In this document: positions 1-64,000 of the stretch, piece by piece | Layout: every line of letters begins with the position of its first letter | Numbering within the stretch: position 1 is the first letter of the stretch | Origin: Escherichia phage vB_EcoM_PTE-Eco09 | DNA length: 64,000 nucleotides | Sequence record: PQ306574.1 | Strand: one strand, 5' to 3' | Made by a program: the position numbers and the translations under genes | The notes under the pieces: model-generated | What the model was told of the DNA's origin: nothing | The model's database searches: none | Seen by the model: the letters and a program-made list of their open reading frames with translations, nothing else

Positions 1-498
1 TCATACTGTCTCACCTTCAATAACTCGCGCTTCCTCGTCTTCGATTTCATCCATTAAATCACTAGGAGAACCCATAAAGACGGTCGCATTCTGGATATTA
101 ACTGGTGCGGCTGGGGTATTATCTTTCTTTTTCTCTCCAGCTTGCTCGGTGATTTTCTTCATATCCTTATGGATGTTCAGCAATTCTTTATTGTTGTTGC
201 TCATTTGCTGCATGAGGCCGTTAAATGCTTGTAGGAACCTCGGAGACTCACTATTTTTTGCAAGTTCAAGATAAATCTTTGCGGCGTCCATCATCATCTG
301 ATTCTGAAAATGAATATTCTGACGTGCCTCATTATAATCTCGTTGTAAGTCAATATTACGATCTTCTGGATGACTTTCGACCGGAGTCAAGACGAGCGGA
401 TCATAGCTCACTCGATCTTCTTCCGCGTCGAATGACCCCGGAAGACCTAGACTTTCGAAATTCATTAATTGCTTCATATCTAAGCCTAGATCTGACAT
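1..498 (-). CDS. 16: Terminase small subunit (T4 gp16-like)
   Basis: 165-aa ORF, ATG at 496-498, stop at 1-3; sequence along its length resembles T4 gp16 as recalled (e.g. NIQNATVFMGSP, LMDEI); lies after gp15 as in T4. Confidence 0.85.
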   Translation of the reverse strand: MSDLGLDMKQLMNFESLGLPGSFDAEEDRVSYDPLVLTPVESHPEDRNIDLQRDYNEARQNIHFQNQMMMDAAKIYLELAKNSESPRFLQAFNGLMQQMSNNNKELLNIHKDMKKITEQAGEKKKDNTPAAPVNIQNATVFMGSPSDLMDEIEDEEARVIEGETV

Positions 499-511
499 AA
501 TAAATTACCTC

Positions 512-1345
512 TTAAAATTCTCTTACACTACGTGGACCCGGTGGAGTCGGTGCAACTGGTATTGGAATATCACTAGAATATGATTCTTTGATAGTTCCGT
601 CCCAATCTTCTTGCTCGACGTCACGTTTAACGACCTCGTGATCCACTGATTCAAAATTACCGCTAGGATTCAATTCACGAGAATTGGCATGAAAATCAAG
701 ATAAATCGTTCTGATTTCCCCCTTAACGTCGGTAGCTGGAGGATATATAAACCCGATAAATTCGAACATAATGGTCCACTCAAGACGACGACGAGAAAAC
801 TTATCTTCGCCTACCTGTTCATCTGGAGTAATAGAACTAATTGTGACCTGAATATCTCGATCAATCCATACATCATTACCGTGTAGTTCTTTAATCTTAC
901 AGTTAAAATGAGGCTGGAAGTAAGGAAGAATCTGTTCAATTATTTGAAACATATCATCTTCGTTACGCGTATAAATCCCTAACTCGAAAGTAAACTTATA
1001 TGGTACAGGATTATATTGTGTTACGCTCCTGATTCCATCAGCCGTATATTTTGGTACTGTCTTATTTGCAATATTGGTTTTAAAGTTCTGGGCGTATGTC
1101 ATATCAATCAAAGAAAGACACATACGCGGTAAAATAGTTTCTACCTTTGCTACGTCTTCCTCACTTGAGATATTGTTATATTTGTCCAGACTCATCATGA
1201 ATTTTTCTTTCTTTGCGTAGGTGATAGGAACTTTAATAAACCGCTCACCGTCACTACGCACCCTTTTAATTTGTACGCCGGAGAATAAATTACCCAGCAA
1301 TACAATATACCGTCTAATTGACGAATTATAGTGCCAACCGAACAT
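512..1345 (-). CDS. 15: Tail sheath stabilizer / completion protein (T4 gp15-like)
   Basis: Resembles T4 gp15 from MFGWHYNSS onward (VPITYAKKEKFMM, YNPVPYKF, DFHANSRELNP); the track start at 1375 is TTG, trimmed to ATG 1343-1345 with AAGGGGG RBS. Confidence 0.85.
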   Translation of the reverse strand: MFGWHYNSSIRRYIVLLGNLFSGVQIKRVRSDGERFIKVPITYAKKEKFMMSLDKYNNISSEEDVAKVETILPRMCLSLIDMTYAQNFKTNIANKTVPKYTADGIRSVTQYNPVPYKFTFELGIYTRNEDDMFQIIEQILPYFQPHFNCKIKELHGNDVWIDRDIQVTISSITPDEQVGEDKFSRRRLEWTIMFEFIGFIYPPATDVKGEIRTIYLDFHANSRELNPSGNFESVDHEVVKRDVEQEDWDGTIKESYSSDIPIPVAPTPPGPRSVREF

Positions 1346-1371
1346 TTGACCCCCTTGTTTATGAGTATTTA

Positions 1372-2112
1372 TCAAAAATCGGCGAAAGGTGAACCCTTGC
1401 CATTAATAGGATCAAACGGATCAATAAAATCTTGTCCTTCGCTTCTGAATTGCTTATCTTCTTTGTACTGATCTAAGTTGATATCTGTTAACCCGTCCAG
1501 ATTAGTGATCGGTGCAAGATCCAGATCCGCAAACTCATCAACATTAATTCCCTCATTGTGTTGTAATTCTGGTCGCAATTCCTCACCGCTATACACGAAT
1601 TTCTCTGCAATAATTTTACGCATGGCATTTTTGCCAGCCTGAAAAAACGGCTGATATGGCTCAACGTAATTAATTTCAAATAAATCATTACTCATCGGAA
1701 TATAAATTAAGTCACCTGATTTTGGCTCTTGATCATCTACTTGATGTTTGAATAGGTTGGGGTTAACCGTAAAAGTTAATTCATCATTAGCTTGATACCC
1801 GAAACTAGAGAAGAAATTACCCGCTCCTTCATACCCATCAAATGAGTTAATATACGCCGCAAATTTCCATGCTTTAGTAAATTTGCTTTGAACATCCTCA
1901 CCAAAGATCATATCTGGCTTGACAAATTCACGAGGGATGTAATATAATTCTACACCTCGCATCTGAATAGCTTCGGCGACCATAACGTCGGCTAACGTCT
2001 GAGTATTTGTATATTTGTGAAAGTTCACATAAGGATTAAGAATCTCTGTTTGTCGTGTATTCTCATAATCCTTTTGCGATTCAAGGCGAGCAAAAAGAGT
2101 GTTGTTAAACAT
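1372..2112 (-). CDS. 14: Neck protein (T4 gp14-like)
   Basis: 246-aa ORF, ATG start; size and position between gp13 and gp15 as in T4 gp14. Confidence 0.85.
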
Positions 2113-2148
2113 ATGTTACTCCAAATGGGGGAATACTCCCCCAATAAA

Positions 2149-3081
2149 TCAAATCATGAGGATGCCGAACGGAGGATCTAATAATTCTAGTTCTTGTCGC
2201 AATTTCTCAATGTCGGCGCGTGCTTCTTCAATGATTCGGATACCATCAACAGTGACACCGCCGAGTAATTGCAGACCTTGATGTTTAGCCATGATAGACC
2301 CCCACACCTCCTTAGTGAAAGCGGTTGCCATGTCTTTAACCCAACGGTTATTATATGCGCCCTGCTTGTTCTCACTGATCGGTCCCATGCCAGCAACAAT
2401 CCCGCTTAAACCAGCAGTTGGATTATCATAAACGGCGCTAATCCCGCCAGCGGTAGAACATCCTCCAGCATGAGCATAACCAGCAACCGCGCCGATCATA
2501 TCAGGAACGTCTACATAGCTTTTAACATATAATTCAACAACAATGAGATCACCTTCTCGGAAGTTTCCTGTTATCTTAAGTTGTCCGTTTGCGCTGTTAT
2601 ACCAATAATCTGGCAGCGGATTGAGCATATTTTGCATAGTGGCTCGATAGCTCATAAGCTGTTCGAAATATCCTAGATCACCACCCATTGCATTTGGACC
2701 ATAAAATTTACTACAGCCAGATCCTAAACCGCCATTTACACCCGCTAAACCCAACAGAAAGTCGGTGAACCACGGATAAACGGCAGTACCATCCATCGTA
2801 GCCGCGCTACCTACGTTTGTTCGAATTATTTTAGTTACTGCAAATACACCAGAATCGCTTAAATCAAATACCCCGTGTTGCGCTTGTTCTGCACTAACAC
2901 GAAATACTTTATATCCTTTATTCACACCATCGAAATGATATTCCCCATAGAGTTCTAGTGCTCTCTGAATACAATCGTAAATCTGGTCTTCTGTTACTTC
3001 TACGTTAATTACTGGTGCGCCTAAACGACGCAGAATAGCGTCTTTTAATTCTCTTGGGTTATTGGTTACATATCCTGACAT
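2149..3081 (-). CDS. 13: Neck protein (T4 gp13-like)
   Basis: 310-aa ORF (T4 gp13 is 309 aa); ATG start; synteny wac-13-14. Confidence 0.85.
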
Positions 3082-3090
3082 AATATCACC

Positions 3091-3120
3091 TATAAACGAA
3101 AAAGGGGCTTAACGCCCCTT
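3091..3120 (-). terminator. Hairpin plus U-run after fibritin gene (minus strand)
   Basis: AAGGGGC-TTAAC-GCCCCTT stem-loop; on the minus strand it is followed by TTTCGTTTATA. Confidence 0.5.
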
Positions 3121-3127
3121 TAATTTC

Positions 3128-4897
3128 TTATACCGGAGAAATCCCAAAGAGGAACTCTTTAATTTGTACTGGCTGTGCTACTGCTTCGGCAGATACACCC
3201 TTAATACGGATGTTAATCTGATCGCCCTTTTCAATATTTAGGAAAGCACTGGTAGAATAGCTGATCAATTCGTCTGTGCCGTAATGACCATTTTTCGCTT
3301 CATGTACCATCTGTCCATTTTTGAAAATCGCAACAATGAATGTTGCATTATGTTGAGCTTGTACAGCACAACGGAATACACAACGGAATAAACCTTTGTC
3401 CTGAACGGTAATAACAGATTCACTTTTCACCATTTGACGCGCATTAACTTCTTCCGCCATGTCGTTAAGCGGAATCTGTTTATAAACATCCTGTTCGTCC
3501 AGTTCAACCGTAATATCTGCGGTATTTTTAAATGCTCCAGCAGCATATGCAACTTGCACCCATTCTCCGCGCTTACGCAGATAATGGAAACCGTCATCAG
3601 GTACATCATCTACTTTGTTTCCGTTAGATGTTTGTAGCTCTTTGACGATTTTAATCACGCCTTTCTGAGTAAATGGATCTTCTGAACCATCATCGCCATA
3701 GATATCACTTGATAGTTTAATAACGCCAGCGGTCAAACCTGATTCGCGATCACCTACAATCTGTTCCATGTCCTGTACGCTTGCTTCTAACCGACCCTGA
3801 GTGTTTTCTACAACTTTAATACGTCCGGCTAGAGTATGTCGATCGCTGTCAGTGCCAATCTCATTGGAAAGTCGAACAACTTCACCGCGCAAACCGTCAG
3901 CACCGCTTACACCAACAACCTGTTTAAGATCTAAAAATTCTCGCTCTGTGTTGGTTAATCGATAATCAATGCTTCCGGCCGATTGAGGCGTTCCGATCTT
4001 ATTCTCGACAGCCAGAAGACGAGGACGAATACCGGAATCTACACCATTAACATCATTGTTTAGACGTTCATAATTAGTTCCCAGCGTAGTGACTTTAGTC
4101 CCGATATCAGGGATTGAATCAAACAAAATTGCTTTCTTGACTTCTAGAACTTCGTTTGATAAGTTAGCAATGTTTCTTGCGTTGGTGCGGAGACGAACAT
4201 ACACATTTTCTTGTGTTGCAAGAGACGTGTCGCCGATCTCACTGCGCATTTTGTTAACTTGTTTTGTTAACTCGCCTACGTCAGAATCTTGCCAGTCGTT
4301 TTCAAGCTGAATGATTCGGCGACCGTGGTCATTTAATGCTGCGGTATTCTGAATAACTCGGTATTTGATGCCAGAACCGGAACTGCCAGCATCAGGGGAA
4401 CCATTGATATTAAAGTTAGGATAAGAACCCATTTCTTGTTTGATGAAAGAAATGTCATCATAGATTGTTCTTGTGCTAGGATCGGCAGCGGGGCGATCAC
4501 CAATCTTGATGTTAAGTTCTGATACAGCGTCTACCGTTGTTTGTAGAGTTCTTGCTGTTTCTCCTAAGTTATCTTCGACGGATTCAACTTTTGCGACAGT
4601 CTGGTTAACCACATCAATGATACTTCCGTCAGAAATTACCCCTAAAGTTGTTTTAATATCGTTAACCGCCGTTACAACCTCGTTAACTTTAGCGACGGTT
4701 GATTTTGCGTTTTCGTTTACGCGTGCAACGTTTTCTTGAATTGCAACCGGGGCGCGGTTAAGCGTCCCGTCATTGCCAGTCTGTGTCGTTGCTGCGCTTA
4801 AACATTCGCCATTCTTGATCCAGTTAATACGGTGCTGTCCTTCGCTTGGTACACCGTCAACATGTGGGATCTCGTGGATGTTTAATTGTTCAATCAT
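3128..4897 (-). CDS. wac: Fibritin (whisker antigen control) with extra C-terminal domain
   Basis: N-terminus (HVDGVPSEGQHRINWIKNGE) matches T4 fibritin (LPFVDGPPAEGQSRISWIKNGE); long coiled-coil region; foldon-like GFHYLRKRGEWVQV followed by about 130 extra residues. Confidence 0.8.
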   Translation of the reverse strand: MIEQLNIHEIPHVDGVPSEGQHRINWIKNGECLSAATTQTGNDGTLNRAPVAIQENVARVNENAKSTVAKVNEVVTAVNDIKTTLGVISDGSIIDVVNQTVAKVESVEDNLGETARTLQTTVDAVSELNIKIGDRPAADPSTRTIYDDISFIKQEMGSYPNFNINGSPDAGSSGSGIKYRVIQNTAALNDHGRRIIQLENDWQDSDVGELTKQVNKMRSEIGDTSLATQENVYVRLRTNARNIANLSNEVLEVKKAILFDSIPDIGTKVTTLGTNYERLNNDVNGVDSGIRPRLLAVENKIGTPQSAGSIDYRLTNTEREFLDLKQVVGVSGADGLRGEVVRLSNEIGTDSDRHTLAGRIKVVENTQGRLEASVQDMEQIVGDRESGLTAGVIKLSSDIYGDDGSEDPFTQKGVIKIVKELQTSNGNKVDDVPDDGFHYLRKRGEWVQVAYAAGAFKNTADITVELDEQDVYKQIPLNDMAEEVNARQMVKSESVITVQDKGLFRCVFRCAVQAQHNATFIVAIFKNGQMVHEAKNGHYGTDELISYSTSAFLNIEKGDQINIRIKGVSAEAVAQPVQIKEFLFGISPV

Positions 4898-6297
4898 TAG
4901 CGCACCCTTATGATATAGTTTAATGCCAGACTCTTGACGCGAGTCTCGTTAGCCGTTCTTACGGATCTTCCTGAGTCAAAGTTAACAGTAGTACCCCAAT
5001 CATCACCACCACCGTTTTTATAGTTCGTGCTCCATTGACCGCGCTGTGCAGTAAATGCTCCACCATACCAACCGCGCCAGCGGTCAGCTACAGGGAATTT
5101 ACCAGTAATTCTCTGCATTGCGTCTTCTTGATAAGAACCAAATCGACGACCTGGATCAAGGTTTCTTCCATGATCGCAACCACGAGCAACTAAACCGCGC
5201 ATATCAGGAAGATTAAAATTGTCACCTGAACCACCAAAGGTATAACCAATCGCAGAAAATAATTGCGGATATTGATTTTTATTCAGTGAACGACCATTAC
5301 AGATCAGAAAGTCACCTCGATCGGCATTGAATCCAGAAAGGATAATACCACCAATTGGCATTGCGTGATTCGCTAATTCATTTTTAGTAACAAACTGGTT
5401 GCCGTCTGAGTTAGAACCTTTATAGACGTTTCCGCTTACCGTACCGCCAGTGCTCGGAAGAACCTTAGCATTTGCTGATAGTGCAGCGTTAGCCTCACTT
5501 CCTACGGTGTCTCGTAGTTTAACAATGCCGTATTGAGACGTTGTTGCCTTAGTGCTTGCAAACTTCTTAGCAGAAACAACTACAGTATCATCTGAACCAG
5601 CATTCATCTGTGACTGGCTGGCGATCTTAACAGTACCCGCCTGATTCTCATTGGCGCGAGCATTTGCAAATGCATAAGGGCTAATTGCAAAACCTTCTCG
5701 AATCTGGCCTTGTAAAACCTGCGCATTAGTTGCTAACTGAACTAAACCCTGTGCGCTTTCGGTTGCTGTGTTTTGATCTGGAATTAATCCCGGCACAATC
5801 TGTGCAATGGCAGTGTGCATCTTTTTCGGTGTTACTGCCATTGTGTCATCGCTGCCAATCTTTGCCGCCTCAAGAGAACATATCTTAATAGTCCCCTGAA
5901 CGCTCTCTGACGCCTTTTTAGTGGTGAAGTAATGGTTTAGTGTGTCTGGACCGATTGCCATGTTCTCGTTGCTCTCTTGCAGCGATTCTTCCATCGTGGC
6001 AAATCGGGTAATGCCTTTTACTTCTTTTGTAGCATCTGGACGTGACATTTTAACAGCTAGTGTTTTTGGAGTCACGATCTTATTGTCTACAGTGCCGTCG
6101 TTTACTTCTTCCTGAGTTGCGATTGCAGCGATCCCGGCTGTATCTTCCGTAGCGTCCGGTAATCCATTTACGGCAAAGCCATTAATAGCGGCTAAAGCCG
6201 CTTGTACGTTGGTAATGCTTTGAGGCCAATCATTTACAGGGTTAAACTTGACGTATTGAGCATCGTCTTTTACATGGTTAATAGTATTGTTTGCCAT
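4897..6297 (-). CDS. 12: Short tail fiber protein (T4 gp12-like)
   Basis: 466 aa; N-terminus MANNTINHV...YVKFNP..VQAALAA resembles T4 gp12 MSNNTYQHV..YVKFDP..VQAAIAA. Confidence 0.85.
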   Translation of the reverse strand: MANNTINHVKDDAQYVKFNPVNDWPQSITNVQAALAAINGFAVNGLPDATEDTAGIAAIATQEEVNDGTVDNKIVTPKTLAVKMSRPDATKEVKGITRFATMEESLQESNENMAIGPDTLNHYFTTKKASESVQGTIKICSLEAAKIGSDDTMAVTPKKMHTAIAQIVPGLIPDQNTATESAQGLVQLATNAQVLQGQIREGFAISPYAFANARANENQAGTVKIASQSQMNAGSDDTVVVSAKKFASTKATTSQYGIVKLRDTVGSEANAALSANAKVLPSTGGTVSGNVYKGSNSDGNQFVTKNELANHAMPIGGIILSGFNADRGDFLICNGRSLNKNQYPQLFSAIGYTFGGSGDNFNLPDMRGLVARGCDHGRNLDPGRRFGSYQEDAMQRITGKFPVADRWRGWYGGAFTAQRGQWSTNYKNGGGDDWGTTVNFDSGRSVRTANETRVKSLALNYIIRVR

Positions 6298-6308
6298 TAT
6301 ACATCACC

Positions 6309-6953
6309 TTATGCAATACGTTTGAAATAATATAGGGTAGTTCCAAATTTCTCTTCTGTACCCATTCGAGACCATGAACCATAACCAACACGAGCAGGAG
6401 AATCAACATTTCCTGTGATTGTAATTCCGTACTTGTTAATATCGGTTGGTGGGTGTTCAAGAGAATCGATATAATGAATTTCTAATTGGTCGTTGCTACT
6501 TCCTTTTCTTTTTACTTCTTTGAACATAATGTTTTTATTCATTAGTTCGGTAAATTTTTCCGTTACTTTCTCACATAGAGAAACGCCGGAAGACCCAACA
6601 TCAACAATAAATGGATAACCCAAAACATCAATTAATACTTTGTTTGCGTCTGGATTATGCTGATTGTTAACAGAACCAGAAAATGACAGAGTTTCAATCT
6701 GTCCTGCGGCTTGTGGTGGAGTTGAGTCGGTTGTAACCAACACATCACCAATTCGGATCATTGACAATGAATAAAGGTCATCAATTGCAGATTGAACGTT
6801 GTTTACATAGGAACCTTTTCTTGATTGATCGACATTAACGCCACCAATTGGACGAGAACCACCGATAACAGGATCTTTCGATCCTGGATCGTATGAAATA
6901 AACGCCGCATCGCTGGAAAATACACTAGCTTTTGAACGTGTTTTAGAAATCAT
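6309..6953 (-). CDS. 11: Baseplate wedge protein (T4 gp11-like)
   Basis: 214 aa (T4 gp11 219 aa); position between gp10 and gp12. Confidence 0.8.
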   Translation of the reverse strand: MISKTRSKASVFSSDAAFISYDPGSKDPVIGGSRPIGGVNVDQSRKGSYVNNVQSAIDDLYSLSMIRIGDVLVTTDSTPPQAAGQIETLSFSGSVNNQHNPDANKVLIDVLGYPFIVDVGSSGVSLCEKVTEKFTELMNKNIMFKEVKRKGSSNDQLEIHYIDSLEHPPTDINKYGITITGNVDSPARVGYGSWSRMGTEEKFGTTLYYFKRIA

Positions 6954-6954
6954 A

Positions 6955-8757
6955 TTAACCTACCCTTAGCCAACGATAGACAGTTCTGTATGGAGGAAGA
7001 ATACCCATCATTGATGGATCGGTATTTCCCTGATTAACTTTAACATTATCTTCTCGATATTTGGTAAACGCTGGACCTACTGCATCAGGGTCTACCTGAC
7101 AACCACCGATAATAATATTTCCGTTATCATCTTTTACAAGAACTCGATCGTTGCTCTGTAATTCAGGAATCATATTTTTCTTGATCTGGTATGCAACATC
7201 ACCACCGTTACCACCTGCGGTGTGTGTAGGTTGACCATGTGTATCAAGATCGTTGTTGTTTAGTGCGAAGTTTTGATCGCTTGCGTCAGAAGACCAACCA
7301 GCCAGAAATTCTCCTTCCGCATAACGTACCCATGTACCAATTCCCATATATGTCGCCGGGTTAGCTGGGTTATGCGCGTTTTCATAAATTGTGCCTATAG
7401 GATGGAAAATATCAAAGATGGAATAGATATCCATCACACGACCTGTATAATCTTCCATTGGGCGTTTAGTTGCTTGGCTTGGATTCTGGAAATCGGTATA
7501 TTCAATTCGATTTGTCAGAGTAACTTCATCTTCGTTATTAAGATAGATTTTATCTGCTTTTTCTTTAATACCGCCTACACCGTCCCATTCCATTAATGTT
7601 CCGATATCATTATTAAACCAGCGAATTGTGATAGTGTCTCTGTTATCTAGTGCTTTAGATAATTTAATACCAGTCACCACGCTGTTTTCGTCAAACATTA
7701 ATGAATAATCTTCACCAGATTCCACCCATTGACCGCCAGCAAGTACGCAGGTTTCTTCCGTTTCACCGTCAGCACCTTCACAAATAAAGGAAGGTAAATC
7801 CGCATCACCCGCTTTAATCATTTGTGTGCCGTTGATCAGCAATTCAAATGAATTTGGGTTAATAAGATCTCGCTTACTTACGCCTAATTCAGCATTAGTA
7901 AACTCTTTCTTATTAGCAAGTTCACCGACCCAAACTTCACCAGGGATGGATTCCAAAGTGGTCATTCCTGTTTCATAAACGCGGATTGTATGAGTAATAT
8001 AGCTTGACCGGAAGGATGCGATACCGTCCATATAAGTGATGATTTGAATGGTATCACCCGCCGAACAAGGGAAGCGTAATTTAATGCTTTTACCGTCAAG
8101 AGGAACAATATCACCGTTTTCACCGATTGAACCATAGTTAGAATCATCGGTTAAATCCTTGCCATAATAAAGCAAGTTACCGCGATAATACACTTCAACA
8201 TTTCGAATATTGTAAGTATTGGAACCAAACACATTAGGGAAGTCTGTTTGTCCTTCGGTTGCAATATAAACTTCCTTAGCGACTGTGCTTAAATCGGAAG
8301 TGGTGATAGTATCTACTCGTTTATTTTCGACATATTCCCAACGTCCGGGCGCACAATAAACCAATTCAACATCCATGAAATCTTTATACAACTCACGGTC
8401 GATTGGAGATCCCTTAATGGTATCACCTTGCGCTGGCTTCAACGTTACGTTATGTGCAGCCCATGAGCGCCAAACATCACGAAGTTTAATTGTTTTATTA
8501 TAATCACTCGCGCTTCCTTTAGGCAATTCAACAGAAACAGCGTTGTTCGTTGTATTAATCGCCCATGCATCACCAAAATTTGGTTTTAATACTGGTTGTG
8601 TGTGAGTTTTCCACGCGCCGGATGCATGAGGGATATCACCATCCCCCAGCTTAGTATAAAGTTCAGAAAAGTTGTCATTAATCTTTTGACCGCCTTTTCT
8701 TAGATAATCACCTGTACCGTCATCAACAACGTTACCGATATTAATTAATTGTTTCAT
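6955..8757 (-). CDS. 10: Baseplate wedge protein (T4 gp10-like)
   Basis: 600 aa (T4 gp10 602 aa); synteny. Confidence 0.85.
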   Translation of the reverse strand: MKQLINIGNVVDDGTGDYLRKGGQKINDNFSELYTKLGDGDIPHASGAWKTHTQPVLKPNFGDAWAINTTNNAVSVELPKGSASDYNKTIKLRDVWRSWAAHNVTLKPAQGDTIKGSPIDRELYKDFMDVELVYCAPGRWEYVENKRVDTITTSDLSTVAKEVYIATEGQTDFPNVFGSNTYNIRNVEVYYRGNLLYYGKDLTDDSNYGSIGENGDIVPLDGKSIKLRFPCSAGDTIQIITYMDGIASFRSSYITHTIRVYETGMTTLESIPGEVWVGELANKKEFTNAELGVSKRDLINPNSFELLINGTQMIKAGDADLPSFICEGADGETEETCVLAGGQWVESGEDYSLMFDENSVVTGIKLSKALDNRDTITIRWFNNDIGTLMEWDGVGGIKEKADKIYLNNEDEVTLTNRIEYTDFQNPSQATKRPMEDYTGRVMDIYSIFDIFHPIGTIYENAHNPANPATYMGIGTWVRYAEGEFLAGWSSDASDQNFALNNNDLDTHGQPTHTAGGNGGDVAYQIKKNMIPELQSNDRVLVKDDNGNIIIGGCQVDPDAVGPAFTKYREDNVKVNQGNTDPSMMGILPPYRTVYRWLRVG

Positions 8758-9608
8758 GTAGCAACCCCGATTTTAATAGTGTCTACGGCTTTAACTGCTA
8801 AACGAATATTTTCGCCAGTAGCCTTATACTCTGCATATACTTTATCGCCGGAACCTATGAAATAACGAACCGTGTATAATTCGTCTTCTGTCTTCTGCAA
8901 AACTGCATATTCCGTCGCATAAACTTTTCCGGCTTTAGAATCAATCATCAGTAGCGTTTCACTTGAACGCATTTTTGAACCGGATGTATTGCTAGCGGTA
9001 GTTAATAATTTGATGGAAACGTATTCTGTTTTTGCGGCAATAGCAACGTTTGTTGCTACTCCAGTTACGTTAACTGTTTTATCTAATGGCGTTGTTGTAT
9101 CGGTAAACATACTTTCGATACCCAATCGCCATGTTGCGCGACTACCTTCAACGGCAGTACACCAAACAGTGACTTTTGAAAATGGTTGTGTTATTGTAGC
9201 ATCACCGGAATAACCGCTAATAGAATCACCTGCTTGAGTTCGAATATTGAGCGGTGTCGTCGTTGAAAAGCTACCGTTACTATTTATGAATACAACACCC
9301 TCACCAACCTTTGCTTTAGGTAGAATAGCAATAAGTGCGCCTTGAGTTGTATCGATATCGTGTAGACTCCCAATCTCAACAGCGGACCCAGAGTAGCTTT
9401 GACGTGGATGTTTCTGATAGTATCCGGTTGCATGAATAACCATTCTTCCTACGCCGTGGTCTACGTCTTTAAACCGTTGATCAGCAAATGCGTCATATAT
9501 TGAATCAAAGTTATCGTTAATTTTATTGCCGCCATCATATAAGATATCGCCAGTCGATGGATTGCCGACAGTACCTGTGTCTATTCTTTTCTTTGGAACT
9601 TGTGCCAT
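8754..9608 (-). CDS. 9: Baseplate wedge / long tail fiber socket protein (T4 gp9-like)
   Basis: 284 aa (T4 gp9 288 aa); overlaps gp10 start by 4 nt; synteny. Confidence 0.8.
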   Translation of the reverse strand: MAQVPKKRIDTGTVGNPSTGDILYDGGNKINDNFDSIYDAFADQRFKDVDHGVGRMVIHATGYYQKHPRQSYSGSAVEIGSLHDIDTTQGALIAILPKAKVGEGVVFINSNGSFSTTTPLNIRTQAGDSISGYSGDATITQPFSKVTVWCTAVEGSRATWRLGIESMFTDTTTPLDKTVNVTGVATNVAIAAKTEYVSIKLLTTASNTSGSKMRSSETLLMIDSKAGKVYATEYAVLQKTEDELYTVRYFIGSGDKVYAEYKATGENIRLAVKAVDTIKIGVAT

Positions 9609-9635
9609 TGTTTAATTCCTCATGTTATGATGTAT

Positions 9636-9643
9636 TATTTATA
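9636..9643 (-). promoter_or_regulatory. T4-type late promoter motif TATAAATA upstream of gp9
   Basis: Plus strand reads TATTTATA (reverse complement TATAAATA) about 28 nt upstream of the gp9 ATG, directly after the cassette terminator. Confidence 0.55.
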
Positions 9644-9652
9644 AAATACATA

Positions 9653-9678
9653 CAAAAAAGCCGCCCACAAGGACGGCT
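9653..9678 (-). terminator. Hairpin plus U-run ending the MTase cassette (minus strand)
   Basis: AGCCGCC-CACAA-GGACGGCT stem (one bulge), then TTTTTT on the minus strand. Confidence 0.55.
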
Positions 9679-9683
9679 TATAA

Positions 9684-10523
9684 TTAAATGTCAAACAAAT
9701 CTGAGAGCGTCCCAGACTCGCTTTCCTGTTTCGGTAAGGTAATCTCCTTACTTTCTTCTATTTGTTCGTTAGGACGTGATTTAGGCGCTTCTACGGCTTC
9801 TTTCTCGTAATACCGAACCTCAACCACTTCTGTTAAAACGTTGGTACTATGCCATTCATCGCGATAGATTGATGTATCGATCCCACATCCGGCGTAAGTC
9901 ACCAAACCAGTTTGTTTGCTCCATTTTAGATATTTATTAGACTTCACTGATTCATCATAATAAGGTCTACCGGAATAAGCAAACCCAGCGGAACTAGCAG
10001 GAACAATAAAATAACCTACATCGGCAAACTTCTGGCCTAACGTCATAACCTTAAATTCAAACTCACCGCCAGTATATTCAAATACATCCTTTGTGTCTGT
10101 AGTATTGATTTTACCGAAAGGTGGATTGCTGATCACCACATCGAATTTTTCGTTTGACTCAAATTCGAATACATCGCTGGTGATCCATTCTGCCTCCGGT
10201 AATAGTCGCTTGCCAATCCGCGCAAATTCTGGATTGAGTTCGACGCATACGATCTTTTCTGGCTTACAACGATGTAACATACAAAAAGATAAGCGACCGA
10301 TCCCCGCACAAAGATCTAATACTTTTCCGGTGCAATATGCATCAATGGTAAAATCCCAGGCAAGCCATTCTGGGGTAAAGAATGCACCGGAACCGCCTAG
10401 ACCATCGCCATGATAGTTATTATAGCAAAATTCTTTTTCTTCATATGTCAATGGGCGATCTGAATTAATCAACTCCATCACCCGATCGTGTAATTTTTGT
10501 TCTTGTTTAGAAAGTCGTGCCAT
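9684..10523 (-). CDS. N6-adenine DNA methyltransferase-like protein (gamma-class motif order)
   Basis: FFTP motif, LDLCAGIG SAM-binding motif and VISNPPFG catalytic motif in that order, then a roughly 140-aa C-terminal region; no T4 counterpart at this position. Confidence 0.65.
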   Translation of the reverse strand: MARLSKQEQKLHDRVMELINSDRPLTYEEKEFCYNNYHGDGLGGSGAFFTPEWLAWDFTIDAYCTGKVLDLCAGIGRLSFCMLHRCKPEKIVCVELNPEFARIGKRLLPEAEWITSDVFEFESNEKFDVVISNPPFGKINTTDTKDVFEYTGGEFEFKVMTLGQKFADVGYFIVPASSAGFAYSGRPYYDESVKSNKYLKWSKQTGLVTYAGCGIDTSIYRDEWHSTNVLTEVVEVRYYEKEAVEAPKSRPNEQIEESKEITLPKQESESGTLSDLFDI

Positions 10524-10855
10524 TATTTAACCTTTGCTGTGACGGTAACGCTATGTCCCAAATAAACATGAGACATAAAGAACACAAAGTTTTTAAATTG
10601 CGGATTCTTACGAATCCATCGTTTCAATTTTCGAATGCAAGTTATACGATGGTCATAATTAGAATAACTAAATTCAATACCCTGTTTCATCATCTCGTGC
10701 ATTTCTTCGTATGTGTGCCATTGGTTATCATGTTTACAAAACCAATGAGTACCATAGAGTTTAGGATCTTGTGCACGTAGACCATAGTAATGCTTTTGCA
10801 TTGGGAACTTAGCTTTATTCATTGTGTAATGCAATTTAATATTTACGCGTGCCAT
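10523..10855 (-). CDS. Hypothetical protein (cassette ORF 2, 110 aa)
   Basis: ATG start; its stop shares one nucleotide with the MTase start codon; His/aromatic-rich; no recognisable motif. Confidence 0.45.
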   Translation of the reverse strand: MARVNIKLHYTMNKAKFPMQKHYYGLRAQDPKLYGTHWFCKHDNQWHTYEEMHEMMKQGIEFSYSNYDHRITCIRKLKRWIRKNPQFKNFVFFMSHVYLGHSVTVTAKVK

Positions 10856-11100
10856 TTTCTATTACCCCACATACCGAAAGTTGGATTATACACAAAATAG
10901 ATAGCTTCGTCGATAGTCTTGAATCGTTTAGTGTCATTCATGAAGTTGATACCCTCCCATAGTTCATCGGTGTAATCGGCTAGTGATGAATGAGTATGAT
11001 CGATGATCTCTCCGATCTTTTCACCGTTCGCGATCACATCCCAACCGCAAGGGGATACCTGAATTGCTTCACAATTATCTGTAAATTTACGACGTGCCAT
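10843..11100 (-). CDS. Hypothetical protein (cassette ORF 1, 85 aa)
   Basis: ATG with GGAGGA RBS; first gene after the cassette promoter; no recognisable motif. Confidence 0.5.
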   Translation of the reverse strand: MARRKFTDNCEAIQVSPCGWDVIANGEKIGEIIDHTHSSLADYTDELWEGINFMNDTKRFKTIDEAIYFVYNPTFGMWGNRKWHA

Positions 11101-11129
11101 AATTTATCCTCCGTTGTTTAGATGTGATC

Positions 11130-11158
11130 ATTATACCTTATCAGACAAGATTGTCAAC
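11130..11158 (-). promoter_or_regulatory. Sigma70-like early promoter driving the inserted cassette
   Basis: Minus strand GGTGTTGACA-N17-TATAAT, same context as the plus-strand early promoter modules at 26-61 kb. Confidence 0.6.
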
Positions 11159-11161
11159 ACC

Positions 11162-11194
11162 CAAAATAGAAAAGCCAACTCTCTCGAATTGGCT
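11162..11194 (-). terminator. Hairpin plus U-run after gp8 (minus strand)
   Basis: AGCCAA-N10-TTGGCT stem followed on the minus strand by TTTCTATTTT. Confidence 0.5.
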
Positions 11195-11208
11195 TTTAAA
11201 TCATACAC

Positions 11209-12204
11209 TTAGAACTCAAACAATACAGAAACAAGTTCTGTTTGATCTAATGACCGAACGATAGGTTGTCGGTTTTCCATGTAGATCATTTCGCCTGAGT
11301 GTGGCTCTAAGTCTTGCGGTCGGTACTTATCTTTGACCGCTTTAACGTCTGGATCGCTAGGGCGTGCTTTCTTTTCCAATGGGTTAAGGATAATGCTTAA
11401 CTGACGGAAACCAGTATTACCCACTAACGCGGTAGTTGGGAATTGCGCAGAGTCCATATAAGCCTGAAAACGCAAAGTTACTACTTTCAGCCGATAAAGC
11501 AGATTATAGTCATTATACCAGGTGGTCACATTGTCATAACCCCAACGCGCCGGATCTTGTCGCAGTTCATCGGGGAACGGTACAACAATATGTTCATTGG
11601 TGCAACGGTTGATCGCCGCATCAGGTGGAATTGTGTACAGATATTCCCAACGATATCCATCACCCATATCAATAGAATCGCCCTTTCCTACAGGTGGCGC
11701 AATTGATTCATGGGTAGGTGTCCACTTTCCGCCCAGCTTCAAACACTCTACTTTAGCGTCAATGCTTGAAATAGAGCAGTAACCGCGATCAGGAACATCG
11801 GTTACACGGTAAACCATCCAGCCGCTACCAACATCTGTACGGTTATATGGTGCTGAGTTTACGACAACAATGTCATTGATAAAGAACGTGCGCGGGTTAT
11901 CCTGTCCGGTATCACCCCAATCTTTACGAGGGATAACCGCATCAAGAAGTGATTTGTTAATCTTAACCGCCCCCATCATATGGGTCCACATGTCAACAAC
12001 ACCAGCCGTTGAATCGGTCGGATAAGGTGGGGCAAAGCCCACCTCTTTTTCGTTTTCTGACCACGGCTCCGAACGTCCAAACGTTCCATAAATTGTAATT
12101 TGATTTGCTCCATCGCCTACAGAATTATAGAAGTTCAGAAGTTTTTCTGTTCTGAATTTGCTAGTAATGATTGAGCGATAGATCACACTATTTTCATTAG
12201 CCAT
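11209..12204 (-). CDS. 8: Baseplate wedge protein (T4 gp8-like)
   Basis: 331 aa; ENSVIYRSIITSKFRTEKLLNFYNS and GFAPPYPTDS resemble T4 gp8 DSSVIYRAIVTSKFRTEKMLNFYNS. Confidence 0.9.
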   Translation of the reverse strand: MANENSVIYRSIITSKFRTEKLLNFYNSVGDGANQITIYGTFGRSEPWSENEKEVGFAPPYPTDSTAGVVDMWTHMMGAVKINKSLLDAVIPRKDWGDTGQDNPRTFFINDIVVVNSAPYNRTDVGSGWMVYRVTDVPDRGYCSISSIDAKVECLKLGGKWTPTHESIAPPVGKGDSIDMGDGYRWEYLYTIPPDAAINRCTNEHIVVPFPDELRQDPARWGYDNVTTWYNDYNLLYRLKVVTLRFQAYMDSAQFPTTALVGNTGFRQLSIILNPLEKKARPSDPDVKAVKDKYRPQDLEPHSGEMIYMENRQPIVRSLDQTELVSVLFEF

Positions 12205-15200
12205 TAATTTTCCTCTGTGTCGGATTCTTCGGATCGCGTGGATTCCCTATATTATCCTTCAACCGTTTATCTACAAGTTCACGGAACATAGAGAATGTTA
12301 CCGCCGACTGGTCAAACAGTGGACTCATTGCAAATCTTCGTTCGCTTGCTTTAAGTCCGTGGAACAATTCGCTGTTCTCCTGATCATATTCAGGAGGAAC
12401 CGGAAATTCTTCACCAATTAAAGGTGAAGTCAAATATAATGCTTTTCCGGTAAGCGGGTCTTTCTTAATGTTTCCGTCAACGTCAAGGTCTGCCACCCGA
12501 TCAGGATACACGCTAGGCAATCCGCTGTCAAACTTATAATTTTTCAGAGATTGAATTATAGTCTCGGTGTGCTTCATGCTTAACCCGCTGTTAATGAACA
12601 TTGTAAGCAGGGTAACACCGATAAACCCAAAGCCGACAGGATGAACGAATCGCATTACATCATTTGCATAGCGCGAAACTGGCAATGCACTTTTAATCTT
12701 CATGGTGTATTGGCTTCGTGAGCGGTTGATATAGTCGATTGAACTACTCAACAACTCTTTACCACGTACACCAACAAGGATCATCCCTTCAAACGCTGTT
12801 TTCTCTGATTTGATCACTTGACCTTCTTCGAACCGCCCGATCAGGTTATGAATGGTTACTCGCCAGCGTAGGCGACCACCTTCATATTCCCTTTCAAGAT
12901 ACGTCACGTTAGCCCGTCCGGTTGGAGTATAAATCGTGCGACCTACGATATCCTCGTCAATGTTCGTTGAACTAACAACAATATCATACTCTAGTCCGGC
13001 TTGTGATTCAACCTCAATTTCCACATCTTCATTATAAAGTAACTTAAACAAGAACTTATAAGAAGCCTCCACGCCCTTAGTGGAATAAAAATCTGATTTG
13101 CGGGATTCAAAGAATCTTACTACCGCATCTCGCTTGTTTTTATCTGCATAGATGTTTCGTTTGTTCATCTCTGACCAAAGATACTCATATGCATCTTTCT
13201 CGCGTGGATATTTGTTTTTAATCAGATTTTTTAGTTTATTATAATATGTTCCTGAACCATCGCTTAAGAATTGCAGATAATATTCAGAGAATTTTCTGAA
13301 ATTTTCGTTCTCAAGTAAAAAGCTATCAGGGGTCATCTTATTCAGTAAAGGCCGCAAATCTGGATCTTGCTCTCGATCGTAGTGAACCGGAACCCAGGGA
13401 ACCTCTCGAACCTGATTTTGCAATTCAGCAACAAATGCTACATTTGTAGGTTTCCAATATACACCAACCTGATCACGAACACGATAATTAAATTGATAGA
13501 ATCCTATGATCTCTCCTGTGTTTTTATGGAACATTACACCGGATGCATATTGTTTGAATCCTTCAAATTTAACATTGTTAAGATAACAGGTCACGGTCCC
13601 TTTATCATAAACTTCTCGGTTGACCCTATTTTGGTCAAGAATGCCAGACGTATCAACTTCTTGAGTATAGATAACCTCTGGATAAACAACCAACGGGCGA
13701 TTATCATTTGTGATCCACACACGGACACCGTTTCGACGCATCCATGTATAATCAGCCTCGTTATAATACGCTTGCGGTCCTAACTCCCAAATACGCAAAT
13801 CATCATAACTTGCTCTGAAAGTAGTTTGATGTATTTTCTTATCAGTTAGATAAGTTGGCTCCTGAGAATATTTTACAGCTTCGCCCAATTCATATTTCTC
13901 GGCAGTTTCTGGATCAGGTAAAATGCTTTCGAAGTGATGATTATAATGGCTTATGAACACCTCATCACCATTGGTTGACATATTACTGAACCCATGCTGA
14001 ATGTATTCCCTTTCCTGCGGAGTGTTGCCAAATACTCTCTGAAAAGACAGACCATCACTCCCTATTAAGTATACACCCGCATCATCTGACGGAACAACGT
14101 TTTCTGGTTTAGTTGGATCTTGATAACGCTGTTTAACTTCACCCGTAACAAATACAAGCAATTTACCGTCGATCACATCCATTTTCTGAATGACAGCTTT
14201 ATCATTTCCTGTTACTCGGATAACATCAGGATCGAATATTTTTTCTCCAAACGTAGGCGAACCCTGTACGGTATCAACAGGAGTATTCTTAAGACGAATC
14301 CGGCGAATAACATCTTTAGCACCAACCCACAAATAGTCATCACTACACGCCATAGCTTCGGCGTATTTTGTGGTATCACCTGTTAATCTGGAAAATACAC
14401 CAAAGACCTCAACGTCAAAGCCTAAATCGTTTTCGTCACCGACCTTTGCAAAAGTGATCGTATCATCACTAAATCGAACATCGTCCGCGCTCCATCGAGT
14501 ATCGCTCGCTTGTCGTCCGTAAAAGATTCGGTCATATCCTAAAACGTAAGTAGTGGTTTTAGACTGATAAACGCATGTACGGGAAACCGGATTGCCTACA
14601 CGGTCATTAAAAGCCTTGTATGCTTTCCATGATTGACCTTTATCATTTGACACTTTCACGATCGGCTGGAACCGTTCGAAAAGGTACAAAACACCGTTCA
14701 TTTCCGCTAACATAGTGCGGTTTATATCAGTACAAACTTTTTCTATATGATCCTGTATTTCATGAAAGTTCTCATCAACTACAATGTAGTTTGAGATATT
14801 TGTCATGTTTGCATATTCAGGACTAAAGACAAAATCTTCCTTCATCAATGATGCTTGAATAAGGTCGGTATTAAACTTGACATACTCTCGATTATCGTAT
14901 GTAAATTTTTCCTTTATAAACTCGTTTGCAAGGTTGAACTCTCGCATCATAGAAAAATTATATGCGTTTGTTTTAAATGTCTGAAACTCTTCTGTCTCAA
15001 CCCATTTACTTTGTTCAAATCCTTCTGCGGCTACTGCTACACGAAACTTGTAATAATATTCTGGAAAAAGGTTTTTATCCTCAAACCAGTTTTGTTCGGC
15101 AGTATATCCCAGGTTTACCCAGCTTAACTCATCGACGGGGATGATCTCCCCGTCTCGTGTTCTGGTTTCGGCTAACTCCACAAAATAAAAGAAGTTTTCG

Positions 15201-15283
15201 CCTACGTCATCCCATGTGATATACGCCTGATTAGCAGACAATTTTTCTATTGTCAAGCTAGTTACACTAGGCGCTTTAATCAT
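12197..15283 (-). CDS. 7: Baseplate wedge initiator (T4 gp7-like)
   Basis: 1028 aa (T4 gp7 1032 aa); synteny between gp6 and gp8. Confidence 0.85.
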   Translation of the reverse strand: MIKAPSVTSLTIEKLSANQAYITWDDVGENFFYFVELAETRTRDGEIIPVDELSWVNLGYTAEQNWFEDKNLFPEYYYKFRVAVAAEGFEQSKWVETEEFQTFKTNAYNFSMMREFNLANEFIKEKFTYDNREYVKFNTDLIQASLMKEDFVFSPEYANMTNISNYIVVDENFHEIQDHIEKVCTDINRTMLAEMNGVLYLFERFQPIVKVSNDKGQSWKAYKAFNDRVGNPVSRTCVYQSKTTTYVLGYDRIFYGRQASDTRWSADDVRFSDDTITFAKVGDENDLGFDVEVFGVFSRLTGDTTKYAEAMACSDDYLWVGAKDVIRRIRLKNTPVDTVQGSPTFGEKIFDPDVIRVTGNDKAVIQKMDVIDGKLLVFVTGEVKQRYQDPTKPENVVPSDDAGVYLIGSDGLSFQRVFGNTPQEREYIQHGFSNMSTNGDEVFISHYNHHFESILPDPETAEKYELGEAVKYSQEPTYLTDKKIHQTTFRASYDDLRIWELGPQAYYNEADYTWMRRNGVRVWITNDNRPLVVYPEVIYTQEVDTSGILDQNRVNREVYDKGTVTCYLNNVKFEGFKQYASGVMFHKNTGEIIGFYQFNYRVRDQVGVYWKPTNVAFVAELQNQVREVPWVPVHYDREQDPDLRPLLNKMTPDSFLLENENFRKFSEYYLQFLSDGSGTYYNKLKNLIKNKYPREKDAYEYLWSEMNKRNIYADKNKRDAVVRFFESRKSDFYSTKGVEASYKFLFKLLYNEDVEIEVESQAGLEYDIVVSSTNIDEDIVGRTIYTPTGRANVTYLEREYEGGRLRWRVTIHNLIGRFEEGQVIKSEKTAFEGMILVGVRGKELLSSSIDYINRSRSQYTMKIKSALPVSRYANDVMRFVHPVGFGFIGVTLLTMFINSGLSMKHTETIIQSLKNYKFDSGLPSVYPDRVADLDVDGNIKKDPLTGKALYLTSPLIGEEFPVPPEYDQENSELFHGLKASERRFAMSPLFDQSAVTFSMFRELVDKRLKDNIGNPRDPKNPTQRKING

Positions 15284-17184
15284 TGAGCAATTGCCTCCAG
15301 ACTAATAGTTGTGTACTGAGGACGGAGATCGTTTTCAAACACGATCAAAGAACCGTCTTTAGTAAAGATGTTATCAGCAATCGGTTTAGCTGTCAACTCA
15401 ATATATGAACCAGTAAAGCGATCGCTATTGATATTCAGTTTACCCAGATCCCATGAAATAAGGTCGTCATAATGCTGAACCTCTCCAACCTCAAAGTATA
15501 GGTCCGCCCCGTCAATAACCTCTTTATCAAAATCAGTGCCGGAATAGTGCGGTAAAGCGATTGTAGAATCAACAGGGAAAGGTCCAACCAGCAATTTAGC
15601 TAAACCGGATTCTTTGTTCATTTCTGTACTTACATAATGGATTGGATATTGCTTGTCGTCCTTTTCGAAGTTGAATGAACTAGACTTGATTCCGCTCTTA
15701 TACTGGTTTAAAAACTTGATTCCAGCCATCGGTGCTTTATAGAAGTTGTCGATCTCTCGCACCATCTCGATTTCTGCACTAGAACCTATCACTGATACAT
15801 CAGCTTTGTCAATACGCGCAAGCATTTTAGACTTACTAAAGGTCTGGTTAAAAATTTCCACTTCGTCGGTATAATATGCATCAATCTGATCAATAACCGC
15901 ACCGCGCAACCACTGCTCTGATTCTGACAAGTCGTTGATTGAATAGGAAACTTTAATATTCTGTTTAATATACAGATAGTTAGGGTCAATGATGCTCGGC
16001 GTGATAGGGGCAAGGTTATATTTTGCCAGATAATCCCGCATATCTTCTTTTTGAACGGTTGTCAAGCGCAAGCCAGATTTAGGCTTAACAGCAACAAAAG
16101 CATAACCCGGTTTTTCTCGGTCGGTGAAACATTGTACCGCCTGAACAATACTACCAAAACGGCTAGACACAAAAGCCTCATAGTCGGAAGCAGTCACACA
16201 ACGACGCTGAGATTCACGCATTACCGGAGCAAGTTCACGGATACGTTCGATTGATTCAGGATCACCACCACCATCTGCACCGACATAATCACGATCATTT
16301 GTCGGATTCTCAATAATTTTAACAATAGAGATAGATGCCAATGTATCCGCGTATGTGAAATTGACAGATCCGTTAGCTTCCGCGCCTTTAGTGCTGATAT
16401 ATTCGATAACAATATTAGCACCAGTTGACGGCTTAAGTCCACCAATATAATTTGCTTCCAGTGCACCGCCAGCAGCAGATAAAGTTGATTCACCTTCACC
16501 AAAGAAGATTTCTGTATGACCGTCTACGGTTTCACGCATATAGAAAATATTACTAGCGCCAGTTGCATTAACAATGCTTTCTCGCGTCCAGTCTTTCCAT
16601 TCAGCACCGTCTACCCACAATTTAACCTGAGCGCGGTCAATATCAGGATCGCGGATCAGAATTTGTTTCTTCGGATCAAATAACATTTCTGTACGAACAA
16701 TACGACCTTGTGCGACTTTAAGCATAGGCGTATATAAACCATTTGAACCTAAAACACTCACAACGTCTTCTGTAGTCACAAACGGATAAGACGTCTGGCG
16801 ATCCACACTTGCAATAAATTTAGTTCCTCGTGGGATTCGAATACTTGCCGGATTTCGCGGATGTGTTACGTGCAACATAATTGTAGTCGATGCACTAGTT
16901 TTACTTGCTGGCAAATATCCTAAATCTTGCGCGGCTTGAACAACTGAACTACGCTTAATTGCCGTTCTGATAAAAGATTCATATAGCGCGGCGTTAGCGA
17001 ATTGCTGAATATAAAGGGTATTATATGCGAGCAAGTCCATCAATACGTTAATACCAGCACCATTAAAATCAAAATCTTTAAATTCTTCCTGGTTTCTCAT
17101 CCAGTCTGTTAATGCGCTTTTAATTTCATCAAACGTAGCAGCATTAAAAATATCAGGAATTTGTGTAATCTTTTGCTTTGTCAT
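15280..17184 (-). CDS. 6: Baseplate wedge protein (T4 gp6-like)
   Basis: 634 aa (T4 gp6 660 aa); synteny. Confidence 0.85.
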
Positions 17185-17474
17185 TTTATGAATACCTTCG
17201 GTGATGCCATAGCGACGGTATCGCCACAGCTAATACGATCTGCCATTTGAATTGCTTTCTTTCCGGTAACAAATACTTTCGGGGTACTGGCGACCGTAGT
17301 TCCCCCGTGTGTATCATAAGGCTTTGTTGTTTTTGTATGTGGTGTAATTGGGTCTCCTTCGACTAATACAGGGATACCCTCAACAAATACCTTAGATTGA
17401 GTTGCATTAATTACCGTAGGTGGGTAGTTTCCGTGCCCTGTAGTTTTAGCTTTATCGTAGGATAATCCAGCCAT
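17181..17474 (-). CDS. 5.4: PAAR-repeat baseplate spike tip protein (T4 gp5.4-like)
   Basis: 97 aa, the same length as T4 gp5.4; lies between gp5 and gp6. Confidence 0.75.
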
Positions 17475-18040
17475 TAAACACCCCTATGTACATAATCTCT
17501 TAACTGTTTACTCCACACATCCCAATTTCCAAAAACGGTTTGAGTATAAACTTTCTCTATTGTGTGTTCTGTTACTACCGGAGGCGGATTAGTTTCACCA
17601 GCACCCTCTCGGCTATTGGAACCACCACTATTTCCTTCACCAGAACCGCCAGAAGACTCTGAAACAGATTGGATATAGGTTAGGGTTACTTTATAAGTAT
17701 AAACCTCCTGTAGACGTGTAGGAGCGTTAAAATAATATAGATCTGCGGTAGTTGGATCTGGTAAATCATCAAAACTTCCGGCAGATTTTTTAATTCTATC
17801 TTTCGTTATATATTTAAGAGAATCCGCGCCAAGCGAAAAACTATCCCGATACTCACCAGATATTTTAGTTTCTTCAACGGTAACGCCCTTATTAGGGCGA
17901 TACTCGCTGATCTTAAACTCTTTAATCGTGTATGTGGTATTTGCATCCGGTGGCGTTGCTTTATAAGAGAACACCACCTCAAAGATTTCTCGCTCGCTGA
18001 TATCCTCCAATTTTGAACTCATCGGAAGAATTTCAACCAT
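17474..18040 (-). CDS. Hypothetical protein in the gp5.1 position
   Basis: 188-aa ORF, ATG start, Gly/Ser-rich C-terminal segment; positional analog of T4 5.1. Confidence 0.5.
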
Positions 18041-18048
18041 TAGTTACC

Positions 18049-19848
18049 TCACCCAAGATCAATACGGCTACCATCAATTTTAACTGTACCAGATGCAATA
18101 TCTTTAACGCTTGCACCACAATTACGGGACCAGTCACCATTAACCTGATCTGATTTAGTGCCATTGACTGTCATATTAAAATTACCCTCAACGGTTAAAT
18201 CATAGTTACCTTTAATTGTTTCGGTAGTGTTACCATCGATCATTAATTCAGCATTACCCTTGACGTTAGCCGTCAAATTAGCGTCAAGCTGTGCGATAAC
18301 ATCACCAACAACATGCATGTTAGCAGCACCTTCAACGGTCTGATTAACATTGCCACGAATAAATTCAGTGACGTTACCATCAACGGTTTGCATCACATTA
18401 CCCATATAATAAACTTGCGCGTCACCTTCAACAACAACTTGCAAATTACCCTTGACGTTTACTTTCCGGCCTTGTTTAACGATCAGATAATCATCACCTT
18501 CAATCTTTTCTACCCTCGTTCCGTCCGGTCTGGTTTCTTCAAATGTACCAGAAGGATGTTTACGATGATATCGCTCATGAGAAGGAGTATCATCAATCTC
18601 GATAATATGACCGCTCTCTGACTCGTACACATGGTTATATGGATACCTTGCAGAATACGAACTCTTAGGCTCTTTAAACATGATTCGTGTGTCTTGTGGG
18701 GTAAACGGTGCTTCTGGGTCTTCTTCTGCTCTCTGCGTCTTATAGGCAGCAATACGGGCATTTCTCAAACGTGCTCGCGGATCATCCGAAATTGATTCCT
18801 CTTTCTTTGGAGCAATTACGCCATATGATTCTAAGTTACCAGTTAAAATAATTTTAGAAACACGGCTGGAGCGTCCTGGAGTTTGGTTAGCCCATACCGA
18901 TTGACGTAATCCATCATAGGCTTGTTTCCATTCTTCCGCTAACATCGCAGCAAGACTATTCTTAAATTTACCCAATCCTCCAACACCCATTTGAAACGCC
19001 ATATTTTCTAATGCCATACGACGTGAGGCATTACATTTATTATAGACAGGTGCAATTCGTGGATGTTTGCGCATATCACGACGAGTCTTTTCTATATCGT
19101 CGGCAAATACTTTACTAACTTCTTCGGCGGTAAGTCTTCCGTTTGTAACTTCACGCCCTACCAGCTTAGAAAGTTCATTATTGATAATACCAAGATCACT
19201 GGTTTTCTTATAAATGATCAAATGCCCGATGCCTATTGTCGGATATCCTTCTGAATCAAGATACCATTTCTCGCGATATCCCTCATCGCCCCGCAGCATT
19301 TTTTCTATTGTAAAATCAGGATTATCATCAACCGGAATTTGGTCTAATGGCTCGTCGTCTGGATTTACTGCAACTCCAGTGTTTTCATCTCTAATATAGA
19401 CACTATCAGGTTTTGTTGTTTGTCCGGTTTCTGGGTTAATACCGCCACGAGCAAGAATATTAACATCATTACCAATATAACGAGGATATGCACCAGAAGG
19501 GTCACAAAAACCCTCTGTAGTGAGTGGTTTCTCTGTATATTGTCCGGCAATAGTACCCAGAATAACGCAGTTTAAATAACGTTCATCTAAAGCCAAACCA
19601 AATACCATTGAACCTTCAACAATACCAGTAGGGCTTTGACCTATACCGGAGATCGCCGCGCTTGTAATATCTTGTACTGGCGTAATCCATAATAGATCTT
19701 CGGTTGGAAGACCTTGAATGTCACCGTGTGCGGATAGCGAGGGATGTATACCATGAATCCTAACCTGAACACGCCCCAGCATTAATGGGTCTTCCCTGTT
19801 TTCTACAATTCCGGTAAACCATTTAACGGAGTTATTAAACATTAGCAT
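18049..19848 (-). CDS. 5: Baseplate central spike with lysozyme domain (T4 gp5-like)
   Basis: 599 aa; central lysozyme-like segment (DSEGYPTIGIGHLI) and C-terminal beta-helix repeats (VxGN..). Confidence 0.9.
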   Translation of the reverse strand: MLMFNNSVKWFTGIVENREDPLMLGRVQVRIHGIHPSLSAHGDIQGLPTEDLLWITPVQDITSAAISGIGQSPTGIVEGSMVFGLALDERYLNCVILGTIAGQYTEKPLTTEGFCDPSGAYPRYIGNDVNILARGGINPETGQTTKPDSVYIRDENTGVAVNPDDEPLDQIPVDDNPDFTIEKMLRGDEGYREKWYLDSEGYPTIGIGHLIIYKKTSDLGIINNELSKLVGREVTNGRLTAEEVSKVFADDIEKTRRDMRKHPRIAPVYNKCNASRRMALENMAFQMGVGGLGKFKNSLAAMLAEEWKQAYDGLRQSVWANQTPGRSSRVSKIILTGNLESYGVIAPKKEESISDDPRARLRNARIAAYKTQRAEEDPEAPFTPQDTRIMFKEPKSSYSARYPYNHVYESESGHIIEIDDTPSHERYHRKHPSGTFEETRPDGTRVEKIEGDDYLIVKQGRKVNVKGNLQVVVEGDAQVYYMGNVMQTVDGNVTEFIRGNVNQTVEGAANMHVVGDVIAQLDANLTANVKGNAELMIDGNTTETIKGNYDLTVEGNFNMTVNGTKSDQVNGDWSRNCGASVKDIASGTVKIDGSRIDLG

Positions 19849-19859
19849 AATTAATCACC

Positions 19860-20414
19860 TTACACATCAGCCTTTTCCATTTCTCGAATGAATGCGTTAA
19901 TAAATTGTTTAATTTGTGTAGGATCTATGATCTTGATCTTGCGTCGTTCCTCATTACGGAGGATCGCATCTTCCAGTGTGTCTACTGCCGATAGTGCACC
20001 TTGAAACTGCAAATGACGATGATGAATATCCCCTTTATCATACCAATTGCTTGATCCTTTCGGATATTCGGTAAGATTCCAATACTTGTTTCCGTCAATA
20101 TCAACGTGGTATAATACTTGATTTCCTCCTACATTTGCATATCGCTGTTCGGCTGATTCATATGCTGTCTCTTGATCGGTGATCCAGTCATGGAATGGAT
20201 CGTATACGTCATTAATCATCAGCAAGATCCAGTAAAGTTGTTGGTTTCCGTATACTTCATATGCAACTTGTTCCGGTCGTGGACTACCTTGAATGTAATA
20301 TGTTTGTATGTTATAATCAGAAATTATTGCGTTGAAATATGCGCGGTAATTGCGCACAATGTCAGTAATCATCTTGCCGTTGTATTCAATGGCAGGGAAG
20401 AAAGAAAAGAGCAT
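19860..20414 (-). CDS. 53: Baseplate wedge protein (T4 gp53-like)
   Basis: 184 aa; YYIQGSPRPE..NQQLYWILLMINDVYDP resembles T4 gp53 YYIKGSPRPE..NPQLYWVLLMCNDNYDP. Confidence 0.85.
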   Translation of the reverse strand: MLFSFFPAIEYNGKMITDIVRNYRAYFNAIISDYNIQTYYIQGSPRPEQVAYEVYGNQQLYWILLMINDVYDPFHDWITDQETAYESAEQRYANVGGNQVLYHVDIDGNKYWNLTEYPKGSSNWYDKGDIHHRHLQFQGALSAVDTLEDAILRNEERRKIKIIDPTQIKQFINAFIREMEKADV

Positions 20415-20446
20415 TTTAGCACCCTCAATTGATAAATAGTATTATG

Positions 20447-20454
20447 TATTTATA
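20447..20454 (-). promoter_or_regulatory. T4-type late promoter motif TATAAATA upstream of gp53
   Basis: Plus strand TATTTATA about 33 nt upstream of the gp53 ATG, inside the inverted repeat GCACCCT..AGGGTGC (20419-20465). Confidence 0.55.
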
Positions 20455-20469
20455 ATAAAGGGTGCTAAA

Positions 20470-21165
20470 ATGGACTATCAAAAACAATATGAACGATTAA
20501 TTGAACGCGCAAAGCATAGAACGCTTGAAGGATATAAAGAAAAACATCATATTATTCCTCGTTGTATGGGAGGCGATGATAGTCCAGAAAATATAGTTGA
20601 GTTAACGGGGTCTGAACATTTTGTTGCTCATCAACTTTTAGCAAAAATGCATCCAACACATCACGGAATTGTACATGCGGCGAAAATATTGATGGGGTCT
20701 ACCAACTATAACAATAAACAATTTGAGTGGGTAAGAAAACTTGCGGTTGAGACTTCAAGAAAATTTCATACAGGAAGAAAAAGATCCGAAGAGACTAGAC
20801 GCAGAATATCAGAAGCAACTAAAGGAAAGAGAAAAGGAATTAAATTATCTGAGGAACATCGACAGAAATTATCTGCTTCATTAAAAGGTAGAGTGTTTAC
20901 AGAAGAACATAAAAGAAATATTGCGTCAAGAGAAATTACACAAGAATGGAGAGACAACATCTCTAAAGCGGGTAAGGGTAGAAAGTTGTCACAAGAAAAC
21001 GTAGAGAAATGGAAACGTATTCATAACACGCCAGAAATGAAACAAAAATATAGTGAATTGTCAAAGTCTCGTCCGTATTTCACCTGTCCTCATTGTGGAA
21101 AAACAGCCAATCAGGGAAATTATGTTAGATGGCATGGTGACAACTGCAAGAAGAAGGTGGTATAA
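20470..21165 (+). CDS. HNH homing endonuclease with NUMOD3-like repeats
   Basis: HHIIPRCMGG..N..EL..EH HNH motif, then repeated basic S/T-E-E-x-R-x-K motifs (GRKRSEETRRRISEATKG, KLSEEHRQKLSASLKG); inserted upstream of gp4. Confidence 0.8.
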   Translation: MDYQKQYERLIERAKHRTLEGYKEKHHIIPRCMGGDDSPENIVELTGSEHFVAHQLLAKMHPTHHGIVHAAKILMGSTNYNNKQFEWVRKLAVETSRKFHTGRKRSEETRRRISEATKGKRKGIKLSEEHRQKLSASLKGRVFTEEHKRNIASREITQEWRDNISKAGKGRKLSQENVEKWKRIHNTPEMKQKYSELSKSRPYFTCPHCGKTANQGNYVRWHGDNCKKKVV

Positions 21166-21638
21166 TGGGTAATTGCAACACATATAGGGGTAAATATAGA
21201 CCTGAAAACCCGGAGAAGTATAAAGGCGACCTGAAAAAAATCGTCTACAGGTCAAGTTGGGAATTACATATAATGAAATTTTTAGACCGCAATCCTAGAG
21301 TTGCAAAATGGGGATCTGAGACCGTAGTAATTCCTTATGAGTCATCAACAGACGGAAAAAGACACAGATACTTTATGGATTTTTACGTTAAGTTTGATGA
21401 TGGCAAGGAGCATTTATGGGAAGTTAAACCAGCTAAAGAGACAAGGCCACCGGAAAAGCCAAAAAGAATGACCGCAAAGACAAAGCAACGATATATGCAT
21501 GAAGTGTGGACGTACACAAAAAATACTGAAAAATGGTTAGCTGCCGTGAAATTATGCCAAAAGCATAACATGGAGTTTAAGATCATCACCGAACATGCAT
21601 TAAAGAAAGTGTTTGGCTTTAAAGGGCTTAACAAATAG
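21165..21638 (+). CDS. 4: Head completion protein (gp4-like), PD-(D/E)xK-like motif
   Basis: 157 aa (T4 gp4 about 150 aa); D..E.K motif (MDFYVKF..EHLWEVKP); position before gp2. Confidence 0.55.
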   Translation: MGNCNTYRGKYRPENPEKYKGDLKKIVYRSSWELHIMKFLDRNPRVAKWGSETVVIPYESSTDGKRHRYFMDFYVKFDDGKEHLWEVKPAKETRPPEKPKRMTAKTKQRYMHEVWTYTKNTEKWLAAVKLCQKHNMEFKIITEHALKKVFGFKGLNK

Positions 21639-21649
21639 AGGATAATATT

Positions 21650-22471
21650 ATGAGCGTATTTGAAATAATCACAGAAGACGAAAAGCCGTCTCCCCAAAAA
21701 CGAAAGTCTAAACAGTGGGTCGAATTGGGTGTAGAATTTGCGAAAGCAAAAGCCAAAGGAATGACAGCTAAAGCATTTGCAGATTCTAAGGGAATAGCCT
21801 ATGCGACTTTCACTAAAAGTATGTCTCGTTATGCAAGCGAAATTAAAACAGCAATAGAAGTTGAAAAACTAAAAGGGAAAGGCGCAAAGGGTCTCAATAA
21901 GCAGCAACGCGCAATGATGATGATTAATGATTTTCGTGCGTCTATGCGTGCTGTATCAAAGAGTCGTCCTAAAGAAAAATCACAGGAGTGGTTTATGAAG
22001 ACCATCAAGGATGGTGTAAAAGGTCATCAGGTAGTAAAACCACAAGTGGGACGGATCTATACTTATGCGTATAACCCAAAATATCGGGATTCTTTGCCAT
22101 TCTTTGACCGATACCCCTTGATTATCTGTCTAGGATTTGGTACATCTAAAGCGGGAAACGAGATTATGCTAGGTTTGAACTTGCACTATGCGCCACCTAA
22201 AGCTCGCCAGCAGTTCTTAGAAGCGTTGTTGCGACAATACGCGAGTACACCTACTCTTAGTAATAAAACTCGTTTAAAAATTAAATGGAGTGATGTTAAA
22301 GGTATGAGAGGCGCAGACCACATGATCAAAGCATATTTGCCTGGACACATCCAAACAAAACTGATTGAGATCGCACCAAAAGATTGGAGCACGGTTGTGT
22401 ATCTTCCGACCTACCAGTTTATGAGCAAAGACAAGAAATATGATGCTCGTAAGGTGTGGAAATTGTTTTAA
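21650..22471 (+). CDS. 2: DNA end protector protein (gp2-like)
   Basis: 273 aa (T4 gp2 274 aa); basic N-terminal region; called on size and synteny only. Confidence 0.5.
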   Translation: MSVFEIITEDEKPSPQKRKSKQWVELGVEFAKAKAKGMTAKAFADSKGIAYATFTKSMSRYASEIKTAIEVEKLKGKGAKGLNKQQRAMMMINDFRASMRAVSKSRPKEKSQEWFMKTIKDGVKGHQVVKPQVGRIYTYAYNPKYRDSLPFFDRYPLIICLGFGTSKAGNEIMLGLNLHYAPPKARQQFLEALLRQYASTPTLSNKTRLKIKWSDVKGMRGADHMIKAYLPGHIQTKLIEIAPKDWSTVVYLPTYQFMSKDKKYDARKVWKLF

Positions 22472-22527
22472 TGATTATAAAAATAGCGCCGCTGGTGACG
22501 GCGCTTTAATTTACAGGATATAAAAAT

Positions 22528-23670
22528 ATGACTAAAGAAAGAAAACCTAATTCAGTTCCTAGACCGTTCGGTGTATATCTAGAGAAGGTAAAAGAACATA
22601 TCCCATGTGGTTATGAATGGTATGGTCTAGTCGGAGAATACACCAACGCAAAGGATACTAGATTTAAGTTAAAATGTGATAAAGGACATACGTCAACTAT
22701 ATTTAGTTTAGATACTCTTAGACTGGGTGTAAAATGTCATGAATGCACTGGTCGCTTACGCTGGACCAAAGAAAGAATAGATGATGCATTAAAGACAATA
22801 TGCGGAAAATACACATTGATCGATATTCCTAAAGGATATACAGGTCAAATGACAGAATTACTAATGCATTGTCCTGATTGCAACAAAAACTTTACTAAGA
22901 AATTTATATATCTTTATCAAGGTCATGGTTGTCTCTGCGTTAAGGGTAAACGCTGGAATAGCGAAGAGTTGCTAACAGAGATGAGGAATAACCAAAAAGA
23001 CCACGAAGTCATTGGCTATGTGTCTGATTATAAAGATTTTTATGAAAGAAATATCTTAGTTAAATGCCCTAATGGACATGAATATACTGCATCCGGTCAC
23101 TCGTTTTTAGTTAATGGATCTAGATGTAAACTATGTTCAGGTAAAAACAAGAAGTCAACTGAGCAAGTAGTAAAGGAAATAACAGATAAGGCGATTGATA
23201 AAGGTGATACATTTGTTGATTTTGTTGGCGGTGAGTATAGAGGAATGCTAAAAACAAAATTGGTAATGCGTTGTAGTAGCGGACATGAATTTACGCCAAA
23301 CTTAGGAGACTACGTATCAAAAAATAGCGGTTGCCCTATGTGTAGCAATCATGGATTTAAGAGGAATAAACCTGCATACATTTATGTACAAACTTTATAC
23401 AAAGAAGATGTTGCGGTTGCTATAAAATTTGGTATAACCAACAACAGATTAATAAAAAGAATACAAAACCAATCTTCAAAATCTATATTTCGTCATGAGT
23501 TGACATTTTATAAAAAATACGATAACGGTGATGATGCTCTTTCTATGGAATGTGCAATAAAGAAAAAGTATAAAGGTTTCTATGTTAGTAAAGAAGATAT
23601 GCCCGATGGATATACAGAAACGCTATCCATATCAGAGCTACAAAACGTCATTGATATGATCAATAGTTAA
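22528..23670 (+). CDS. Zinc-ribbon repeat protein with C-terminal GIY-YIG-like (T5orf172-type) domain
   Basis: Four CxxGHE[FY]..G..CxxC repeats; C-terminal KPAYIYVQ..IKFGIT..R..E resembles a GIY-YIG/T5orf172 fold; splits the gp2-gp3 pair. Confidence 0.5.
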   Translation: MTKERKPNSVPRPFGVYLEKVKEHIPCGYEWYGLVGEYTNAKDTRFKLKCDKGHTSTIFSLDTLRLGVKCHECTGRLRWTKERIDDALKTICGKYTLIDIPKGYTGQMTELLMHCPDCNKNFTKKFIYLYQGHGCLCVKGKRWNSEELLTEMRNNQKDHEVIGYVSDYKDFYERNILVKCPNGHEYTASGHSFLVNGSRCKLCSGKNKKSTEQVVKEITDKAIDKGDTFVDFVGGEYRGMLKTKLVMRCSSGHEFTPNLGDYVSKNSGCPMCSNHGFKRNKPAYIYVQTLYKEDVAVAIKFGITNNRLIKRIQNQSSKSIFRHELTFYKKYDNGDDALSMECAIKKKYKGFYVSKEDMPDGYTETLSISELQNVIDMINS

Positions 23671-23674
23671 GATT

Positions 23675-23700
23675 AAGCCCGTCAATGACGGGCTTTTTTT
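23675..23700 (+). terminator. Rho-independent terminator
   Basis: AAGCCCGTCAATGACGGGCTT hairpin followed by TTTTTTT. Confidence 0.6.
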
Positions 23701-23701
23701 A

Positions 23702-23956
23702 TTATAGATCGATAGCATGAGCATAACCATGTAAGAAGTCTTTTAATTCTTCCTTATTGGTAACACGCTGTAAAATCTCTAATGCCTTGTCGCGATCACG
23801 TAATGCACCTGAAAGGGATTTTATTTGATCATCCCTTTCTGCAATCTGCTTAAGCAGATCTGTATTGCATTTAGACAAATAGAGAACTTCACCCCGCAAT
23901 GTTGCTAATTCGTTATCCAGACGATCATAGAGTTTTAACAAAATGTCTTCTGTCAT
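23702..23956 (-). CDS. Hypothetical coiled-coil protein, antisense to the surrounding plus-strand genes
   Basis: 84-aa ORF, ATG with GAGGA RBS; heptad-like Leu pattern; lone minus-strand gene in a plus block. Confidence 0.35.
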   Translation of the reverse strand: MTEDILLKLYDRLDNELATLRGEVLYLSKCNTDLLKQIAERDDQIKSLSGALRDRDKALEILQRVTNKEELKDFLHGYAHAIDL

Positions 23957-24145
23957 AAGAAGTCCTCGTATAGTACCCGTTTTATTTATTACTGTATAAA
24001 AATATAGTTATTGGTTAAAACATAACCAAAACGAAGAAAGATCTTTAGAATAATAAAAATTTGTTTCGGTTAAAAAGTAGTCAGTGCCTACGGCACGTCG
24101 CAAAGCGACAATTGTTAATAAATATTTTCATTTGAGGAATCAGTA

Positions 24146-24736
24146 ATGTCTAATCTCTTTAACTATGCTAACCCTAGCAACTGGCAGATTGCCATTCCAG
24201 ATGGTCAACTAACAAAAGGCTTTACTTTAAACTGTCAAGGTGTTACACTTCCGGCTATAACCATTCCACCGACTAAGCAAGTTGCTGGTCAATATGGTTT
24301 GGCGGTCGCTGATTATCCGTCTAGTCATGTGGAGTTTGACCCGTTGGTAGTCCGGTTTATCGTTGATGAGCATTTGGAAAGCTATCTAAACCTTTACACA
24401 TGGATGCTTTCTATAGTAGACTACAATAACGGTAACTCCACAGCGTGGAAGGATTCAATGCCGGAAGCCGTTCAAGTTCACATGATGGACAACGAACGAC
24501 GTAACATTGTGTGCACTTTTAACTTTTATGGTTGTTGGTGTTCACAATTGGGGGAACTTGAGTTAACATACACCGATGATATGCATGAATCTCTGGTGTG
24601 TACTGCAATTCTTCCCTTTAAAACAATGAGCATTGAACGTGATGGTCAACTGATCGTTCCTCGCCCAGCAATTCAGGCGGCGGATCGTCAGAGGGTGGAA
24701 GGTATTAAAGCTATGCACCCTGCTTTTAGAAAGTAA
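24146..24736 (+). CDS. 3: Tail completion / sheath stabilizer (gp3-like)
   Basis: 196 aa; GAGGA RBS; position between gp2 and gp1 as in the T4 order 4-2-3-1. Confidence 0.5.
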   Translation: MSNLFNYANPSNWQIAIPDGQLTKGFTLNCQGVTLPAITIPPTKQVAGQYGLAVADYPSSHVEFDPLVVRFIVDEHLESYLNLYTWMLSIVDYNNGNSTAWKDSMPEAVQVHMMDNERRNIVCTFNFYGCWCSQLGELELTYTDDMHESLVCTAILPFKTMSIERDGQLIVPRPAIQAADRQRVEGIKAMHPAFRK

Positions 24737-24751
24737 TAAGAGGCTTATATA

Positions 24752-25408
24752 ATGAAATTGATTGCACTTTGTGGTAAAAAGCGAGTAGGAAAAGACACTG
24801 CCGCGTTAATCATTGATGGACATAGTTATCAACTGGCAGCACCGATCAAAGAAATATTGTGCGAATGTCAACCAGACTTAGGTCTGACTTATCTTGACTT
24901 TGACGGGTTAGGGCGTGACAGAGAAGCCGATCTAGGTATTGATACCTATACCGCGCATAAGTGGTTTATTCAGTGTCTGCTTATGCTAGATTCGAAGTAT
25001 GGCGGTAGTTCCTTTACTTGTGATCGTCTGGCTGAGATTTACAAGGTCGTTAATGAGATTGGCGAAAAACATAATAACGTCTGGTCTATTCGTCTCATGT
25101 TAACCACTCTCGGTACTGATATAATGGTTAACTTGATCAATCCGCTTTATTGGTGTAATCTCTTCGTGAATGAGTTTATGAAGCGAAAAAATGAAGAAGG
25201 GTATTTTGTAGTGGTTGATGTGCGTCAGCCTATTGAAATTGCTCTTATGCGTGCTATGGGTGCTAAGGTGTTGCATATTCAGCGTGATACTGGTATTGTA
25301 TCGACTCACTCCACCGAAAAAGGAATTTTGCCTATTGACGGTGAAACCATTATCATAAATAATGGTACATTAGAAGAATTTGAAAGCGCGATTCTCGCGA
25401 ACATTTAA
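24752..25408 (+). CDS. 1: Deoxynucleoside monophosphate kinase (T4 gp1-like)
   Basis: MKLIALCGKKRVGKDT P-loop; LAAPIKE, TTLGTDIMVN, YWCNLF, AMGAKVLHI resemble T4 gp1. Confidence 0.85.
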   Translation: MKLIALCGKKRVGKDTAALIIDGHSYQLAAPIKEILCECQPDLGLTYLDFDGLGRDREADLGIDTYTAHKWFIQCLLMLDSKYGGSSFTCDRLAEIYKVVNEIGEKHNNVWSIRLMLTTLGTDIMVNLINPLYWCNLFVNEFMKRKNEEGYFVVVDVRQPIEIALMRAMGAKVLHIQRDTGIVSTHSTEKGILPIDGETIIINNGTLEEFESAILANI

Positions 25409-25440
25409 TAAAAAGTTATCAACAAATAGGAGATGTGAAT

Positions 25441-25701
25441 ATGTCCAATCAGCATGAACAAATGATTAATGTCCTGAAAGTACGTCTGTTTGACACTCAA
25501 GAAAAGGCCGCATTCTTAGAAGGCCAACTGAAAGATCGTGAGCGTGTATTGATGGAACTGGTACGCATTCTGGGTATTCAGCCAGACGAAAACGGGACTG
25601 TTTCCCTTGATGCTATTGTCGAAGAAGTGAAAGCACTTCTCCCTAAAGACGAAGCAGCGGAAGACGCAGAAGAGGAAGTAGAACTGATCACGGAGGCTTG
25701 A
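25441..25701 (+). CDS. 57A: Tail fiber assembly chaperone (gp57A-like)
   Basis: 86 aa, coiled-coil with acidic C-terminus; the track start is GTG, moved to ATG 25441 with TAGGAGA RBS; position after gp1. Confidence 0.5.
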   Translation: MSNQHEQMINVLKVRLFDTQEKAAFLEGQLKDRERVLMELVRILGIQPDENGTVSLDAIVEEVKALLPKDEAAEDAEEEVELITEA

Positions 25702-25703
25702 TT

Positions 25704-26168
25704 ATGACCCCGTTTAGAGAATCCGTTAAAGGTACATATGCGGCGGTTAAATTCACTGAGGATACACTAGACCGCATTGAAAAATTGCAGGAGTTCTACG
25801 ATCTGCCTAATGCCGTTCCTCGTGATAAACTGCATAGCACTATCTTATATTCTCGTGTCTATGTTCCGTTTATACCAGAAGAAGGTGAAAAGTTTTTAGG
25901 CTCTCTATGCCATCTGAAAGTGTTTGAAACTCAATCCGGTACTAATGCGCTTGTGTTGGCATTTGAAAGCGACTACATGCAATTCAGACACGATATAGGC
26001 ACTGCTTTAGGCGCGACGTGGGATTATCCTGAATATGTACCGCATATCACGCTTTCTTATGATGTTGGTGCGCGTAAATTTGGCACTGACCTAGAGTTCG
26101 ATTTAGAGATTGTCCGATCTCATGAGTATGTCGAAGATCTAGACCTGGAGTGGACGACCAAACTGTAA
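25704..26168 (+). CDS. 57B: 2H phosphoesterase-like protein (57B-like)
   Basis: Two H-x-T/S-x motifs (LHSTILYS and PHITLSY) typical of the 2H/LigT family; position after 57A. Confidence 0.55.
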   Translation: MTPFRESVKGTYAAVKFTEDTLDRIEKLQEFYDLPNAVPRDKLHSTILYSRVYVPFIPEEGEKFLGSLCHLKVFETQSGTNALVLAFESDYMQFRHDIGTALGATWDYPEYVPHITLSYDVGARKFGTDLEFDLEIVRSHEYVEDLDLEWTTKL

Positions 26169-26175
26169 TTCTATG

Positions 26176-26206
26176 CCCCGAAATTTTTTCGGGGTTTTTT
26201 GTTTTT
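26176..26206 (+). terminator. Rho-independent terminator
   Basis: CCCCGAAATTTTTTCGGGG hairpin followed by TTTTTTGTTTTT. Confidence 0.7.
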
Positions 26207-26211
26207 AGGTG

Positions 26212-26240
26212 TTGACAACCATAAACGACTATAGCATAAT
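26212..26240 (+). promoter_or_regulatory. Early promoter module (TTGACA-N17-CATAAT), conserved-leader type
   Basis: GGTGTTGACA, 17-bp spacer, TAGCATAAT, then conserved leader ATCGAAACGAAACAC..AGGAGAATCAAAATG. Confidence 0.65.
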
Positions 26241-26277
26241 GCACATATCGAAACGAAACACACTTAGGAGAATCAAA

Positions 26278-26655
26278 ATGATGATGATGTTTAAAGATAA
26301 ATTCGAATGTCACTACACCCGTAACTTTGACTTAGTATCCCGCTACTACATTCATAAAGAAACTGGCACGCAAGTAGTTCTTGAATCTCACAGCGAAGTA
26401 GGATTCGATTCAACAAAAGTAGCAATTAGTGCTCGCTTCTGGGATAACGGCAAATTTGCTTATATCGCTTGGAACGACGACGAAAATGTAATTACAGTAG
26501 CTTTCGGTGATGACTACTACACTAAAAAGACTTTCGATAGTAAGCCATCAAATGAATACCTGAAAGCGTATGTGCAGCACATGTTCCAACGTGTTCTGAC
26601 CGGAATGGAAATCAATGTCATGAAAGACATTGTAGACGAAGTAAAATTTTCTTAA
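26278..26655 (+). CDS. Hypothetical protein
   Basis: ORF trimmed to the first ATG after the promoter and AGGAGA RBS (the track N-terminus ran through the promoter). Confidence 0.55.
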   Translation: MMMMFKDKFECHYTRNFDLVSRYYIHKETGTQVVLESHSEVGFDSTKVAISARFWDNGKFAYIAWNDDENVITVAFGDDYYTKKTFDSKPSNEYLKAYVQHMFQRVLTGMEINVMKDIVDEVKFS

Positions 26656-26661
26656 AAACAG

Positions 26662-26690
26662 TTGACAACATGAAACGGGGGTAGTAAGAT
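26662..26690 (+). promoter_or_regulatory. Early promoter module with stem-loop over the -10 box
   Basis: TTGACA-N17-TAAGAT; inverted repeat GGGGGTA/TACCCCC (26677-26696) spans spacer and -10. Confidence 0.6.
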
Positions 26691-26721
26691 ACCCCCACAA
26701 ACAAACGAAAGGAGAATCAAG

Positions 26722-26880
26722 ATGAAATTTATCGGTAAAACTTTTATGTTCGTAGCTGGTACTCTGTTTACTGCAACTCTGTTAGCTGGTGGCTTAGATA
26801 TCTTTACTGCATTTGAAACTTTCGGGTATACTGTAGCATCGGGTGCTCTCTTCGGATTGGGTTTAGCGATTAGCAAATAA
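26722..26880 (+). CDS. Small hydrophobic protein (52 aa)
   Basis: ATG after AAGGAGA RBS; MKFIGKTFMFVAGTLFTATLLAGGLDIFT..; not in the ORF track (under 60 aa). Confidence 0.5.
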   Translation: MKFIGKTFMFVAGTLFTATLLAGGLDIFTAFETFGYTVASGALFGLGLAISK

Positions 26881-26889
26881 GGTGATAAT

Positions 26890-27084
26890 ATGGAATTGGA
26901 TATGGTTAAAGCAAAATTTATGGGTAAGGATAAGAGCGGTAAAACATTTGTTATTAATAGAACATTGTTTCGCTCTGACCTTAAGTGGGTAACACAACAA
27001 TTTGCGGAAGTCAACGAGGCAGTTGTGACATGCTTCGTTGATGATAAAAAAGTTTTTGAAATTGATCGTCGTGGGGGTGTCTAA
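26890..27084 (+). CDS. Hypothetical protein (64 aa)
   Basis: ATG with AAGGTGA RBS. Confidence 0.5.
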   Translation: MELDMVKAKFMGKDKSGKTFVINRTLFRSDLKWVTQQFAEVNEAVVTCFVDDKKVFEIDRRGGV

Positions 27085-27281
27085 TGATCACTAAACTGTT
27101 TAGCAATACTTTGTTTCTGATTGCATTTGTTTTCTTTCTGTGTCTGATGATCGGTGTTGTTACAGTAGGTAGCTATTCCGGTGTTACCTTAGATGATTTT
27201 TGCCAACTTGTTTTAGTCTCGTTTATACCTAGTATTCTGCTCGCTTTATGTGGTGCTTTCAGATGGCTCTGTGATCTATGA
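27084..27281 (+). CDS. Small membrane protein (65 aa)
   Basis: Hydrophobic N-terminal stretch, GGGGGTG RBS. Confidence 0.5.
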   Translation: MITKLFSNTLFLIAFVFFLCLMIGVVTVGSYSGVTLDDFCQLVLVSFIPSILLALCGAFRWLCDL

Positions 27282-27384
27282 ATGAACAGGAACGAATGAT
27301 GTTGATAGGTGGACCGGAGTTCACTAAATTTGATGCAATTCTTATTGCGTTGGGTTTTCTTATGATCTGTTGTATGGTGGCGCT

Positions 27385-27609
27385 ATGAGTAGCATAAAAT
27401 ATTTTGCTTTCTTGTGTTTTATGATGTTCTTTACATTCTTAGCATGTGTTTTCTTTACATGGCTTGCTCATGTTGATAATGCAACCGGACCGTTTTACTT
27501 CTTCTGTGTGTTGTCTGTGTTGACTGGTGCTCTTGTTACGTGGATGATTCGAGATTGTTACGTAATGTATAAGTTTGAAAAGACTCGACCGAAATGGGGC
27601 AAACGATGA
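27385..27609 (+). CDS. Small membrane protein (74 aa)
   Basis: ATG with GGTGG RBS (the track start at 27370 is TTG); two hydrophobic segments. Confidence 0.45.
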   Translation: MSSIKYFAFLCFMMFFTFLACVFFTWLAHVDNATGPFYFFCVLSVLTGALVTWMIRDCYVMYKFEKTRPKWGKR

Positions 27610-27788
27610 AATTATTTGCGTGGCTAATTATTTTAAATGTAATTGTTAAGACCGTTCTCGCTGGTTTACTGATGATACATAGCACGAAACCAGAAGAAGC
27701 ATTAACGTATTTTGTTGCTTATGTGCTGGGATTCTTGCTTACTGCGTGGATGTGTGATGAATATCGAAGAATTGAGGTAAAACCATGA
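27606..27788 (+). CDS. Small membrane protein (60 aa)
   Basis: ATGA start/stop overlap with the upstream ORF; hydrophobic. Confidence 0.45.
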   Translation: MKLFAWLIILNVIVKTVLAGLLMIHSTKPEEALTYFVAYVLGFLLTAWMCDEYRRIEVKP

Positions 27789-28003
27789 AAATGACTTTTT
27801 ATATCTTAGCAAGTATCATGCTTGTGATCTCTTCTGCACTATTTGCATTTCTTACCGTTTGGGGGATCTGTACTGATGCGAAGCCGTGGGATATCGTAGA
27901 AAATACGGTTATGTTCATTATCAGTGTCATGTGTCTTTTTGATGCGTTTAACTCTATCAAGGAAGAAGATCAAAAACGTCGCGAGAGAAAGCGATATAAA
28001 TAA
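27785..28003 (+). CDS. Small membrane protein (72 aa)
   Basis: GAGGTAA RBS; hydrophobic core and basic C-terminus (KRRERKRYK). Confidence 0.5.
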   Translation: MKMTFYILASIMLVISSALFAFLTVWGICTDAKPWDIVENTVMFIISVMCLFDAFNSIKEEDQKRRERKRYK

Positions 28004-28152
28004 TAGTGAACTAAAGACAGCGCGGTTAGAATGATTTGGACGTCACCTAGCCGCATTTATTACAGCGTATGGGGTGACCCGGTACGCTAAAGCATTCACT
28101 TGCTAGGCCGCTAGCAGGTTGGAGACAAGGAAGATTCGCTACCTTCCCTATA
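28004..28152 (+). ncRNA. Candidate structured non-coding RNA
   Basis: About 150 nt with no ORF on either strand and several inverted repeats (GTCACC/GGTGAC, CTAGGCCGCTAG, GGAAG..CTTCC), ending at the terminator at 28153. Confidence 0.25.
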
Positions 28153-28178
28153 AGCCACTCTTCGGAGTGGCTTTTTTA
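28153..28178 (+). terminator. Rho-independent terminator
   Basis: AGCCACTCTTCGGAGTGGCT hairpin followed by TTTTTT. Confidence 0.65.
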
Positions 28179-28204
28179 TTGCCTAAAATTTTTTAAAAAA
28201 GTTG

Positions 28205-28233
28205 TTGACACCAGATCACGCCTATAGCATAAT
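28205..28233 (+). promoter_or_regulatory. Early promoter module (TTGACA-N17-CATAAT), conserved-leader type
   Basis: GTTGTTGACA..TAGCATAAT..ATCGAAACGAAACAC leader. Confidence 0.65.
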
Positions 28234-28279
28234 ACACCCATCGAAACGAAACACACTTTCTTAAACGGAGAATCAAATT

Positions 28280-28465
28280 ATGGCACGTCGCATCACTAAA
28301 GCACTGAAAGCAGTAAGCAAAGAAAACGTAGTAGCTATTCTGGTCATCTGGGGTTATAACGAAGAATCCGCTAAACAGAAAGTTGAAGCAGGGTTTGAAC
28401 TGGCGGTAAAAGCAATGCCGAATGATGACTCTGTAGGACTGGCAAACTATATTGCATATTTCTGA
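28280..28465 (+). CDS. Hypothetical protein (61 aa)
   Basis: ATG after the promoter and ACGGAGAA RBS. Confidence 0.5.
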   Translation: MARRITKALKAVSKENVVAILVIWGYNEESAKQKVEAGFELAVKAMPNDDSVGLANYIAYF

Positions 28466-28473
28466 TAAAAGTG

Positions 28474-28502
28474 TTGACAGGGGAGGATAACTCCCCTACA
28501 AT
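28474..28502 (+). promoter_or_regulatory. Early promoter module with spacer stem-loop
   Basis: TTGACA-N17-TACAAT; spacer palindrome GGGGAGGATAACTCCCC. Confidence 0.55.
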
Positions 28503-28531
28503 ACAACCATCAACGAAACGGGAGGACCAAA

Positions 28532-28759
28532 ATGATTAACTTTAAAGACGCAGCAAAAGAAATTATCGACTTTGAGCGTGAAATGTTTGAGATGGAACCG
28601 CAGATGGGTAAAATGGAACTGGCTAACCAGATCTGGGCTACTAGACTGAATCCGGCTGATCGCTTAGAGATCATGAACATTGTAGGAGCAAGCGACATGA
28701 AAGGTAGTGCTATGGCTAAACTCCGTAAATGCACCGCATACATTGCAGAACAACTTTAA
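28532..28759 (+). CDS. Hypothetical protein (75 aa)
   Basis: ATG with GGGAGGA RBS. Confidence 0.5.
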   Translation: MINFKDAAKEIIDFEREMFEMEPQMGKMELANQIWATRLNPADRLEIMNIVGASDMKGSAMAKLRKCTAYIAEQL

Positions 28760-28771
28760 TTGGAGGGTGTT

Positions 28772-28960
28772 ATGGGAGAGAAACCATTAACGCAACTGAG
28801 AGTACGCTATTATCAGATCTTAGCATTGCTTAACGCTGAGGGCGTAGATCCATCGGACCGCGAGGCTGTAAAAGCGTGCTTATCTGATACGGTACAGCCA
28901 AAACAAAATTATGCTTGCTATATGTACTTTCAAAATCGTTTGAATAGTGTTAAGTGTTGA
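28772..28960 (+). CDS. Hypothetical protein (62 aa)
   Basis: ATG with GGAGGG RBS (the track start is TTG). Confidence 0.45.
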   Translation: MGEKPLTQLRVRYYQILALLNAEGVDPSDREAVKACLSDTVQPKQNYACYMYFQNRLNSVKC

Positions 28961-28969
28961 GGTGATACT

Positions 28970-29158
28970 ATGGAAGACCAAATTGAACAATTACGCGAAT
29001 CCGCTAAAGAGCATGGTATGAGCGAAGCGTTTGTAGAATGGTTTATCTCTAAAAAGGTTGATTCCTGCGGGTGCTTTAACTTCCTTACTATGTCCATTAT
29101 GTGGGAAGGTTGGAAAGGTGCTGTAGAAACTGCTCTAGAAATTATGAAAAAAGACTAA
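28970..29158 (+). CDS. Hypothetical protein (62 aa)
   Basis: ATG with GAGGTGA RBS. Confidence 0.5.
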   Translation: MEDQIEQLRESAKEHGMSEAFVEWFISKKVDSCGCFNFLTMSIMWEGWKGAVETALEIMKKD

Positions 29159-29166
29159 AAAAGTTG

Positions 29167-29195
29167 TTGACACGCGAGAGGGTGTATAGCATAAT
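29167..29195 (+). promoter_or_regulatory. Early promoter module (TTGACA-N17-CATAAT), conserved-leader type
   Basis: AGTTGTTGACA..TAGCATAAT..ATCGAAACGAAACAC. Confidence 0.65.
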
Positions 29196-29237
29196 ACACC
29201 CATCGAAACGAAACACGAACTACTAAGGAGTATCAAA

Positions 29238-29564
29238 ATGAAACCAGTATCTGTTAAAGTTATCTTCTCTGAATCTTCTGTATTCGCTAACGCAAACGAA
29301 GTATTCCACTTCGAAGACTTCGAGCGTAAAGCACAGGACGCGGCAGCAAAAGCCTATGAAAGCGAATATGACAAAACTCAAATCGAGGTTACTTTCGAAA
29401 ACGGCACTACTTACGCTTGCCGCCTTGACCTGGGTGATCGTCTGTCTGGCTTCCGTCACCATGTAGAGAAGACAATCGCTTTCTCTAAAACCGAAAAAGG
29501 AAAACACTACTTTTCTGTTTTCGGTACTGAAAATCTGGATTTCTTGAAAACTGTTTCTTTCTAA
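29238..29564 (+). CDS. Hypothetical protein (108 aa)
   Basis: ATG after the promoter and AAGGAG RBS. Confidence 0.55.
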   Translation: MKPVSVKVIFSESSVFANANEVFHFEDFERKAQDAAAKAYESEYDKTQIEVTFENGTTYACRLDLGDRLSGFRHHVEKTIAFSKTEKGKHYFSVFGTENLDFLKTVSF

Positions 29565-29572
29565 GGTATATT

Positions 29573-29755
29573 ATGAAAAAGATTAATTGGTTAGCGAACA
29601 TAGGCGCGGTCTGCGCCTTTAACATCCTCGGATGGATAATGTTACATTTTGATGAGCGAGTTTCAAAATGTGAGGGTGTATTGATTCTCGGATCTGCTAG
29701 CATATTCATTATGCTGTATGCAATTGCTGTTGACTTAAGCCGCGATGGTTGTTAA
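29573..29755 (+). CDS. Small membrane protein (60 aa)
   Basis: TAAGGT RBS; two hydrophobic segments. Confidence 0.5.
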   Translation: MKKINWLANIGAVCAFNILGWIMLHFDERVSKCEGVLILGSASIFIMLYAIAVDLSRDGC

Positions 29756-29808
29756 TATGACGCTCAAGAATATGTTTTTTTAACTTCGTAGGTGCTTCCA
29801 TTCTTTCA

Positions 29809-29955
29809 ATGCTATATCTTGTGATTGTATGGATGGGCGACTATGAATTAACTAACGATGAAAATTTGACAGTGTTTACTGTCTTGACGATGATCATTTA
29901 CACTGTCTTTCTTGTCTTGGATTTTATTGTGTTTCTTTACAAAACGGTGACTTGA
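29809..29955 (+). CDS. Possible small hydrophobic protein (48 aa)
   Basis: ATG ORF filling the gap between neighbours; weak RBS. Confidence 0.3.
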   Translation: MLYLVIVWMGDYELTNDENLTVFTVLTMIIYTVFLVLDFIVFLYKTVT

Positions 29956-30152
29956 TGACGATTAGTAAAAATGATATTGGTTTTGTTGCGGGTATCGCTA
30001 GCGTCTTTACTGTTGTTATTTTGCTAATGCTTTTACCCGGTGTATTCTCTGACCAGATTGAATTGTATGTAGCTTTTATCTGTTGCATTTATACTTGGTT
30101 TGCAATGTTTGTGATTAGTCTAATTATGCAATTCGTCGTTAACAAATTTTAG
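29955..30152 (+). CDS. Small membrane protein (65 aa)
   Basis: ATG with ACGGTGA RBS (the track start is TTG). Confidence 0.45.
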   Translation: MTISKNDIGFVAGIASVFTVVILLMLLPGVFSDQIELYVAFICCIYTWFAMFVISLIMQFVVNKF

Positions 30153-30173
30153 ATTTAATGTGAGGATTATATT

Positions 30174-30494
30174 ATGAGCAAACTGTTTGAAACTCCGCGT
30201 GAAATTCTAATTGATAAGCTGAAAGAACGTGGTTTTAAAATCAAAGATGCAACCAAATACAGCCGAATTGATGAAATTAAGTTGCATTCTCTTGATGAAC
30301 TGGTAGAATATGTTGCGGCGGTTGCTGATCCGCAGTTTGATGTGATTGTAGGTGACGTTGAATATCTCGATAATGTATATTCATTCTTCACTTATGGTAA
30401 AATTGTGTCTGTGAAAATTTCATTCTGTGAAAATGTGGAGGTGCTTGCTAGTGAACCAGAAAAACCAACTGACAACGGTCCTTCGGCAGCGTAA
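30174..30494 (+). CDS. Hypothetical protein (106 aa)
   Basis: ATG with TGAGGATTATATT leader. Confidence 0.55.
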   Translation: MSKLFETPREILIDKLKERGFKIKDATKYSRIDEIKLHSLDELVEYVAAVADPQFDVIVGDVEYLDNVYSFFTYGKIVSVKISFCENVEVLASEPEKPTDNGPSAA

Positions 30495-30765
30495 CAAGGA
30501 AGACCGTCTGATTTATGCGCTGGCGGTTATCCTTGAAAAAGAATTACCGGATCTTGAGGTAGTTTTTACTGACCGACCAGTAGGCCAACGTTACGGCGGA
30601 TATGATAGCCTAGTTTATCCATCATATAGCCTTGAAATGTGGGTAGAAGATTTTAAAAACTTGGCCGATACATCTAAACCGCTTTATTTGTGGGATGTTG
30701 AGTATAATTGCGATCCTAACTGGCCTGGCATTAATGTTTATGCGTCTATGACTTTAAAGGTGTGA
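30451..30765 (+). CDS. Hypothetical protein (about 104 aa)
   Basis: GTG start with GGAGGTG RBS; overlaps the upstream ORF by 44 nt; start uncertain. Confidence 0.4.
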   Translation: MNQKNQLTTVLRQRNKEDRLIYALAVILEKELPDLEVVFTDRPVGQRYGGYDSLVYPSYSLEMWVEDFKNLADTSKPLYLWDVEYNCDPNWPGINVYASMTLKV

Positions 30766-30767
30766 TA

Positions 30768-30926
30768 ATGGTTGAACAAATGTTAACTTCAATGGTAATG
30801 GCTTTCTGTATGGTTGTTGTTATGATTGCAATGATCCCTAAAGAGAGAATGAATCTTCTTGTAGCTGTCTGTATGGGCGTTGTTTGTGGATGGTTTGGGA
30901 TCGCGCTAGAAGAAGCTCTGCGTTGA
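30768..30926 (+). CDS. Small membrane protein (52 aa)
   Basis: ATG with AAAGGTG RBS; MVEQMLTSMVMAFCMVVVMIAMIP..; not in the ORF track. Confidence 0.45.
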   Translation: MVEQMLTSMVMAFCMVVVMIAMIPKERMNLLVAVCMGVVCGWFGIALEEALR

Positions 30927-30934
30927 TTAACAAA

Positions 30935-30970
30935 GCGGGTAGTACATTCCACTACCCGCACTAATTTATC
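30935..30970 (+). terminator. Hairpin (possible terminator or RNA stability element)
   Basis: GCGGGTAGT-ACATTCC-ACTACCCGC 9-bp stem; weak U-run. Confidence 0.35.
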
Positions 30971-30987
30971 TCGCTGGAGGGCTTTCT

Positions 30988-31176
30988 ATGGCGTTTTGTC
31001 TATGGTTGCTTATAGTATGCTTTGTAATGGGTTTATGCTTCTATACTGGCGTATTCTGTTTTGTCGCCTGGATAGACGGCGGTTTCTCTAATATCATTTT
31101 GCTTGCCGGATCAATTGCCTCGTTTCTGTTGATATGGCTTTTTTCTTATTTGTTTGGTGAATGGGATTTATTATGA
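30988..31176 (+). CDS. Small membrane protein (62 aa)
   Basis: TGGAGGG RBS; hydrophobic. Confidence 0.5.
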   Translation: MAFCLWLLIVCFVMGLCFYTGVFCFVAWIDGGFSNIILLAGSIASFLLIWLFSYLFGEWDLL

Positions 31177-31352
31177 ACAAATATATGTTTTGGGCGACCC
31201 TTGCCTATGTTGTGATTGCGGTAGTATGGGGATTCTGTGTTATTGTCGCTTCTCTGATCTGGTGGGAATCACTTGGCGCGGGTTGTCTTATTAGCGGCGC
31301 ATCATGTCTTATCACTGGCGTGATTGTTGGTTTTCTTGTGTCGGAGGATTGA
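31173..31352 (+). CDS. Small membrane protein (59 aa)
   Basis: ATGA overlap with the upstream ORF; hydrophobic. Confidence 0.45.
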   Translation: MNKYMFWATLAYVVIAVVWGFCVIVASLIWWESLGAGCLISGASCLITGVIVGFLVSED

Positions 31353-31354
31353 CA

Positions 31355-31570
31355 ATGGTTTTCTTCGGTCTTATTATAATGGTGCTTAATGTCATTTGTG
31401 GCGTTGCTATGTTAGCTATGGCCTTTACTGTTCCTATGTCTGTTGACAGCGCCGCGTCAGTAGGTGTGTTGGGAATTGTAAACCTGTTTACTGCCATAGC
31501 ATGTTGGATCACCGGACGCGATGAGGTAATGTATTACTTTTATAAACGTAAACAGAGAAAAGGAAAATAA
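31355..31570 (+). CDS. Small membrane protein (71 aa)
   Basis: ATG with GGAGGA RBS; hydrophobic. Confidence 0.5.
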   Translation: MVFFGLIIMVLNVICGVAMLAMAFTVPMSVDSAASVGVLGIVNLFTAIACWITGRDEVMYYFYKRKQRKGK

Positions 31571-31571
31571 T

Positions 31572-31763
31572 ATGAAATTTGCATTTGGTTTTACCGTGAT
31601 GTTGATTATTGCTCTGAGTATGTGTACCGGAATGCTTGTCTTTGGCTTAACAAACGGATTTAGCATTTATAATAATCCGTGGGTTGATTGTGGAATGGTT
31701 GTCGTTAATGCTATCCTTATTGGTGCTAATACAAGAACTCTATGCAGGATCGCCGGAATCTAA
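31572..31763 (+). CDS. Small membrane protein (63 aa)
   Basis: ATG; hydrophobic; directly upstream of the endolysin. Confidence 0.5.
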   Translation: MKFAFGFTVMLIIALSMCTGMLVFGLTNGFSIYNNPWVDCGMVVVNAILIGANTRTLCRIAGI

Positions 31764-31791
31764 ATATTATCACTCACAAAGGGGGTGAATA

Positions 31792-32181
31792 ATGTTTAAA
31801 TTATCTCAAAGAAGCAAAGATCGGCTTGTTGGTGTACATCCAGACCTGGTAAAAGTCGTTCATCGTGCGTTAGAACTGACTCCGGTCGATTTTGGTATTA
31901 CGGAAGGTGTGCGTAGTCTAGAAACGCAAAAGAAATATGTTGCGGAAGGTAAATCTAAGACTATGAAATCTCGTCATCTTCACGGTTTCGCGGTTGATGT
32001 TGTAGCGTATCCGAAAGATAAAGATACATGGAACATGAAATATTACCGCATGATCGCTGATGCGTTTAAACAAGCTGGTCGAGAATTGGGTGTTCCTGTT
32101 ATCTGCGGTGTTGATTGGGTTACTTTTAAAGACGGACCGCATATGGAACTCGATAAAAAGGTATATCCAGACCCGGTATAA
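31792..32181 (+). CDS. Endolysin, L-alanyl-D-glutamate peptidase (M15 family, T5 Lys-like)
   Basis: RALELTPVDFGITEGVRS, SRHLHGFAVD, AFKQAGRELGV, GPHMELD resemble T5 endolysin as recalled; H-x6-D and H zinc ligands. Confidence 0.8.
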   Translation: MFKLSQRSKDRLVGVHPDLVKVVHRALELTPVDFGITEGVRSLETQKKYVAEGKSKTMKSRHLHGFAVDVVAYPKDKDTWNMKYYRMIADAFKQAGRELGVPVICGVDWVTFKDGPHMELDKKVYPDPV

Positions 32182-32190
32182 CTAAAATAA

Positions 32191-32213
32191 AGCCAGCTTA
32201 GTCTCTGGCTTTG
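32191..32213 (+). terminator. Hairpin after the endolysin (weak terminator)
   Basis: AGCCAG-CTTAGTCT-CTGGCT stem; short U-run. Confidence 0.35.
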
Positions 32214-32226
32214 TGAGGATTATAAA

Positions 32227-32802
32227 ATGGCTTTTAAATATTGGGATGAATCCCTACAAAACGAGATAAAACTTAGATATGCTCATATAGAGGGTATCTT
32301 ATATTATAGAGTCGATAGTAAAGCTATCAAAGGACGACCATTAGGGAGTAGATATAAACACGGCGATTTAGTTAAAGTCAGAACAAATAAAGATGGTCAT
32401 CTTAGATTTTGGCATAGTAGAGATGACGGTCTTCCTAGAGTTCATCTATTCGTGCATAGGGTTGTTTGGTTTCTAGAACATGGGACGCAAGTTAGATTAA
32501 TTGATCATATTGACGGTAATCCTGCGAATAACAATCCTCCAAATCTTAGGGAGGCAACCGACGCGCAAAATCAACATAATAGAAAGAAGAAGTCTAAAAA
32601 GTTTTCTAGTGTGTATAAGGGTGTTAGTAAGTGTAACAGGAAGGATTTGCGTAAGAAATGGAGAGCTAGTATAATGGTCAACCTACAAAGACATGTTCTT
32701 GGACAATATGACACAGAAATCGAAGCTGCAATCGCTTATGATAATGCAGCTAGGAAATTTTATGGAGAATATGCTCTATTGAATTTCCCAGATCCAAAAT
32801 GA
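32227..32802 (+). CDS. HNH homing endonuclease with AP2 DNA-binding domain
   Basis: HIDGNPANNNPPNLREATDAQNQHN HNH motif plus AP2-like YKGVS..WRASI..YDTEIEAAIAYDNAARKFYGE. Confidence 0.75.
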   Translation: MAFKYWDESLQNEIKLRYAHIEGILYYRVDSKAIKGRPLGSRYKHGDLVKVRTNKDGHLRFWHSRDDGLPRVHLFVHRVVWFLEHGTQVRLIDHIDGNPANNNPPNLREATDAQNQHNRKKKSKKFSSVYKGVSKCNRKDLRKKWRASIMVNLQRHVLGQYDTEIEAAIAYDNAARKFYGEYALLNFPDPK

Positions 32803-32864
32803 AATATTAACCATCAACGGGGAGACAATCTAAGGATCTCTCCCCGTTCACTGGAGACTTGACA

Positions 32865-33350
32865 ATGAATATTGATGTAAAATTAGAAAGTAAAGATTTG
32901 ATTTATGCTGCGTGTGTTTCTGCCGTAGATGGCATCATAGAACGCCGTAAGCGACGCAATTTTGCTGATGACCTAGATTCCATTGTCTCAATCAATTTAG
33001 GCCGTCAGACAGGGCATACAGACGCTACAATCAAGTTATATGACCATTATACGAGAAAAGGCTATAGTGTCTTTATCGTTTCAACGACGCGGGAACATGC
33101 CAAAACGATCCGAGATCGCGGTCGCGGTGAAAATGTAAATATTTCAAATGTAGATTGTACGTCGATCCGAACTTTCCTGAATCCGATCACATGGCGAGGT
33201 CGTAGTCTTGACAAAACAATTTTTATCCTAGATACTACCATGCGCGGATTTACTGACAGCGTATTGCAGTTTTTAGAATTGAATCGACTTAGTGTTGGGA
33301 TGGGTAATGTAGAAGACCAACCTATTTTCATTGGCTTAGGTATCAACTAA
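32865..33350 (+). CDS. Hypothetical protein (161 aa)
   Basis: ATG with CTGGAGA RBS (the track start is TTG). Confidence 0.5.
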   Translation: MNIDVKLESKDLIYAACVSAVDGIIERRKRRNFADDLDSIVSINLGRQTGHTDATIKLYDHYTRKGYSVFIVSTTREHAKTIRDRGRGENVNISNVDCTSIRTFLNPITWRGRSLDKTIFILDTTMRGFTDSVLQFLELNRLSVGMGNVEDQPIFIGLGIN

Positions 33351-33475
33351 TGAAAAATAAAGATAGCGTAGCTCGTCGATTTCGTGCTACAATTAAAAAG
33401 AATCGTAAAGTCCAACCTGATAAACTCTATGGTGTTTTGGTTGGTAAAATTAATGACGAACGTCCTGATCTATAA
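33350..33475 (+). CDS. Possible small basic protein (41 aa)
   Basis: ATG overlapping the upstream stop; MKNKDSVARRFRATIKKNRK..; speculative. Confidence 0.25.
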   Translation: MKNKDSVARRFRATIKKNRKVQPDKLYGVLVGKINDERPDL

Positions 33476-33485
33476 GAGGTGATTT

Positions 33486-33902
33486 ATGGAATTTAAAGCA
33501 ATTCAAATCATGAAAGGTGAGCATAAAGGTACTATTATCGGTGGACATTTCGCGCCTATGATTCTGGTATCCGAACCGAAAGCCCTGATCGGCGCTAAAG
33601 TAATTGTTAGTAAAACTTTCGCAGAAGACCATGTGATCACCGCAGAAGACGTCGATTCGCTGGCACTGCACACAACTAGCTTCCGTCCGGTGATTGTAGA
33701 TAATGGTGCTCCGGTTGTCGAAGGTGGTCAGCATTTGAATGTTAACGTATTGTTACGAGAAATGTTGCTGGACGCTGTTGAACATCCTGAGAAGTACCCG
33801 CAGCTTACAATTCGCGTTTCTGGTTACGCAGTGCGCTTCAATAGTCTGACTCCAGACCAGCAGCGTGACGTTATCGCTCGTACCTTTACCGAATCTCTCT
33901 AA
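33486..33902 (+). CDS. grcA: Autonomous glycyl radical cofactor (GrcA/YfiD-like)
   Basis: C-terminal [49 protein letters not shown] is near-identical to E. coli GrcA as recalled. Confidence 0.85.
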
Positions 33903-33912
33903 TTTTTCATCA

Positions 33913-33946
33913 AGCCAATCCGAAAAGGGTTGGCTTTTTCTTTTTA
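33913..33946 (+). terminator. Rho-independent terminator
   Basis: AGCCAATCCGAAAAGGGTTGGCT hairpin followed by TTTTTCTTTTT. Confidence 0.65.
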
Positions 33947-33988
33947 TGATGTTATGATGTAATCTCTTAATCAATTGAGGGTTTAATT

Positions 33989-34687
33989 ATGCATACAATG
34001 GTTAAAATGGTCTTCGGATCTCACTTATACGGCCTTGATACTGAAAACTCCGATAAAGATTATCGTGGTATCTTTGTTCCGACTGCGAAAGAAATTATCT
34101 TAGGATCGATGAAAGAACACTATGATCAAAGCACTAGCGGTCAAGGGATCAAGAACACCAAAGACGACATTGACGTTAATATGTTCAGTCTAAAACGGTT
34201 TATCAATCTGGCATGTAAAGGCGATATCGGCGCTATTGACATGGTGCACGCTCCTAGTAACATGTTGATTGAATCCTCCAGAGAATGGGAATACATCCGA
34301 ACACATCGCGATAAATTCTATCATGTTGGGATGTGTGGTTTGTCTGGTTATCTCAAAAAGCAGGTAGCAAAATCTGAAAAGTATTTCAGTAACTGGAAAG
34401 ATCTTTCTCATGCTCTGCGTGTTGGTTATCAGCTACTTGAAATCTATCAGACAGGTGATTTACAATTCCCGCTCGCGCGACGTTCTTCTATTTTAGCGTG
34501 TAAGTTAGGAGAAAGAACCTTTGATAATGTGCGGGAAGAATTGAAAGATCTCTACGAGCGTGTTAAACTCGCTCGTGAAGAGGCAAAGAAAAACGGTATG
34601 CCGGAAGAACCAGATGTTGACTTTTGGAAAGATCTATTAGAATATATTCATCTGACAGTTGTTCTGGAACACTATACCCGTGGTTAG
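33989..34687 (+). CDS. Pol-beta-superfamily nucleotidyltransferase-like protein
   Basis: N-terminal GSHLYGLDTENSDKDYRGIF matches the GS-x(9-11)-DxD nucleotidyltransferase signature; helical C-terminal half. Confidence 0.55.
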   Translation: MHTMVKMVFGSHLYGLDTENSDKDYRGIFVPTAKEIILGSMKEHYDQSTSGQGIKNTKDDIDVNMFSLKRFINLACKGDIGAIDMVHAPSNMLIESSREWEYIRTHRDKFYHVGMCGLSGYLKKQVAKSEKYFSNWKDLSHALRVGYQLLEIYQTGDLQFPLARRSSILACKLGERTFDNVREELKDLYERVKLAREEAKKNGMPEEPDVDFWKDLLEYIHLTVVLEHYTRG

Positions 34688-34708
34688 TTAATATAGGAGA
34701 TTAAGAAA

Positions 34709-34903
34709 ATGAAAGTTTATACCAATAGTAATAAAGGACAAGATATTACGCCCGGAAAGATGTATGATTTTACCCCGACACGAGACGACGAAAATCCACC
34801 GACAATCGGTTACATCAAAGATGATATAGGTTATCGTATTACGATCCTTCTTGATGGTGGATGTTCTCATCTTCGCGGTGATCGTTGGGAGTTAGTACCA
34901 TGA
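34709..34903 (+). CDS. Small paralog family member A (64 aa)
   Basis: TAGGAGA RBS; motif IGYIKDDIGYRITILLDGGCSHLRGDRWEL shared with the next two ORFs. Confidence 0.5.
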   Translation: MKVYTNSNKGQDITPGKMYDFTPTRDDENPPTIGYIKDDIGYRITILLDGGCSHLRGDRWELVP

Positions 34904-35145
34904 TGTATGTGATGACACCTTATAGTAACCGCAGGTATATTACACCAAATACACTGTATGAATATACACCACATGAAAGATTTGCGAATAGTGGTTATAT
35001 CCGTGATGATAAGGGACACCAGATTTTTATTTGTCTTAAAAATTGTGCACACTTAGACGGTCGAACATGGACACTAATCGAAGAACCAAAACAACCTGAG
35101 AATAAAGGTCTTTGGAACGCAATTAAAAAAATCTTGAAAAAGTAG
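34900..35145 (+). CDS. Small paralog family member B (81 aa)
   Basis: ATGA overlap; GYIRDDKGHQIFICLKNCAHLDGRTWTL. Confidence 0.5.
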   Translation: MMYVMTPYSNRRYITPNTLYEYTPHERFANSGYIRDDKGHQIFICLKNCAHLDGRTWTLIEEPKQPENKGLWNAIKKILKK

Positions 35146-35173
35146 TTGACACAACAAAACGGGGGTAGTAATA
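35146..35173 (+). promoter_or_regulatory. Early promoter module with stem-loop over the -10 box
   Basis: TTGACA-N16-TAATAT; inverted repeat GGGGGTA/TACCCCC (35161-35180). Confidence 0.55.
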
Positions 35174-35202
35174 TACCCCCATCGAAACAAAGGAGTATTA
35201 AA

Positions 35203-35538
35203 ATGAGTATTAAAGAAGTGTTTGTTTATACCGACTATGACGGGTGCGCCTATCTCACTGCTGGAAAACTTTACCGTTGTGAGATTATTCATGGTACGCT
35301 AGGTCGAATTATGTGCGATCCTATTACAAAATTGTGGAAAAATAATCCTAGTGAGCGAGAAACTCTTATTAACCTAGATCCAGACGGTTGTTCACATTTG
35401 GACTATAGAAAATGGCATATCGTGACACATGATGCTTATGGTATTCATCTTGCTACTAAAGAATTAACTATAGAGAAATTCAAGTTTAAAGAAATCCCGT
35501 TTGTATACTGGCTTCGCAATTTGTTTAAGAAAGGATAA
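35203..35538 (+). CDS. Small paralog family member C (111 aa)
   Basis: ATG after the promoter and AAGGAG RBS; DPDGCSHLDYRKWHIV motif. Confidence 0.5.
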   Translation: MSIKEVFVYTDYDGCAYLTAGKLYRCEIIHGTLGRIMCDPITKLWKNNPSERETLINLDPDGCSHLDYRKWHIVTHDAYGIHLATKELTIEKFKFKEIPFVYWLRNLFKKG

Positions 35539-35542
35539 TAAA

Positions 35543-35965
35543 ATGGAAACAATTAACGTACATGTTCGCCGTAGTAAGCTGCGTAGATTCTTCGAAACCG
35601 AAATGCGCAAAACCAATGCGCAGATCAAAGAAAAGTGCTTGAATGATGGTTATGGTGAGTATATTTTCATTCGCTTTAGTCCGCATATGATCGACCGTCT
35701 AACCGATCGTCATATCGATGAACATAAGACAATGGAACTATTCAATAAGATAGAAACTCGTTTGCCGGAGATCTTCGACTTCCTGAAAATGGAAGACCGA
35801 CCTAATCGATTAGAAATTACTGACGGTAACATGTGGATCGGGATGACAGTAGACCTAATTGAAGACGGTAAGCCATATCACGGTCTATGCTGCCGAATGA
35901 TTATAGAGAATCCAAAACGACTGGCGGGTAAAATGTCGGCTGTTGTTTTGAAAGTTGACCAATAA
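35543..35965 (+). CDS. Hypothetical protein (140 aa)
   Basis: ATG with AGAAAGGA RBS. Confidence 0.5.
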   Translation: METINVHVRRSKLRRFFETEMRKTNAQIKEKCLNDGYGEYIFIRFSPHMIDRLTDRHIDEHKTMELFNKIETRLPEIFDFLKMEDRPNRLEITDGNMWIGMTVDLIEDGKPYHGLCCRMIIENPKRLAGKMSAVVLKVDQ

Positions 35966-36050
35966 TGGAGATTGGTTAAAATAATGCTTGACTTTCTGGT
36001 GATATGGCTATATTATGGAATCAGAAAGTTAAGCCAAACAGGAGAAATTA

Positions 36051-36641
36051 ATGTTAAAAGTTCTAAAAGCGATAGTATTGAGTCTGTCACTAGCCGTTGG
36101 TGCTACACACGCATCGACTAGCGCACCGATCAAAAAAGCGCCGATAGACAACTTTACAGCACACCAACTAGATAATTTACATTTCGCCTATCAATACGGC
36201 GAACAATTCGAGAAAAGCGGTAAGTTGAAAAAGGACCATCCGAATATTCGCTATAACGGAAAGGGTTTAGGTCACATCCTGGCGGGTATCGCATGGCAAG
36301 AATCAAGCGCGGGTGCAAACTTAGCACCAAAGAAAAATCATCATGCTTATGGATTATTTCAAAATTACCTTAAAACGGTGAAAGCGAAAAATGCAAAGCG
36401 CGGTGTTAAAATGAGTGATCGCCAGACTATCAACTTTATCATGAATCGCGAGGTTTCTGCATTCTACGCGATGGATGAGTTAGCATACTGGCTGGATGTT
36501 CGAAACGGTAATATCCGACTCGCGCTAGCTTCTTACAATGCTGGATGGAACTATAAAGCCGGATTAGGTTATGCTGATGACGTACTAAAAAAGGCTAACC
36601 ATCTAAAGAGTAAAGGCATTCTTAAGACTAAACGCTATTGA
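36051..36641 (+). CDS. Secreted lytic transglycosylase (SLT domain) with signal peptide
   Basis: N-terminal signal peptide (MLKVLKAIVLSLSLAVGATHA); SLT motifs GIAWQESS, YGLFQ, YNAG. Confidence 0.65.
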   Translation: MLKVLKAIVLSLSLAVGATHASTSAPIKKAPIDNFTAHQLDNLHFAYQYGEQFEKSGKLKKDHPNIRYNGKGLGHILAGIAWQESSAGANLAPKKNHHAYGLFQNYLKTVKAKNAKRGVKMSDRQTINFIMNREVSAFYAMDELAYWLDVRNGNIRLALASYNAGWNYKAGLGYADDVLKKANHLKSKGILKTKRY

Positions 36642-36648
36642 GGAATAT

Positions 36649-37008
36649 ATGAAAAAGTTGACAATAGTTGCTATGATTGCTATGATGTTCTCGGCTGGTG
36701 CGCTTGCTAGTAATGAGCGCCCTTATCCAAAGTTCGAATACAAAGGATTTGAGATCAACAAAAAGATCATTAAAACCTTCTGTGATGATGATAACATGTG
36801 TAGCGATTTTATCGCACTTGAACTTGACGAGGCATACAAACAAGGTCGAGACGAAAAACGAAAAAATCGAGCGTGGGATCTGAGTATTGCCAGCTTTGCT
36901 AAAACAAAACGTAACCTGTGTGATACTGCCCCTGATAAGCAATTATGCTTTGCTTATCGCGACACACTGTTAAGCCGTTTTATGGCTGGGTTGTCTTCCC
37001 GTGACTAA
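36649..37008 (+). CDS. Secreted Cys-containing protein of unknown function
   Basis: Signal peptide (MKKLTIVAMIAMMFSAGALA); four Cys; 8 nt after the SLT gene. Confidence 0.5.
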   Translation: MKKLTIVAMIAMMFSAGALASNERPYPKFEYKGFEINKKIIKTFCDDDNMCSDFIALELDEAYKQGRDEKRKNRAWDLSIASFAKTKRNLCDTAPDKQLCFAYRDTLLSRFMAGLSSRD

Positions 37009-37023
37009 TTAGAGGTTTATAAT

Positions 37024-37479
37024 ATGATTATTGATACTGTAAAGGGCGATCTCATCGCCCTGTTTAAACAAGGAAACGGTCATTTAATTCATGGTTGTAA
37101 TTGTTTTCATACTATGGGCGCTGGTATTGCTGCGGATATCGCGAAAGAGTTCCCGCAAGCGTTAGAGATTGACAAGCAAACTTCTCGCGGTAAGGTAGAA
37201 AAGTTGGGTGGGTTTAGTGTCTGGACGCATCAAGTTAATGGTTATAACTGGTGCGTGGTGAATCTCTATACCCAATTCCGACCGGGTCCAAATGCTGAAT
37301 ATGGTGCTATCCTGAAAGGATTTGAGACTCTCAATGATGTTTTTGAAGGTGCTATACAGCCTTTCTATATCCCTAAAATCGGTTGCGGTATCGGTGGCCT
37401 TGAGTGGGAATGTGTAGAAGAAATCATTAATATTGCTACTCCAGACATTAACATTGTGGTGGTGGAATATGACAAATAA
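37024..37479 (+). CDS. Macro-domain-like protein (possible ADP-ribose binding/hydrolase)
   Basis: HGCNCFHTMGAGIAADI and IPKIGCGIGGL resemble the two glycine-rich macro-domain motifs. Confidence 0.45.
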   Translation: MIIDTVKGDLIALFKQGNGHLIHGCNCFHTMGAGIAADIAKEFPQALEIDKQTSRGKVEKLGGFSVWTHQVNGYNWCVVNLYTQFRPGPNAEYGAILKGFETLNDVFEGAIQPFYIPKIGCGIGGLEWECVEEIINIATPDINIVVVEYDK

Positions 37480-37663
37480 AAATGACCTCTATTCCGGTTA
37501 TTGGGTGAAACGTCAGTCTGTGGAAAACGTAACTTGTTTTCGTTGTTTCACCGAATACAATATAAAAACCGCTCCTGTTAGTGTTCCAAAGACAGACGGG
37601 TATTATATTAAAGAACCGCATTGCCCTAAATGTAAATGTCGATTATATTGGAGTCATCTATGA
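37469..37663 (+). CDS. Small zinc-ribbon-like protein (64 aa)
   Basis: CFRC..CPKCKC cysteine pairs; GGTGGTGG RBS. Confidence 0.4.
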   Translation: MTNKNDLYSGYWVKRQSVENVTCFRCFTEYNIKTAPVSVPKTDGYYIKEPHCPKCKCRLYWSHL

Positions 37664-37878
37664 AGAAGCCTAATACCGCTCACATGAAGGAAAACTGCCG
37701 ATGTGTTAGATGTGGTTGGCCTATTGTCTTCACTTGCTGTAACGACGATATGCAGCGTTTACCGTGGGGAATGTGGGATTGGTGGATGTATTGTAGCAAT
37801 AAAGGATGCATCCACCACGAAGGCGAAGGAGTATTTCAGGAAACGCCTGATTGGGTGGAGGTGATAGAAAATGCTTGA
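37660..37878 (+). CDS. Small Cys/Trp-rich protein (72 aa)
   Basis: CRCVRCGW..CCNDD..C..C; TTGGAG RBS. Confidence 0.4.
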   Translation: MKKPNTAHMKENCRCVRCGWPIVFTCCNDDMQRLPWGMWDWWMYCSNKGCIHHEGEGVFQETPDWVEVIENA

Positions 37879-38164
37879 GACTACCATTAACCTTGTTATG
37901 TGGACTTTCAATTTCGTTATTGTTATTATGGCGGGTATTGAGATTGTCAAGCAATATCTGTTACAATCCAGAAATAAACATGTTGTAATTGATATGGACT
38001 CTCAAGGAAATAAGCTGATCCGGTTAGAAGATGGTCGGGAATATTGGGTAGGTTATCCAAAGACACTACGCGGATTTATCTTTGCTATGGGGGTTTGCTT
38101 CTTTTTCCTTTGTATCTGGACTTATATCGGTTTAGGCCTTGTTGGATTTTTGGAGATTAATTAA
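37871..38164 (+). CDS. Small membrane protein (97 aa)
   Basis: Two hydrophobic segments; overlaps neighbours by a few nt. Confidence 0.5.
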   Translation: MLETTINLVMWTFNFVIVIMAGIEIVKQYLLQSRNKHVVIDMDSQGNKLIRLEDGREYWVGYPKTLRGFIFAMGVCFFFLCIWTYIGLGLVGFLEIN

Positions 38165-38760
38165 TGGCGCAATTATATTTCTACTATGCATCTATGAACG
38201 CTGGCAAATCAACTTCTCTGTTACAAAGTGCTTATAACTATACCGAACGTGATATGCGAGTATTAATTCTTAAGCCAGCGATTGATAATCGAGATTCAGA
38301 AAGTGAAGTTGTTTCCCGAATTGGTCTAAGTGCTCCAGCGATCACCTTCACTAAATCGGATGATCTTTTCGATTTGGTTTATCGTGAATCATTAGGTAAG
38401 CGTAGACCGGATCGCTGGCGTCCTGATGCTGTATTTGTAGATGAAGCCCAATTTATGACTAAAGAGCATGTTTTAGGCTTGTGTGCGCTTGTTGATGATG
38501 CAAATATCCCTGTACTGTGCTATGGCCTTCGCACCGACTTTCAGGGCAATCTATTTGAAGGATCTGCGGCATTAATGGCATTTGCTGATAAACTGGTCGA
38601 AATGAAGGGTATTTGTCATTGTGGCAAGAAAGCAACAATGGTCCTTCGTGTAGATAAAGAGGGTAATGTTATTCGCGATGGTGCTCAAATAGAAGTTGGT
38701 GCAGAGGATAAATATGTCTCTGTGTGCCGTAAACATTTTATTGACGGTACTACCAAATAA
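38164..38760 (+). CDS. tk: Thymidine kinase
   Basis: YASMNAGKSTSLLQ P-loop, VFVDEAQF, YGLRTDFQGNLFEGS, CHCGKKA resemble T4 Tk. Confidence 0.9.
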   Translation: MAQLYFYYASMNAGKSTSLLQSAYNYTERDMRVLILKPAIDNRDSESEVVSRIGLSAPAITFTKSDDLFDLVYRESLGKRRPDRWRPDAVFVDEAQFMTKEHVLGLCALVDDANIPVLCYGLRTDFQGNLFEGSAALMAFADKLVEMKGICHCGKKATMVLRVDKEGNVIRDGAQIEVGAEDKYVSVCRKHFIDGTTK

Positions 38761-38779
38761 GAGTTAATCATAAATAAAG

Positions 38780-38819
38780 CCCCAGATTATAAATATAACT
38801 GAATATTTTTAATCTGGGG
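38780..38819 (+). promoter_or_regulatory. Long hairpin carrying a TATAAATA late-promoter motif in its loop
   Basis: CCCCAGATT..(22-nt loop containing TATAAATA at 38788-38795)..AATCTGGGG, about 33 nt upstream of the ATG at 38829. Confidence 0.35.
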
Positions 38820-38828
38820 GAATGACTT

Positions 38829-39131
38829 ATGTCATTTATTCGTAAAACTCTAACAGCGGCAATATGCTTGACTGCGGTCGGAAGTGTCAGTGCTGATCAA
38901 TATGATCCAACTGGTGACTTTACTGATTATTTCGACGGTGCAATGATAGTATATGTAAACAAAATATCTCCTTCCATTGAAACCAGCCAGAAATTTCATG
39001 CCCATATTATGAAGATGTATGCTCGTAGTAAATGTATGGATTCTAAGCAGTGTTTTATTATGGGGGAATATGCCGCACAACAGTTTGTTATGTTGCATAA
39101 TATGGAGAATCGAGAACATGAAATTCAGTGA
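38829..39131 (+). CDS. Secreted protein of unknown function (100 aa)
   Basis: Signal peptide MSFIRKTLTAAICLTAVGSVSA; GGGGGAA RBS. Confidence 0.5.
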   Translation: MSFIRKTLTAAICLTAVGSVSADQYDPTGDFTDYFDGAMIVYVNKISPSIETSQKFHAHIMKMYARSKCMDSKQCFIMGEYAAQQFVMLHNMENREHEIQ

Positions 39132-39516
39132 TTTTCGAAAGACGTCCGAAGATGGGAAAGCTAATAAAGTTGACCGCTTTATCGGTGAATGTCTGATGAG
39201 TGTTACTTATATGCATTCTGCGCATTTTGGAGTAACTGGTCCTGGATCTTATGCAAAACATAAGGCTCTAGAAGAGTTCTATCTTGAAATGCAAGAATTG
39301 GTTGATGATTTCACTGAAACCAATATTGGGATCACTGGTCGTTATCAGCCAACGTTGGTCGTCCGCAAGGAGATGAGCGAAATTGCCTATTTGCAAGAGT
39401 TAACGCAAATGGCTAGTGAGATTTATAATGATGTTGATAGCTCGTTACAGAGCGTTTTAGACGATATCAAAGCTCTATGCTTTAAAACAATTTATAAACT
39501 CACTCGATTGGCTTAA
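39118..39516 (+). CDS. Hypothetical protein (132 aa)
   Basis: First ATG with a weak RBS in a long track ORF; start uncertain. Confidence 0.45.
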   Translation: MKFSDFRKTSEDGKANKVDRFIGECLMSVTYMHSAHFGVTGPGSYAKHKALEEFYLEMQELVDDFTETNIGITGRYQPTLVVRKEMSEIAYLQELTQMASEIYNDVDSSLQSVLDDIKALCFKTIYKLTRLA

Positions 39517-39750
39517 TGTTAGTCACATTGGGATACATACCAGAAGTAAAAGAATACTAGCATCAACACAACTATTTGTCTTCCTCATACTTTCGCGTGT
39601 TCAATTACTGCCGAATCGGAAGACCCGTCTAAGACGAGGAAGGGTTATCATTGGAAAGGGATGGTGAATTGGTTACTATGTTTAACTAGTTTAGCAAAGG
39701 TCGATTCAAACACTACTATACAAATGGACGTGAATAAAATATAATCAAAA

Positions 39751-39780
39751 AGCCATCCGAAAGGGTGGCTTTTTCGTTTT
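39751..39780 (+). terminator. Rho-independent terminator
   Basis: AGCCATCCGAAAGGGTGGCT hairpin followed by TTTTTCGTTTT. Confidence 0.65.
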
Positions 39781-39786
39781 TAGGTG

Positions 39787-39815
39787 TTGACAACCGGAAT
39801 AGGGTATAGCATAAT
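39787..39815 (+). promoter_or_regulatory. Early promoter module (TTGACA-N17-CATAAT)
   Basis: GGTGTTGACA..TAGCATAAT. Confidence 0.65.
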
Positions 39816-39844
39816 GCACACATTGACAACAAAGGAGAATCAAA

Positions 39845-40054
39845 ATGATTAATCCAGTAGCCGCAGCACTTGCTTCCGAAGAAACTTTGAAGTATATGGT
39901 AGAACATGCAGCAAAGAAAGGAGAAATTGTTACTGCCGATGAGATCGTAGAAACCATGCTCCGCGATCCGAAGGGTAACACTGCAAAGTTTTTCGGTGAT
40001 CATCTTAAGCTGGCTTACAAAACAATTATGGAGACCGTGAAGAATGCAAAATGA
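39845..40054 (+). CDS. Hypothetical protein (69 aa)
   Basis: AAGGAGAATCAAAATG leader. Confidence 0.55.
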   Translation: MINPVAAALASEETLKYMVEHAAKKGEIVTADEIVETMLRDPKGNTAKFFGDHLKLAYKTIMETVKNAK

Positions 40055-40382
40055 TGTGATTGAAATTATTATGAATCAATACCGAAACCGGATTTGGTCT
40101 GGACGTATCAAAGAAGAAAAGGCAAAACGGATCATCGAAAAATATGCTGAAAAGACTAAGCAAGCGCCAACGGCTAACAGAGTTATGATTCTTAAATGTC
40201 TGGTGCTTTCCGGTGACGATATGCCTATTGATGCAGAGACAGCCACCGATTTTCATAAGACCTATCGCCAGTGTGATGTAATTTTTACTTCTGGCTTCGG
40301 TAGTTATGACTCTATTATGTGGAATTTAATGCACCTTGACTCAACGATCTGGGATGTGCTTTCAGAGGAGGGTTACAAATGA
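40044..40382 (+). CDS. Hypothetical protein (112 aa)
   Basis: ATG overlapping the upstream ORF end. Confidence 0.5.
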   Translation: MQNDVIEIIMNQYRNRIWSGRIKEEKAKRIIEKYAEKTKQAPTANRVMILKCLVLSGDDMPIDAETATDFHKTYRQCDVIFTSGFGSYDSIMWNLMHLDSTIWDVLSEEGYK

Positions 40383-40729
40383 ACATTGACATTCAACGAC
40401 TAATTGATCATCTTCATGCGGGAATACCTTATCATGGCGACGTTACCCGCGATATTCTTGATGTGTTGGAATATACCCAGCAAGTGATCAACGAAAAGCA
40501 AGCATTAGAATCACGGATCGACGAGGCAATAGGAAACATTGCAACCGAAGATGAATTAGATAATCACTTTGGACCTGTTCTTGATGCTCTTATGGCTGCG
40601 CGTGATACCAAACTGAAACAGGATAAACAAGAATTTATCCTTGATGGTTTAGCTCGTTATCACAATGCAATCGATATTATGAATAACCAGCATGATTATG
40701 CTATTAGTGTTTTGCGAGGTCTGGCATGA
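40379..40729 (+). CDS. Hypothetical protein (116 aa)
   Basis: GAGGAGGG RBS; ATGA overlap. Confidence 0.5.
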   Translation: MNIDIQRLIDHLHAGIPYHGDVTRDILDVLEYTQQVINEKQALESRIDEAIGNIATEDELDNHFGPVLDALMAARDTKLKQDKQEFILDGLARYHNAIDIMNNQHDYAISVLRGLA

Positions 40730-41010
40730 AAGACACAAACGAATTTAACGGTATTCAGGTAAGCCCGAATTTTATTGTTCCATCACTGGTGACTAAGCTG
40801 AATGGTCATATGGTCGCTTTGTCTTCCACACCGCCAGAATCAGGAAAGTTTATTACTATCGTAGTTTATGCGGGGCAAATTTTCTCTCATGATTGCTGCA
40901 TGAAAAATGGTCAGTTGATGGTTGCAAATTATGACTACGGCGACCTTGAATGGGAAGTTTTAGGTCTGGCTAAAGGTGCTGAAATTCTGGGCTACATTCG
41001 ATTAGTTTAA
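40726..41010 (+). CDS. Hypothetical protein (94 aa)
   Basis: GCGAGGT RBS; ATGA overlap. Confidence 0.5.
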   Translation: MKDTNEFNGIQVSPNFIVPSLVTKLNGHMVALSSTPPESGKFITIVVYAGQIFSHDCCMKNGQLMVANYDYGDLEWEVLGLAKGAEILGYIRLV

Positions 41011-41028
41011 AATTTTTCTTAGAAAGTG

Positions 41029-41057
41029 TTGACAGCGTTCCGGTGTTATTGCATAAT
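41029..41057 (+). promoter_or_regulatory. Early promoter module (TTGACA-N17-CATAAT), conserved-leader type
   Basis: AGTGTTGACA..TTGCATAAT..ATCGAAACGAGATAC..AGGAGAATCAAAATG. Confidence 0.65.
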
Positions 41058-41097
41058 ACACACATCGAAACGAGATACACTTTCTAGGAGAATCAAA

Positions 41098-41319
41098 ATG
41101 GCAACTGTTAAAATTATCAAATCTTCCGCTGGTTTCGGTTTCATGCGTGGCGCTAAGTACCCGATGATTATTGAAAACGTTGCCATCGAAGATGGTATGG
41201 CTAAAGTAACCAGCCGTCAATTGTTCGAAGCTGGTGTTAAAACCGCTGAATCATGGGCGCTTCGCTATCCTAACAAAACATGGTCTTTCTTCCTGGATGG
41301 TGAAGCAGAGGTCATCTAA
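41098..41319 (+). CDS. Hypothetical protein (73 aa)
   Basis: ATG after the promoter and AGGAGA RBS. Confidence 0.55.
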   Translation: MATVKIIKSSAGFGFMRGAKYPMIIENVAIEDGMAKVTSRQLFEAGVKTAESWALRYPNKTWSFFLDGEAEVI

Positions 41320-41337
41320 GTAATATTATCAATCAAT

Positions 41338-41360
41338 GCCCCTTAATTGGGGCTTTTCTT
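41338..41360 (+). terminator. Rho-independent terminator
   Basis: GCCCCTTAATTGGGGC hairpin followed by TTTTCTT. Confidence 0.6.
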
Positions 41361-41373
41361 GTGAGGAAATTTT

Positions 41374-42150
41374 ATGGCAATATCTTCTGGATGGGTAGGA
41401 TCATCTGCGGTGTCCGAGACTGGTCAACGGTGGATGAGCGCCGCAATGCAAGCTGTACGCTTAGGTCGTCCGGCGTATATGTCGGCAATGGTCGGACGCT
41501 CTAAAGAGATTCATTATAGCATTGGTGCTAGTAACTCTTACAATAAAGACACTCTTATTAACTGGATGAAAGCACAAGGATCTACTCCTGTAGTAATTAC
41601 TATCACGGGTGATATTGTTTCCCAATCTACTGGAGTTCCTTGTCTTGACTTCCCTAGCTCGTTAACAAACGAATATGTAACATTGATCATTAACTCCGGT
41701 GTGACTGTCTACGGACGTGGGGGTAATGGTGGTAGTAACGCTGCTGGCGCTGCTGGTGGAAACGCAATCAATAACGCTATCGGTACACGTCTACGAATTA
41801 CAAATAACGGTGCTATCGCTGGTGGCGGCGGTGGCGGCGGTGGCGGTAACAGGGGTAAACTATCATTTGGTGGTGGCGGTGGTCGCCCATTCGGTGCTGC
41901 CGGGTCTTCCTCTAATATGGGTTCTGGTGCAACCGCTGGCTCCATTTCCGCTCCGGGTAAAGGATCTGTTGGTTCGGGGTCTCTTAGTGCATATACAGGC
42001 GGTGCGGGCGGTAACGTTGGTGCTGCTGGAGGAAGATGTAATACTCATGGGAACTGTACAGAATATAACGGTGGTGCTGCTGGTAAAGCCGTTACTGGTA
42101 ATGCTCCACGCTGGGATAAAGTAGGCACGATCTACGGCGATCGCGTGTAA
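41374..42150 (+). CDS. Glycine-rich receptor-binding adhesin-like protein (T2/T6-type gp38-like), orphan
   Basis: N-terminal GWVGSSAVSETGQRWMSAAMQAVRLG..ITITGDIV resembles the gp37-binding domain of T2-type gp38 as recalled; C-terminal poly-Gly motifs (GGGGGGGGGN, FGGGGGRPFGAAG) alternating with variable segments. Confidence 0.55.
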   Translation: MAISSGWVGSSAVSETGQRWMSAAMQAVRLGRPAYMSAMVGRSKEIHYSIGASNSYNKDTLINWMKAQGSTPVVITITGDIVSQSTGVPCLDFPSSLTNEYVTLIINSGVTVYGRGGNGGSNAAGAAGGNAINNAIGTRLRITNNGAIAGGGGGGGGGNRGKLSFGGGGGRPFGAAGSSSNMGSGATAGSISAPGKGSVGSGSLSAYTGGAGGNVGAAGGRCNTHGNCTEYNGGAAGKAVTGNAPRWDKVGTIYGDRV

Positions 42151-42157
42151 TTTTATG

Positions 42158-42190
42158 GGCTATCCTTCGGGATAGCCTTTTTTTGTTTTT
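42158..42190 (+). terminator. Rho-independent terminator
   Basis: GGCTATCCTTCGGGATAGCC hairpin followed by TTTTTTTGTTTTT. Confidence 0.7.
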
Positions 42191-42195
42191 GGGTG

Positions 42196-42223
42196 TTGAC
42201 AAAGATAATCACAATGCTATAAT
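42196..42223 (+). promoter_or_regulatory. Early promoter module (TTGACA-N16-TATAAT)
   Basis: GGGTGTTGACA..GCTATAAT. Confidence 0.65.
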
Positions 42224-42252
42224 GCACGCATACCAACTAAGGAGAATCAAAG

Positions 42253-42543
42253 ATGACCACTGAACAATTAATCAAGCATACCCGAAACATCATCTGGGAT
42301 CTGTCTGGAGATAAAGAGGAACAAGCTGAACGCATTTTGGCTAAACTCTATAAGCGCCGTGACCGTGGAGTATCAGCAAAGAAAGTAGAAACTTTCAAAG
42401 AATTGTCTTTCATCGAAGCTAAAAAGGATGGATTAATTTATCAGTTGACAGATGGTTATTGGTGCTATGATAATACTCGCTATGACACCGCGACCGATGC
42501 ATTAAAAGCATGTAATGACCATCTTCGCAAAACTACAATTTGA
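42253..42543 (+). CDS. Hypothetical protein (96 aa)
   Basis: AAGGAGAATCAAAGATG leader. Confidence 0.55.
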   Translation: MTTEQLIKHTRNIIWDLSGDKEEQAERILAKLYKRRDRGVSAKKVETFKELSFIEAKKDGLIYQLTDGYWCYDNTRYDTATDALKACNDHLRKTTI

Positions 42544-42553
42544 GGATTATATT

Positions 42554-42751
42554 ATGAAGGTTAAAACATTGGCTGATATGGATGAGATCGAGACTCAAGT
42601 ACATGCGGCGCTAGTCGGTTATGAGTTCGGGCGATTCCTTAATAAGTTCCATGATTATAAATGCTTAAATTGTGGTGCTCATAACGTAATTGGTGCTTGC
42701 TGTATTAATCCGGTTATAGTACCATATAAAAGAAATGAAACAGAAGAGTGA
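42554..42751 (+). CDS. Small Cys-containing protein (65 aa)
   Basis: TGAGGATTATATTATG leader; CLNCGAHNVIGACC. Confidence 0.5.
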   Translation: MKVKTLADMDEIETQVHAALVGYEFGRFLNKFHDYKCLNCGAHNVIGACCINPVIVPYKRNETEE

Positions 42752-42761
42752 GGAATATAGA

Positions 42762-43196
42762 ATGAAAAAGTTGATGGCGACCTTTCATGATATGCGAGAT
42801 CTACCAGGTTTAGCACATGTCGATTTTCCTGTTACTATGGAAGTGTCGGAATATGACGGTTATCATGATATTCTGTTTATTAAAAACACTGAGTTTATCC
42901 GCTTAGGCGCTAAACCTGCTGTGCTATACCCAGAAGGAAACCGGACAGCGGTCAGAAAAACAAATTCTGTTAAATTGGCATTTAGTTCAGATGTTGGCTT
43001 GGAACCCGCTTTCGGATATACTCCGGTCGAGATCACAAAATCGAATACTTCTTTCGTGAAAGTTGGAGAGAAAACGCATATTTCAACTATGCCGAACGGT
43101 GCACAATATCTATGGTCCGATTTCTGCCAGCGTTATGAGCGTTTATCATGGGCTACCCGCTTATGGTGTGTTGAGTATAAGGAGATCACAAAATGA
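42762..43196 (+). CDS. Hypothetical protein (144 aa)
   Basis: GAGGAA RBS. Confidence 0.5.
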   Translation: MKKLMATFHDMRDLPGLAHVDFPVTMEVSEYDGYHDILFIKNTEFIRLGAKPAVLYPEGNRTAVRKTNSVKLAFSSDVGLEPAFGYTPVEITKSNTSFVKVGEKTHISTMPNGAQYLWSDFCQRYERLSWATRLWCVEYKEITK

Positions 43197-43447
43197 TCAC
43201 CGGATATATTCCATATTCAACGACAAAACACATTATCGGATTCGAAGACATAGAAAAGTCTTGCTTTCCTCTCAAGGTTGAAGTAGACTTTATTACAGCG
43301 AACGGGTGGGCTTATATTACCGTAGAAGAAATGAAGCGAGTGGGGTGGGAAAACTGCATACACCTACCGCATCTTATCCTAGATGTTCGCGCTGGTGAAA
43401 TTGATATTGCTGGAAAGATCTATGGAGATAATGTAAATGAAAATTGA
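43193..43447 (+). CDS. Hypothetical protein (84 aa)
   Basis: AAGGAGA RBS; ATGA overlap. Confidence 0.5.
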   Translation: MITGYIPYSTTKHIIGFEDIEKSCFPLKVEVDFITANGWAYITVEEMKRVGWENCIHLPHLILDVRAGEIDIAGKIYGDNVNEN

Positions 43448-43694
43448 AATTATTGACCGTGCTGGGTATACTTTCATGGAAAAAGTTAAACTTCCTATCA
43501 TTGTTGAAGGTCGCCCCTTATGTCAAGGATTCATGATAAAGACCAGAGAACTACGAAATGCGGGTGTTCCTGTTGAATCATGTTTCAGTGATGATTATGA
43601 ATGGTGTTTCAGTGGTTTACGTGCACATAAAGTAAAAGAAGCACGAAAAGCATCATGGTTTACTCGCTTGAATAACTGGTTGAGGAAACTGTGA
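43437..43694 (+). CDS. Hypothetical protein (85 aa)
   Basis: TGGAGATA RBS; N-terminal AGYTF motif shared with the next ORF. Confidence 0.5.
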   Translation: MKIEIIDRAGYTFMEKVKLPIIVEGRPLCQGFMIKTRELRNAGVPVESCFSDDYEWCFSGLRAHKVKEARKASWFTRLNNWLRKL

Positions 43695-44032
43695 TGTGTG
43701 AAATGAAAAAGTATATGATTCTAAGTGATTCAGGATACACCTTCTTACAAGGTATTGATAGTGACTCGCGTCCTATTGTATATGGCAAGGAACATCCGAC
43801 CATTCCTGGGATCATTCTTGTTACGACAACATCACTTCGTAGAGTGTCAGAAAGTCCATACCTACAAAACGTAAAGCAGGACCGAGAATGGGCTTTCGAG
43901 TTAGGTAAAGACCTTGTTGAATGGGTAAACTGTGAAGACAAGAACCAACGAAATCATGAAGGGAAGATTTCACGAATTGTACTGAGAGGAAAACTTGATG
44001 AAATCAAAAACAGGATTCTACAATCAATGTAA
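43694..44032 (+). CDS. Hypothetical protein (112 aa)
   Basis: ATG (the track start is GTG); SGYTF motif. Confidence 0.5.
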   Translation: MCEMKKYMILSDSGYTFLQGIDSDSRPIVYGKEHPTIPGIILVTTTSLRRVSESPYLQNVKQDREWAFELGKDLVEWVNCEDKNQRNHEGKISRIVLRGKLDEIKNRILQSM

Positions 44033-44252
44033 CAGGGTATTCATTGTCCTGCTGGATTCGGAAAACTATCCAGAACTCTCTAAAACGCGTTTTCCGTGCG
44101 TTGTTGAAGCACGCAAGGCATATGCACCAGATAAACAGTTTATAGTGTTAGCGAGCGAAATAGAGCGGTTAGGGGCGATTCCTAAACATGATGAATATGT
44201 GTTTTGTAAGGCGTTCTCTGTGCCTCATTTTGGTGTAGAGTTAATTCACTAA
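43998..44252 (+). CDS. Hypothetical protein (84 aa)
   Basis: ATG with GAGAGGA RBS (the track start is TTG). Confidence 0.45.
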   Translation: MKSKTGFYNQCNRVFIVLLDSENYPELSKTRFPCVVEARKAYAPDKQFIVLASEIERLGAIPKHDEYVFCKAFSVPHFGVELIH

Positions 44253-44268
44253 AATCATAAAAAAGTTG

Positions 44269-44297
44269 TTGACAGGGGATCGGTGATCCCCTATACT
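44269..44297 (+). promoter_or_regulatory. Early promoter module with spacer stem-loop
   Basis: TTGACA-N17-TATACT; spacer palindrome GGGGATCGGTGATCCCC; conserved leader ATCAAAACGAAACAC. Confidence 0.6.
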
Positions 44298-44339
44298 ACA
44301 CACATCAAAACGAAACACACTTTCTTAAGGAGAATCAAA

Positions 44340-44618
44340 ATGAGCAACCTGTCTTTCGCTAAAGTAGAAATTTCTAAAACTCGCGGTGGCTTTAAAATCA
44401 AAACTTCCAACATCACTTCCTGTCGTGGTTGCGTCCGGTTTGCGTTCGACTTGGCAGCGAAGCTGGGTATTAAAACCTTTACCGTTGAGAGCGGATCTAC
44501 CTGGACCACTCTGATTGTTACTGCCGCTTGGATCAATGGCGAGTATGTAGAAAAAGCATACTTTGACATTTTCTATGACTACGAAGAAAAATGCTTTTAT
44601 GCACTGCAAGACATGTAA
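44340..44618 (+). CDS. Hypothetical protein (92 aa)
   Basis: ATG after the promoter and AAGGAGAATCAAAATG leader. Confidence 0.55.
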   Translation: MSNLSFAKVEISKTRGGFKIKTSNITSCRGCVRFAFDLAAKLGIKTFTVESGSTWTTLIVTAAWINGEYVEKAYFDIFYDYEEKCFYALQDM

Positions 44619-44628
44619 GGAGGACAAT

Positions 44629-44937
44629 TTGACAACACAAGATATTGTTAATGTACTTTATATCTGGATTACTGGTGCAATGATCTCGTATCTAGTATTC
44701 TGCTTGTATGCCAGATTCGACAAGGACACCAAAGAGGTCGATACAGGAGCATATGCCATTTGTTCTATTGTATGGCCTTTAACGTGGGTAGTTGTGATCA
44801 TCGCTTACTCATACAAACTTCTTAAATGGCTTGGACTATCGATCGCGGGGAAACCGGAAGCGAAGCCGCGCACGCATAAAGGATTTACTCCAAAACAAGA
44901 AGACGACGGTCGATATAAACCGGAAGAAGATTTTTAA
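44629..44937 (+). CDS. Membrane protein (about 102 aa), TTG start
   Basis: AGGAGGA RBS 5 nt before TTG; two hydrophobic segments; start uncertain. Confidence 0.4.
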   Translation: MTTQDIVNVLYIWITGAMISYLVFCLYARFDKDTKEVDTGAYAICSIVWPLTWVVVIIAYSYKLLKWLGLSIAGKPEAKPRTHKGFTPKQEDDGRYKPEEDF

Positions 44938-44943
44938 AAACTG

Positions 44944-44972
44944 TTGACATGAAAATGCGGTTATCATATAAT
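44944..44972 (+). promoter_or_regulatory. Early promoter module with stem-loop over the -10 box
   Basis: TTGACA-N17-TATAAT; inverted repeat GCGGTTA/TAACCGC (44957-44978) encloses the -10. Confidence 0.6.
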
Positions 44973-45006
44973 AACCGCATCAAATGAACGATGTGAGGAT
45001 TATATT

Positions 45007-45315
45007 ATGTTTATCTCTTCTGCTACTCCAGTTAAAGTTTACGGCGAAACTGTGTATCTTCCGGCTGGCTATCGCTATGTTATCGTTGACCGTCACGGTG
45101 TAGTGTATGCTTTTAAAGGCCGTCCGGTTGAGATTGATTCTGAATACGGTACATGGGGATATAAAGCCGCATACATGGATATTCCTGATTTGGGAGTACG
45201 TTTAGGAAGATTTGATAATGATGTTAAACCATGCTTGATTAAGTATGCATCCTATGGTAAAACTGTTAAACCAAATAGCGTCGGCTGGATTGATAACGGC
45301 GTTAACGTGAAATAA
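45007..45315 (+). CDS. Hypothetical protein (102 aa)
   Basis: TGAGGATTATATTATG leader. Confidence 0.55.
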   Translation: MFISSATPVKVYGETVYLPAGYRYVIVDRHGVVYAFKGRPVEIDSEYGTWGYKAAYMDIPDLGVRLGRFDNDVKPCLIKYASYGKTVKPNSVGWIDNGVNVK

Positions 45316-45329
45316 TGTGAGGTGAATTT

Positions 45330-45623
45330 ATGCTGTCTACTCGTAAAATGGTTGTTGGTGTCGCTGAAAATGCTTTAGAAATCGCTGATGAGGCTTTGAC
45401 CGTAGCTTATGTTCGACGTGAAGAATTGCTATTGAAACACGCGGATCTATTGGTTGAACGGAAAGAGACTATGAAAGCTGGTAAAAGCACGCTCGCGATT
45501 GCCATTAAACTATCTGATAGTGAAGATGAGATCGTGGAGATCCACACTAAGATCAAGGAAGTAGAAAAATACTCTGAAATGCTGCGACATAATCTTGATG
45601 AATTAGGGGTAAATCATGGCTAA
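45330..45623 (+). CDS. Hypothetical protein (97 aa)
   Basis: TGAGGTGA RBS. Confidence 0.5.
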   Translation: MLSTRKMVVGVAENALEIADEALTVAYVRREELLLKHADLLVERKETMKAGKSTLAIAIKLSDSEDEIVEIHTKIKEVEKYSEMLRHNLDELGVNHG

Positions 45624-45837
45624 GTTACGATCTGGGCGAGTTTTAACGCTGGCTGAACTGAAAGAAAAAGGTTTAGACCCTGATTCTGTAGGTATTAGAC
45701 CTATTAATTACATTCTGTTTCTAGAGGGTAAACTCTTTACTAATGCTCATCCAGCATTAAATGCACCACATTTTTATAAGTGTAATGACTTTAACGGTTA
45801 TATCGTTCCAGAATATTTCTTAGAATTTGATGATTAG
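45616..45837 (+). CDS. Hypothetical protein (73 aa)
   Basis: AGGGGTAAA RBS. Confidence 0.5.
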   Translation: MAKLRSGRVLTLAELKEKGLDPDSVGIRPINYILFLEGKLFTNAHPALNAPHFYKCNDFNGYIVPEYFLEFDD

Positions 45838-46123
45838 TATAAAACACTCACCGACCGGAAAGGGGTCGGTGATCTTCAATGATGATAAACCGTTAATCTT
45901 AATTCGAAATGGTGACTGGACATTACATGATACCCGTGTTACTATCCATTCACCGCCTAAAGAGATTCAACGGGAATTGGTTAGGATCGCCCTAACCGAT
46001 AAGCATAAAGAGGCGGTAGGCTATTCTCTTTTGAAGTTGGGTGTTGACTTTCCTTTCGAGTATACGCTAACATTCAGAGAGCAGTCAGTGAAGCTAACAG
46101 AGATTCTATTCTCTGAGATATGA
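45830..46123 (+). CDS. Hypothetical protein (97 aa)
   Basis: ATG (the track start is TTG); weak RBS. Confidence 0.45.
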   Translation: MISIKHSPTGKGSVIFNDDKPLILIRNGDWTLHDTRVTIHSPPKEIQRELVRIALTDKHKEAVGYSLLKLGVDFPFEYTLTFREQSVKLTEILFSEI

Positions 46124-46133
46124 GGATTATATA

Positions 46134-46565
46134 ATGGTTTATCCAACCCCTAGTAAGATTTACATTGACGATACTCATTTTCTTGTTGAAATTATGGGTA
46201 TCAAGTTTAGTGGTAATGTTAAAATTGTAGAATGGGAATTGCACGGTCAATCTGTAACCGATCATGACCATTATATCCCTTTCGGTGGCGATGATAACTT
46301 TGTTTCATTCGACCATGAAGGTTACATGAACTTTGAGCAAGACGATGTACCTTTGTATCTGGCAATGATGGATATTCCTACTAAAACAGAATATACAGAG
46401 GGTGATTGCGATTGTTGCGGATACTACAGCGTAACAGATATTAAGCTGCTATCCGGTAAAGAACTTTACAAAGAGGATCATTTCGGAAACTGCAATTTTC
46501 CGTGTGATTGGCAAGAATTTTTCGAACTGGTAGAGATTGAGCGAACTTATGTGAGGAAGGGATAA
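46134..46565 (+). CDS. Hypothetical Cys-rich protein (143 aa)
   Basis: TGAGGATTATATAATG leader; CDCCGYY and CNFPCDW motifs. Confidence 0.5.
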   Translation: MVYPTPSKIYIDDTHFLVEIMGIKFSGNVKIVEWELHGQSVTDHDHYIPFGGDDNFVSFDHEGYMNFEQDDVPLYLAMMDIPTKTEYTEGDCDCCGYYSVTDIKLLSGKELYKEDHFGNCNFPCDWQEFFELVEIERTYVRKG

Positions 46566-47377
46566 TGAAGAAAGCATTAGGTTTAATTCCCTATACTGGC
46601 AATAAGGAAAAGTTATTGCCGGGTGTTAGTAAGTATTTCCCTAAGCACTATAACCGCTTTGTTGATGCCTTTTGTGGCGGCTTGAGCGTGTCTCTGTACG
46701 TAGAAGGGGATGTGCTGGCTAATGACTATGATCACCGCTTAATTGAAGCGTACAAAGCGATTGACGAGTGTCCTGATCCGGTTTCTACGATCAAGCGGAT
46801 TATTGCCGAGAATGATTTGTCTCGTGATGATAAAGATGCTTACATGGCATTCCGTAAGAAGTATAATGAGAATCCAGATCCGCTATCTCTGTTTGTTCTG
46901 ATTCAGCACAGTTTTAGCAACATTAACCGTCATAACAGGAAGGGCGAATTTAATGCTAATTTTGGTCGCCGGACTTTTAACGAAAACGCGGTAGAGCGTG
47001 TCCTGAATTTTAAGGAAGAAAACAAAGACGGTCGAATCAGTTTTACGTCTGGTCGTTATGACGAGATCGAGATCTTGCCAGGTGATTTCGTTTATTTGGA
47101 CCCGCCGTACCTTATCACTTCTGCGGAATATAATAAGTTCTGGAGTGACGAGGAAGAGATTAAATTCTATCAGTGGGTAGAATCTATTATGGCGCGTGGT
47201 TTTCAGTTTGGTATAAGTAATGTCACGCATCATAAGGGAAAGGCAAATGATCATCTTCTTGACTTTATCAAGCGGAATGATTTAAACTGCGTCTTGTTGA
47301 ATAAGACCTATTGCCTAGATCGTTCAGGTGGCAAGTCTTCTGATACGCAAGAAGTTTATGTAACTAACGTAGATTGA
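46565..47377 (+). CDS. dam: DNA adenine methyltransferase (T4 Dam-like)
   Basis: YTGNK, FVDAFCGGLSVSL, LAND, DPPYLITSAEYNKFWSDEEE resemble T4 Dam. Confidence 0.9.
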   Translation: MKKALGLIPYTGNKEKLLPGVSKYFPKHYNRFVDAFCGGLSVSLYVEGDVLANDYDHRLIEAYKAIDECPDPVSTIKRIIAENDLSRDDKDAYMAFRKKYNENPDPLSLFVLIQHSFSNINRHNRKGEFNANFGRRTFNENAVERVLNFKEENKDGRISFTSGRYDEIEILPGDFVYLDPPYLITSAEYNKFWSDEEEIKFYQWVESIMARGFQFGISNVTHHKGKANDHLLDFIKRNDLNCVLLNKTYCLDRSGGKSSDTQEVYVTNVD

Positions 47378-47385
47378 GGTATAAC

Positions 47386-47667
47386 ATGGTAGAAATTTTT
47401 GGTTTTGAAGGTTACAACTGTAAGTATTGCCAGAATGCAAAGCGCCTTTGTGAAGCGCGTAAGATCCCTTACATCTACATTCCGGTTAATGATGGTGTGG
47501 ACGAAAACGGTCGCCCGGTAAAGATTGATTCTATCATTGCCGATATTCAGGATCGCGCAGGGGTAGAAGTTATTGCCACCATGCCGCAGATTTTCTATGA
47601 TGGTGATTATATCGGTGGCTTTGATGAGTTCCGATCCTTTGTAGTCAAAAACAAGATTAATGGTTAA
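47386..47667 (+). CDS. nrdC: Thioredoxin/glutaredoxin (T4 NrdC-like)
   Basis: CKYCQNAKRL, TMPQIF, IGGFDEF resemble T4 NrdC CVYCDNAKRL, TMPQVF, IGGFDQL; the track start is TTG, moved to ATG. Confidence 0.8.
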   Translation: MVEIFGFEGYNCKYCQNAKRLCEARKIPYIYIPVNDGVDENGRPVKIDSIIADIQDRAGVEVIATMPQIFYDGDYIGGFDEFRSFVVKNKING

Positions 47668-47691
47668 ATACCTTCTTTGGAGGGTGAATTT

Positions 47692-48165
47692 ATGTTACTG
47701 ACTGCTAAGAGTGCTAAAGAGTACAAACAAGAACTATTCGAAAAACAGGGGGGCATTTGCCCCCTTTGTCAATTGCCACTTTTTGAGGATATGAGCAAAA
47801 ACCATCTTGACCACGACCACGATCTAGATGGGAAAGGGCAAGGCCGCGTAAGGGGATTGCTTCATTCGTGTTGCAACCGCCTAGAAGGATCGTTGACCGG
47901 AGACTTTAAACGGTTTGGTGTTGGTGCTTTAGGTGCTGATTTCGTTGTTTGGGCTACAAACTATGTTAATTACATCAAAGGAGACTACACCAACAATCAT
48001 TTACATCCTCAATATGCTGTTGATAAAGTAAAACGATTTTCACGCTTGACACGCGCGGAGATGGTTGATATTATGGACGCAGAAGGTTTCGATTACTGCG
48101 ACGCTGATACAAGAGAAGAGATCACGAAGAAGTATAAGAAACAATTTATACAAAGATTAAGATAG
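47692..48165 (+). CDS. 49: Endonuclease VII, Holliday junction resolvase (T4 gp49-like)
   Basis: MLLTAK.., HLDHDHDLDGKGQGRVRGLL, NYIKGDYTNNHLHP resemble T4 endo VII. Confidence 0.85.
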   Translation: MLLTAKSAKEYKQELFEKQGGICPLCQLPLFEDMSKNHLDHDHDLDGKGQGRVRGLLHSCCNRLEGSLTGDFKRFGVGALGADFVVWATNYVNYIKGDYTNNHLHPQYAVDKVKRFSRLTRAEMVDIMDAEGFDYCDADTREEITKKYKKQFIQRLR

Positions 48166-48168
48166 TAG

Positions 48169-48197
48169 TTGACAATAAGAAATGGGAGTAGTAAAAT
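48169..48197 (+). promoter_or_regulatory. Early promoter module with stem-loop over the -10 box
   Basis: TTGACA-N17-TAAAAT; inverted repeat GGGAGTA/TACTCCC (48184-48203). Confidence 0.6.
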
Positions 48198-48228
48198 ACT
48201 CCCATCTAATCAAGAAGGAGAATCAACA

Positions 48229-48501
48229 ATGCGTAAGATGTTTAAATCCGGTGTTGCCTATGTTTTTAAATCTGAGCAAGCACATAAAGACTTCTTAGAT
48301 GATGAATACGAAGGGGTGAAAGATACCTACGAAGTCATCAAGAATGGGTTTACTGTTCTTAAAGTGTCACCTGTTGGTTATGTAAGTGAAATCTCGGTTG
48401 ATGGGAAAACATACACCGCTAAAGACTTTGATCCGCGTTGGGAATTTATGCTGCTTCCGTGTGAGCGCATTCTGTTCCGTGCTGTTCAATTAGTGAAATG
48501 A
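48229..48501 (+). CDS. Modular family protein, short form (90 aa)
   Basis: AAGGAGAATCAACAATG leader; a K/E..GF.VLKV.. module also present in the next two ORFs. Confidence 0.5.
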   Translation: MRKMFKSGVAYVFKSEQAHKDFLDDEYEGVKDTYEVIKNGFTVLKVSPVGYVSEISVDGKTYTAKDFDPRWEFMLLPCERILFRAVQLVK

Positions 48502-48515
48502 TAGAGGATTATATT

Positions 48516-49082
48516 ATGGTACAGAAAACGTATAAATTGTATCCGGCTAAGTCTTCAAATGATGCTGTTTTTGAACGAGGTCGTTATTACACTTTCCGTA
48601 ATGCTGAGTCCGCAGAGGAATTTGTTAAACGCTACCAACAACATAACAAGTTCCTGTATGGTGTGCTTCACAGGGGCTTTAAAGTTCTTACGGTTAATGT
48701 TATGGGTAAAGTGTATTTGGTAGAAACTCATGATTATGAGGGTGCGTCAATCATGATTGATGCAAGCGAGCGCAAATACTTTAAACGCATCACTAAAAAG
48801 CAGTTTGAAGAAATGAAACCAGTTAAGAAAGAAGAATCTCTGGAAGATCTGATTAACTTGTTTGGTAAAGTTCGCTCTATCTCCTTTGCGATTGAAGATG
48901 ACATTACCGACAATAAAATCTTTATCAAGAACGCGGAAGACCTGAAAGAGTTCCTTATTGAAAATAGATCTCGGCTGGAAACCTTTCTTGAAAGTGAAAT
49001 TATTCGACATGATACCTACGCTAAATTCAGCGCCGATAAAGTAGCTGAACTGAAAGAGATCCAAAAGTCATTTAACGCTTGA
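48516..49082 (+). CDS. Modular family protein (188 aa)
   Basis: AGAGGATTATATTATG leader; shares NERKYFKRI(T/S)K and a C-terminal LFG..xxLKxFLI module with 49139..50317. Confidence 0.5.
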   Translation: MVQKTYKLYPAKSSNDAVFERGRYYTFRNAESAEEFVKRYQQHNKFLYGVLHRGFKVLTVNVMGKVYLVETHDYEGASIMIDASERKYFKRITKKQFEEMKPVKKEESLEDLINLFGKVRSISFAIEDDITDNKIFIKNAEDLKEFLIENRSRLETFLESEIIRHDTYAKFSADKVAELKEIQKSFNA

Positions 49083-49107
49083 CATGATGAAACGGGAGTA
49101 GTAAGAT
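49079..49107 (+). promoter_or_regulatory. Early promoter module with stem-loop over the -10 box
   Basis: TTGACA-N17-TAAGAT; inverted repeat GGGAGTA/TACTCCC; the -35 overlaps the upstream stop codon. Confidence 0.6.
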
Positions 49108-49138
49108 ACTCCCGTCTAAACAACGAGAGGATTATATT

Positions 49139-50317
49139 ATGGCTAAATTCTTTGAAGGTCATTACTATGCATTCCGTGAAGGCGGTAAAGATGAGTTTCT
49201 AGACTTTTCTCGCTATTCAATTATTCTGACCGATGCTTCGCGCCGTGGTCATATTCGGGTTGCTGAAATCGTAGAAAAGGGCTTTAAAGTATTAGAAAAA
49301 GATGACCACGGTCATGTTATTACTATTGAAGCTGGAGATGTAGTTTATTCCGCTGAGGATATCGTTTATTATTGGTCTACTATGATTATGCACAATGAGC
49401 GCAAATACTTTAAACGTATCTCAAAAGAGGCATACGAAGCGATGAACAAGAAAGAGGATGCAATGCCGACTTACTTTGAAAAAGGTAAATGTTATTCGTT
49501 TACCCCAGAAGGTTTGCAAGAATTTAAGCGATTCTGGGGAGAGCATGACCCAGAGCACAAAGAAGCCATGAAACTTGTTGATTTTGTCGAATATGGCTTT
49601 TTAGTTGAAGAAGAATTGCACGGATCAGCTACCATGATCACCGCGAAAGGTGAAACCGTCAAGGCGGACCGTTTTTGTGACCAATGGAATTGCTTGTTTG
49701 ACGGTAGCGAATTTGAATACTTCGCGGAAATCACGAAACAACAATTTCATTCTATGCAAGCGGATGGTCAGAGATTTAAAGTAGGTGAACGCTACAAACC
49801 AAATCAGCATAATTTGCCATATTGGTTTACCGCTGAAACTGTATCAAGTCATGTTGTTGAAATTGTTCAAAAGCTGGGACAAGGATTTAAGGTAACTAAA
49901 GTAGATGATTATGGAAGTGTTGACGCGGTTGAAATTGATGGTGTAGAATATACACCGAAATCTTTCGGTCTTTGCTGGTATCACTTGATCAGCAATGATG
50001 AACGTTATAACTTTGTTGAACTGCCATCTGAACCGGAAGAAGCACTAGAAGATCATGATCATCTGTCTGAACTGGTTAAGCTGTTTGGTGATCTGCCGGA
50101 TGGTGTAGGCGTGGCGGTAATGGGTGAAGGTGCTGTTATCCGAAACCTGAAAGACTTTAAAAAGTTCTTGATTGACATGCTGCCTAAACTTGATGATAAT
50201 CTAGATACAGATATTCAGAATCGCAAAGAAATTGTTAAAGAGACTGAAAAAGAGATCGAAGAGATTCGAGCAATTCGCCAGAAGGTGAAAGCAGTAAAGA
50301 AAAAAGTTAGTGCTTGA
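49139..50317 (+). CDS. Modular family protein, long form (392 aa)
   Basis: AGAGGATTATATTATG leader; internal repeats of the module seen in the two preceding ORFs. Confidence 0.55.
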   Translation: MAKFFEGHYYAFREGGKDEFLDFSRYSIILTDASRRGHIRVAEIVEKGFKVLEKDDHGHVITIEAGDVVYSAEDIVYYWSTMIMHNERKYFKRISKEAYEAMNKKEDAMPTYFEKGKCYSFTPEGLQEFKRFWGEHDPEHKEAMKLVDFVEYGFLVEEELHGSATMITAKGETVKADRFCDQWNCLFDGSEFEYFAEITKQQFHSMQADGQRFKVGERYKPNQHNLPYWFTAETVSSHVVEIVQKLGQGFKVTKVDDYGSVDAVEIDGVEYTPKSFGLCWYHLISNDERYNFVELPSEPEEALEDHDHLSELVKLFGDLPDGVGVAVMGEGAVIRNLKDFKKFLIDMLPKLDDNLDTDIQNRKEIVKETEKEIEEIRAIRQKVKAVKKKVSA

Positions 50318-50341
50318 CATGCGAAGGGAGTATGCTATAAT
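50314..50341 (+). promoter_or_regulatory. Early promoter module with stem-loop over the -10 box
   Basis: TTGACA-N16-TATAAT; inverted repeat GGGAGTA/TACTCCC (50326-50347). Confidence 0.6.
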
Positions 50342-50371
50342 ACTCCCACTTAACAACGAGAGGATTATATT

Positions 50372-50866
50372 ATGTGGGTACAAGATGTTTGGTATACTGT
50401 AACTAAAGAAAACCTTGACGCATTCAGCGACCAATCTTGCGCTAATAGCTCAATTGCTGGTATACTTACTGATGTGTTTGGTGGTGTAGATAAAATTCGT
50501 TTTAAAGTTGTTGTTAGTTCGCTGGGTCAGGTGAAAGATCTTTACACCGAAGATAAAGACCTTGATCTTGAACTTCGTCTTCGTATTGATAATGCAAGTC
50601 TAGGTTATTGGTTTGAAGATAACGAATATGAATACTTCACGCCAGCAATTAAAGTTTTTGCGACTAAACTGGAAGCTGTACTGAATCTCCGACCAATTAA
50701 TGTTGACGGATACATTATCAAAAATATTCAGGATTGGGAGTTGTATCTAGATCAGGTTATCCGAAATAGTAAGCAGGAAGCCGCTAATAAGAAGCGACAA
50801 GAGATTAAACAGCTTAAAGCTGAACTAGAAGCTAAAGAAAAAGAATTAGCAGAACTGGTAAAATAA
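50372..50866 (+). CDS. Hypothetical protein with C-terminal coiled coil (164 aa)
   Basis: AGAGGATTATATTATG leader; KKRQEIKQLKAELEAKEKELAELVK. Confidence 0.55.
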   Translation: MWVQDVWYTVTKENLDAFSDQSCANSSIAGILTDVFGGVDKIRFKVVVSSLGQVKDLYTEDKDLDLELRLRIDNASLGYWFEDNEYEYFTPAIKVFATKLEAVLNLRPINVDGYIIKNIQDWELYLDQVIRNSKQEAANKKRQEIKQLKAELEAKEKELAELVK

Positions 50867-50875
50867 CTATCAACG

Positions 50876-50898
50876 AGCGGGAGAAATCCCGCTTTTTC
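50876..50898 (+). terminator. Rho-independent terminator
   Basis: AGCGGGAGAAATCCCGCT hairpin followed by TTTTT. Confidence 0.6.
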
Positions 50899-50910
50899 AT
50901 AGGTGATACA

Positions 50911-52773
50911 ATGGAAAAACTAATCAAAGACATTACAGAGATCGCAACGGGTAAAGAAAACGAAGTAAGCAAAGAGAACGCGAACAAAGACGCGCGAACA
51001 TTCCCGACACGTCGAGATCTGATTGCTGGCGCTGTGTCTAAACAGATTGCTAAAACCGTGTTACCTGAGCACATCTATAAAGCGCATGTAGACGGTGATA
51101 TTCATTATCATGATATGGATTATGCACCAGCTATGCCGTTTACTAACTGCTGTCTTGTTAATCTCAAAGACATGTTAGAGAATGGTTTTAAATTGGGTAG
51201 CGCACAAATCGAAAGTCCGAAATCAATCGGCGTTGCTTGTGCTGTAACCGCTCAAATTATCGCACAGGTGGCAAGTCATCAATATGGCGGGACCACAATT
51301 GCAAACATCGATCAGGTTTTAGCGCCATACGTTGAGAAAACATATCATAAACACCTTGCTGATGCCGAAACCTACGGAATCAAAGCTGATACTCTCTATG
51401 CACAAGAGAAGACAGAAAAAGAAACTTTAGACGGGTATCAAGCGTTGGAATATGAAATCAACACTTTGTTCTCCACCAACGGTCAAACGCCTTTTGTGAC
51501 TTTAACCTTTGGTATGGGTACTAGCTGGGAAGAAAAACTGATTCAGAAAGCGATCCTGAACGTTCGAACTAAAGGTTTAGGTAAAGATGGTATCACTCCG
51601 GTGTTTCCTAAGCTGGTGATGTTCTTAGAAGAAGGATTAAACCTTAAACCGGAAGATCCGAACTACGACATTAAGCAACTTGCATTGGAATGTTCGAGTA
51701 AGCGTCTTTACCCTGATTATATCTCTGCGAAGAATAACCGTAGCATCACTGGATCTAGTGTTCCGGTTAGCCCGATGGGTTGTCGTAGCTTCCTGGGTGT
51801 GTGGCATAATGAGAAAGGCGAAGAAGTATTAGACGGACGTAATAACTTAGGTGTTGTGACTCTGAATCTTCCGCGTATTGCCCTTATTGCCGCGCGTCGT
51901 GCTGGTAAAGCGTCTGTAATGCGCAGAATTGAGCTATTCGAACAAGAGCTAGCTAATCGTATGCCTATTTGTTTTGATGCGCTCATGAGTCGCGTAGACG
52001 CTTTAAAAGGCGCTAAAGCCAATGTTGCTCCTGTACTATATACCGAAGGTGCATTTTTCCGTATTCATCAAAACGATGAAATTTTGGAAGTGTTGAAAGA
52101 TGGTCGCGCTAGTATCTCTCTTGGATATATTGGTTTACATGAGGTATTGAGCGTCCTGTTTGATGTTCATCCGTTTGATTCGGAAGATGCGCAGCGATAC
52201 GGTAAACATATTCTTAAGATCTTGCGTCATTATACTGAAAAATGGAAGGACGAAACCGGACTTGGGTTTAGTCTTTACGGTACTCCAGCCGAGAGCCTTT
52301 GCTATCGATTTAATCGACTGGACCGAGAGCAATTTGGTATTGTTAAGGGTGCTACCGATAAAGACTGGTACACCAACTCATTCCACCTTGACGTAGACCG
52401 GAAAGTCACTCCATTTGAGAAAATTGACTTTGAGAAAGATTATCACTGGCTGGCGTCCGGTGGCATGATCTCTTATGTTGAGTTCCCAGACATGAAAAAC
52501 AACCTGAAAGGTCTTGAAACTGTAGTAGACTATGCAATGGATAAATTGCACTACTTCGGTGTTAATACTCCTTCTGATGTATGTCATGTATGCGGATCTA
52601 CTAAGGAAATGAGAGCGACCGAGTCTGGTTTTGTTTGTCCTGATTGCGGTAATGACAATCTGGAAAAGATGAATGTTATCCGTCGCGTTAGTGGATATCT
52701 TGGATCTGTTGATCTGCGTCCATTCAACCACGGGAAACACTCCGAGATGGTAAACCGCGTTAAGCACATGTAA
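50911..52773 (+). CDS. nrdD: Anaerobic ribonucleoside-triphosphate reductase
   Basis: 620 aa; long stretches resemble T4 NrdD (NANKDARTFPTRRDL, PFTNCCLVNLKDMLENGFKLGSAQIE, C-terminal glycyl-radical RRVSGYLG); no intron. Confidence 0.9.
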   Translation: MEKLIKDITEIATGKENEVSKENANKDARTFPTRRDLIAGAVSKQIAKTVLPEHIYKAHVDGDIHYHDMDYAPAMPFTNCCLVNLKDMLENGFKLGSAQIESPKSIGVACAVTAQIIAQVASHQYGGTTIANIDQVLAPYVEKTYHKHLADAETYGIKADTLYAQEKTEKETLDGYQALEYEINTLFSTNGQTPFVTLTFGMGTSWEEKLIQKAILNVRTKGLGKDGITPVFPKLVMFLEEGLNLKPEDPNYDIKQLALECSSKRLYPDYISAKNNRSITGSSVPVSPMGCRSFLGVWHNEKGEEVLDGRNNLGVVTLNLPRIALIAARRAGKASVMRRIELFEQELANRMPICFDALMSRVDALKGAKANVAPVLYTEGAFFRIHQNDEILEVLKDGRASISLGYIGLHEVLSVLFDVHPFDSEDAQRYGKHILKILRHYTEKWKDETGLGFSLYGTPAESLCYRFNRLDREQFGIVKGATDKDWYTNSFHLDVDRKVTPFEKIDFEKDYHWLASGGMISYVEFPDMKNNLKGLETVVDYAMDKLHYFGVNTPSDVCHVCGSTKEMRATESGFVCPDCGNDNLEKMNVIRRVSGYLGSVDLRPFNHGKHSEMVNRVKHM

Positions 52774-52778
52774 ATTTC

Positions 52779-52810
52779 AGCCGATCCGAAAGGGTCGGCT
52801 TTTTCGTTTT
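52779..52810 (+). terminator. Rho-independent terminator
   Basis: AGCCGATCCGAAAGGGTCGGCT hairpin followed by TTTTTCGTTTT. Confidence 0.7.
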
Positions 52811-52816
52811 GGGGTG

Positions 52817-52844
52817 TTGACAACATGATTAGCTAATGTATAAT
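52817..52844 (+). promoter_or_regulatory. Early promoter module (TTGACA-N16-TATAAT)
   Basis: GGGGTGTTGACA..TGTATAAT. Confidence 0.65.
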
Positions 52845-52873
52845 GCTCACATCGAAAACAACGAGAGGACAAC

Positions 52874-53413
52874 ATGATGATGTTTTGTGTACTGAACAAA
52901 GAAGTTAAACTTCGTAAACTGGAAATTGGCGATGGTGTTGTTGTTAAAATGCACGCTAGCACATTGACTAGTTTTAATTTAAAGGAAAGTTTTTTTATTA
53001 GAGGAACGGTGGTTAATATCTGCTGGAGTCAAGGCGAAGGAATCCGTAGCTTTTGCGTAATTGACGATGATAATAACCTGTATGTGATTCGCTATCATAA
53101 TAATTCTGTATTGGTCTATACCGACAATTCACGAGAATTGTATACTCTTGAATTTGTTAAGCGTACTGATTGCGATCGATTTGTTCGTGCTTATGAAGAA
53201 GATGGCTGTTTTGCGACTGAAACAGAAACAAATGAATATGTTCCTATGGAAGTAGGGGCAGAAATTAAACACAAGATCACGGATCGTATTTTTAAGGTTG
53301 TGGCGGTTGCTCATACTCAATTTGTAGCGCAAGCGCCGGATGAAGAATTTATTATCTACAATATTGGTAATGCAAGTTCTCATTTTCATAATGTACTATA
53401 TCGCGACCTTTGA
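52874..53413 (+). CDS. Hypothetical protein (179 aa)
   Basis: ATG after the promoter; GAGAGGA RBS. Confidence 0.55.
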   Translation: MMMFCVLNKEVKLRKLEIGDGVVVKMHASTLTSFNLKESFFIRGTVVNICWSQGEGIRSFCVIDDDNNLYVIRYHNNSVLVYTDNSRELYTLEFVKRTDCDRFVRAYEEDGCFATETETNEYVPMEVGAEIKHKITDRIFKVVAVAHTQFVAQAPDEEFIIYNIGNASSHFHNVLYRDL

Positions 53414-53430
53414 TAATGTGTGAGGTGAAT

Positions 53431-53958
53431 ATGAAATCATTAAACCGTAAGCGTAAAGCACAACGACACAAAGAACGAGCTAAAAAGATTGCTATTGAAC
53501 TTGTAGAGCGAGAAGATAACTATTTGTCTACGGGTCGTTTGTATACATTCCATGCATTGATTGATGGTAAGCCAGTGTTGCATAATCATGATTGCTTAGC
53601 ACTGTTTCACGAGATCGAACCAATCCATCGTGAATGGGATGACAACAAAGCAAAAGGACAATATTTCCTTACTTGTTCGTGTGGTCATGCTGGATGTGCT
53701 GGATATTGGGAACCTGTTACGATCCGTGAGAAAACTGATACTATTCAATGGGTCGCCAGTACCCGCGATGGTTATGATAAAGGGGTTGATGGTACTGGTG
53801 ATAACGTAGTTTACTTTAATCGTGATTGGTATTGTATGGCGCGATGTATGATCCTGTTTTATCTTGACTCGATGCCGTATGAATATTTCAGTTTCCAGAA
53901 CGGGTCCGAAATGACAGGGAAGGAATGGTCTGAATACATTCGAAAAAATTTAAAATAA
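53431..53958 (+). CDS. Hypothetical protein (175 aa)
   Basis: ATG with GAGGTGA RBS (the track start is TTG); basic N-terminus; CSCGHAGCAGYW. Confidence 0.5.
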   Translation: MKSLNRKRKAQRHKERAKKIAIELVEREDNYLSTGRLYTFHALIDGKPVLHNHDCLALFHEIEPIHREWDDNKAKGQYFLTCSCGHAGCAGYWEPVTIREKTDTIQWVASTRDGYDKGVDGTGDNVVYFNRDWYCMARCMILFYLDSMPYEYFSFQNGSEMTGKEWSEYIRKNLK

Positions 53959-53962
53959 ATGC

Positions 53963-53991
53963 TTGACGGGGATCGCGAGATCCCCTATACT
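53963..53991 (+). promoter_or_regulatory. Early promoter module with spacer stem-loop
   Basis: TTGACG-N17-TATACT; spacer palindrome GGGGATCGCGAGATCCCC. Confidence 0.55.
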
Positions 53992-54033
53992 ATATTCATC
54001 AAGACGAGATACAACTTTACAGGAGAATCAAAT

Positions 54034-54186
54034 ATGTGGACTTTACTGATTTGGGAAACTGAAAACGCACAAGTAGAAATCCGTGAATACGAATACCTAA
54101 GCCCAGCTTATCTATTAGCATCTCGCGGTGGTTACTATAAAGCGCAGATTGTAAACGAGTTCGGGGTAATTGAATATGAGTTCTGA
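54034..54186 (+). CDS. Small protein (50 aa)
   Basis: ATG after the promoter and CAGGAGAATCAAATATG leader. Confidence 0.45.
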   Translation: MWTLLIWETENAQVEIREYEYLSPAYLLASRGGYYKAQIVNEFGVIEYEF

Positions 54187-54679
54187 TACATACGGCAAGC
54201 TACGCTATGCCGATATTAAAGATTGTGATATGGTGAACGGTGAGGGAGTGAGAGTCTCCCTTTACGTTACCGGATGTTCACACGCATGTGATGGTTGCTT
54301 TAATGCTAGCCTACTCAATCCTAAGAACGGGGAACCATTCACCGATGATACAATGGGATTGATTCTGGATCTGCTTAGACCTGATTTTATTCAGGGGCTA
54401 ACATTCTTAGGTGGCGATCCATTGTATAAACGCAATTTAAAGGGTGTACAGCGGATCATCGATGAAGTAAAATCATGGATGCCAAATAAAGATATTTGGC
54501 TATGGTCTGGTTATACCCTTGACCAATTGAATGATGAGCAAAGAAAAATTGTAGAATCAGTTGACATGTTCATCGATGGGCGTTATATTAAAGATATGCC
54601 AACGAAGAAGCCGTGGCGGGGGTCTGACAATCAAGTACAATACAAGATTGTTAATAGTATTCCAGTGAAAATTATTTGA
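54176..54679 (+). CDS. nrdG: Anaerobic ribonucleotide reductase activating protein (radical SAM)
   Basis: YVTGCSHACDGCFN CxxxCxxC cluster; 167 aa; adjacent to nrdD. Confidence 0.8.
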   Translation: MSSDTYGKLRYADIKDCDMVNGEGVRVSLYVTGCSHACDGCFNASLLNPKNGEPFTDDTMGLILDLLRPDFIQGLTFLGGDPLYKRNLKGVQRIIDEVKSWMPNKDIWLWSGYTLDQLNDEQRKIVESVDMFIDGRYIKDMPTKKPWRGSDNQVQYKIVNSIPVKII

Positions 54680-54689
54680 GGTGATTATT

Positions 54690-55217
54690 ATGGAATGGGA
54701 AGTTGGTAAAACTTACAAGATTGAATGCGAAGCGTCGAAAGCCGAACTGACTAAATTTTCGTCGTCTATTAACAGATGTATTGTTGACTTGTTGGCTGGT
54801 CGCCCGTTTAGGGTAGAAGACCTTGACGATGATGGTGATGTTAGAGAAATTACTATTATTGGTAGTAATTTCGACTCTATGACGTTAAAAGAATCCCCTA
54901 TTGGCTGTTCCGGTGTGTGGTTTTGGTCGGGTGAGCGTCGTTTCTTTACCGAAGTTACTATTGAACCTAAGATTCCAGAATCGGAAGAAAAAGAAGAAGA
55001 CCTAACTTTAGAACGTCTGGGTCTGCTTATGGAAGCCTACGACATTCAGTTGATCGATAAGATGGGGTTACATAATAGCATTGCCAAAATTACTACCATA
55101 GAAGGTATTAAGAGCGTACTGGATGGTATGCCTAGCCGGATCGGTGCTATCCGCGAATACAAGCAAACGCGCGACCGTATGATCCAATTAGAATCACGTA
55201 TCAAAAATGAGAGATGA
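54690..55217 (+). CDS. Repeat-module family protein 1 (WEVGKTY module)
   Basis: MEWEVGKTYK..WFWSGERRFFTEV; GAGGTGA RBS. Confidence 0.5.
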   Translation: MEWEVGKTYKIECEASKAELTKFSSSINRCIVDLLAGRPFRVEDLDDDGDVREITIIGSNFDSMTLKESPIGCSGVWFWSGERRFFTEVTIEPKIPESEEKEEDLTLERLGLLMEAYDIQLIDKMGLHNSIAKITTIEGIKSVLDGMPSRIGAIREYKQTRDRMIQLESRIKNER

Positions 55218-55221
55218 TATT

Positions 55222-55707
55222 ATGAAATGGGAAGAAGGGAAGACATATAAGTTGGTTGGTGAGGACGAAAAGCGCATTTTGCGTGATTGTTGGCGTTACG
55301 AACAAAAACCTAATATTGATGGTGTGTTTACATATCTAGATAAACCATTTACTGTCGCTACGGTAGACCGTTGGGGTAATGTACGTTCAATCTATAATCA
55401 CGAAGGGGATTATATTAGTTCTATCGATGTTGGTGATAATATATGGTTTTCCGATGGCGACCGAGCGTGCTTCAAAGAAGTTTTATTGCCTGGTCATGAA
55501 TATGATCTAATAGACCTTCTCAAATTGGCGATGGATAATTATAAAATTCGCTTTGAATGCAAATCACATGCGGCTATCGGTGCTAATGCCTTGCGTCATA
55601 TCTCCAGTTTTGAAGAGTTGAAAGATTTTCTTGACAAAATGCCGGAAAGAGTGCAAGCTATACAGGAAGCAGAGAAAGCATTAAACGAACTTGATAAAAT
55701 CGGTTAA
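55222..55707 (+). CDS. Repeat-module family protein 2
   Basis: MKWEEGKTYK..WFSDGDRACFKEV; C-terminal helical tail similar to protein 1. Confidence 0.5.
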   Translation: MKWEEGKTYKLVGEDEKRILRDCWRYEQKPNIDGVFTYLDKPFTVATVDRWGNVRSIYNHEGDYISSIDVGDNIWFSDGDRACFKEVLLPGHEYDLIDLLKLAMDNYKIRFECKSHAAIGANALRHISSFEELKDFLDKMPERVQAIQEAEKALNELDKIG

Positions 55708-55719
55708 GGGGAATATATT

Positions 55720-56286
55720 ATGAAATGGGAAATTGGTAAAACTTACACCTGGAAAGATGAAAACGCTAAAACTGAGTTTATTACTAACGGAGAAGGTGTT
55801 CTTTCTCCACTTAACAGCGATATTAGTGCAGCTATTGGTGACAAGCCATTTACCATCATCGAGATCGATGGTAACGGTTGGATTGATGCAATAGAGCTAG
55901 ACGGTGTTTATCATACGGCGAAAACTGCTACAGGAAAAGACATTTGGACTGCAACATATTTCTTTAGTCCATTCGATCGAAAATTCTTTCGTGAAGTTGA
56001 AGAAGTTCCCCAGAAATGGGAAGTTGGTAAAACTTATACTTGGAAAGATGCGAATGCTATGACCGACTTCTGTCATTATGCTGAAAACGTATCTAATCTT
56101 AATTATGTTATTGCACGAGCAATAAATTATAGACCTTTTACTGTTAAAAATGTTCGTCCATGTGGGCAAATTGATGTAATTGAAATTGATGGTAAAGACC
56201 ATACTCTAATGAGCGCAACCGAAGATAGAGACCATAAGGAACTAGCTGGTTTATTGATTCTGATAGAAAATTCTTTCGTGAAGTAG
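55720..56286 (+). CDS. Repeat-module family protein 3 (two tandem modules; second module frameshifted at its end)
   Basis: MKWEIGKTYTWKDENA..FDRKFFREVEEV then KWEVGKTYTWKDANA..; the reading frame loses the module end about 56235-56250. Confidence 0.45.
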   Translation: MKWEIGKTYTWKDENAKTEFITNGEGVLSPLNSDISAAIGDKPFTIIEIDGNGWIDAIELDGVYHTAKTATGKDIWTATYFFSPFDRKFFREVEEVPQKWEVGKTYTWKDANAMTDFCHYAENVSNLNYVIARAINYRPFTVKNVRPCGQIDVIEIDGKDHTLMSATEDRDHKELAGLLILIENSFVK

Positions 56287-56291
56287 AAGAA

Positions 56292-56543
56292 TTGGAAGTT
56301 ATAACCACTGATTCTAAGATCGTTGGACAGTTGAAACGTCTGTTTAGTAGTCGTTACGGCCTGACAATGGTTAAATTTGGCGAAGCAAATGAAGGTAAAA
56401 CCTTTGAACGTTTCGATGATTTCATTGCGGCACTTGACAAGATGGATGAAATCATGCAAGATCGCCAGAAGATTAAAGACCTTCAAGAAGACATTAAACG
56501 TCGTGAAGTTGAATTTTTGATTGGTAAAGAGCGAGGTTGGTAA
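56292..56543 (+). pseudogene. Frame-shifted continuation of repeat-module protein 3 (probable disrupted gene segment)
   Basis: In the -1 frame from 56238 the DNA encodes GTSWFIDSDRKFFREVEEL.., homologous to the module end and continuing to 56543; there is no ATG start (the track start is TTG). Confidence 0.4.
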
Positions 56544-56544
56544 T

Positions 56545-57021
56545 ATGTTTGTTGTTGGTATGACCTATCAGTGGAAAAACGAACAAGCGCGTAAAGCATT
56601 TGCAACCAGTGATGCGAATCGTGTGATCTCCGAGTTTATCGGGGACCGTGCGTTTAAAGTCTTAGCTATTGATTCATCTAGTATACCTGAGTATGTTTCT
56701 GTGATTGAAATCGATGGTAAGGCTTACCAGTGTCCAGACAATGAAAAGGTTTATCTTTATGCTTGTAATTGGTTTTCGCCTACAGAAGATCAATATTTTA
56801 AAGTGGTATCAGCAGAGCTATCATCCGAAGCAATGATGCAACAATTCTTCAATAACTACGAAGTTTCTGTGCGTCGCTATGGCGAAGAAGAAGTGTTTAA
56901 AATCGATGATTACAATCAGTTTAAACGAGTATTCGCCACTAAGTTACAGCGTGACTTTGAACGTGACCAACGGATCAAGGAACTGGAAGAAGAACTAGAA
57001 AGATTAAAGGCTGAGAAATGA
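56545..57021 (+). CDS. Repeat-module family protein 4
   Basis: MFVVGMTYQWKNEQA..WFSPTEDQYFKVV; CGAGGTTGG RBS. Confidence 0.5.
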   Translation: MFVVGMTYQWKNEQARKAFATSDANRVISEFIGDRAFKVLAIDSSSIPEYVSVIEIDGKAYQCPDNEKVYLYACNWFSPTEDQYFKVVSAELSSEAMMQQFFNNYEVSVRRYGEEEVFKIDDYNQFKRVFATKLQRDFERDQRIKELEEELERLKAEK

Positions 57022-57287
57022 TCGAGATATACGGTATACCGAAAGAGGCTTATCATTGTTATGGTTGTATTAGTGCAATGAAGCTACTGGATGATCTGGG
57101 TATTCCGTATACACTTAAACCAGTATTCAAGCAGGTCGGGGTTGACATTATTCCCGACCGTGATATGATTGAAGAACTGGCGGGGAGGCTAAACTCAAAG
57201 AGCCTCCGGTTTGTATACCCCCAGATATTCATTGACAACGAGCACATTGGAGGCTATAAAGAACTGAGGGCGATTTATGATTATTGA
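57018..57287 (+). CDS. nrdH: Glutaredoxin-like protein (NrdH-like)
   Basis: CYGC redox motif near the N-terminus; IGGYKEL near the C-terminus; ATGA overlap with the upstream gene. Confidence 0.6.
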   Translation: MIEIYGIPKEAYHCYGCISAMKLLDDLGIPYTLKPVFKQVGVDIIPDRDMIEELAGRLNSKSLRFVYPQIFIDNEHIGGYKELRAIYDY

Positions 57288-57435
57288 GAATTTAGTTTCG
57301 GTGTTCATTATTGCTTTATTTGCTATAATGGCTTTACCGTTGAAGAAGTGTAAACACTGTAACGGAACAGGATTGCGTGGTGATGGGTGTTGCGCTCATT
57401 GTCACGGATCTGGTAAAGTAAGTATCATTAAGTAA
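57277..57435 (+). CDS. Small membrane-anchored DnaJ-type zinc-finger protein (52 aa)
   Basis: Hydrophobic N-terminus then CKHCNGTG..CAHCHGSG (two CxxCxGxG motifs); overlaps the nrdH stop; not in the ORF track. Confidence 0.4.
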   Translation: MIIENLVSVFIIALFAIMALPLKKCKHCNGTGLRGDGCCAHCHGSGKVSIIK

Positions 57436-57456
57436 TTCTTGAGTGAGGAATATATT

Positions 57457-57744
57457 ATGTTAGTACACAATGCAATCGCACACATGGTTTATTCTCGATT
57501 TGGGCGCATGGAAGAAATCAATATTACCGACGCGGATTTAGATCTGATGCAAGTCGAAGGCCAGACATATCTGAAAAATAACGGCGTGAATATCGGTAAA
57601 GCGCGTGTGCGTGAATTGTTGGTTGAATATATTCTCTCTGAATTTGGCATTAGTGCTTTCGGTGTGAAAGAGATTGCACCTAAGCGCGAAATTTCTGATA
57701 AAATGATCAAGAAATGCCAGAAAGCACGACGTAAGGGTTTCTAA
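57457..57744 (+). CDS. Hypothetical protein (95 aa)
   Basis: GTGAGGAATATATTATG leader. Confidence 0.5.
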   Translation: MLVHNAIAHMVYSRFGRMEEINITDADLDLMQVEGQTYLKNNGVNIGKARVRELLVEYILSEFGISAFGVKEIAPKREISDKMIKKCQKARRKGF

Positions 57745-59213
57745 TGAAGATTGAAACATTAATCGCATTGCCAGCGGCGGGGAAAACTGATGCTATACTT
57801 TCCCACGTCCTAGAGACAAAAGAAAAAGCGGTTATTGCTTCGCCATCTCGTGTTTTAAGTGAACAATCTTACAATAAGTTTAAAAGAATGGGCGGTCGTG
57901 CTGTCTTGATTGATAGCACAAGACTAAGAAGCCTTAAGACAGTGCAAGCGTCGATAATGCAATCAGTTAAAGACGGTGCTGATGTGATATTCATTACACA
58001 TACAGCGTTATCTAATATGGAACGTTCAAAAATGTTTGGTGATTATGCTCTTTACATTGATGAAGTTCCTCAACTGGTTGAATTTAATGAGTATCCGTTT
58101 AAGTCTAATCTTGAACTTATCACGAAGCATTGCGAACCAATCGCCGACGAATCGGAATGCCTACAGAACTTAGTTCTAAAAGACTCTGAGAAGGCCGCTA
58201 TCAAAGAAAAGATAGAAAGTGCGAAGGATGGTACTGATATGATCGATTCTTCTCTTAGAGGGCTTTATGAGGCGTTATTAGAGAAGAAAATCAACGTTAT
58301 GGTAAAACATAACGAAGGACACCGGAAGAATGGGTCGAAAATTGTTTTCTTGAACGATAACAAACACGGTACGTGGGGAGACTTTAAAAAGGTTACGATA
58401 GCATGTGCAAATCTCTTTGATACATATAGTGGGAAGTATCTACGATACTATGCAAATTGCGATTTTGTTCCGAGTGCGCTAGAATCCAGACTATATTTCA
58501 AAGAGTATAAAAATACAGATAGAGTTAATATCATCCTTATGACGGACTCTGAACGATGGTCGCGTCACCAGTCAGAAACAAACAATACCTTTGAACGTCT
58601 TGTTGATATGGTTAAAAATGAATGTGGCGATGACTTCATTTATACCGTGAATCGGGACCGAGAAGCGTGTACAAATGGTATTGGTGAGCGGATACCTTAC
58701 GGATCTTATGGTCTTAACTCTTACATTCATCATAAAAATGTTGCTGTGATGTTCAGCTTTAACCCTCAACGATGGGAGATTGATATTTTAAAAGGTCTTG
58801 CTAATAGTTGTGATCTCCCGACAAATGAGTTTTTGAAAGCGCGTCATGTGTCTGATTATCTGGAACCAGCATTTCAATTATGTTTGCGTTGTAACCTGAG
58901 AGACAACGAGAGCAAGGAGAATGTTAATCTATATGTTCCTGATTGGGCGTTGGTGGATTATCTAAAAACGTTTCTACCTAATGCCAATGTAATAACAGAC
59001 CGAATGATTCCGCTAGAATGTGGTGAGCGTAAAGGGCGAAAATCATTTAAAAAGATGTTCGACTTTAACGAGCAAGAGAATGCAAGATTTAACGGATTTA
59101 AGTACCGCATGAAGAAAAAAGGAAAAACTCTTGATCCGTCTGACGGTGAATCAGTAGAGATGGTTAGAGTGTGGATAACTAAGCAAAGAAAGTATAATGG
59201 TAATGGGGAATAG
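57744..59213 (+). CDS. P-loop NTPase (helicase/translocase-like) of unknown function
   Basis: Walker A-like ALPAAGKTDA, then VIASPSRVL and Walker B-like YIDEVPQ; 489 aa. Confidence 0.5.
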   Translation: MKIETLIALPAAGKTDAILSHVLETKEKAVIASPSRVLSEQSYNKFKRMGGRAVLIDSTRLRSLKTVQASIMQSVKDGADVIFITHTALSNMERSKMFGDYALYIDEVPQLVEFNEYPFKSNLELITKHCEPIADESECLQNLVLKDSEKAAIKEKIESAKDGTDMIDSSLRGLYEALLEKKINVMVKHNEGHRKNGSKIVFLNDNKHGTWGDFKKVTIACANLFDTYSGKYLRYYANCDFVPSALESRLYFKEYKNTDRVNIILMTDSERWSRHQSETNNTFERLVDMVKNECGDDFIYTVNRDREACTNGIGERIPYGSYGLNSYIHHKNVAVMFSFNPQRWEIDILKGLANSCDLPTNEFLKARHVSDYLEPAFQLCLRCNLRDNESKENVNLYVPDWALVDYLKTFLPNANVITDRMIPLECGERKGRKSFKKMFDFNEQENARFNGFKYRMKKKGKTLDPSDGESVEMVRVWITKQRKYNGNGE

Positions 59214-59253
59214 CCCGAAAGGGTTATTTCCTAAATAATAGCGAGGGTGCGAA

Positions 59254-59787
59254 GTGTCTGATTATGTAAACAATAAAGAGCTTTACGAAGAAATTTGCCG
59301 TTGGAAACAACGAATTGCAGCAGAAGGTCGGCAAGTTCCAATGAGCGATCAAATCGGCCTAGCAATTATGCAAATCTCTAAAAATCTATCACGTCGTTTT
59401 AACTTTTCTGGTTATAGTCAAACATGGCGCGAAGAAATGATCGACGACGGAATCGAAGCGGCGGTCAAGGGTTTGATTAATTTTGACGAGACAAAGTATA
59501 AAAATCCTCATGCTTACATCACGCAAGCGTGCTTTAATGCTTTTGTACAGCGCATTAAAAAAGAGAGAACAGCGACAGCCGCAAAATACAAATATTTTGT
59601 GCATCATGTATATGACGAACGCGACGCTGATATGTGCCAGATTGCTGATGAGGCATTCATACAGGACATTTACGATAAAATCAACAACTACGAGGAATCG
59701 GTCAATAAACCGAAAGCGCCAAAGGTTGAAGATGTATTGGCCGAGGAATTGCCTAGCTTGGACCAATTTTATGAGATTGAAAATTAA
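59254..59787 (+). CDS. 55: Late-transcription sigma factor (T4 gp55-like)
   Basis: YVNNKEL, GLAIM.I...[39 protein letters not shown] resemble T4 gp55; GTG start after GAGGGTG. Confidence 0.9.
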
Positions 59788-60004
59788 CATTTCCCGTTTG
59801 CTGGAAGAAGCAGAGTTTGAAACTGACCTTGTGCCGTATTTCGCCAAATTATTTTTGAGAGATTGCGGCGTTCCGGTGATTATCGATCCGTGCAATATCA
59901 AATCACCGGATCTTGAGGTCTTTACGGGTACAATCTCACATAGCTATAATGTATCAGAAGATGAATTTTCTTTAATAATTGATTATATCCCAGAGGTAAA
60001 ATAA
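59771..60004 (+). CDS. Hypothetical protein (77 aa)
   Basis: ATG ORF overlapping the gp55 end by 17 nt; start uncertain. Confidence 0.4.
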
Positions 60005-60005
60005 T

Positions 60006-60293
60006 ATGACTTGCAATGAACAGCATGACCAGATTGCAGTGAATGAAGTAGACAAAGTACAAGCAGAACTAGAGGCTAAAGCCGCTAAGAAAGCGGAAAA
60101 GATCTTGCGTAAGAACTCGCGAGAGATTGCACGCCTTAAGCGGTGGGCTGAACAAGCTATCATCGATGATAACCGTGATGCGTATATCTACGCTATCGGA
60201 AAGTTACGTGATATCTACAAACAGCCACACACGCCAGAACTGCTTTCTGCTATGTGGATTAGTACACGGCAAACGGTATTAAGTATGCTGTAA
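60006..60293 (+). CDS. Hypothetical protein (95 aa)
   Basis: CAGAGGTAAA RBS; Lys/Ala-rich coiled-coil N-terminus. Confidence 0.5.
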   Translation: MTCNEQHDQIAVNEVDKVQAELEAKAAKKAEKILRKNSREIARLKRWAEQAIIDDNRDAYIYAIGKLRDIYKQPHTPELLSAMWISTRQTVLSML

Positions 60294-60315
60294 TGGCTTT
60301 ATAAGGGAGACTCTG

Positions 60316-60340
60316 AAAGGGGTTTCCCTTTTTATTTTTC
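60316..60340 (+). terminator. Hairpin plus U-run
   Basis: AAGGGG-TTT-CCCTTT followed by TTTATTTTTC. Confidence 0.4.
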
Positions 60341-60383
60341 TGTGATATAGTGAGAGCATCGAAAACGAAGAGAGGAAGAGACT

Positions 60384-61409
60384 ATGAAAATTTTGCTTTT
60401 AGGTGATCTGCATACTGGTATCGGTGGCGATGATCCGTGGGTGCATGAGTATATTCTTGATACCATCAAGAAGGCGGTTGAATACTCCAAAGAGCATAAT
60501 ATTAAGACATGGATTCAAACAGGGGATTGGTTTGATTGCCGAAAAGCAATTACCCATGAAACCATGAAATTTAACCGTACTAAGGTCATCCCATTACTGG
60601 AAGAGGCTGGAATTACTTGTTATATCACGGTCGGGAACCATGATATGTTTAAACGAAACAAGATCCAGCCTAACGCACCGCGTGAAGTGTTAAGCCAGTA
60701 TGATTGCATTAAGGTTATCGATAAACCGGAAACAGTTACCTTTGATGGTGTATCATTTGATCTGTTCCCGTGGTTTTGTGATGACAATAAATCAGAGATT
60801 TTAGAGTTTATTCAAAACTCATTCAGCGAATATTGTGTAGGCCATTGGGAATTGTCCGGTTACTATTTCTATAAAGGGCTAAAATCCGAAGGTTATAGCG
60901 CGGACTTCCTCAAGAAATACCGTGAAGTGTTTTCCGGTCATTTTCATACTATCAGCGATGGCGGTAATGTAACGTATATCGGTACACCATACACACTAAC
61001 GGCGGGTGACGAAAACGATCCGCGTGGGTTTTGGGTATTCGATACCGATACACACAAAAAAGAGTTTATCCAGAATGACAAAACTTATCATGTGCGTATC
61101 ACTTACCCGTCAGATGATAAAATCGATGTAGAACGCTTTAAGGGGCTTAGTGTGCGTCTTATTGCAACGGTTGCTGATAATGGGTTAACTAAGTTAGAAA
61201 GCGCGTTAGAGGCCGTTGTACACAAGCTAAAAGTGGTCCATAAACTGGAGAGTAGCGCATCACAGGAGACAGGTGTTATTGAAGTTAAAAGCACTATTCA
61301 GATGGTATATGAATATCTGGAAGAACAAAACCTAGAACCGGAAGAACTTGCGGCGGTCAAGCGTATTTCTGATGAACTTTTAGCCGAGGTAAATAGCGCA
61401 AAAAGTTAG
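60384..61409 (+). CDS. 47: Recombination endonuclease subunit (Mre11-like, T4 gp47-like)
   Basis: MKILLLGDLH, TWIQTGDWFDCRKAITHETM, VGNHD, CVGHWELSGYYFYKG, SGHFHT, GTPYTLTAGDENDPRGFWVFD resemble T4 gp47. Confidence 0.9.
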   Translation: MKILLLGDLHTGIGGDDPWVHEYILDTIKKAVEYSKEHNIKTWIQTGDWFDCRKAITHETMKFNRTKVIPLLEEAGITCYITVGNHDMFKRNKIQPNAPREVLSQYDCIKVIDKPETVTFDGVSFDLFPWFCDDNKSEILEFIQNSFSEYCVGHWELSGYYFYKGLKSEGYSADFLKKYREVFSGHFHTISDGGNVTYIGTPYTLTAGDENDPRGFWVFDTDTHKKEFIQNDKTYHVRITYPSDDKIDVERFKGLSVRLIATVADNGLTKLESALEAVVHKLKVVHKLESSASQETGVIEVKSTIQMVYEYLEEQNLEPEELAAVKRISDELLAEVNSAKS

Positions 61410-61438
61410 TTGACGCGGGGAGAAATCCCCGTTATACT
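61410..61438 (+). promoter_or_regulatory. Early promoter module with spacer stem-loop
   Basis: TTGACG-N17-TATACT; spacer palindrome CGGGGAGAAATCCCCG. Confidence 0.55.
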
Positions 61439-61463
61439 CTCTAAAAATTGATTGGAGGTTGTT

Positions 61464-61715
61464 ATGATTACTAATGCATTGAAAGAAATCAACGAAGGTT
61501 TATCGAAATTCACTAAGATCCATGTATTTGAGGTTGTGCGAGATGGTCAGTATATGCTATCATTTCGATCTAACTATGGTTTGTGGACTCATGACGAAAT
61601 CCCATTTGATCGTGAAAATATCACCAAAGAGGGGCTAACAAACATCGTATCCCGTAAGGTTGCTGATATTACCCAGAATGTTATTGCGCGTGGATCTATG
61701 GGGTCTGTACGATGA
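61464..61715 (+). CDS. Hypothetical protein (83 aa)
   Basis: ATG with TTGGAGG RBS. Confidence 0.5.
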   Translation: MITNALKEINEGLSKFTKIHVFEVVRDGQYMLSFRSNYGLWTHDEIPFDRENITKEGLTNIVSRKVADITQNVIARGSMGSVR

Positions 61716-62029
61716 AAACACTTGCACAAAAGGTAATGGAATTTAATGAGGCATTGCCTATGTTTGCTCGACGTAAGGGGATCTCCGTTGATGTATGGTA
61801 TTCCAAAGAGCATGAAGAAGTTCGGATGATGGTCGAAAAGCGACTCACTGATACTACCGTTAAGTGTAAGTTTCGCTCTATTCCTCGCGCGGAAATAGAA
61901 TTTGATGAAAGCTATTACTTTACGCTGCGTCATGTACTGAAACAAGCAGTGGATGAACTTTTAGAAGACCTGAAACAATATGAGATTGAACGAGGAACAT
62001 ATTATGAATACGACTATGGTCGCGGCTGA
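61712..62029 (+). CDS. Hypothetical protein (105 aa)
   Basis: ATGA overlap with the upstream ORF. Confidence 0.5.
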   Translation: MKTLAQKVMEFNEALPMFARRKGISVDVWYSKEHEEVRMMVEKRLTDTTVKCKFRSIPRAEIEFDESYYFTLRHVLKQAVDELLEDLKQYEIERGTYYEYDYGRG

Positions 62030-62576
62030 TTCTGATTTGTTGGTAATGGAACATTTTATTAAATTGGTGCACACATACACACTAAAACAATCACATTGCA
62101 AGAATCCGATCTATGGCTATCTGAAAGCGAGTATTGCTAAAATGTGGGGTCAGCCAGTGGTTAAGATGTGGTATGATGACGGTTATCGTCGTTACCTTAA
62201 AGTGATTCATCCACAGGATTTGATGGTAACTATGGACATTGGCGACTTTGTAAAAGACAAAGTAGAATCCATTATTAAGAGTGTGGTTGGTGAATATAAT
62301 CCGATTGTATATGGTGCTTTCGTACAGTGGAAACAATCCAGCAAGTATTATTTTCCGAATACTCCATTGACGTTAACAGGTTGGATCTCTGTCATGCATA
62401 GTGGGGTATTCCTGGAAGCGTCAGAGACAATGTATAAAGGGTATATTCTCCCGCATCGACTGGTGAAATGTGATTACCGCTTGACTGTAGGTGAATTTCG
62501 CGATATTCTGGAACAGCAAGCGGAAGACCTGCAAGGTGAAATTGAAGAATTTTTAGAGGAACATAAACTAAAATGA
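62004..62576 (+). CDS. Hypothetical protein (190 aa)
   Basis: ATG with GAGGAA RBS; overlaps the upstream ORF by 26 nt. Confidence 0.5.
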   Translation: MNTTMVAADSDLLVMEHFIKLVHTYTLKQSHCKNPIYGYLKASIAKMWGQPVVKMWYDDGYRRYLKVIHPQDLMVTMDIGDFVKDKVESIIKSVVGEYNPIVYGAFVQWKQSSKYYFPNTPLTLTGWISVMHSGVFLEASETMYKGYILPHRLVKCDYRLTVGEFRDILEQQAEDLQGEIEEFLEEHKLK

Positions 62577-62836
62577 TTCTATCGATGACCTACCTTAGAC
62601 ACAGGGTTATAGAAGGTCTTCGCGAATATCTGGCATTGAATAAAGGGATTTATGTTGATCCCTTTATGACATATGATCCTGCGACACTGGATTATGTGAT
62701 CATGTTGCCAGATCGCAGAGACACATTAGTTAAAGTGAAGGCGGCAAGTGTTTACAACATTGATGAAGATGTGTTAGCATTTAATATTATGGAATGTGTG
62801 ATTGCGGAGTGGATTAATGGCAAAGTTAAATTTTAA
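62573..62836 (+). CDS. Hypothetical protein (87 aa)
   Basis: ATGA overlap. Confidence 0.5.
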   Translation: MILSMTYLRHRVIEGLREYLALNKGIYVDPFMTYDPATLDYVIMLPDRRDTLVKVKAASVYNIDEDVLAFNIMECVIAEWINGKVKF

Positions 62837-64000
62837 AACCTTGCGCTATCAAAATATAATGAGCGTGGGTGCTGAACCTGTAGAGATTCAGCTAGACGGA
62901 TTCAAAAAGACACTAATCACTGGTGTTAACGGTGCTGGTAAATCAACAATGATCGAGGCGCTTTGCTTTGTGTTGTTCGGTAAACCGTTTCGTAGTATCA
63001 AGAAAGGCCAATTGATTAACAGCGTCAACAAAAAGAAACTGTTAGTCGAAGTCTGGTTTGAACTGGACGGGAAAGAGTTTTATATCAAACGTGGTCAAAA
63101 ACCGGAAGTATTCGAAGTGCATCGCGACGGTCAAAAGATCGACGAGAGCGCAAGCACCAAAGACTTTCAGGAATATTTTGAAGGTATCATAGGAATGAAC
63201 CTAGCCAGCTTTAAACAGATCGTTGTTTTAGGCACTGCTGGTTATGTTCCGTTTATGAGTCTTCCGGCAGCGGGTCGCCGTAAACTGGTCGAGGATTTGC
63301 TTGATATTGCTACGCTAGGCGAAATGGATAAACTGAATAAAGCGTATGTGCGCGAGATTACCCAGAATATCCAAATGCAGGAAATGAAAGCTAATCACGT
63401 TCAGCAACAAATCAACACTCATAAAAAGTACATAGAAGACGCTAGCAAGGCGAGTGCCGAGAATCTACAGCGTTTGCAGAATATGTACGAGAAAGAAGTA
63501 GAATCAGCTAAAGCGTTTAAAGCCGAAGAAACGCGCTTGACCGATGAGCTATTGGCTGTTGTTATGCCGGAAGATCCTAGCGCAGCATTGGCTAAAATTA
63601 ATACTGCTATCGCACAGATTGGTGCGCAGATCCAGAACTTTGACCGTGTTATCCATATGCACGAGAAAGGCGGGATCTGTCCTACGTGCACACAACCGAT
63701 CATTCAGGGTAATGATCAGGCTGTACGCGAACAAAAAGCACAAGCCGAACATAAACTGTCTCTTATTGACGAGAAACGCGTAGAATACGCAGAGAAAGCC
63801 AATTCTTTCCAGACAGCACAAACTAAGGTCTTGGAAATTAAACGCGCTATAGAGTCACAGAGAGCGAATTTAACGGCATCTGTAGGTCGGGCTAAACAGA
63901 TCCAGAAAGCAATTCAGGAATTACAAAAAGAAAGGGTTGACAATTCCGAAGAACTTGCTAAACTGGAACACGAACTGGTAGAGATTACTAATGAAAAATC
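62817..64000 (+). CDS. 46: Recombination endonuclease ATPase subunit (Rad50-like, T4 gp46-like), 5' partial
   Basis: MAKLNFKTLRYQNIMSVGAEPVEIQLDGFKKTLITGVNGAGKSTMIEALCFVLFGKPFR resembles the T4 gp46 N-terminus; the ORF runs off the window end. Confidence 0.9.
   Translation, partial: MAKLNFKTLRYQNIMSVGAEPVEIQLDGFKKTLITGVNGAGKSTMIEALCFVLFGKPFRSIKKGQLINSVNKKKLLVEVWFELDGKEFYIKRGQKPEVFEVHRDGQKIDESASTKDFQEYFEGIIGMNLASFKQIVVLGTAGYVPFMSLPAAGRRKLVEDLLDIATLGEMDKLNKAYVREITQNIQMQEMKANHVQQQINTHKKYIEDASKASAENLQRLQNMYEKEVESAKAFKAEETRLTDELLAVVMPEDPSAALAKINTAIAQIGAQIQNFDRVIHMHEKGGICPTCTQPIIQGNDQAVREQKAQAEHKLSLIDEKRVEYAEKANSFQTAQTKVLEIKRAIESQRANLTASVGRAKQIQKAIQELQKERVDNSEELAKLEHELVEITNEK

Follow-up and report, generated by a model that had tools for sequence, protein, structure and literature searches.

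A predicted structured non-coding RNA at the 3′ end of the dmd operon in RB49-like Krischvirus coliphages

Here, we analyze a 64-kb stretch of DNA (hereafter, the window) and find that positions 28004–28178 encode, as judged from sequence, a non-coding RNA read from the + strand, which is conserved, folded, and limited to RB49-like coliphages of the genus Krischvirus. The source of the window is an RB49-like T4-type coliphage of this genus: the 2.5 kb around the segment is 97–99% identical to relatives, 58 GenBank records match, and vB_EcoM_G5211 is the top match at 99.3%. No RNA is annotated over the segment in any matching record. An initial annotation had suggested an sRNA or a structured 3′ UTR. 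The class was right, as the segment is non-coding, conserved, + strand-specific and terminator-ended, with a late-promoter consensus that the annotation had not noticed; either a free sRNA or a cis-acting 3′ UTR would fit the sequence. The reading that we favor, with roughly even confidence, is a structured + strand RNA that is made early as the 3′ end of the dmd operon and late from its own promoter, and that acts in trans. Phages of the RB49 type serve as reference relatives of T4 and find use in phage therapy, yet have been described without RNA genes (zero tRNAs); the RNA reported here would be the first. The features of the region are as follows.

25698–26168: acb1 (Pfam E = 1.5e-51), upstream of the dmd operon
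26662–28003, + strand: early operon ending in the RNA, with a promoter (26662–26690), a 52-aa ORF, dmd and five small, mostly hydrophobic ORFs
26890–27084, + strand: dmd (Pfam E = 6e-16; tblastn E = 6e-15)
27924–28034: 36-aa GTG ORF, nested inside the upstream gene and touching the segment
27970–28056, minus strand: 28-aa ORF touching the segment
27995–28002, + strand: exact T4-type late promoter consensus, TATAAATA, overlapping the last codons and stop of the upstream ORF; predicted start at about 28008–28010
28004–28021, + strand: 5′ leader, predicted single-stranded; position 28016 is G, A or deleted among genomes
28022–28054, + strand: hairpin 1, an 8-bp stem (28022–29/28047–54) that includes an invariant U·G pair, capped by a loop of 17 nt, AAUGAUUUGGACGUCAC
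28064–28088, + strand: hairpin 2, a 7-bp lower stem AGCGTAT/GTACGCT (28064–70/28082–88) and a variable apex at 28071–28081 (2–3 bp plus loop)
28099–28118, + strand: hairpin 3, invariant, an 8-bp stem CUUGCUAG/CUAGCAGG (28099–106/28111–118) with a GCCG loop; its tip is CTAGGCCGCTAG
28119–28128, + strand: purine-rich linker UUGGAGACAA, invariant, predicted single-stranded, including GGAG
28119–28196: 25-aa TTG ORF that reads through the terminator
28129–28147, + strand: hairpin 4, GGAAG/CUUCC (28129–33/28143–47) with a 9-nt loop, AUUCGCUAC
28152–28178, + strand: intrinsic terminator, stem 28152–60/28165–73, UUCG loop and six U; the stem-loop half of a PeSL (promoter-early stem-loop) module
28205–28233, + strand: next early promoter, TTGACA-17-CATAAT, driving ORF61/DUF7421; outside the RNA, setting its downstream limit

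Coding status, fold and conservation

The segment had been described as ORF-free, and this holds up. Three ORFs of 25 aa or more touch 28004–28178, and none is credible. Near-identical genomes differ by 1- and 2-base indels in hairpin 2, the 5′ leader and the T-run of the segment, hence no reading frame is kept across it. Small ORFs were rejected as coding on the grounds of terminator read-through, frame shifts with indels, and inconsistent calls. The segment is among the few stretches of the window lacking an ORF of at least 35 aa on either strand, and its GC content of 0.486, versus a window mean of 0.402, places it in the top 2% of 175-nt windows. Its position is also as first given, after a 72-aa ORF (27785–28003) and before the promoter at 28205–28233. 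The record for phage GEC-3S leaves the gap matching 28004–28151 unannotated, and then marks a terminator and an early promoter.

The predicted fold of the + strand consists of four hairpins and then a strong intrinsic terminator. Its minimum free energy is −65.7 kcal/mol (z = −4.55 versus dinucleotide shuffles; 0 of 200 shuffles equally stable), and of about 130 windows sampled across the early region only one has a lower z. The minus strand folds less well (z = −3.96). The strong terminator proposed initially is indeed found at 28152–28173, with a 9-bp stem, a UUCG loop, a folding energy of −14.8 kcal/mol and six T; it is annotated in GEC-3S, G2248 and other records, and in the FL15 copy the loop is inverted with the stem retained. 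The inverted repeats of the initial annotation are likewise all present (GTCACC/GGTGAC at 28042–47/28073–78, CTAGGCCGCTAG as a hairpin tip, and GGAAG/CTTCC at 28129–33/28143–47), but the first pair is allele-specific: GGTGAC lies within the variable apex of hairpin 2, where other genomes have GGCGAT, GTTAAT or ATTAAT. Two helices had been overlooked, namely the stem of hairpin 1, with its G·U pairs, and the main stem of hairpin 2. The motif CTAG occurs three times in the RNA, versus 0.33 expected.

Several further pairings were considered and rejected. A kissing interaction between the loops of hairpins 1 and 2 (GUCACC/GGUGAC) was dropped because the apex of hairpin 2 varies while the loop of hairpin 1 stays fixed; the GTCACC/GGTGAC repeat is most likely coincidental, to judge from the alleles. 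A closing helix, 28005–10/28095–100, is contradicted by independent, uncompensated changes at 28097 (kaaroe) and 28098 (MIZ2). An alternative helix proposed by RNAalifold, which pairs the 5′ end with the loop of hairpin 4, would lose part of its sequence in a transcript from the late promoter, and some of its pairs are disrupted in MAVA01.

Variation among genomes is concentrated in hairpin 2, whose apex is a hot spot (top 3% of 12-nt windows for variability). Across 21 copies this hairpin exists in 13 versions; 12 of these were folded, and each adopts the same hairpin shape. Three pairs of its lower stem have changed, one from A-U to G·U, one from G-C by way of G·U to A-U (28065/28087), and one from G-C to G·U. 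The third apical pair passes through G-C, G·U and A-U. Elsewhere, a U-A pair of hairpin 1 becomes U·G at 28049 in phage Brandy, and ERZ27295289 carries both a change in the loop of hairpin 1 (C28041U) and an A-U to G·U change in hairpin 4, at 28131.

These changes bear on the structure and on its strand. We aligned 19 distinct copies to a five-helix model of 37 pairs, which gives 703 stem cells. Read as + strand RNA, all 703 form standard pairs, counting G·U; the minus-strand reading of the same structure pairs in 640 of 703, with 9% of cells becoming A·C mismatches. Three G·U pairs are invariant across copies. Five pairs vary (one in hairpin 1, three in hairpin 2, one in hairpin 4), and all variants pair. 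Pairing survives all six substitutions in the stems that were counted, and two more at the hairpin 2 apex, through G·U or compensatory change, and on the + strand only. Because three G·U pairs are invariant and the minus reading yields 9% mismatches, the RNA strand is taken to be the + strand; a minus-strand RNA, which would also have no terminator of its own, is rejected. By a rough argument, in which about half of paired-site transitions break pairs and events are assumed to be independent, the chance of six to eight pair-preserving events would be about 0.004–0.016. The formal covariation test, underpowered at this very low diversity, is not significant: a single pair is changed at both of its positions, and 56 of 500 column shuffles score as well.

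Primary sequence is conserved as well. Comparison with the two most distant relatives shows 144/148 and 145/148 identical positions in the RNA outside hairpin 2, versus 79% and 82% identity in the adjacent ORF and 87–88% for the whole region. Hairpin 2 is 75–82% identical in these relatives and lies between conserved halves. One recent transfer is thus argued against, since the diverged center is flanked on each side by conserved sequence. Loops, linkers and stems are 97–98% identical, compared to 79–88% in neighboring genes. The conservation signal is nevertheless good rather than exceptional: 4.6% of 148-nt windows are equally conserved, the downstream gene ORF61 is 96% identical, and patchy recombination could be contributing.

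The distribution of the RNA is narrow. It is single-copy in all 58 matching GenBank genomes, at 96.6–100% identity, and in a BLAST search of 50,697 phage records all hits beyond these 58 cover the generic terminator only. Exact-word scans of IMG/VR and JGI metagenomes returned four contigs, all Krischvirus-like. The upstream 72-aa protein has relatives only at 83–93% identity, which yielded three further contigs. Altogether, the searches for more distant homologues (the IMG/VR and JGI metagenome scan, neighbor-protein searches, and the contigs encoding those proteins) recovered Krischvirus-like copies only. BLAST against 5,426 E. coli genomes and 72,556 plasmids yields nothing. There is one site per genome, and comparison of related contigs with the window by BLAST gave no further match to the RNA. 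The Rfam scan suggested by the initial annotation returned no matches in the window at the gathering threshold; scanning by E-value gave sub-threshold, terminator-driven hits only, the best being RNAI at 22.8 versus 47 bits. ARAGORN finds no tRNA or tmRNA genes in the window, and a tRNA or tmRNA identity is rejected on this ground and for lack of a tRNA-like 3′ domain. Homology to T4 rnaC and rnaD is rejected too, local alignment being at the level of chance (p = 0.9 and 0.31).

Transcription and operon setting

Upstream of the segment, the gene order is dNMP kinase, gp57A, Acb1, and then the dmd operon. No sigma-70-type promoter of the RNA's own was found, and no + strand terminator was found between 26195 and 28152. 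Since nothing in that interval would terminate transcription from the promoter at 26662–26690, the RNA is at least the 3′ end of this operon. In early infection, then, it would be made as the 3′ end of the transcript that starts from the 26662 promoter and carries dmd.

A second source of the RNA may be the late promoter consensus at its 5′ edge. T4-type late promoters consist of essentially this motif at −13 to −6, and RB49 has T4-like early and late promoters, no motA and no middle promoters (PMC1524935). The RB49 late-promoter list (Nolan 2006) does not include this site. Exact copies of TATAAATA number four in 64 kb, versus 6.4 expected, and the probability of one in any given 50-nt window is about 0.0025 (shuffle rate). 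Each of the other three copies lies 25–33 nt before a start codon with a ribosome-binding site. The copy discussed here is retained in 20 of 21 copies of the locus, where it doubles as the codons for the C-terminal Tyr-Lys-stop of the upstream protein. In the exception, MAVA01000028, a 14-nt deletion removes TATAAATA and re-creates the stop codon; the RNA is still kept there, which indicates that the late promoter is dispensable. A late transcript that began near 28008 and ended at the terminator would measure about 170 nt, with the same predicted fold. From the position of the motif, we infer late transcription of a discrete RNA of about 170 nt: in late infection, the gp55-type promoter would start transcripts at about 28008–28010, and these would stop at the terminator.

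The downstream boundary is set by a module of a known type. PeSL modules have been described for RB49 and phi1 by Arbiol et al. 2010 (PMC2839356), and their stem-loops are known to terminate or attenuate transcription (PMC2839356). Such a module was taken to consist of a G+C-rich stem-loop with a U-tract and, within about 30–60 nt, an AT-rich stretch and a sigma-70-like early promoter, and to recur in the hyperplastic region. The locus has the parts of such a module, namely the terminator at 28152–28178, an AT-rich spacer, and the sigma-70-like early promoter at 28205–28233. The promoter part also matches sites at 26207, 29157, 41008 and 44259 in the window. The downstream cassette, consisting of the promoter-leader and the DUF7421 gene, is found in 50-kb siphovirus contigs that do not have the RNA. 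It follows that the RNA belongs with the upstream operon, and membership in the DUF7421 cassette is rejected.

The setting beside acb1 and dmd suggests, as far as gene order can, a role in counter-defense. The dmd region of T4 encodes Dmd (versus RnlA), TifA (versus ToxN) and AdfA (versus DarT), and has been called an anti-toxin island (PMC9391042). Homologues of TifA, AdfA and Sp were not detected within the window. As it stands, a genus-wide structured RNA shares an operon with the anti-toxin Dmd and adjoins the anti-CBASS nuclease Acb1. If a counter-defense role is true, an RNA would be added to an island that has so far been protein-only.

Possible functions of the RNA

How might such an RNA act? 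Under the reading that we favor, it would act in trans, and here the case is weaker than for its transcription. Protein binding is preferred over long base pairing because stems and loops are near-invariant, only the apex of hairpin 2 varies, and no complementary target was seen in E. coli or in the window. Sense transcripts of the 64-kb window show no excess complementarity to it, in a test whose reach does not extend to short seeds: the longest match is 11 nt, and there are seven ten-mers compared to 10.9 in shuffles. The layout is that of Hfq/ProQ-class sRNAs, with a structured body before a terminator hairpin and U-tail. Three specific modes of action were tried and set aside. Pairing to the upstream hydrophobic ORFs in the manner of a type I antitoxin would involve at most 9 nt. 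A RegB site at GGAGACAAGGA would match GGAGRAYARAA poorly, with C in the sixth position and A in the seventh. A CsrA-type sponge would rest on four GGA motifs versus 2.3 expected, which is not significant.

The most durable alternative is that the segment is purely a cis-acting 3′ UTR, whose hairpins and terminator would keep 3′ exonucleases off the dmd-operon mRNA and insulate the promoter cassette that follows. The RNA continues directly from the operon and lacks its own sigma-70-type promoter, it ends in a PeSL stem-loop, a known terminating or attenuating element (PMC2839356), it persists in MAVA01000028 where the late promoter is gone, and the search for trans targets in the window and in E. 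coli came up empty. We nonetheless regard this explanation as rather unlikely. A stabilizer requires stable helices and not a fixed sequence, and it is fixed sequence that sets the loops, linkers and stems apart from the neighboring genes. Moreover, other PeSL cassettes in the window make do with the terminator alone, few stretches are as free of ORFs on both strands, and an exact late promoter sits at the 5′ edge.

Alternatively, there may be no function at the RNA level. The segment could be a protein-binding or recombination site in the DNA, or the decayed relic of a lost cassette or of a ToxI fragment once captured, its apparent conservation owed only to recent recombination or to hitch-hiking with the conserved gene downstream. 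Similar-sized conserved patches occur nearby, ORF61 among the well-conserved sequence downstream, and the region is one of known cassette shuffling (PMC2839356). In addition, the palindromes TGCTAG-4-CTAGCA and GACGTC could be protein sites, and diversity is too low for a decisive covariation result. What makes this unlikely in our judgment is that the stem substitutions all preserve pairing, and do so on one strand only; that, in both distant relatives, diverged hairpin 2 has conserved sequence to either side; that the folding energy and GC excess are typical of structured RNA; and that the downstream cassette moves without the RNA.

It is also conceivable that the RNA is a rearranged descendant of ToxI, with a 3′-half-like block (AGCGCGGUUAGAA, 28019–31) preceding a 5′-half-like block (AGG..GAUUCGCUACCUU..AAG, 28128–54). 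Made early with Dmd and late from the gp55 promoter, it would bind the ToxN-family endoribonucleases of E. coli plasmids as an uncleavable decoy, standing in for TifA as its RNA counterpart. We consider this reading, which draws on the following resemblance, quite improbable. The 13 nt at 28133–28145 (GAUUCGCUACCUU), which make up the loop and 3′ strand of hairpin 4, are identical at 13/13 positions to the 36-nt ToxI unit of the E. coli IncX4 plasmid pU90-1. The same 13-mer is exact in the phiTE pseudo-ToxI and in the unit of phage VR7, and matches 12/13 positions in classical ToxI, both that of pECA1039 and that of E. coli pNMEC-O75B. Compared to dinucleotide shuffles the match has p of about 0.001–0.003, a value that overstates the case, as the resemblance was spotted post hoc. 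The second block, AGCGCGGUUAGAA, matches the 3′ half of the VR7 unit at 11/13 positions (p = 0.11). Among enterobacterial phages, 3′ UTRs with unannotated ToxI-like units are common (140 records), dmd lies in the same operon, the window yielded no TifA homologue, and phiTE shows that such mimicry is workable (PMC3475682).

The rest of the comparison with ToxI speaks against descent. Once the 13-mer is masked, shared k-mers are not significantly in excess. Similarity does not extend to the whole unit, as 13 of 36 nt are contiguous and identical and the remainder is not significant. Membership in ToxI was taken to mean at least 1.5 tandem repeats of a unit of about 36 nt; Tandem Repeats Finder (TRF) reports no repeat at 27900–28300, and real ToxI arrays have 4–5.6 copies. 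The ToxN processing site at the junction of ToxI units is AA^AU, and AAAT is absent from 28004–28178, versus 1.5 occurrences expected. Of the H-type ToxI pseudoknot (stem 1, AGGU/ACCU; stem 2, YGC/GCR), a 3-bp pairing resembling stem 1 is possible, in competition with the 5-bp hairpin 4. The downstream partner for stem 2 appears to be missing: the sole GCG candidate for it is at 28022–24, 110 nt upstream, where it is occupied by hairpin 1. In a window-wide scan for ToxI this site scores 26, barely above chance sites at 24, and no ToxI-like complement of the hairpin 2 apex occurs elsewhere in the window. Furthermore, a complete single pseudo-ToxI repeat did not suppress over-expressed ToxN. The silence of Rfam is uninformative on this point, because at the gathering threshold real ToxI arrays are missed too. 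Were the decoy reading true, the T4-type anti-toxin island would have an RNA among its members.

Finally, a very small protein, such as the 25-aa TTG ORF at 28119–28196 that PHANOTATE-type callers report in a few genomes, is extremely improbable: short CDSs are annotated over part of the segment in FL15, UPWr_E1 and some other records, but these are mutually inconsistent, the frame and length shift with the T-run indel among genomes, and the ORF crosses the terminator and lacks a properly spaced ribosome-binding site.

Relation to known RNAs and modules

The terminator, AT-rich spacer and early promoter at this locus together form a PeSL module. The 148 nt upstream of the terminator (28004–28151) differ in that they lie outside the module, are single-copy, and are not mentioned in the description of PeSLs (PMC2839356).

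Among phage RNAs, T4 rnaC and rnaD (species 1 and 2) are comparable as small non-coding RNAs of a T4-type phage, in the early direction and downstream of 57A/57B (acb1). They are, however, cut from a tRNA precursor, whereas a terminator closes the Krischvirus RNA. The sequences show no similarity, the Krischvirus RNA has no tRNA-like 3′ domain, and the window has no tRNA genes.

Like the pseudo-ToxI of phiTE (PMC3475682, Blower et al. 2012), the RNA is a phage non-coding RNA located beside counter-defense genes. The 13 nt that it shares with ToxI, GAUUCGCUACCUU, span the 3′ strand of pseudoknot stem 1, loop 1 and the 5′ strand of stem 2; in contrast to ToxI, it has no repeats, full unit or AAAU junction and, apparently, no complete pseudoknot. 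As a separate observation, unannotated ToxI-like units are common in enterobacterial phages, often in 3′ UTRs. More than 100 phage genomes have such units, which suggests that RNA mimicry of type III antitoxins is far commoner than the single phiTE case. The T4-like coliphages of the VR7 group, for example, carry a single unannotated ToxI-like unit directly after the rIII stop codon. The VR7 unit and the Krischvirus RNA are alike in lying in a 3′ UTR directly past a stop codon of a T4-type coliphage, and in having the identical 13-mer. In VR7, however, the 35-nt unit is complete, whereas the Krischvirus RNA has at most fragments among four unrelated hairpins; and the loci differ, being rIII in one case and the dmd operon in the other.

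CpxQ, SroC and DapZ are sRNAs of enterobacteria that derive from 3′ UTRs. The Krischvirus RNA likewise closes an operon and has its terminator in common with the mRNA, and it has the same succession of hairpin, short A/U linker, and terminator with U-tail. The likeness to the DapZ type extends to a possible internal promoter inside the upstream coding region; the difference is that the promoter of the Krischvirus RNA would be a phage late promoter of the gp55 type. The segment appears to be a genus-restricted, previously unannotated RNA of a kind already known, that of phage small RNAs which share the 3′ end of an operon.

Ends of the candidate RNA

The 72-aa ORF upstream of the candidate RNA (window 28004-28178) closes with three in-frame stops in succession, one of each kind (TAA TAG TGA, window 28001-28009). 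In MAVA01000028.1 (comparison locus L038), deletion of 14 nt (GATATAAATAATAG), equivalent to window 27993-28006, takes out the stop codon along with the motif of the late promoter, and a new in-frame TAA inside GAACTAAAG serves as the replacement stop. At the 3′ end of the RNA, FL15 (PP400778, locus L029) carries CGAA in place of the terminator loop TTCG, equivalent to window 28161-28164. This change corresponds to an exact inversion of the whole terminator hairpin, with the stem left unaltered.

Neighboring genes and other sites in the window

Two counter-defence genes are encoded upstream, both at most 2.3 kb from the RNA:

25698-26168, Acb1, anti-CBASS nuclease of the T4 57B family (Pfam E = 1.5e-51)
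26890-27084, Dmd (E = 6e-16)

No homologues of TifA, AdfA or Sp were found within the window. Downstream of the RNA, the DUF7421 gene (61 aa), together with its -10 region and leader (window 28227-28465), is common to siphovirus-sized contigs of ~50 kb (comparison loci L005-L020), to which DUF7421 shows 75-80% amino-acid identity. It looks as though this promoter-gene cassette has been exchanged across phage families.

Elsewhere in the window, no other folding z-score in the early region is as extreme as the -7.2 of 38700-38874; there, the late promoter TATAAATA (38788-38795) sits inside a long hairpin, AAAGCCCCAGAT...ATCTGGGGG. The 475-nt segment 23671-24145 has a terminator at its start and lacks any + strand ORF; by eye, it appears to contain a minus-strand ORF of ~88 aa, in surroundings that are otherwise + strand. 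Conservation against IMGVR_UViG_3300005711_000030 is lowest in this same segment, at 58-66% identity.

ToxI-like units in other phages

Units resembling ToxI, the type III antitoxin RNA, are seen in many enterobacterial phages (140 phage records), unannotated in all of these except phiTE. In ~88 VR7-group T4-like coliphages, a complete single 35-nt unit lies immediately 3′ of the rIII stop codon, as in VR7 itself:

HM563683 129433-129467 (positions 2001-2035 of VR7 locus L061), ToxI-like unit

Further carriers include Yersinia TG1 and phiR1-RT, Salmonella 7-11, the E. coli podophages XT32 and FH3, Klebsiella pzk-kv7 (~2 units), Serratia 92A1 and Vibrio RYC. In the literature examined, we found no mention of such units other than that of phiTE. 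There (phiTE locus L056, 274-310), the annotated pseudo-ToxI is followed directly by an apparent tRNA 3′ half (GGTTCGAACCC ... CCACCA).

Follow-up and report, generated by a model that had tools for sequence, protein, structure and literature searches.

The small genes upstream of the endolysin gene belong to an ordinary, already annotated stretch of a Krischvirus genome that holds no new lysis module, since the T4-type holin, antiholin, and spanins are kept elsewhere. Its best explanation, which we regard as probable, is a single early unit in a hyperplastic region, composed of accessory membrane ORFans and a known endolysin, with lysis proceeding on the T4 scheme. The window (the whole stretch of DNA that was analyzed, 64,000 nt) comes from a Krischvirus (RB49/Phi1/JSE-like), a T4-type coliphage, and is 95%–99% identical to 58 published genomes; all features described below lie on its plus strand. 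Both the transmembrane (TM) predictions for the small ORFs (RB49, 2006) and the RB49-type endolysin are already known.

The probable early unit and its ten small genes

The initial annotation, made from the sequence alone, had described closely packed short ORFs leading into the gene of an M15 peptidase, and this arrangement was confirmed at the stated coordinates. However, ten ORFs were found between 29573 and 31763 instead of the nine claimed, and these correspond to RB49 ORF112–ORF103. In order, they encode 60, 48, 65/66, 106, 104/112, 52/54, 62, 59/63, 71/88, and 63 aa. The tight overlaps were also as described, with overlaps of 1–4 nt, gaps of 1–28 nt, and a single overlap of 44 nt. The hydrophobic character ascribed to the cluster holds for eight of the ten ORFs, but not for the 106-aa and 104-aa ORFs, which are soluble and acidic. 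Topology prediction, which had been suggested as a check, gave one or two Kyte-Doolittle TM segments for each of the eight (mostly two-TM hairpins), in agreement with the published predictions for RB49 ORF103–112. TM segments occur in 14 of the 58 small early-strand ORFs of the window, and 12 of these 14 fall within 27084–31763. The clustering of TM ORFs is beyond chance (eight in the run of ten, hypergeometric P = 5.6e-5), and small TM ORFs characterize the whole 27.1–31.8 kb region, beyond the immediate surroundings of the endolysin.

The ten small ORFs and the endolysin gene lie as a whole block behind one conserved, predicted early promoter of the sigma-70 type (29167–29195; TTGACA-17-CATAAT, A-rich upstream), which was recognized by consensus scan. 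Its hexamers are unchanged across 11 genomes, with a variable spacer. The GEC-3S annotation places a promoter at the counterpart position, and the RB49 counterpart is the predicted early promoter Pe:57746, downstream of which the first early promoter lies only at 52389 (PMC1524935, Additional file 3). No consensus late promoter was found for the small ORFs in the window scan or among the RB49 predictions. The first gene of the unit (29238–29564) encodes a 108-aa soluble LPD25-domain protein (RB49 ORF113; Pfam PF18840, E = 3.2e-14; dN/dS 0.08–0.11). The last genes are a vs.8 homolog (32865–33350), a 41-aa ORF (33350–33475), and vs.6 (33486–33902), which encodes a GrcA-like glycyl-radical protein (Pfam Gly_radical, E = 1.5e-16); the names vs.8 and vs.6 are taken from Phi1. 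An intrinsic terminator found by terminator scan at 33912–33936 marks the unit end, and GEC-3S has one annotated at the matching place, after vs.6. We propose that one early unit would extend from this promoter to this terminator within the accessory-gene (hyperplastic) region, in the order LPD25 protein, ten genus-specific ORFans (RB49 ORF112–103), endolysin, vs.8, and vs.6. Sigma-70-like early promoters and ORFan cassettes have been documented in the hyperplastic regions of RB49 and Phi1 (PMC2839356).

A second cluster, of four small two-TM ORFs, was observed upstream at 27084–28003 (RB49 ORF122–118 region; TM predictions for RB49 ORF118–122 are published), and two of its four ORFs carry basic C-terminal tails. 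The run of ten begins with a 60-aa two-TM protein (29573–29755, RB49 ORF112; Kyte-Doolittle; phrog_16425, function unknown; dN/dS 0.25), for which a TM prediction has been published as RB49 ORF112c. The following ORF111 homolog (29757–29955), a 65-aa two-TM protein when intact, is frameshifted in the window by a T7 run (29775–29781) that leads to a premature TAA (29781–29783). The 48-aa ORF counted by the initial annotation (29809–29955) is therefore present only as a remnant of this broken ORF, without a good Shine-Dalgarno sequence and with a phrog_21837 match restricted to profile positions 18–65. In an 11-genome alignment, ORF111 is in frame with a T6 run or a TTTTTC variant (Phi1, GEC-3S, RB49) and out of frame with T5 (W115, TB34, JK32) and T7 (window); the divergent relatives L016 and L018 carry the full-length 65-aa form. 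ORF110 (29955–30152) encodes a 65-aa two-TM protein, and its start overlaps the preceding stop (TGATG). In JSE, Makalu_002, and SFHK24, one divergent two-TM ORF of 64–66 aa stands in place of ORF111 and ORF110.

The 106-aa acidic protein (30174–30494, RB49 ORF109) has no TM segment (phrog_16584; dN/dS 0.05–0.14), and its single-sequence AF2 model was poor (pLDDT 58). ORF108 (30451–30765), which overlaps ORF109 by the 44 nt, starts with GTG after GGAGG and encodes a 104-aa soluble protein (dN/dS 0.00–0.15); its phrog_16246 match begins at residue 9 of the longer reading. The AF2 model of ORF108 (pLDDT 68) matched a 106-aa JSE protein in BFVD (E = 1e-4), and ORF108 is possibly a distant paralog of ORF109. 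The 52-aa two-TM protein ORF107 (30768–30926; Kyte-Doolittle; dN/dS 0.41–0.43) is separated from ORF106 by a G+C-rich stem-loop (30935–30959; −16 kcal/mol, z = −5.7). The stem (CGGGTAG/CTACCCG) is the same in 11 genomes, whereas the loop takes three forms, and no T-run was found behind it. The next two ORFs, linked by an ATGA overlap, encode two-TM proteins of 62 aa (30988–31176, RB49 ORF106; Kyte-Doolittle; dN/dS 0.17–0.28) and 59 aa (31173–31352, RB49 ORF105; dN/dS 0.20–0.24); the phrog_16151 match of the latter begins at residue 5 of its longer reading. In JK32, a 264-bp tandem duplication disrupts ORF106. ORF104 (31355–31570) encodes a 71-aa two-TM protein from the ATG at 31355 behind GGAGG, and its phrog_15232 match begins at residue 18 of the 88-aa reading. 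ORF103 (31572–31763; dN/dS 0.25–0.29), directly upstream of the endolysin gene, encodes a 63-aa hydrophobic protein. The homologs of both ORF104 and ORF103 are confined to Krischvirus-like contigs.

Intact copies of all ten ORFs were found in ten published genomes of Krischvirus and in four divergent relatives from metagenomes, except for the ORF111 frameshifts, the replacement of ORF111 and ORF110 in the three phages named above, and the ORF106 duplication. Values of dN/dS were 0.00–0.58 overall: 0.16–0.58 among the nine ORFs scored (all but ORF111), with 0.00–0.15 for the two soluble ones. These data bear on an alternative reading, in which the region would evolve fast, much like intergenic DNA, and the small ORFs in it would be annotation artefacts or filler without a function. 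The ORFs are very short, no homologs were found outside Krischvirus-like phages, some dN/dS values reach 0.4–0.6, ORF111 is frameshifted in the window and at least three other isolates, and two ORFs are swapped out in JSE-type phages, all of which would suit filler. However, apart from ORF111 (and ORF106 in JK32), the frames have stayed open across 14 genomes whose amino-acid divergence reaches ~30%, synonymous changes are in excess solely in the annotated frame, Shine-Dalgarno sequences and coupling overlaps accompany the ORFs, and the allele that replaces ORF110 likewise encodes a two-TM protein of equal size. We consider filler highly improbable. Purifying selection acts on the small ORFs, which are real genes; eight of them encode predicted membrane proteins, and a conserved early promoter lies ahead of them.

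The endolysin gene, its leader, and its altered 3′ end

The run leads into the gene (31792–32181) of a zinc M15C L-alanyl-D-glutamate peptidase (RB49 ORF102, EndoRB49 type; Pfam Peptidase_M15_4, 33.9 bits vs a cutoff of 25). As the initial annotation had stated, this enzyme is an M15 peptidase and not an e-type lysozyme; in the genome, an e-type lysozyme fold occurs only in the tail-lysozyme domain of gp5. The likeness to T5 endolysin claimed at the same time stood at the level of the M15 family, but not as a close one, because identity is ~38% and the enzyme is nearer to RB49-type chains. Matches in the PDB were 23ri (E = 2e-77), 8q2g (E = 3e-74), ChiX 5opz (E = 2e-32), and T5 2mxz (E = 3e-20), and residues 1–103 are near-identical to the solved RB49-type chains (8q2g, 23ri). 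The RB49 ortholog, EndoRB49, is a characterized enzyme with solved structures, and the residues H62, D69, H117, and W109 described for it (PMC10487532) are kept. No TM, signal, or SAR segment was found in the endolysin.

A homing-endonuclease cassette (32101–32802) has replaced the 3′ end of the endolysin gene, which shares 98.4% identity with RB49 ahead of codon 104 and 61.7% after it. The cassette comprises the variant endolysin 3′ end (32101–32181), a stem-loop (32189–32212), and a gene for a 191-aa HNH-AP2 endonuclease (32227–32802; Pfam HNH_3, E = 2.6e-10), in which the AP2 match is sub-threshold (25.2 bits vs a cutoff of 33.3). Homology to RB49 resumes at 32787 with the old endolysin 3′ end (PDPK*). 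All four aligned genomes with the endonuclease gene had the variant 3′ end, and it was missing from the five aligned genomes without that gene in which the endolysin 3′ end was covered. The endonuclease gene was found in 13 records, and an endolysin at least 99% identical was also found in 13.

In a predicted hairpin (31757–31802), which folds at −12.9 kcal/mol in the window, the AUG of the endolysin gene and its Shine-Dalgarno sequence are both base-paired. The hairpin is stronger in L016 and L018 (−18.4 kcal/mol, z = −3.25), and its 5′ arm holds TCTAAATA (31759–31766), which has one mismatch to the late promoter consensus. The endolysin could thus be under translational control of the T4 e type, in which the hairpin would silence early read-through and TCTAAATA, as a weak late promoter, would free the ribosome-binding site (RBS). 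With such control, endolysin function would no longer be tied to the small ORFs. The proposal does not conflict with the best explanation and would give it a timing mechanism. The hairpin sequence is invariant in 11 genomes, the M15 endolysin genes of Morganella phage MP1 and a Klebsiella phage likewise have RBS-pairing hairpins ahead of them, beside (N)ATAAATA-like motifs, and CTAAATA is the late promoter consensus in the T4-like phage Aeh1 (PMC1524935). On the other hand, the −12 position of TCTAAATA is C, in contrast to the (T/A)ATAAATA of RB49 late promoters, and the site is absent from the 17 predicted RB49 late promoters; no consensus late promoter was found in front of the endolysin gene in the window scan or the RB49 predictions. 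The hairpin shows no covariation, because its sequence is invariant. Since the RBS pairedness ranks only 9th of 98 window genes (~1.3 sd above the mean), the RBS-sequestering hairpin is a lead and not a finding, and we regard e-type control as possible but rather unlikely.

Lysis genes and the possible role of the small membrane proteins

The initial annotation had offered the cluster as a possible non-canonical lysis module and proposed searching for a T4 t-holin homolog. This search succeeded: Phi1 has a bona fide T4-type holin t (Pfam Phage_holin_T, E = 4.5e-61), a full-length Phi1-type t gene (at least 95% identity) is present in 58 of 58 Krischvirus records, and the spanins pseT.3/pseT.2 are annotated in Phi1. 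The holin and spanins were thus seen in 95%–100% identical relatives, as the window does not span that part of the genome. The window itself contains the rI antiholin gene (38829–39131; Pfam PF24205 Antiholin, E = 1.6e-23), with an exact late promoter TATAAATA (38788–38795, perfect consensus match) at the place matching the predicted RB49 late promoter Pl:48756. In Morganella phage MP1, the orthologous endolysin gene adjoins nudE (T4 e.1) and its neighbors are soluble, as they are in a Slopekvirus-type Klebsiella phage. Because the upstream flank of endolysin orthologs in a siphovirus and in other T4-like genera showed no hydrophobic small ORFs, the non-canonical module is unsupported, and the T4-type lysis genes, the early promoter, and the lack of a small ORF matching a holin family above threshold (Pfam; profile search) also speak against it.

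A narrower version, in which foremost ORF104 or ORF103 would act as a second holin, pinholin, or antiholin together with, or tuning, holin T, was weighed separately; the small membrane genes would perhaps have been acquired together with the foreign M15 endolysin. ORF104 is by shape the most holin-like small ORF, as its two TM segments, short acidic loop, and strongly basic C-terminal tail (YKRKQRKGK) suggest the N-in/C-in hairpin of a generic class II holin. It is also the best-conserved hydrophobic ORF among Krischvirus isolates (8 synonymous vs 3 non-synonymous changes), it lies with ORF103 immediately 5′ of the endolysin gene also in divergent relatives, and the concentration of eight TM genes just before the endolysin is non-random. 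Its Pfam holin matches (Phage_holin_3_5, E = 0.029; Phage_holin_3_6, E = 0.35), however, are far under the gathering scores (15 vs 27 bits) and typical of TM composition, and a profile search of 1.84 billion representatives returned only its own cluster. Moreover, the upstream cluster, which is distant from the endolysin gene, also contains two-TM proteins with basic tails; outside Krischvirus, the closest homologs of the endolysin sit among unrelated neighbors; an early promoter would be dangerous for a true holin; and a complete T/RI/spanin set is present. An accessory lysis role is therefore improbable.

The other suggestion of the initial annotation, membrane-targeted early proteins for immunity or host takeover, fared better: its early-membrane part fits the early promoter, the two-TM hairpins, and the purifying selection, as well as the confinement to one genus and the replacement of cassettes between strains, and a reading as early membrane proteins with an accessory role appears to accord with the data. 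We found no match of the small ORFs to Imm or other families (Pfam, NCBIfam, PADLOC, annotated PHROGs) and no expression, localization, or phenotype data on them in the literature. The proteins would be made in the first minutes of infection, insert into the inner membrane, and serve as individually dispensable accessory factors acting on host or phage envelope functions. Our preferred guess for their role, by analogy with T4 Imm, is that they bring about superinfection exclusion or block host functions or defenses based at the membrane; we do not expect them to export the endolysin. Lysis would follow the T4 scheme, with the endolysin accumulating in the cytoplasm, where it would stay because it has no signal sequence, until the late-expressed holin T, timed by the RI antiholin, opens the membrane and the pseT.3/pseT.2 spanins break the outer membrane. 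The M15 endolysin would occupy roughly the T4 gene e locus, and its position beside the small ORFs probably reflects where e was exchanged for a foreign gene and does not indicate a functional module.

Comparison with known systems

Of the T4 lysis system (T, RI, PseT.3/PseT.2, and E), Krischviruses retain t and rI together with both spanin genes. By annotation, their endolysin gene stands between the vs genes and 57B, which is also the place of e on the T4 map. In contrast to T4, a peptidase with no homology to muramidase E takes its place, and no consensus late promoter was found ahead of the endolysin gene. The window endolysin shares with EndoRB49 and EndoT5 the M15C fold family, the catalytic residues H62, D69, H117, and D108-W109, and a single soluble domain without export signal. 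Unlike EndoRB49, it ends in 26 variant residues (ICGVDWVTF...MELDKKVYPDPV) that co-travel with the downstream homing endonuclease, and it is closer to Serratia ChiX and enterobacterial siphovirus endolysins than to EndoT5. As with the free-standing mob/seg-type HNH homing endonucleases of T4-like phages, the cassette places an HNH_3-domain ORF beside a conserved gene in only some isolates, and the flanking gene contains a divergent tract with sharp boundaries. In contrast to that type, it supplies its own replacement for the last 26 endolysin codons, and its endonuclease ORF terminates in a remnant of the original endolysin 3′ end.

The hyperplastic ORFan cassettes of RB49 and Phi1 with PeSL (promoter-early stem-loop) elements (Arbiol et al. 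2010, PMC2839356) resemble the window unit in their sigma-70-like early promoters, genus-specific ORFans, G+C-rich stem-loops, and insertion/replacement differences among close relatives. The window unit differs in its length (~4.7 kb, >15 genes) under one promoter only, and no promoter adjoins its internal stem-loop at 30935–30959. Class II holins and pinholins such as S21 of phage 21 are like ORF104 in size (~70 aa), two TM segments, a likely N-in/C-in topology, a charged C-terminus, and closeness to the endolysin gene. ORF104 nevertheless has neither homology to these holins nor a dual-start motif, and its promoter is early, not late; unlike in the S21 setting, the endolysin is not a SAR endolysin and a T holin is already present. 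T4 Imm and Sp are small early membrane proteins that mediate superinfection exclusion and are non-essential, encoded in variable regions. The Krischvirus ORFs are alike in being small, early, and apparently non-essential, with one or two TM segments and a location in a variable region. They differ in having no sequence similarity to Imm or Sp and no Pfam Imm match, and, where T4 has single genes, Krischvirus has eight to twelve of them side by side.

Gene content and conservation of the small-ORF cluster

The 4.5 kb around the small-ORF cluster is 95–99% identical to 58 published genomes, all of the genus Krischvirus (RB49, Phi1, JSE, GEC-3S, and others), and a search for distant DNA with the cluster (blastn) returned the same 58 Krischvirus records and no others. 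Within the window, composition and strand skew switch near 20.4 kb, where late structural genes on the minus strand give way to early genes on the plus strand. Gene names were taken from Phi1; in RB49, the flagged ORFs are known as ORF112 to ORF103 and the endolysin gene as ORF102. The initial annotation counted nine small ORFs leading into the endolysin. This run is present, but at 29573–31763 it comprises ten plus-strand ORFs of 60, 48 (a remnant of ORF111), 65, 106, 104, 52, 62, 59, 71, and 63 aa, with starts chosen by the presence of a Shine-Dalgarno sequence and by agreement with PHROG profile boundaries and published annotations. The tight packing was borne out by TGATG and ATGA overlaps, gaps of 1–28 nt, and one 44-nt overlap. 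As also claimed, most of the ORFs encode transmembrane (TM) segments: eight of the ten are strongly hydrophobic (GRAVY 0.86–1.76), with one or two Kyte-Doolittle TM segments. When the suggested topology prediction was carried out with a 17-residue window, nearly all of the hydrophobic ORFs appeared as two-TM hairpins, the central loops of which are mostly neutral or acidic. The middle ORFs of 106 and 104 aa are soluble and acidic. The initial observation was largely right in substance, with the ORFs miscounted.

On the early strand of the window, 98 non-overlapping ORFs were called, 58 of them with a length of ≤120 aa. TM segments were predicted in 14 of these 58 short ORFs, and 12 of the 14 lie within 4.7 kb (27084–31763); the presence of eight TM ORFs in the run of ten corresponds to a hypergeometric P of 5.6e-5. 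TM predictions for RB49 ORF103, 104, 106, 107, 110, 111, and 112 can already be found in Nolan et al. 2006 (PMC1524935, Additional file 2), which also predicts TM segments in RB49 ORF118–122 and 124, just upstream. A second cluster, made up of four small two-TM ORFs (65, 79, 64, and 72 aa), is located upstream at 27084–28003; in two of the four, the C-terminal tail is strongly basic. This second cluster is set apart from the endolysin by several genes for soluble proteins and by two further early promoters. Because two-TM ORFs with basic tails occur there, away from the endolysin, the "holin-like" shape is common in the region independently of the endolysin.

When ten Krischvirus genomes were aligned with the window, none of the ORFs showed a stop codon that arose by base substitution, and synonymous changes are in excess in the annotated frame only. 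The frame disruptions that do occur are all indel-based, namely poly-T frameshifts in ORF111 and, in JK32, a 264-bp duplication that runs through ORF106. Between the LPD25 gene and vs.6, the genes follow the identical order in divergent metagenomic contigs of 170–175 kb, which were found via ORF104 homologs. In comparison with these metagenomic relatives, dN/dS was 0.16–0.58 for the hydrophobic ORFs, 0.00–0.15 for the two soluble ORFs, and 0.05–0.15 for the endolysin, which indicates that the membrane ORFs evolve faster. The open frames, the in-frame synonymous excess, and the low dN/dS together identify the small ORFs as real genes under purifying selection, and it is highly improbable that they are not genes at all.

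The small ORFs are restricted to the genus. In PHROGs, each of them is a separate genus-level PHROG of unknown function, and protein homologs of ORF104 and ORF103 were found only in Krischvirus-like contigs. A search of 1.84 billion representative proteins with a profile of the ORF104 family returned only its own cluster. None of the ten small ORFs had an above-threshold match in Pfam, NCBIfam, or PADLOC, and the sub-threshold matches were TM-driven only. Functional, transcriptomic, or proteomic data on the small ORFs were not found in the literature.

The soluble 106-aa and 104-aa ORFs (30174–30765) are the pair that shares the 44-nt overlap; their mutual BLASTP match is weak (E = 0.16), and they may be distant paralogs. 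Single-sequence AlphaFold2 models of the two proteins were of low confidence (pLDDT of 58 and 68, respectively). With the model of the 104-aa protein, Foldseek retrieved a 106-aa JSE protein in BFVD (E = 1e-4), and since all matches were uncharacterised phage proteins, no function was given to this ORF.

Strain variation and transcription of the unit

The homolog of ORF111 (a 65-aa two-TM protein; 29757–29955) contains a T7 run at 29775–29781, which shifts the frame and leads to a premature TAA at 29781–29783. ORF111 is in frame where this run is T6 or TTTTTC (Phi1, GEC-3S, and RB49), and the T5 run of W115, TB34, and JK32 is also out of frame. The poly-T frameshift could be either a real, phase-variation-like decay or a homopolymer sequencing error. 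In JSE, Makalu_002, and SFHK24, a single divergent two-TM ORF of 64–66 aa stands in place of ORF111 and ORF110 (window 29809–30152). The divergent metagenomic relative L016 keeps a full-length ORF111 and has this divergent allele instead of ORF110, ~33% identical to the ORF110 of the window. This exchange of ORF111 and ORF110 looks like a cassette swap in which size and topology are preserved. The 264-bp tandem duplication of Shigella phage JK32 runs from the end of ORF107 into the start of ORF106 (junction at 2329–2332 of the JK32 sequence L012, corresponding to window 30840–31103). This duplication, by which ORF106 is disrupted, may be genuine or may have arisen as an artefact of assembly. 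Between ORF107 and ORF106, at 30935–30959, there is a G+C-rich stem-loop (−16 kcal/mol, z = −5.7), the stem of which is conserved, with three loop sequences among 11 genomes; a following T-run and an adjacent promoter are absent. It is possibly a remnant of a PeSL, or it may serve as an attenuator or stabilise the mRNA.

The operon opens with a gene (29238–29564) for a stand-alone 108-aa LPD25 protein (large polyvalent protein-associated domain 25), which is nearly invariant among Krischviruses. A sigma-70 consensus promoter (TTGACA-17-CATAAT, A-rich upstream) is located at 29167–29195 on the plus strand, upstream of the LPD25 gene. This early promoter is conserved: its hexamers are invariant in 11 genomes, and the spacer differs in several of them. 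The GEC-3S annotation has a promoter at the matching site and places the next terminator after vs.6 (window 33912–33936). The RB49 early promoter Pe:57746 was also predicted at the matching site, with the next early promoter at 52389 and no predicted late promoter near the endolysin (Nolan et al., PMC1524935). Only two perfect TATAAATA late-promoter motifs occur on the cluster strand of the window, and a sequence scan of this strand found none between 27995 and 38788. Given that only a sigma-70-type early promoter lies upstream, the small ORFs are predicted to be early genes, which is the wrong time for a holin. Another promoter-like site, at 31349–31377, was rejected as a chance match because it is inside coding sequence and is unsupported by RB49 or GEC-3S annotation.

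Hyperplastic regions of RB49 and Phi1 are built from sigma-70-like early promoters, G+C-rich stem-loops, and ORFan cassettes (Arbiol et al. 2010, PMC2839356). The hallmarks of such an ORFan cassette were found here, namely an early promoter, group-restricted ORFans, and insertion/replacement polymorphism between close relatives. The region is modular between strains, as seen in the replacement of ORF111 and ORF110, the duplication in ORF106 of JK32, and the presence or absence of a homing endonuclease. We consider it likely that the accessory genes here form a single early operon, situated in a hyperplastic region, within or beside which a foreign endolysin replaced e. The region is already annotated in published genomes of a well-sampled genus, its endolysin has been characterised, and the membrane character of its small ORFs was tabulated in 2006; for these reasons, it matters little in itself. 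It does raise a generic but real question, namely why one accessory region concentrates a dozen conserved two-helix mini-proteins under early control.

The endolysin, its 3′ cassette, and its leader hairpin

The product of 31792–32181 is an M15 peptidase and not an e-type lysozyme, as the initial annotation stated (PF13539, Peptidase_M15_4, 33.9 bits versus a cutoff of 25; E = 4.8e-8). Its description as "T5-type" holds at the family level, but the protein is only ~38% identical to T5-like endolysins. Residues 1–103 are identical to the PDB 23ri chain (E = 2e-77) and differ at two positions from PDB 8q2g (E = 3e-74); Serratia ChiX (E = 2e-32) and the T5 endolysin (2mxz; E = 3.4e-20) were matched as well. 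In tblastn searches, identity was 60% to Salmonella phage SP069, 56% to the T4-like Morganella phage MP1, and 47–48% to RB43 and Slopekvirus-type phages. The RB49 ortholog, EndoRB49, to which the window endolysin is 91–94% identical, has been purified and mutated, and its zinc ligands H62/H117 and conserved W109 have been described (PMC10487532); L-Ala-D-Glu cleavage was demonstrated biochemically for this ortholog (PMC8140593, PMC10487532). The His-Asp-His zinc ligands H62, D69, and H117 and the D108-W109 pair (GxDW) are all present in the window endolysin, its variant C-terminus included. The window enzyme with this C-terminal variant is, by its membership of the EndoT5/EndoRB49 family, a predicted L-Ala-D-Glu peptidase. 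A hydrophobic N-terminus is absent from the endolysin, so a holin is needed for it to reach the wall. With a T4 lysozyme query, the sole tblastn match was the gp5 tail-lysozyme domain (window 18823–19308, minus strand), which leaves no candidate for a soluble endolysin but the M15 enzyme.

In Morganella phage MP1, the M15 ortholog adjoins a nudix hydrolase gene (T4 e.1/nudE) and lies upstream of vs.6, denV, and regB, which is the position of e on the T4 map. Its upstream neighbors encode soluble proteins, and so do those of the endolysin gene in a Slopekvirus-type Klebsiella phage. In the Salmonella siphovirus SP069, the endolysin is found among small ORFs, the products of which are unrelated to any Krischvirus ORF. 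The linkage between small ORFs and endolysin is kept only in Krischvirus-like phages and is absent in MP1, the Klebsiella phage, and SP069. These unrelated neighbors indicate that the membrane ORFs did not travel with the endolysin and are unlinked to it outside the genus.

The HNH-AP2 homing-endonuclease gene at 32227–32802 travels with the divergent last 26 codons of the endolysin (cassette 32101–32802). Nucleotide identity to the RB49 endolysin is 98.4% before codon 104 and 61.7% after it; the endonuclease-free allele has the GTTGAATGGGGTGGGGATTGG region, as opposed to the variant allele in the window. The variant 3′ end was present in all four aligned endonuclease carriers and in none of the five aligned non-carriers with the 3′ end covered. 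The endonuclease gene occurs in 13 records, and an endolysin of ≥99% identity likewise in 13. Homology to endonuclease-free genomes starts again at 32787, which indicates that what is left of the original endolysin 3′ end (PDPK-stop) now closes the endonuclease ORF. The cassette carries its own replacement of the end of its target gene, and the replacement end is probably resistant to cleavage. It is a tidy example of mobile genes remodelling a host gene without destroying it.

A consensus late promoter is absent before the endolysin gene. A hairpin at 31757–31802 (−12.9 kcal/mol in the window) pairs its Shine-Dalgarno sequence and AUG. McPheeters et al., in 1986, are said to have found the early transcripts of T4 e untranslatable, with late promoters inside the hairpin. 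A comparable translational switch here is possible but doubtful. The hairpin is conserved and is stronger in divergent relatives (−18.4 kcal/mol, z = −3.25; L016 5399–5447), and within its 5′ arm lies TCTAAATA, which differs at one position from the late-promoter consensus. Upstream of the M15 gene, MP1 and the Klebsiella phage also have RBS-pairing hairpins, similarly placed beside (N)ATAAATA-like motifs (L006 3451–3518 and L007 3441–3512, the sequences of these phages), and the late consensus of phage Aeh1 is CTAAATA (PMC1524935). However, the TCTAAATA site is not among the predicted RB49 late promoters (PMC1524935), and in RBS pairedness the endolysin is no higher than 9th among 98 genes of the window. 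As this rank makes it no statistical outlier, the hairpin was kept as a lead only. Alternatively, the endolysin may simply build up from early transcripts and do no harm before holin T is triggered.

Lysis genes and the possible role of the small ORFs

Canonical lysis genes are present in these phages. In Phi1, a 98%-identical relative, gene t is next to the tail-fibre genes (Pfam Phage_holin_T, E = 4.5e-61), and the pseT.3/pseT.2 spanin pair is annotated. Each of the 58 records with the small-ORF cluster also has gene t, at full length and with at least 95% identity. The RI antiholin is encoded in the window at 38829–39131 (Pfam Antiholin, E = 1.6e-23); rI begins 33 nt downstream of a perfect TATAAATA at 38788–38795, which coincides with a predicted RB49 late promoter. 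The initial annotation had set a canonical lysis system elsewhere in the genome against its own proposal of a non-canonical lysis module. The holin, antiholin, and spanins of such a system were found, whereas e has been replaced by the M15 gene. The T4-type holin, antiholin, and spanins, the early promoter, the lack of a holin family among the small ORFs, and their lack of linkage to the endolysin outside the genus all speak against the proposed module.

It is also quite unlikely that the small ORFs include a secondary holin or antiholin, for which ORF104 and ORF103 would be the candidates. Holin shape (a TM segment with a charged C-terminal tail) is clearly seen only in ORF104, which has two TM segments and a tail with seven basic and two acidic residues, and thus the generic form of a class II holin; the tails of the other small ORFs are short or acidic. 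ORF104 also gave weak, sub-threshold matches to holin families. Nevertheless, every specific test failed, from the holin families and the BLASTP comparison with endolysin neighbors to the profile search and the early promoter. The best holin-family match of any small ORF in Pfam was Phage_holin_3_5, at 15 bits versus a gathering score of 27. BLASTP gave nothing below E = 0.1, either all-against-all among the small ORFs or against the endolysin neighbors in MP1, the Klebsiella phage, and SP069, which argues against both a paralog family and a shared holin. In the sequence prediction of holin-type late expression, the small ORFs had the early promoter only, with no perfect late motif between 27995 and 38788.

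A bolder reading, which we regard as a long shot, takes all twelve genus-specific two-TM mini-proteins between dmd and the endolysin (27084–31763) as an early inner-membrane arsenal, of which at least one, likeliest ORF104, would modulate lysis directly. ORF104 would then be a second holin- or antiholin-like partner that fits the T/RI clock to the foreign M15 enzyme, and an RBS hairpin like that of T4 e, retained through the non-orthologous gene replacement, would silence the endolysin on early transcripts.

The likelier reading of the region as an early accessory operon leaves the small ORFs as early membrane proteins, which fits their predicted topology and promoter. Their products would be inserted early into the inner membrane and would have an accessory role at the envelope. 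Our preferred guess is that, in the way of T4 Imm, they would exclude superinfecting phages or interfere with host functions or defences based in the membrane, although any specific activity would be much less probable than the operon itself. If the small ORFs are exclusion or anti-defence factors, or modifiers of the lysis clock, they would join the few small membrane proteins of phages that are understood and might bear on the therapeutic use of RB49/JSE-type phages. In the Pfam search, none of the ten matched the Imm family at E up to 1. A T4 Imm-type protein is small, early, and located in the inner membrane; for the Krischvirus ORFs, TM hairpins and an early promoter are predicted.

Follow-up and report, generated by a model that had tools for sequence, protein, structure and literature searches.

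A three-gene array between nrdC.11 and regB

Three small genes stand in tandem on the plus strand of the window (the whole 64-kb stretch of DNA analyzed here), with two conserved borders on the same strand. On the left lies nrdC.11 (33989..34687), which encodes a 232-aa RlaP-family nucleotidyltransferase as assigned by Pfam, and on the right lies regB (35543..35965), which encodes the RegB endoribonuclease (Pfam REGB_T4). ORF1 (34709..34903; 64 aa) consists of a bare barrel domain, predicted to be SH3-like. In ORF2 (34900..35145; 81 aa) the barrel takes up residues 1 to 62 and is followed by a C-terminal tail. In ORF3 (35203..35538; 111 aa) it takes up residues 1 to 83 and carries a loop insertion and an extra hairpin, followed by a low-confidence linker and a C-terminal helix. 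The three ORFs exist at the coordinates originally predicted for them, and the peptides quoted at that time are correct. Each is preceded by a GGAG Shine-Dalgarno sequence, located at 34696-34699 for ORF1, 34888-34891 for ORF2, and 35192-35195 for ORF3. The preferred start of ORF2 is ATG 34900, with GGAG 8 nt upstream and an ATGA overlap with the ORF1 stop, and the mechanical ORF call begins at TTG 34885; ORF3 starts at ATG 35203, with GGAG 7 nt upstream. Behind nrdC.11, ORF1 and ORF2 are coupled in translation.

A 2.2-kb stretch around the array is 97 to 99% identical to 58 Krischvirus genomes, RB49, Phi1, JSE, GEC-3S, and FL37 among them, and the source is identified as a Krischvirus, an RB49-like T4-type coliphage. 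The three ORFs are the orthologs of RB49 ORF097c, ORF096c, and ORF095c, respectively, which are labeled "hypothetical protein" and bordered by nrdC.11 and regB. All three are annotated as coding sequences in RB49, Phi1, GEC-3S, and about 55 further Krischvirus genomes. ORF3 is labeled as RegB in the GenBank records of G2248, 011D4, Skers, and JK32, an identity that we reject because ORF3 has no Pfam match to REGB_T4 (PF10715); the adjoining regB matches this profile at 1.5e-48. An HMM scan of the 64-kb window revealed no further family members beyond ORF1 to ORF3. As a type of feature the array is ordinary, namely, small accessory paralogs in tandem in a hyperplastic region of a T4-type phage.

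Directly past the ORF2 stop, a PeSL-type early promoter cassette (35146..35180) lies on the plus strand, composed of a -35 element TTGACA (35146-35151), a 17-bp spacer, and a -10 element TAATAT (35169-35174), with the stem-loop GGGGGTA-GTAATA-TACCCCC (35161-35180) overlapping the -10. Several other cassettes of the window can be aligned with this element and form a repeated family with it; it carries a promoter annotation in GEC-3S and is conserved in the sister lineage described below. PeSLs (promoter-early stem-loops) are cassettes with associated ORFans in the hyperplastic regions of RB49 and phi1 (PMC2839356; PMC4122927), and their promoter and terminator activity was seen in lacZ fusions on copies other than that of ORF3 (PMC2839356), in a paper whose main text does not mention ORF095 to ORF097. 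The ORF3 element resembles them in its A/T-rich upstream region, TTGACA, embedded stem-loop with G-tract and C-tract, -10, downstream GGAG-ATG, and intergenic position. However, ORF3 is flanked by one PeSL only, whereas a mobile ORFan cassette has a PeSL on each side. The original prediction that the third copy has its own early promoter module is supported at the sequence level by the TTGACA-17-TAATAT arrangement, the hairpin, and the GEC-3S annotation, so that ORF3, just upstream of regB, would be served by a PeSL-type promoter and stem-loop cassette of its own.

Further upstream, nrdC.11 is preceded by a terminator-like hairpin (33912-33936) and a promoter-like site (33930-33958), and ORF1 and ORF2 follow it without intervening signals. 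Since no such signals stand before ORF1 or ORF2, nrdC.11, ORF1, and ORF2 most likely form one transcription unit with nrdC.11 as the first gene.

Homology of the three genes and their wider family

The three genes had been described as paralogs that share a C-terminal motif, and both statements hold. In pairwise BLASTP, ORF1 and ORF2 match at E = 1e-12, with 40% identity over 63 aa, ORF1 and ORF3 at E = 3e-4, and ORF2 and ORF3 at E = 0.002. They also cross-match through PHROG profiles: phrog_6261 is matched by ORF1 (3.6e-28), ORF3 (1.1e-37), and ORF2 (9.5e-6), and phrog_15978 by ORF2 (2.2e-60) and ORF1 (1e-7). An independent control HMM, built from 33 relatives only, all of them non-Krischvirus, gave 68.7 bits for ORF1, 77.8 for ORF2, and 48.3 for ORF3, compared to a maximum of 12.3 bits in 6,000 shuffles. 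The motif itself is statistically supported, and the likeness extends beyond it over the whole domain of ~60 residues, which contains an N-terminal Y-[LI]-T-x-G-K-x-Y, a D-D-x-G turn, and a C-terminal C-[AS]-H-L-x-G-x-x-W. The T, Y, C, H, L, and W residues are invariant across ORF1 to ORF3. ORF1 departs from the signature with D for the first Y and ORF2 with N-T for G-K, and ORF3 lacks D-D-x-G because of its loop insertion there.

By sequence comparison, then, ORF1 to ORF3 are real paralogs. The opposite reading, in which the three ORFs are noncoding or resemble one another in the motif only by chance, has the small size of the ORFs as its sole argument and is already refuted, leaving it a negligible probability. 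Profile scores of 48 to 78 bits stand against 12 bits or less for shuffles, the ORFs are kept in 58 genomes with omega below 0.3, the AlphaFold2 models are confident, and all three ORFs are preceded by correctly spaced GGAG sites.

When 1.84 billion cluster representatives were searched exhaustively with HMMER, 498 proteins were recovered at E <= 1e-3, mostly of 58 to 72 aa and with a single domain, each representing a 50%-identity cluster. Over 223 aligned domains, conservation is 100% for Y19, 98% for W56, 94% for K17, 93% for T14, 90% for D36, and 87% each for C48 and H50. Other signature positions reach 90% (I), 89% (L in C-[AS]-H-L), 88% (G of T-x-G-K), and 82% (G of D-D-x-G). All 42 of the family members sampled match phrog_6261. 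Stand-alone members tend to be acidic (their median pI is 4.7, and 69% fall below pI 5), and the barrels of ORF1 to ORF3 have pI values of 5.1 to 6.8. Multi-domain members include fusions of two or three family domains (P0016, P0017, P0021, and P0126). Fusions to other small phage domains were also seen, among which DUF3850 is the only significant partner; a Tad2-like partner was considered as a functional clue and discarded, its match being below threshold.

Among cultured phages, the family is found in Krischvirus, Vibrio myophages of about 135 to 141 kb, and Klebsiella Jedunavirus. A tandem array is not a family-wide trait, since only one copy was seen in each of a Vibrio myophage (the eugene 12A10 record, with a protein that is also named from helene 12B3), a Klebsiella Jedunavirus, and three metagenomic phages. 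Outside the T4-like phages these single copies lie in unrelated contexts, meaning that genomic context gives no functional clue. A tblastn search with the family consensus matched 22 Vibrio phages only, and a search with P0016 gave no match in cultured phages.

The two PHROG entries, both of "unknown function," are the family of ORF1 to ORF3 with no difference in kind, and ORF2 belongs to the core of phrog_15978; the family is thus already catalogued in PHROG, as a function-less entry. The analysis places three "hypothetical proteins" in a single large family whose signature is clear, whose fold is predicted with confidence, and whose locus is conserved. Scans of ORF1 to ORF3 against Pfam, NCBIfam, and PADLOC gave no family match, the PADLOC result covering known defense-system proteins. 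A FosA identity for ORF3 was rejected (19 bits, compared to cutoffs of 180 to 305) and is taken as a chance resemblance of a DPDG hairpin. DUF6501 (PF20111) was likewise set aside, with weak sub-threshold matches in 4 of the 42 relatives (best E, 0.0017) and none for ORF1 to ORF3. A literature search found nothing on ORF1 to ORF3, the family, the PHROG identifiers, or DUF6501.

Age, divergence, and selection

Are the three copies the product of a recent expansion? A metagenomic sister lineage (L023-25) has RlaP, then genes of 64, 80, and 100 aa, and then RegB. In a third lineage, RlaP is followed by a gene for a 68-aa protein with 59% identity to ORF1 and then by one for an 87-aa protein with 45% identity to ORF2 and a basic Trp-containing tail of the same kind. 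The order of ORF1-type and ORF2-type genes is kept in two more divergent lineages, one of which has all three genes, and in sequence each copy resembles the gene at the matching position there more than the neighboring paralogs, for which reason recent in situ duplication was rejected. Retention of the order across lineages at 45 to 73% amino acid identity suggests that the copies are long-lived orthologs, and the array is best read as old and positionally conserved, not as a recent expansion with fast turnover. An IMG/VR search for orthologs yielded one additional locus only.

Two contigs differ in the number of copies. In a distant T4-like contig (L027), five ORFs with six family domains lie between full-length RlaP and RegB, and another contig (L026) encodes an ORF1/ORF2 fusion, with the crossover in a shared stretch of about 20 to 25 nt. 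The site of the crossover and an upstream sequence that also differs indicate that the fusion gene is probably a natural recombinant, although it may alternatively be an assembly artifact. T4 itself has three small early ORFs, vs.3, vs.4, and vs.5, between vs.6 and regB, which is the same regB-upstream position as that of the array. They were examined as homologs of ORF1 to ORF3 and rejected, with no HMM match at E < 10 and sequences that look alpha-helical by eye.

Divergence from the sister lineage is concentrated in the array. Nucleotide identity to the window falls from about 90% in the flanks to 58 to 85% in ORF1 and ORF2 and 35 to 50% in the barrel part of ORF3, and returns to 95% in its tail. 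No segment of the locus has diverged more than the ORF3 barrel, with the PeSL on one side and the conserved tail on the other, as PeSL-associated shuffling predicts; the conservation of the tail at the nucleotide level may be partly explained by its overlap with the ribosome-binding site and translation-initiation region of regB. In the same comparison, dN is 0.19 to 0.52 for ORF1 to ORF3 and 0.04 to 0.06 for nrdC.11, regB, and vs.1, and omega is 0.24 for ORF1, 0.27 for ORF2, and 0.17 for ORF3, compared to 0.05 to 0.13 for the neighbors. The dS of ORF3 is saturated, which suggests allele replacement.

Variation within the genus was assessed as piN/piS for five genes from 20 annotated Krischvirus genomes together with the window, giving 0.277 for ORF1, 0.254 for ORF2, and 0.160 for ORF3, with 0.029 for nrdC.11 and 0.062 for regB. 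Since gene-wide piN/piS and omega are all below 1, ORF1 to ORF3 are under purifying and not positive selection. The constraint on them is 3 to 9 times weaker than that on nrdC.11 and regB; they show relaxed purifying selection and fast evolution.

ORF1 occurs in two haplotypes, IKDDIGYR and IEDDAGFR, with nucleotide identity falling to 85 to 88%, compared to 96 to 99% in the flanks. Its common polymorphisms (positions 2, 11, 24, 29, 37, 40, 42, and 59) lie in predicted loops and strand ends and spare the invariant residues. A highly divergent ORF2 allele, with 78% nucleotide identity, is present in JK32 and SSG23. Natural isolates show that ORF1 and ORF2 can each be dispensed with: ORF2 of KFS-EC carries a nonsense mutation (Q41stop), and ORF1 of FL04 carries a 14-nt deletion. 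All 58 records contain ORF3, at 95% identity or more, and it is full length in the 50 matches listed; no internal stop was found among 21 translated ORF3 sequences. With its divergent alleles, allele replacement, and inter-paralog recombination, the locus is a local hot spot of divergence and recombination.

These data bear on the suggestion, made in the original prediction, that the array reflects diversifying selection. The divergence hot spot, the divergent alleles, and the weaker constraint agree with that suggestion, but selection at the gene level does not, with piN/piS values of 0.16 to 0.28 that are those of purifying selection. The dN/dS comparison with homologs in related phages, which had been put forward as a check, went the same way, with omega at 0.17 to 0.27 against the sister lineage, all below 1.

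Predicted fold and candidate function

Structure prediction, the other check that had been proposed, gave a confident SH3-like barrel. AlphaFold2 models the domain as a small barrel of five strands, the last of which is preceded by a 3-10 helix, with a pLDDT of 91.2 for ORF1 and about 90 for the ORF3 barrel, and the family domain of ORF1 to ORF3 is accordingly predicted to be an SH3-like beta-barrel. In the ORF3 model, the linker (residues 86 to 103) is of low confidence, and the helix predicted at residues 100 to 109 is as well (tail pLDDT, 39 to 49). A profile search of the PDB gave insignificant matches only (best E, 0.022, to DsbC), with no sequence match to any solved chain, and a BFVD fold search returned only uncharacterized viral proteins. 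Known systems with an SH3-like fold (eukaryotic SH3, KOW, bacterial SH3b, and the integrase C-terminal domain) share a sequence identity of only 2 to 20%; the resemblance is confined to the fold and is no evidence of shared ancestry or of proline-peptide binding. The canonical SH3 signature ALYDY/WW/PxxY and the Pro/Tyr of the 3-10 helix in the PxxP groove are absent from ORF1 to ORF3, and neither these proteins nor the sampled relatives match an SH3 profile in Pfam.

Another small phage barrel invites comparison. Gp54 of Escherichia phage Bas11 (PDB 9axb) is a small nonessential protein that triggers CapRel-SJ46, and it is a six-stranded barrel without the 3-10 helix (PMC11578894). Identity is 6%, a profile search showed no sequence relationship, the family motif is lacking in Gp54, and the protein comes from an unrelated siphovirus. 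Nothing in the sequences indicates that ORF1 to ORF3 would trigger CapRel.

The tails of ORF2 and ORF3 differ from the barrels in character. The C-terminal tail of ORF2, LWNAIKKILKK, is basic and amphipathic, and the C-terminal helix of ORF3 reads FVYWLRNLFKK. Their hydrophobic moments are 0.78 and 0.65, respectively, compared to 0.57 for the FtsA membrane-targeting helix under the same scoring, with a net charge of +3 to +5 and a tail pI of about 10.

We propose that the barrels may act as small early-expressed binding modules for one conserved host component. Binding would take place through the conserved T/K/Y and C-x-H-L/W surface, which, judging from secondary-structure positions, would be expected at the RT-loop/3-10-helix face, the ligand side of SH3 domains. 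Variable loops and differing C termini could give each copy a distinct subfunction, ORF1 being tail-less and the basic amphipathic helices of ORF2 and ORF3 possibly targeting membrane or nucleic acid. The net role would be nonessential host takeover or counterdefense, not core replication. The descriptive part of this explanation, an old array of three paralogous early barrel genes, is close to certain; the explanation as a whole, with the binding-module mechanism included, stands at about even chances.

Would the copies instead each be tuned to a different and changing partner? A strongly conserved polar motif, found in about 500 clusters and in phages of different hosts, points to a conserved ligand rather than variable targets. 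Under diversifying selection, each copy would be an inhibitor fitted to a host target that varies, for instance, a defense or surface-associated protein that is polymorphic, with fast turnover. Much of the variation described above is consistent with such tuning: by dN against the sister lineage the three ORFs are the fastest evolving in their neighborhood, they have discrete divergent alleles (the two ORF1 haplotypes and the ORF2 allele of JK32 and SSG23), the sister lineage has what amounts to a different ORF3 barrel, the common ORF1 polymorphisms fall in predicted loops, and copy number varies by lineage, from the fused gene of L026 to the six domains of L027. Nevertheless, gene-wide omega is 0.16 to 0.28 in every comparison, the copies keep their order across lineages and hence are long-lived orthologs, and family-invariant polar residues in Escherichia, Klebsiella, and Vibrio phages argue for a conserved ligand, which makes inhibitors of variable targets an unlikely explanation.

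Two further readings take their cue from the neighboring genes and from the conserved residues. The barrels could be KOW/Sm/Tudor-like nucleic acid-binding domains that work with NrdC.11 and RegB, for example, in early-mRNA processing or RNA repair. The acidic nature of most stand-alone members and the pI range of the ORF1 to ORF3 barrels speak against nucleic acid binding, the family has no linkage to RlaP or RegB outside T4-like phages, and T4 carries the unrelated helical vs.3 to vs.5 at this position, so RegB does not need the barrels; we regard this role as quite improbable. Alternatively, the conserved Cys-x-His, with Asp or Lys, might form a metal site or a nucleophile/base pair, making the protein a redox or catalytic mini-protein. 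Conservation at C48, H50, D36, and K17 (87 to 94% over the 223 domains) is in line with such a site, as are a second Cys at position 10 in about a third of the members and the four Cys of ORF3. However, 11% of domains have Ser in place of Cys, and natural members, including the JK32-type ORF2 (CAYL) and the L023 ortholog of ORF3 (CVYL), carry Phe, Tyr, or Trp instead of His. Such replacements are easier to reconcile with residues that pack in the 3-10 helix than with a metal or catalytic site that the protein could not do without. In addition, D-D-x-G, which maps to the predicted turn of the distal hairpin, probably has a structural role, and a search for similarity to enzymes found none. A metal-binding or catalytic role is, on this evidence, very unlikely.

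The binding-module reading can be carried further. The family, found across phages that infect several Gram-negative hosts, might be a previously unrecognized class of phage effectors whose invariant T/K/Y and C-x-H-L/W site recognizes a single conserved bacterial target or a small molecule (an immune signal, a metal, or a cofactor, for example); the three to six copies that T4-like phages keep beside regB would then each cover a different target variant or cellular location. We consider this a long shot; if true, it would make the family a new anti-defense or host-takeover family. Among the small early ORFans of T4-type phages there is a large store of host-interaction functions yet to be assigned, and the natural knockouts in KFS-EC and FL04, the allele series, and the domain fusions make this family a tractable candidate for functional screens.

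Natural knock-outs and a fusion of the paralogs

Among the three paralogous small SH3-like barrel genes, both of the upstream copies are naturally knocked out in related phages: ORF2 (window 34900-35145) is interrupted by a Q41 stop codon in KFS-EC (L015, 1089-1334), and ORF1 (window 34709-34903) carries a 14-nt deletion in FL04 (L019, 1401-1581). A single 83-aa gene of contig L026 (45-296) represents a fusion of ORF1 and ORF2, with its crossover falling within a stretch common to the two genes, GGTTACATCAAAGATGATAAAGG. Natural recombination between the paralogs probably produced this gene, but the gene could also be an assembly chimera. The 30 nt on its 5' side differ as well from the 3' end of nrdC.11. 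Several relatives in the barrel family (P0049, P0066, P0089, P0076, and P0062) have C-terminal extensions, and those of P0066, P0089, P0076, and P0062 share a recurring motif of the "W...YRIKP" type. The extended relative P0049 gives a sub-threshold Tad2-like match to PF11195, scoring 20.4 bits where the cut-off is 25.

The ORF3 tail and annotation of ORF3 and nrdC.11

Conservation is uneven along ORF3 (window 35203-35538), with the final ~50 nt (window 35486-35545; tail KFKFKEIPFVYWLRNLFK) being 95% identical to the metagenomic sister lineage, compared to only 35 to 50% identity in the barrel. Either strong selection acts on the tail or a recombination boundary lies inside ORF3, adjoining the ribosome-binding site of regB. 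FosA-family models match ORF3 weakly at residues 42 to 63, a DPDG beta-hairpin (window 35326-35391). These matches score no higher than 19 bits, where the models have cut-offs of 180 to 305, and were judged to be due to chance.

The GenBank labels of ORF3 as a "putative endoribonuclease/RegB" in G2248, 011D4, Skers, and JK32 and of nrdC.11 as "glutaredoxin nrdC" in FL37 and FL38 are both without Pfam support and represent annotation spill-over. Krischvirus NrdC.11 (232 aa; window 33989-34687) matches the RlaP profile over positions 24 to 198 of 249, and it is ~100 residues shorter than its homologs in T4 (336 aa) and in the distant T4-like contig L027 (338 aa). Upstream of nrdC.11, the gap following vs.6 holds an HNH/NUMOD4 homing-endonuclease gene in JK32, MIZ4, FL04, and JSE (69-667 in loci L017, L018, L019, and L022) and in one metagenomic relative (L033, 2463-3059); this gene is absent from the corresponding intergenic region of the window (33903-33988) and from RB49, Phi1, and GEC-3S.

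Promoter-like cassettes across the window

The pattern TTGACA-N17-TANNNT occurs 13 times in the window, compared to 1.2 expected, and 11 of these copies lie on the + strand. Four copies, at 26662, 35146 (between ORF2 and ORF3), 48169, and 49079, share the core of the promoter-early stem-loop (PeSL) cassette, AAAYGGGRGTAGTAAnATACYCCC, while two further copies, at 28474 and 44269, carry a different stem, GGGGA/TCCCC, between the hexamers.
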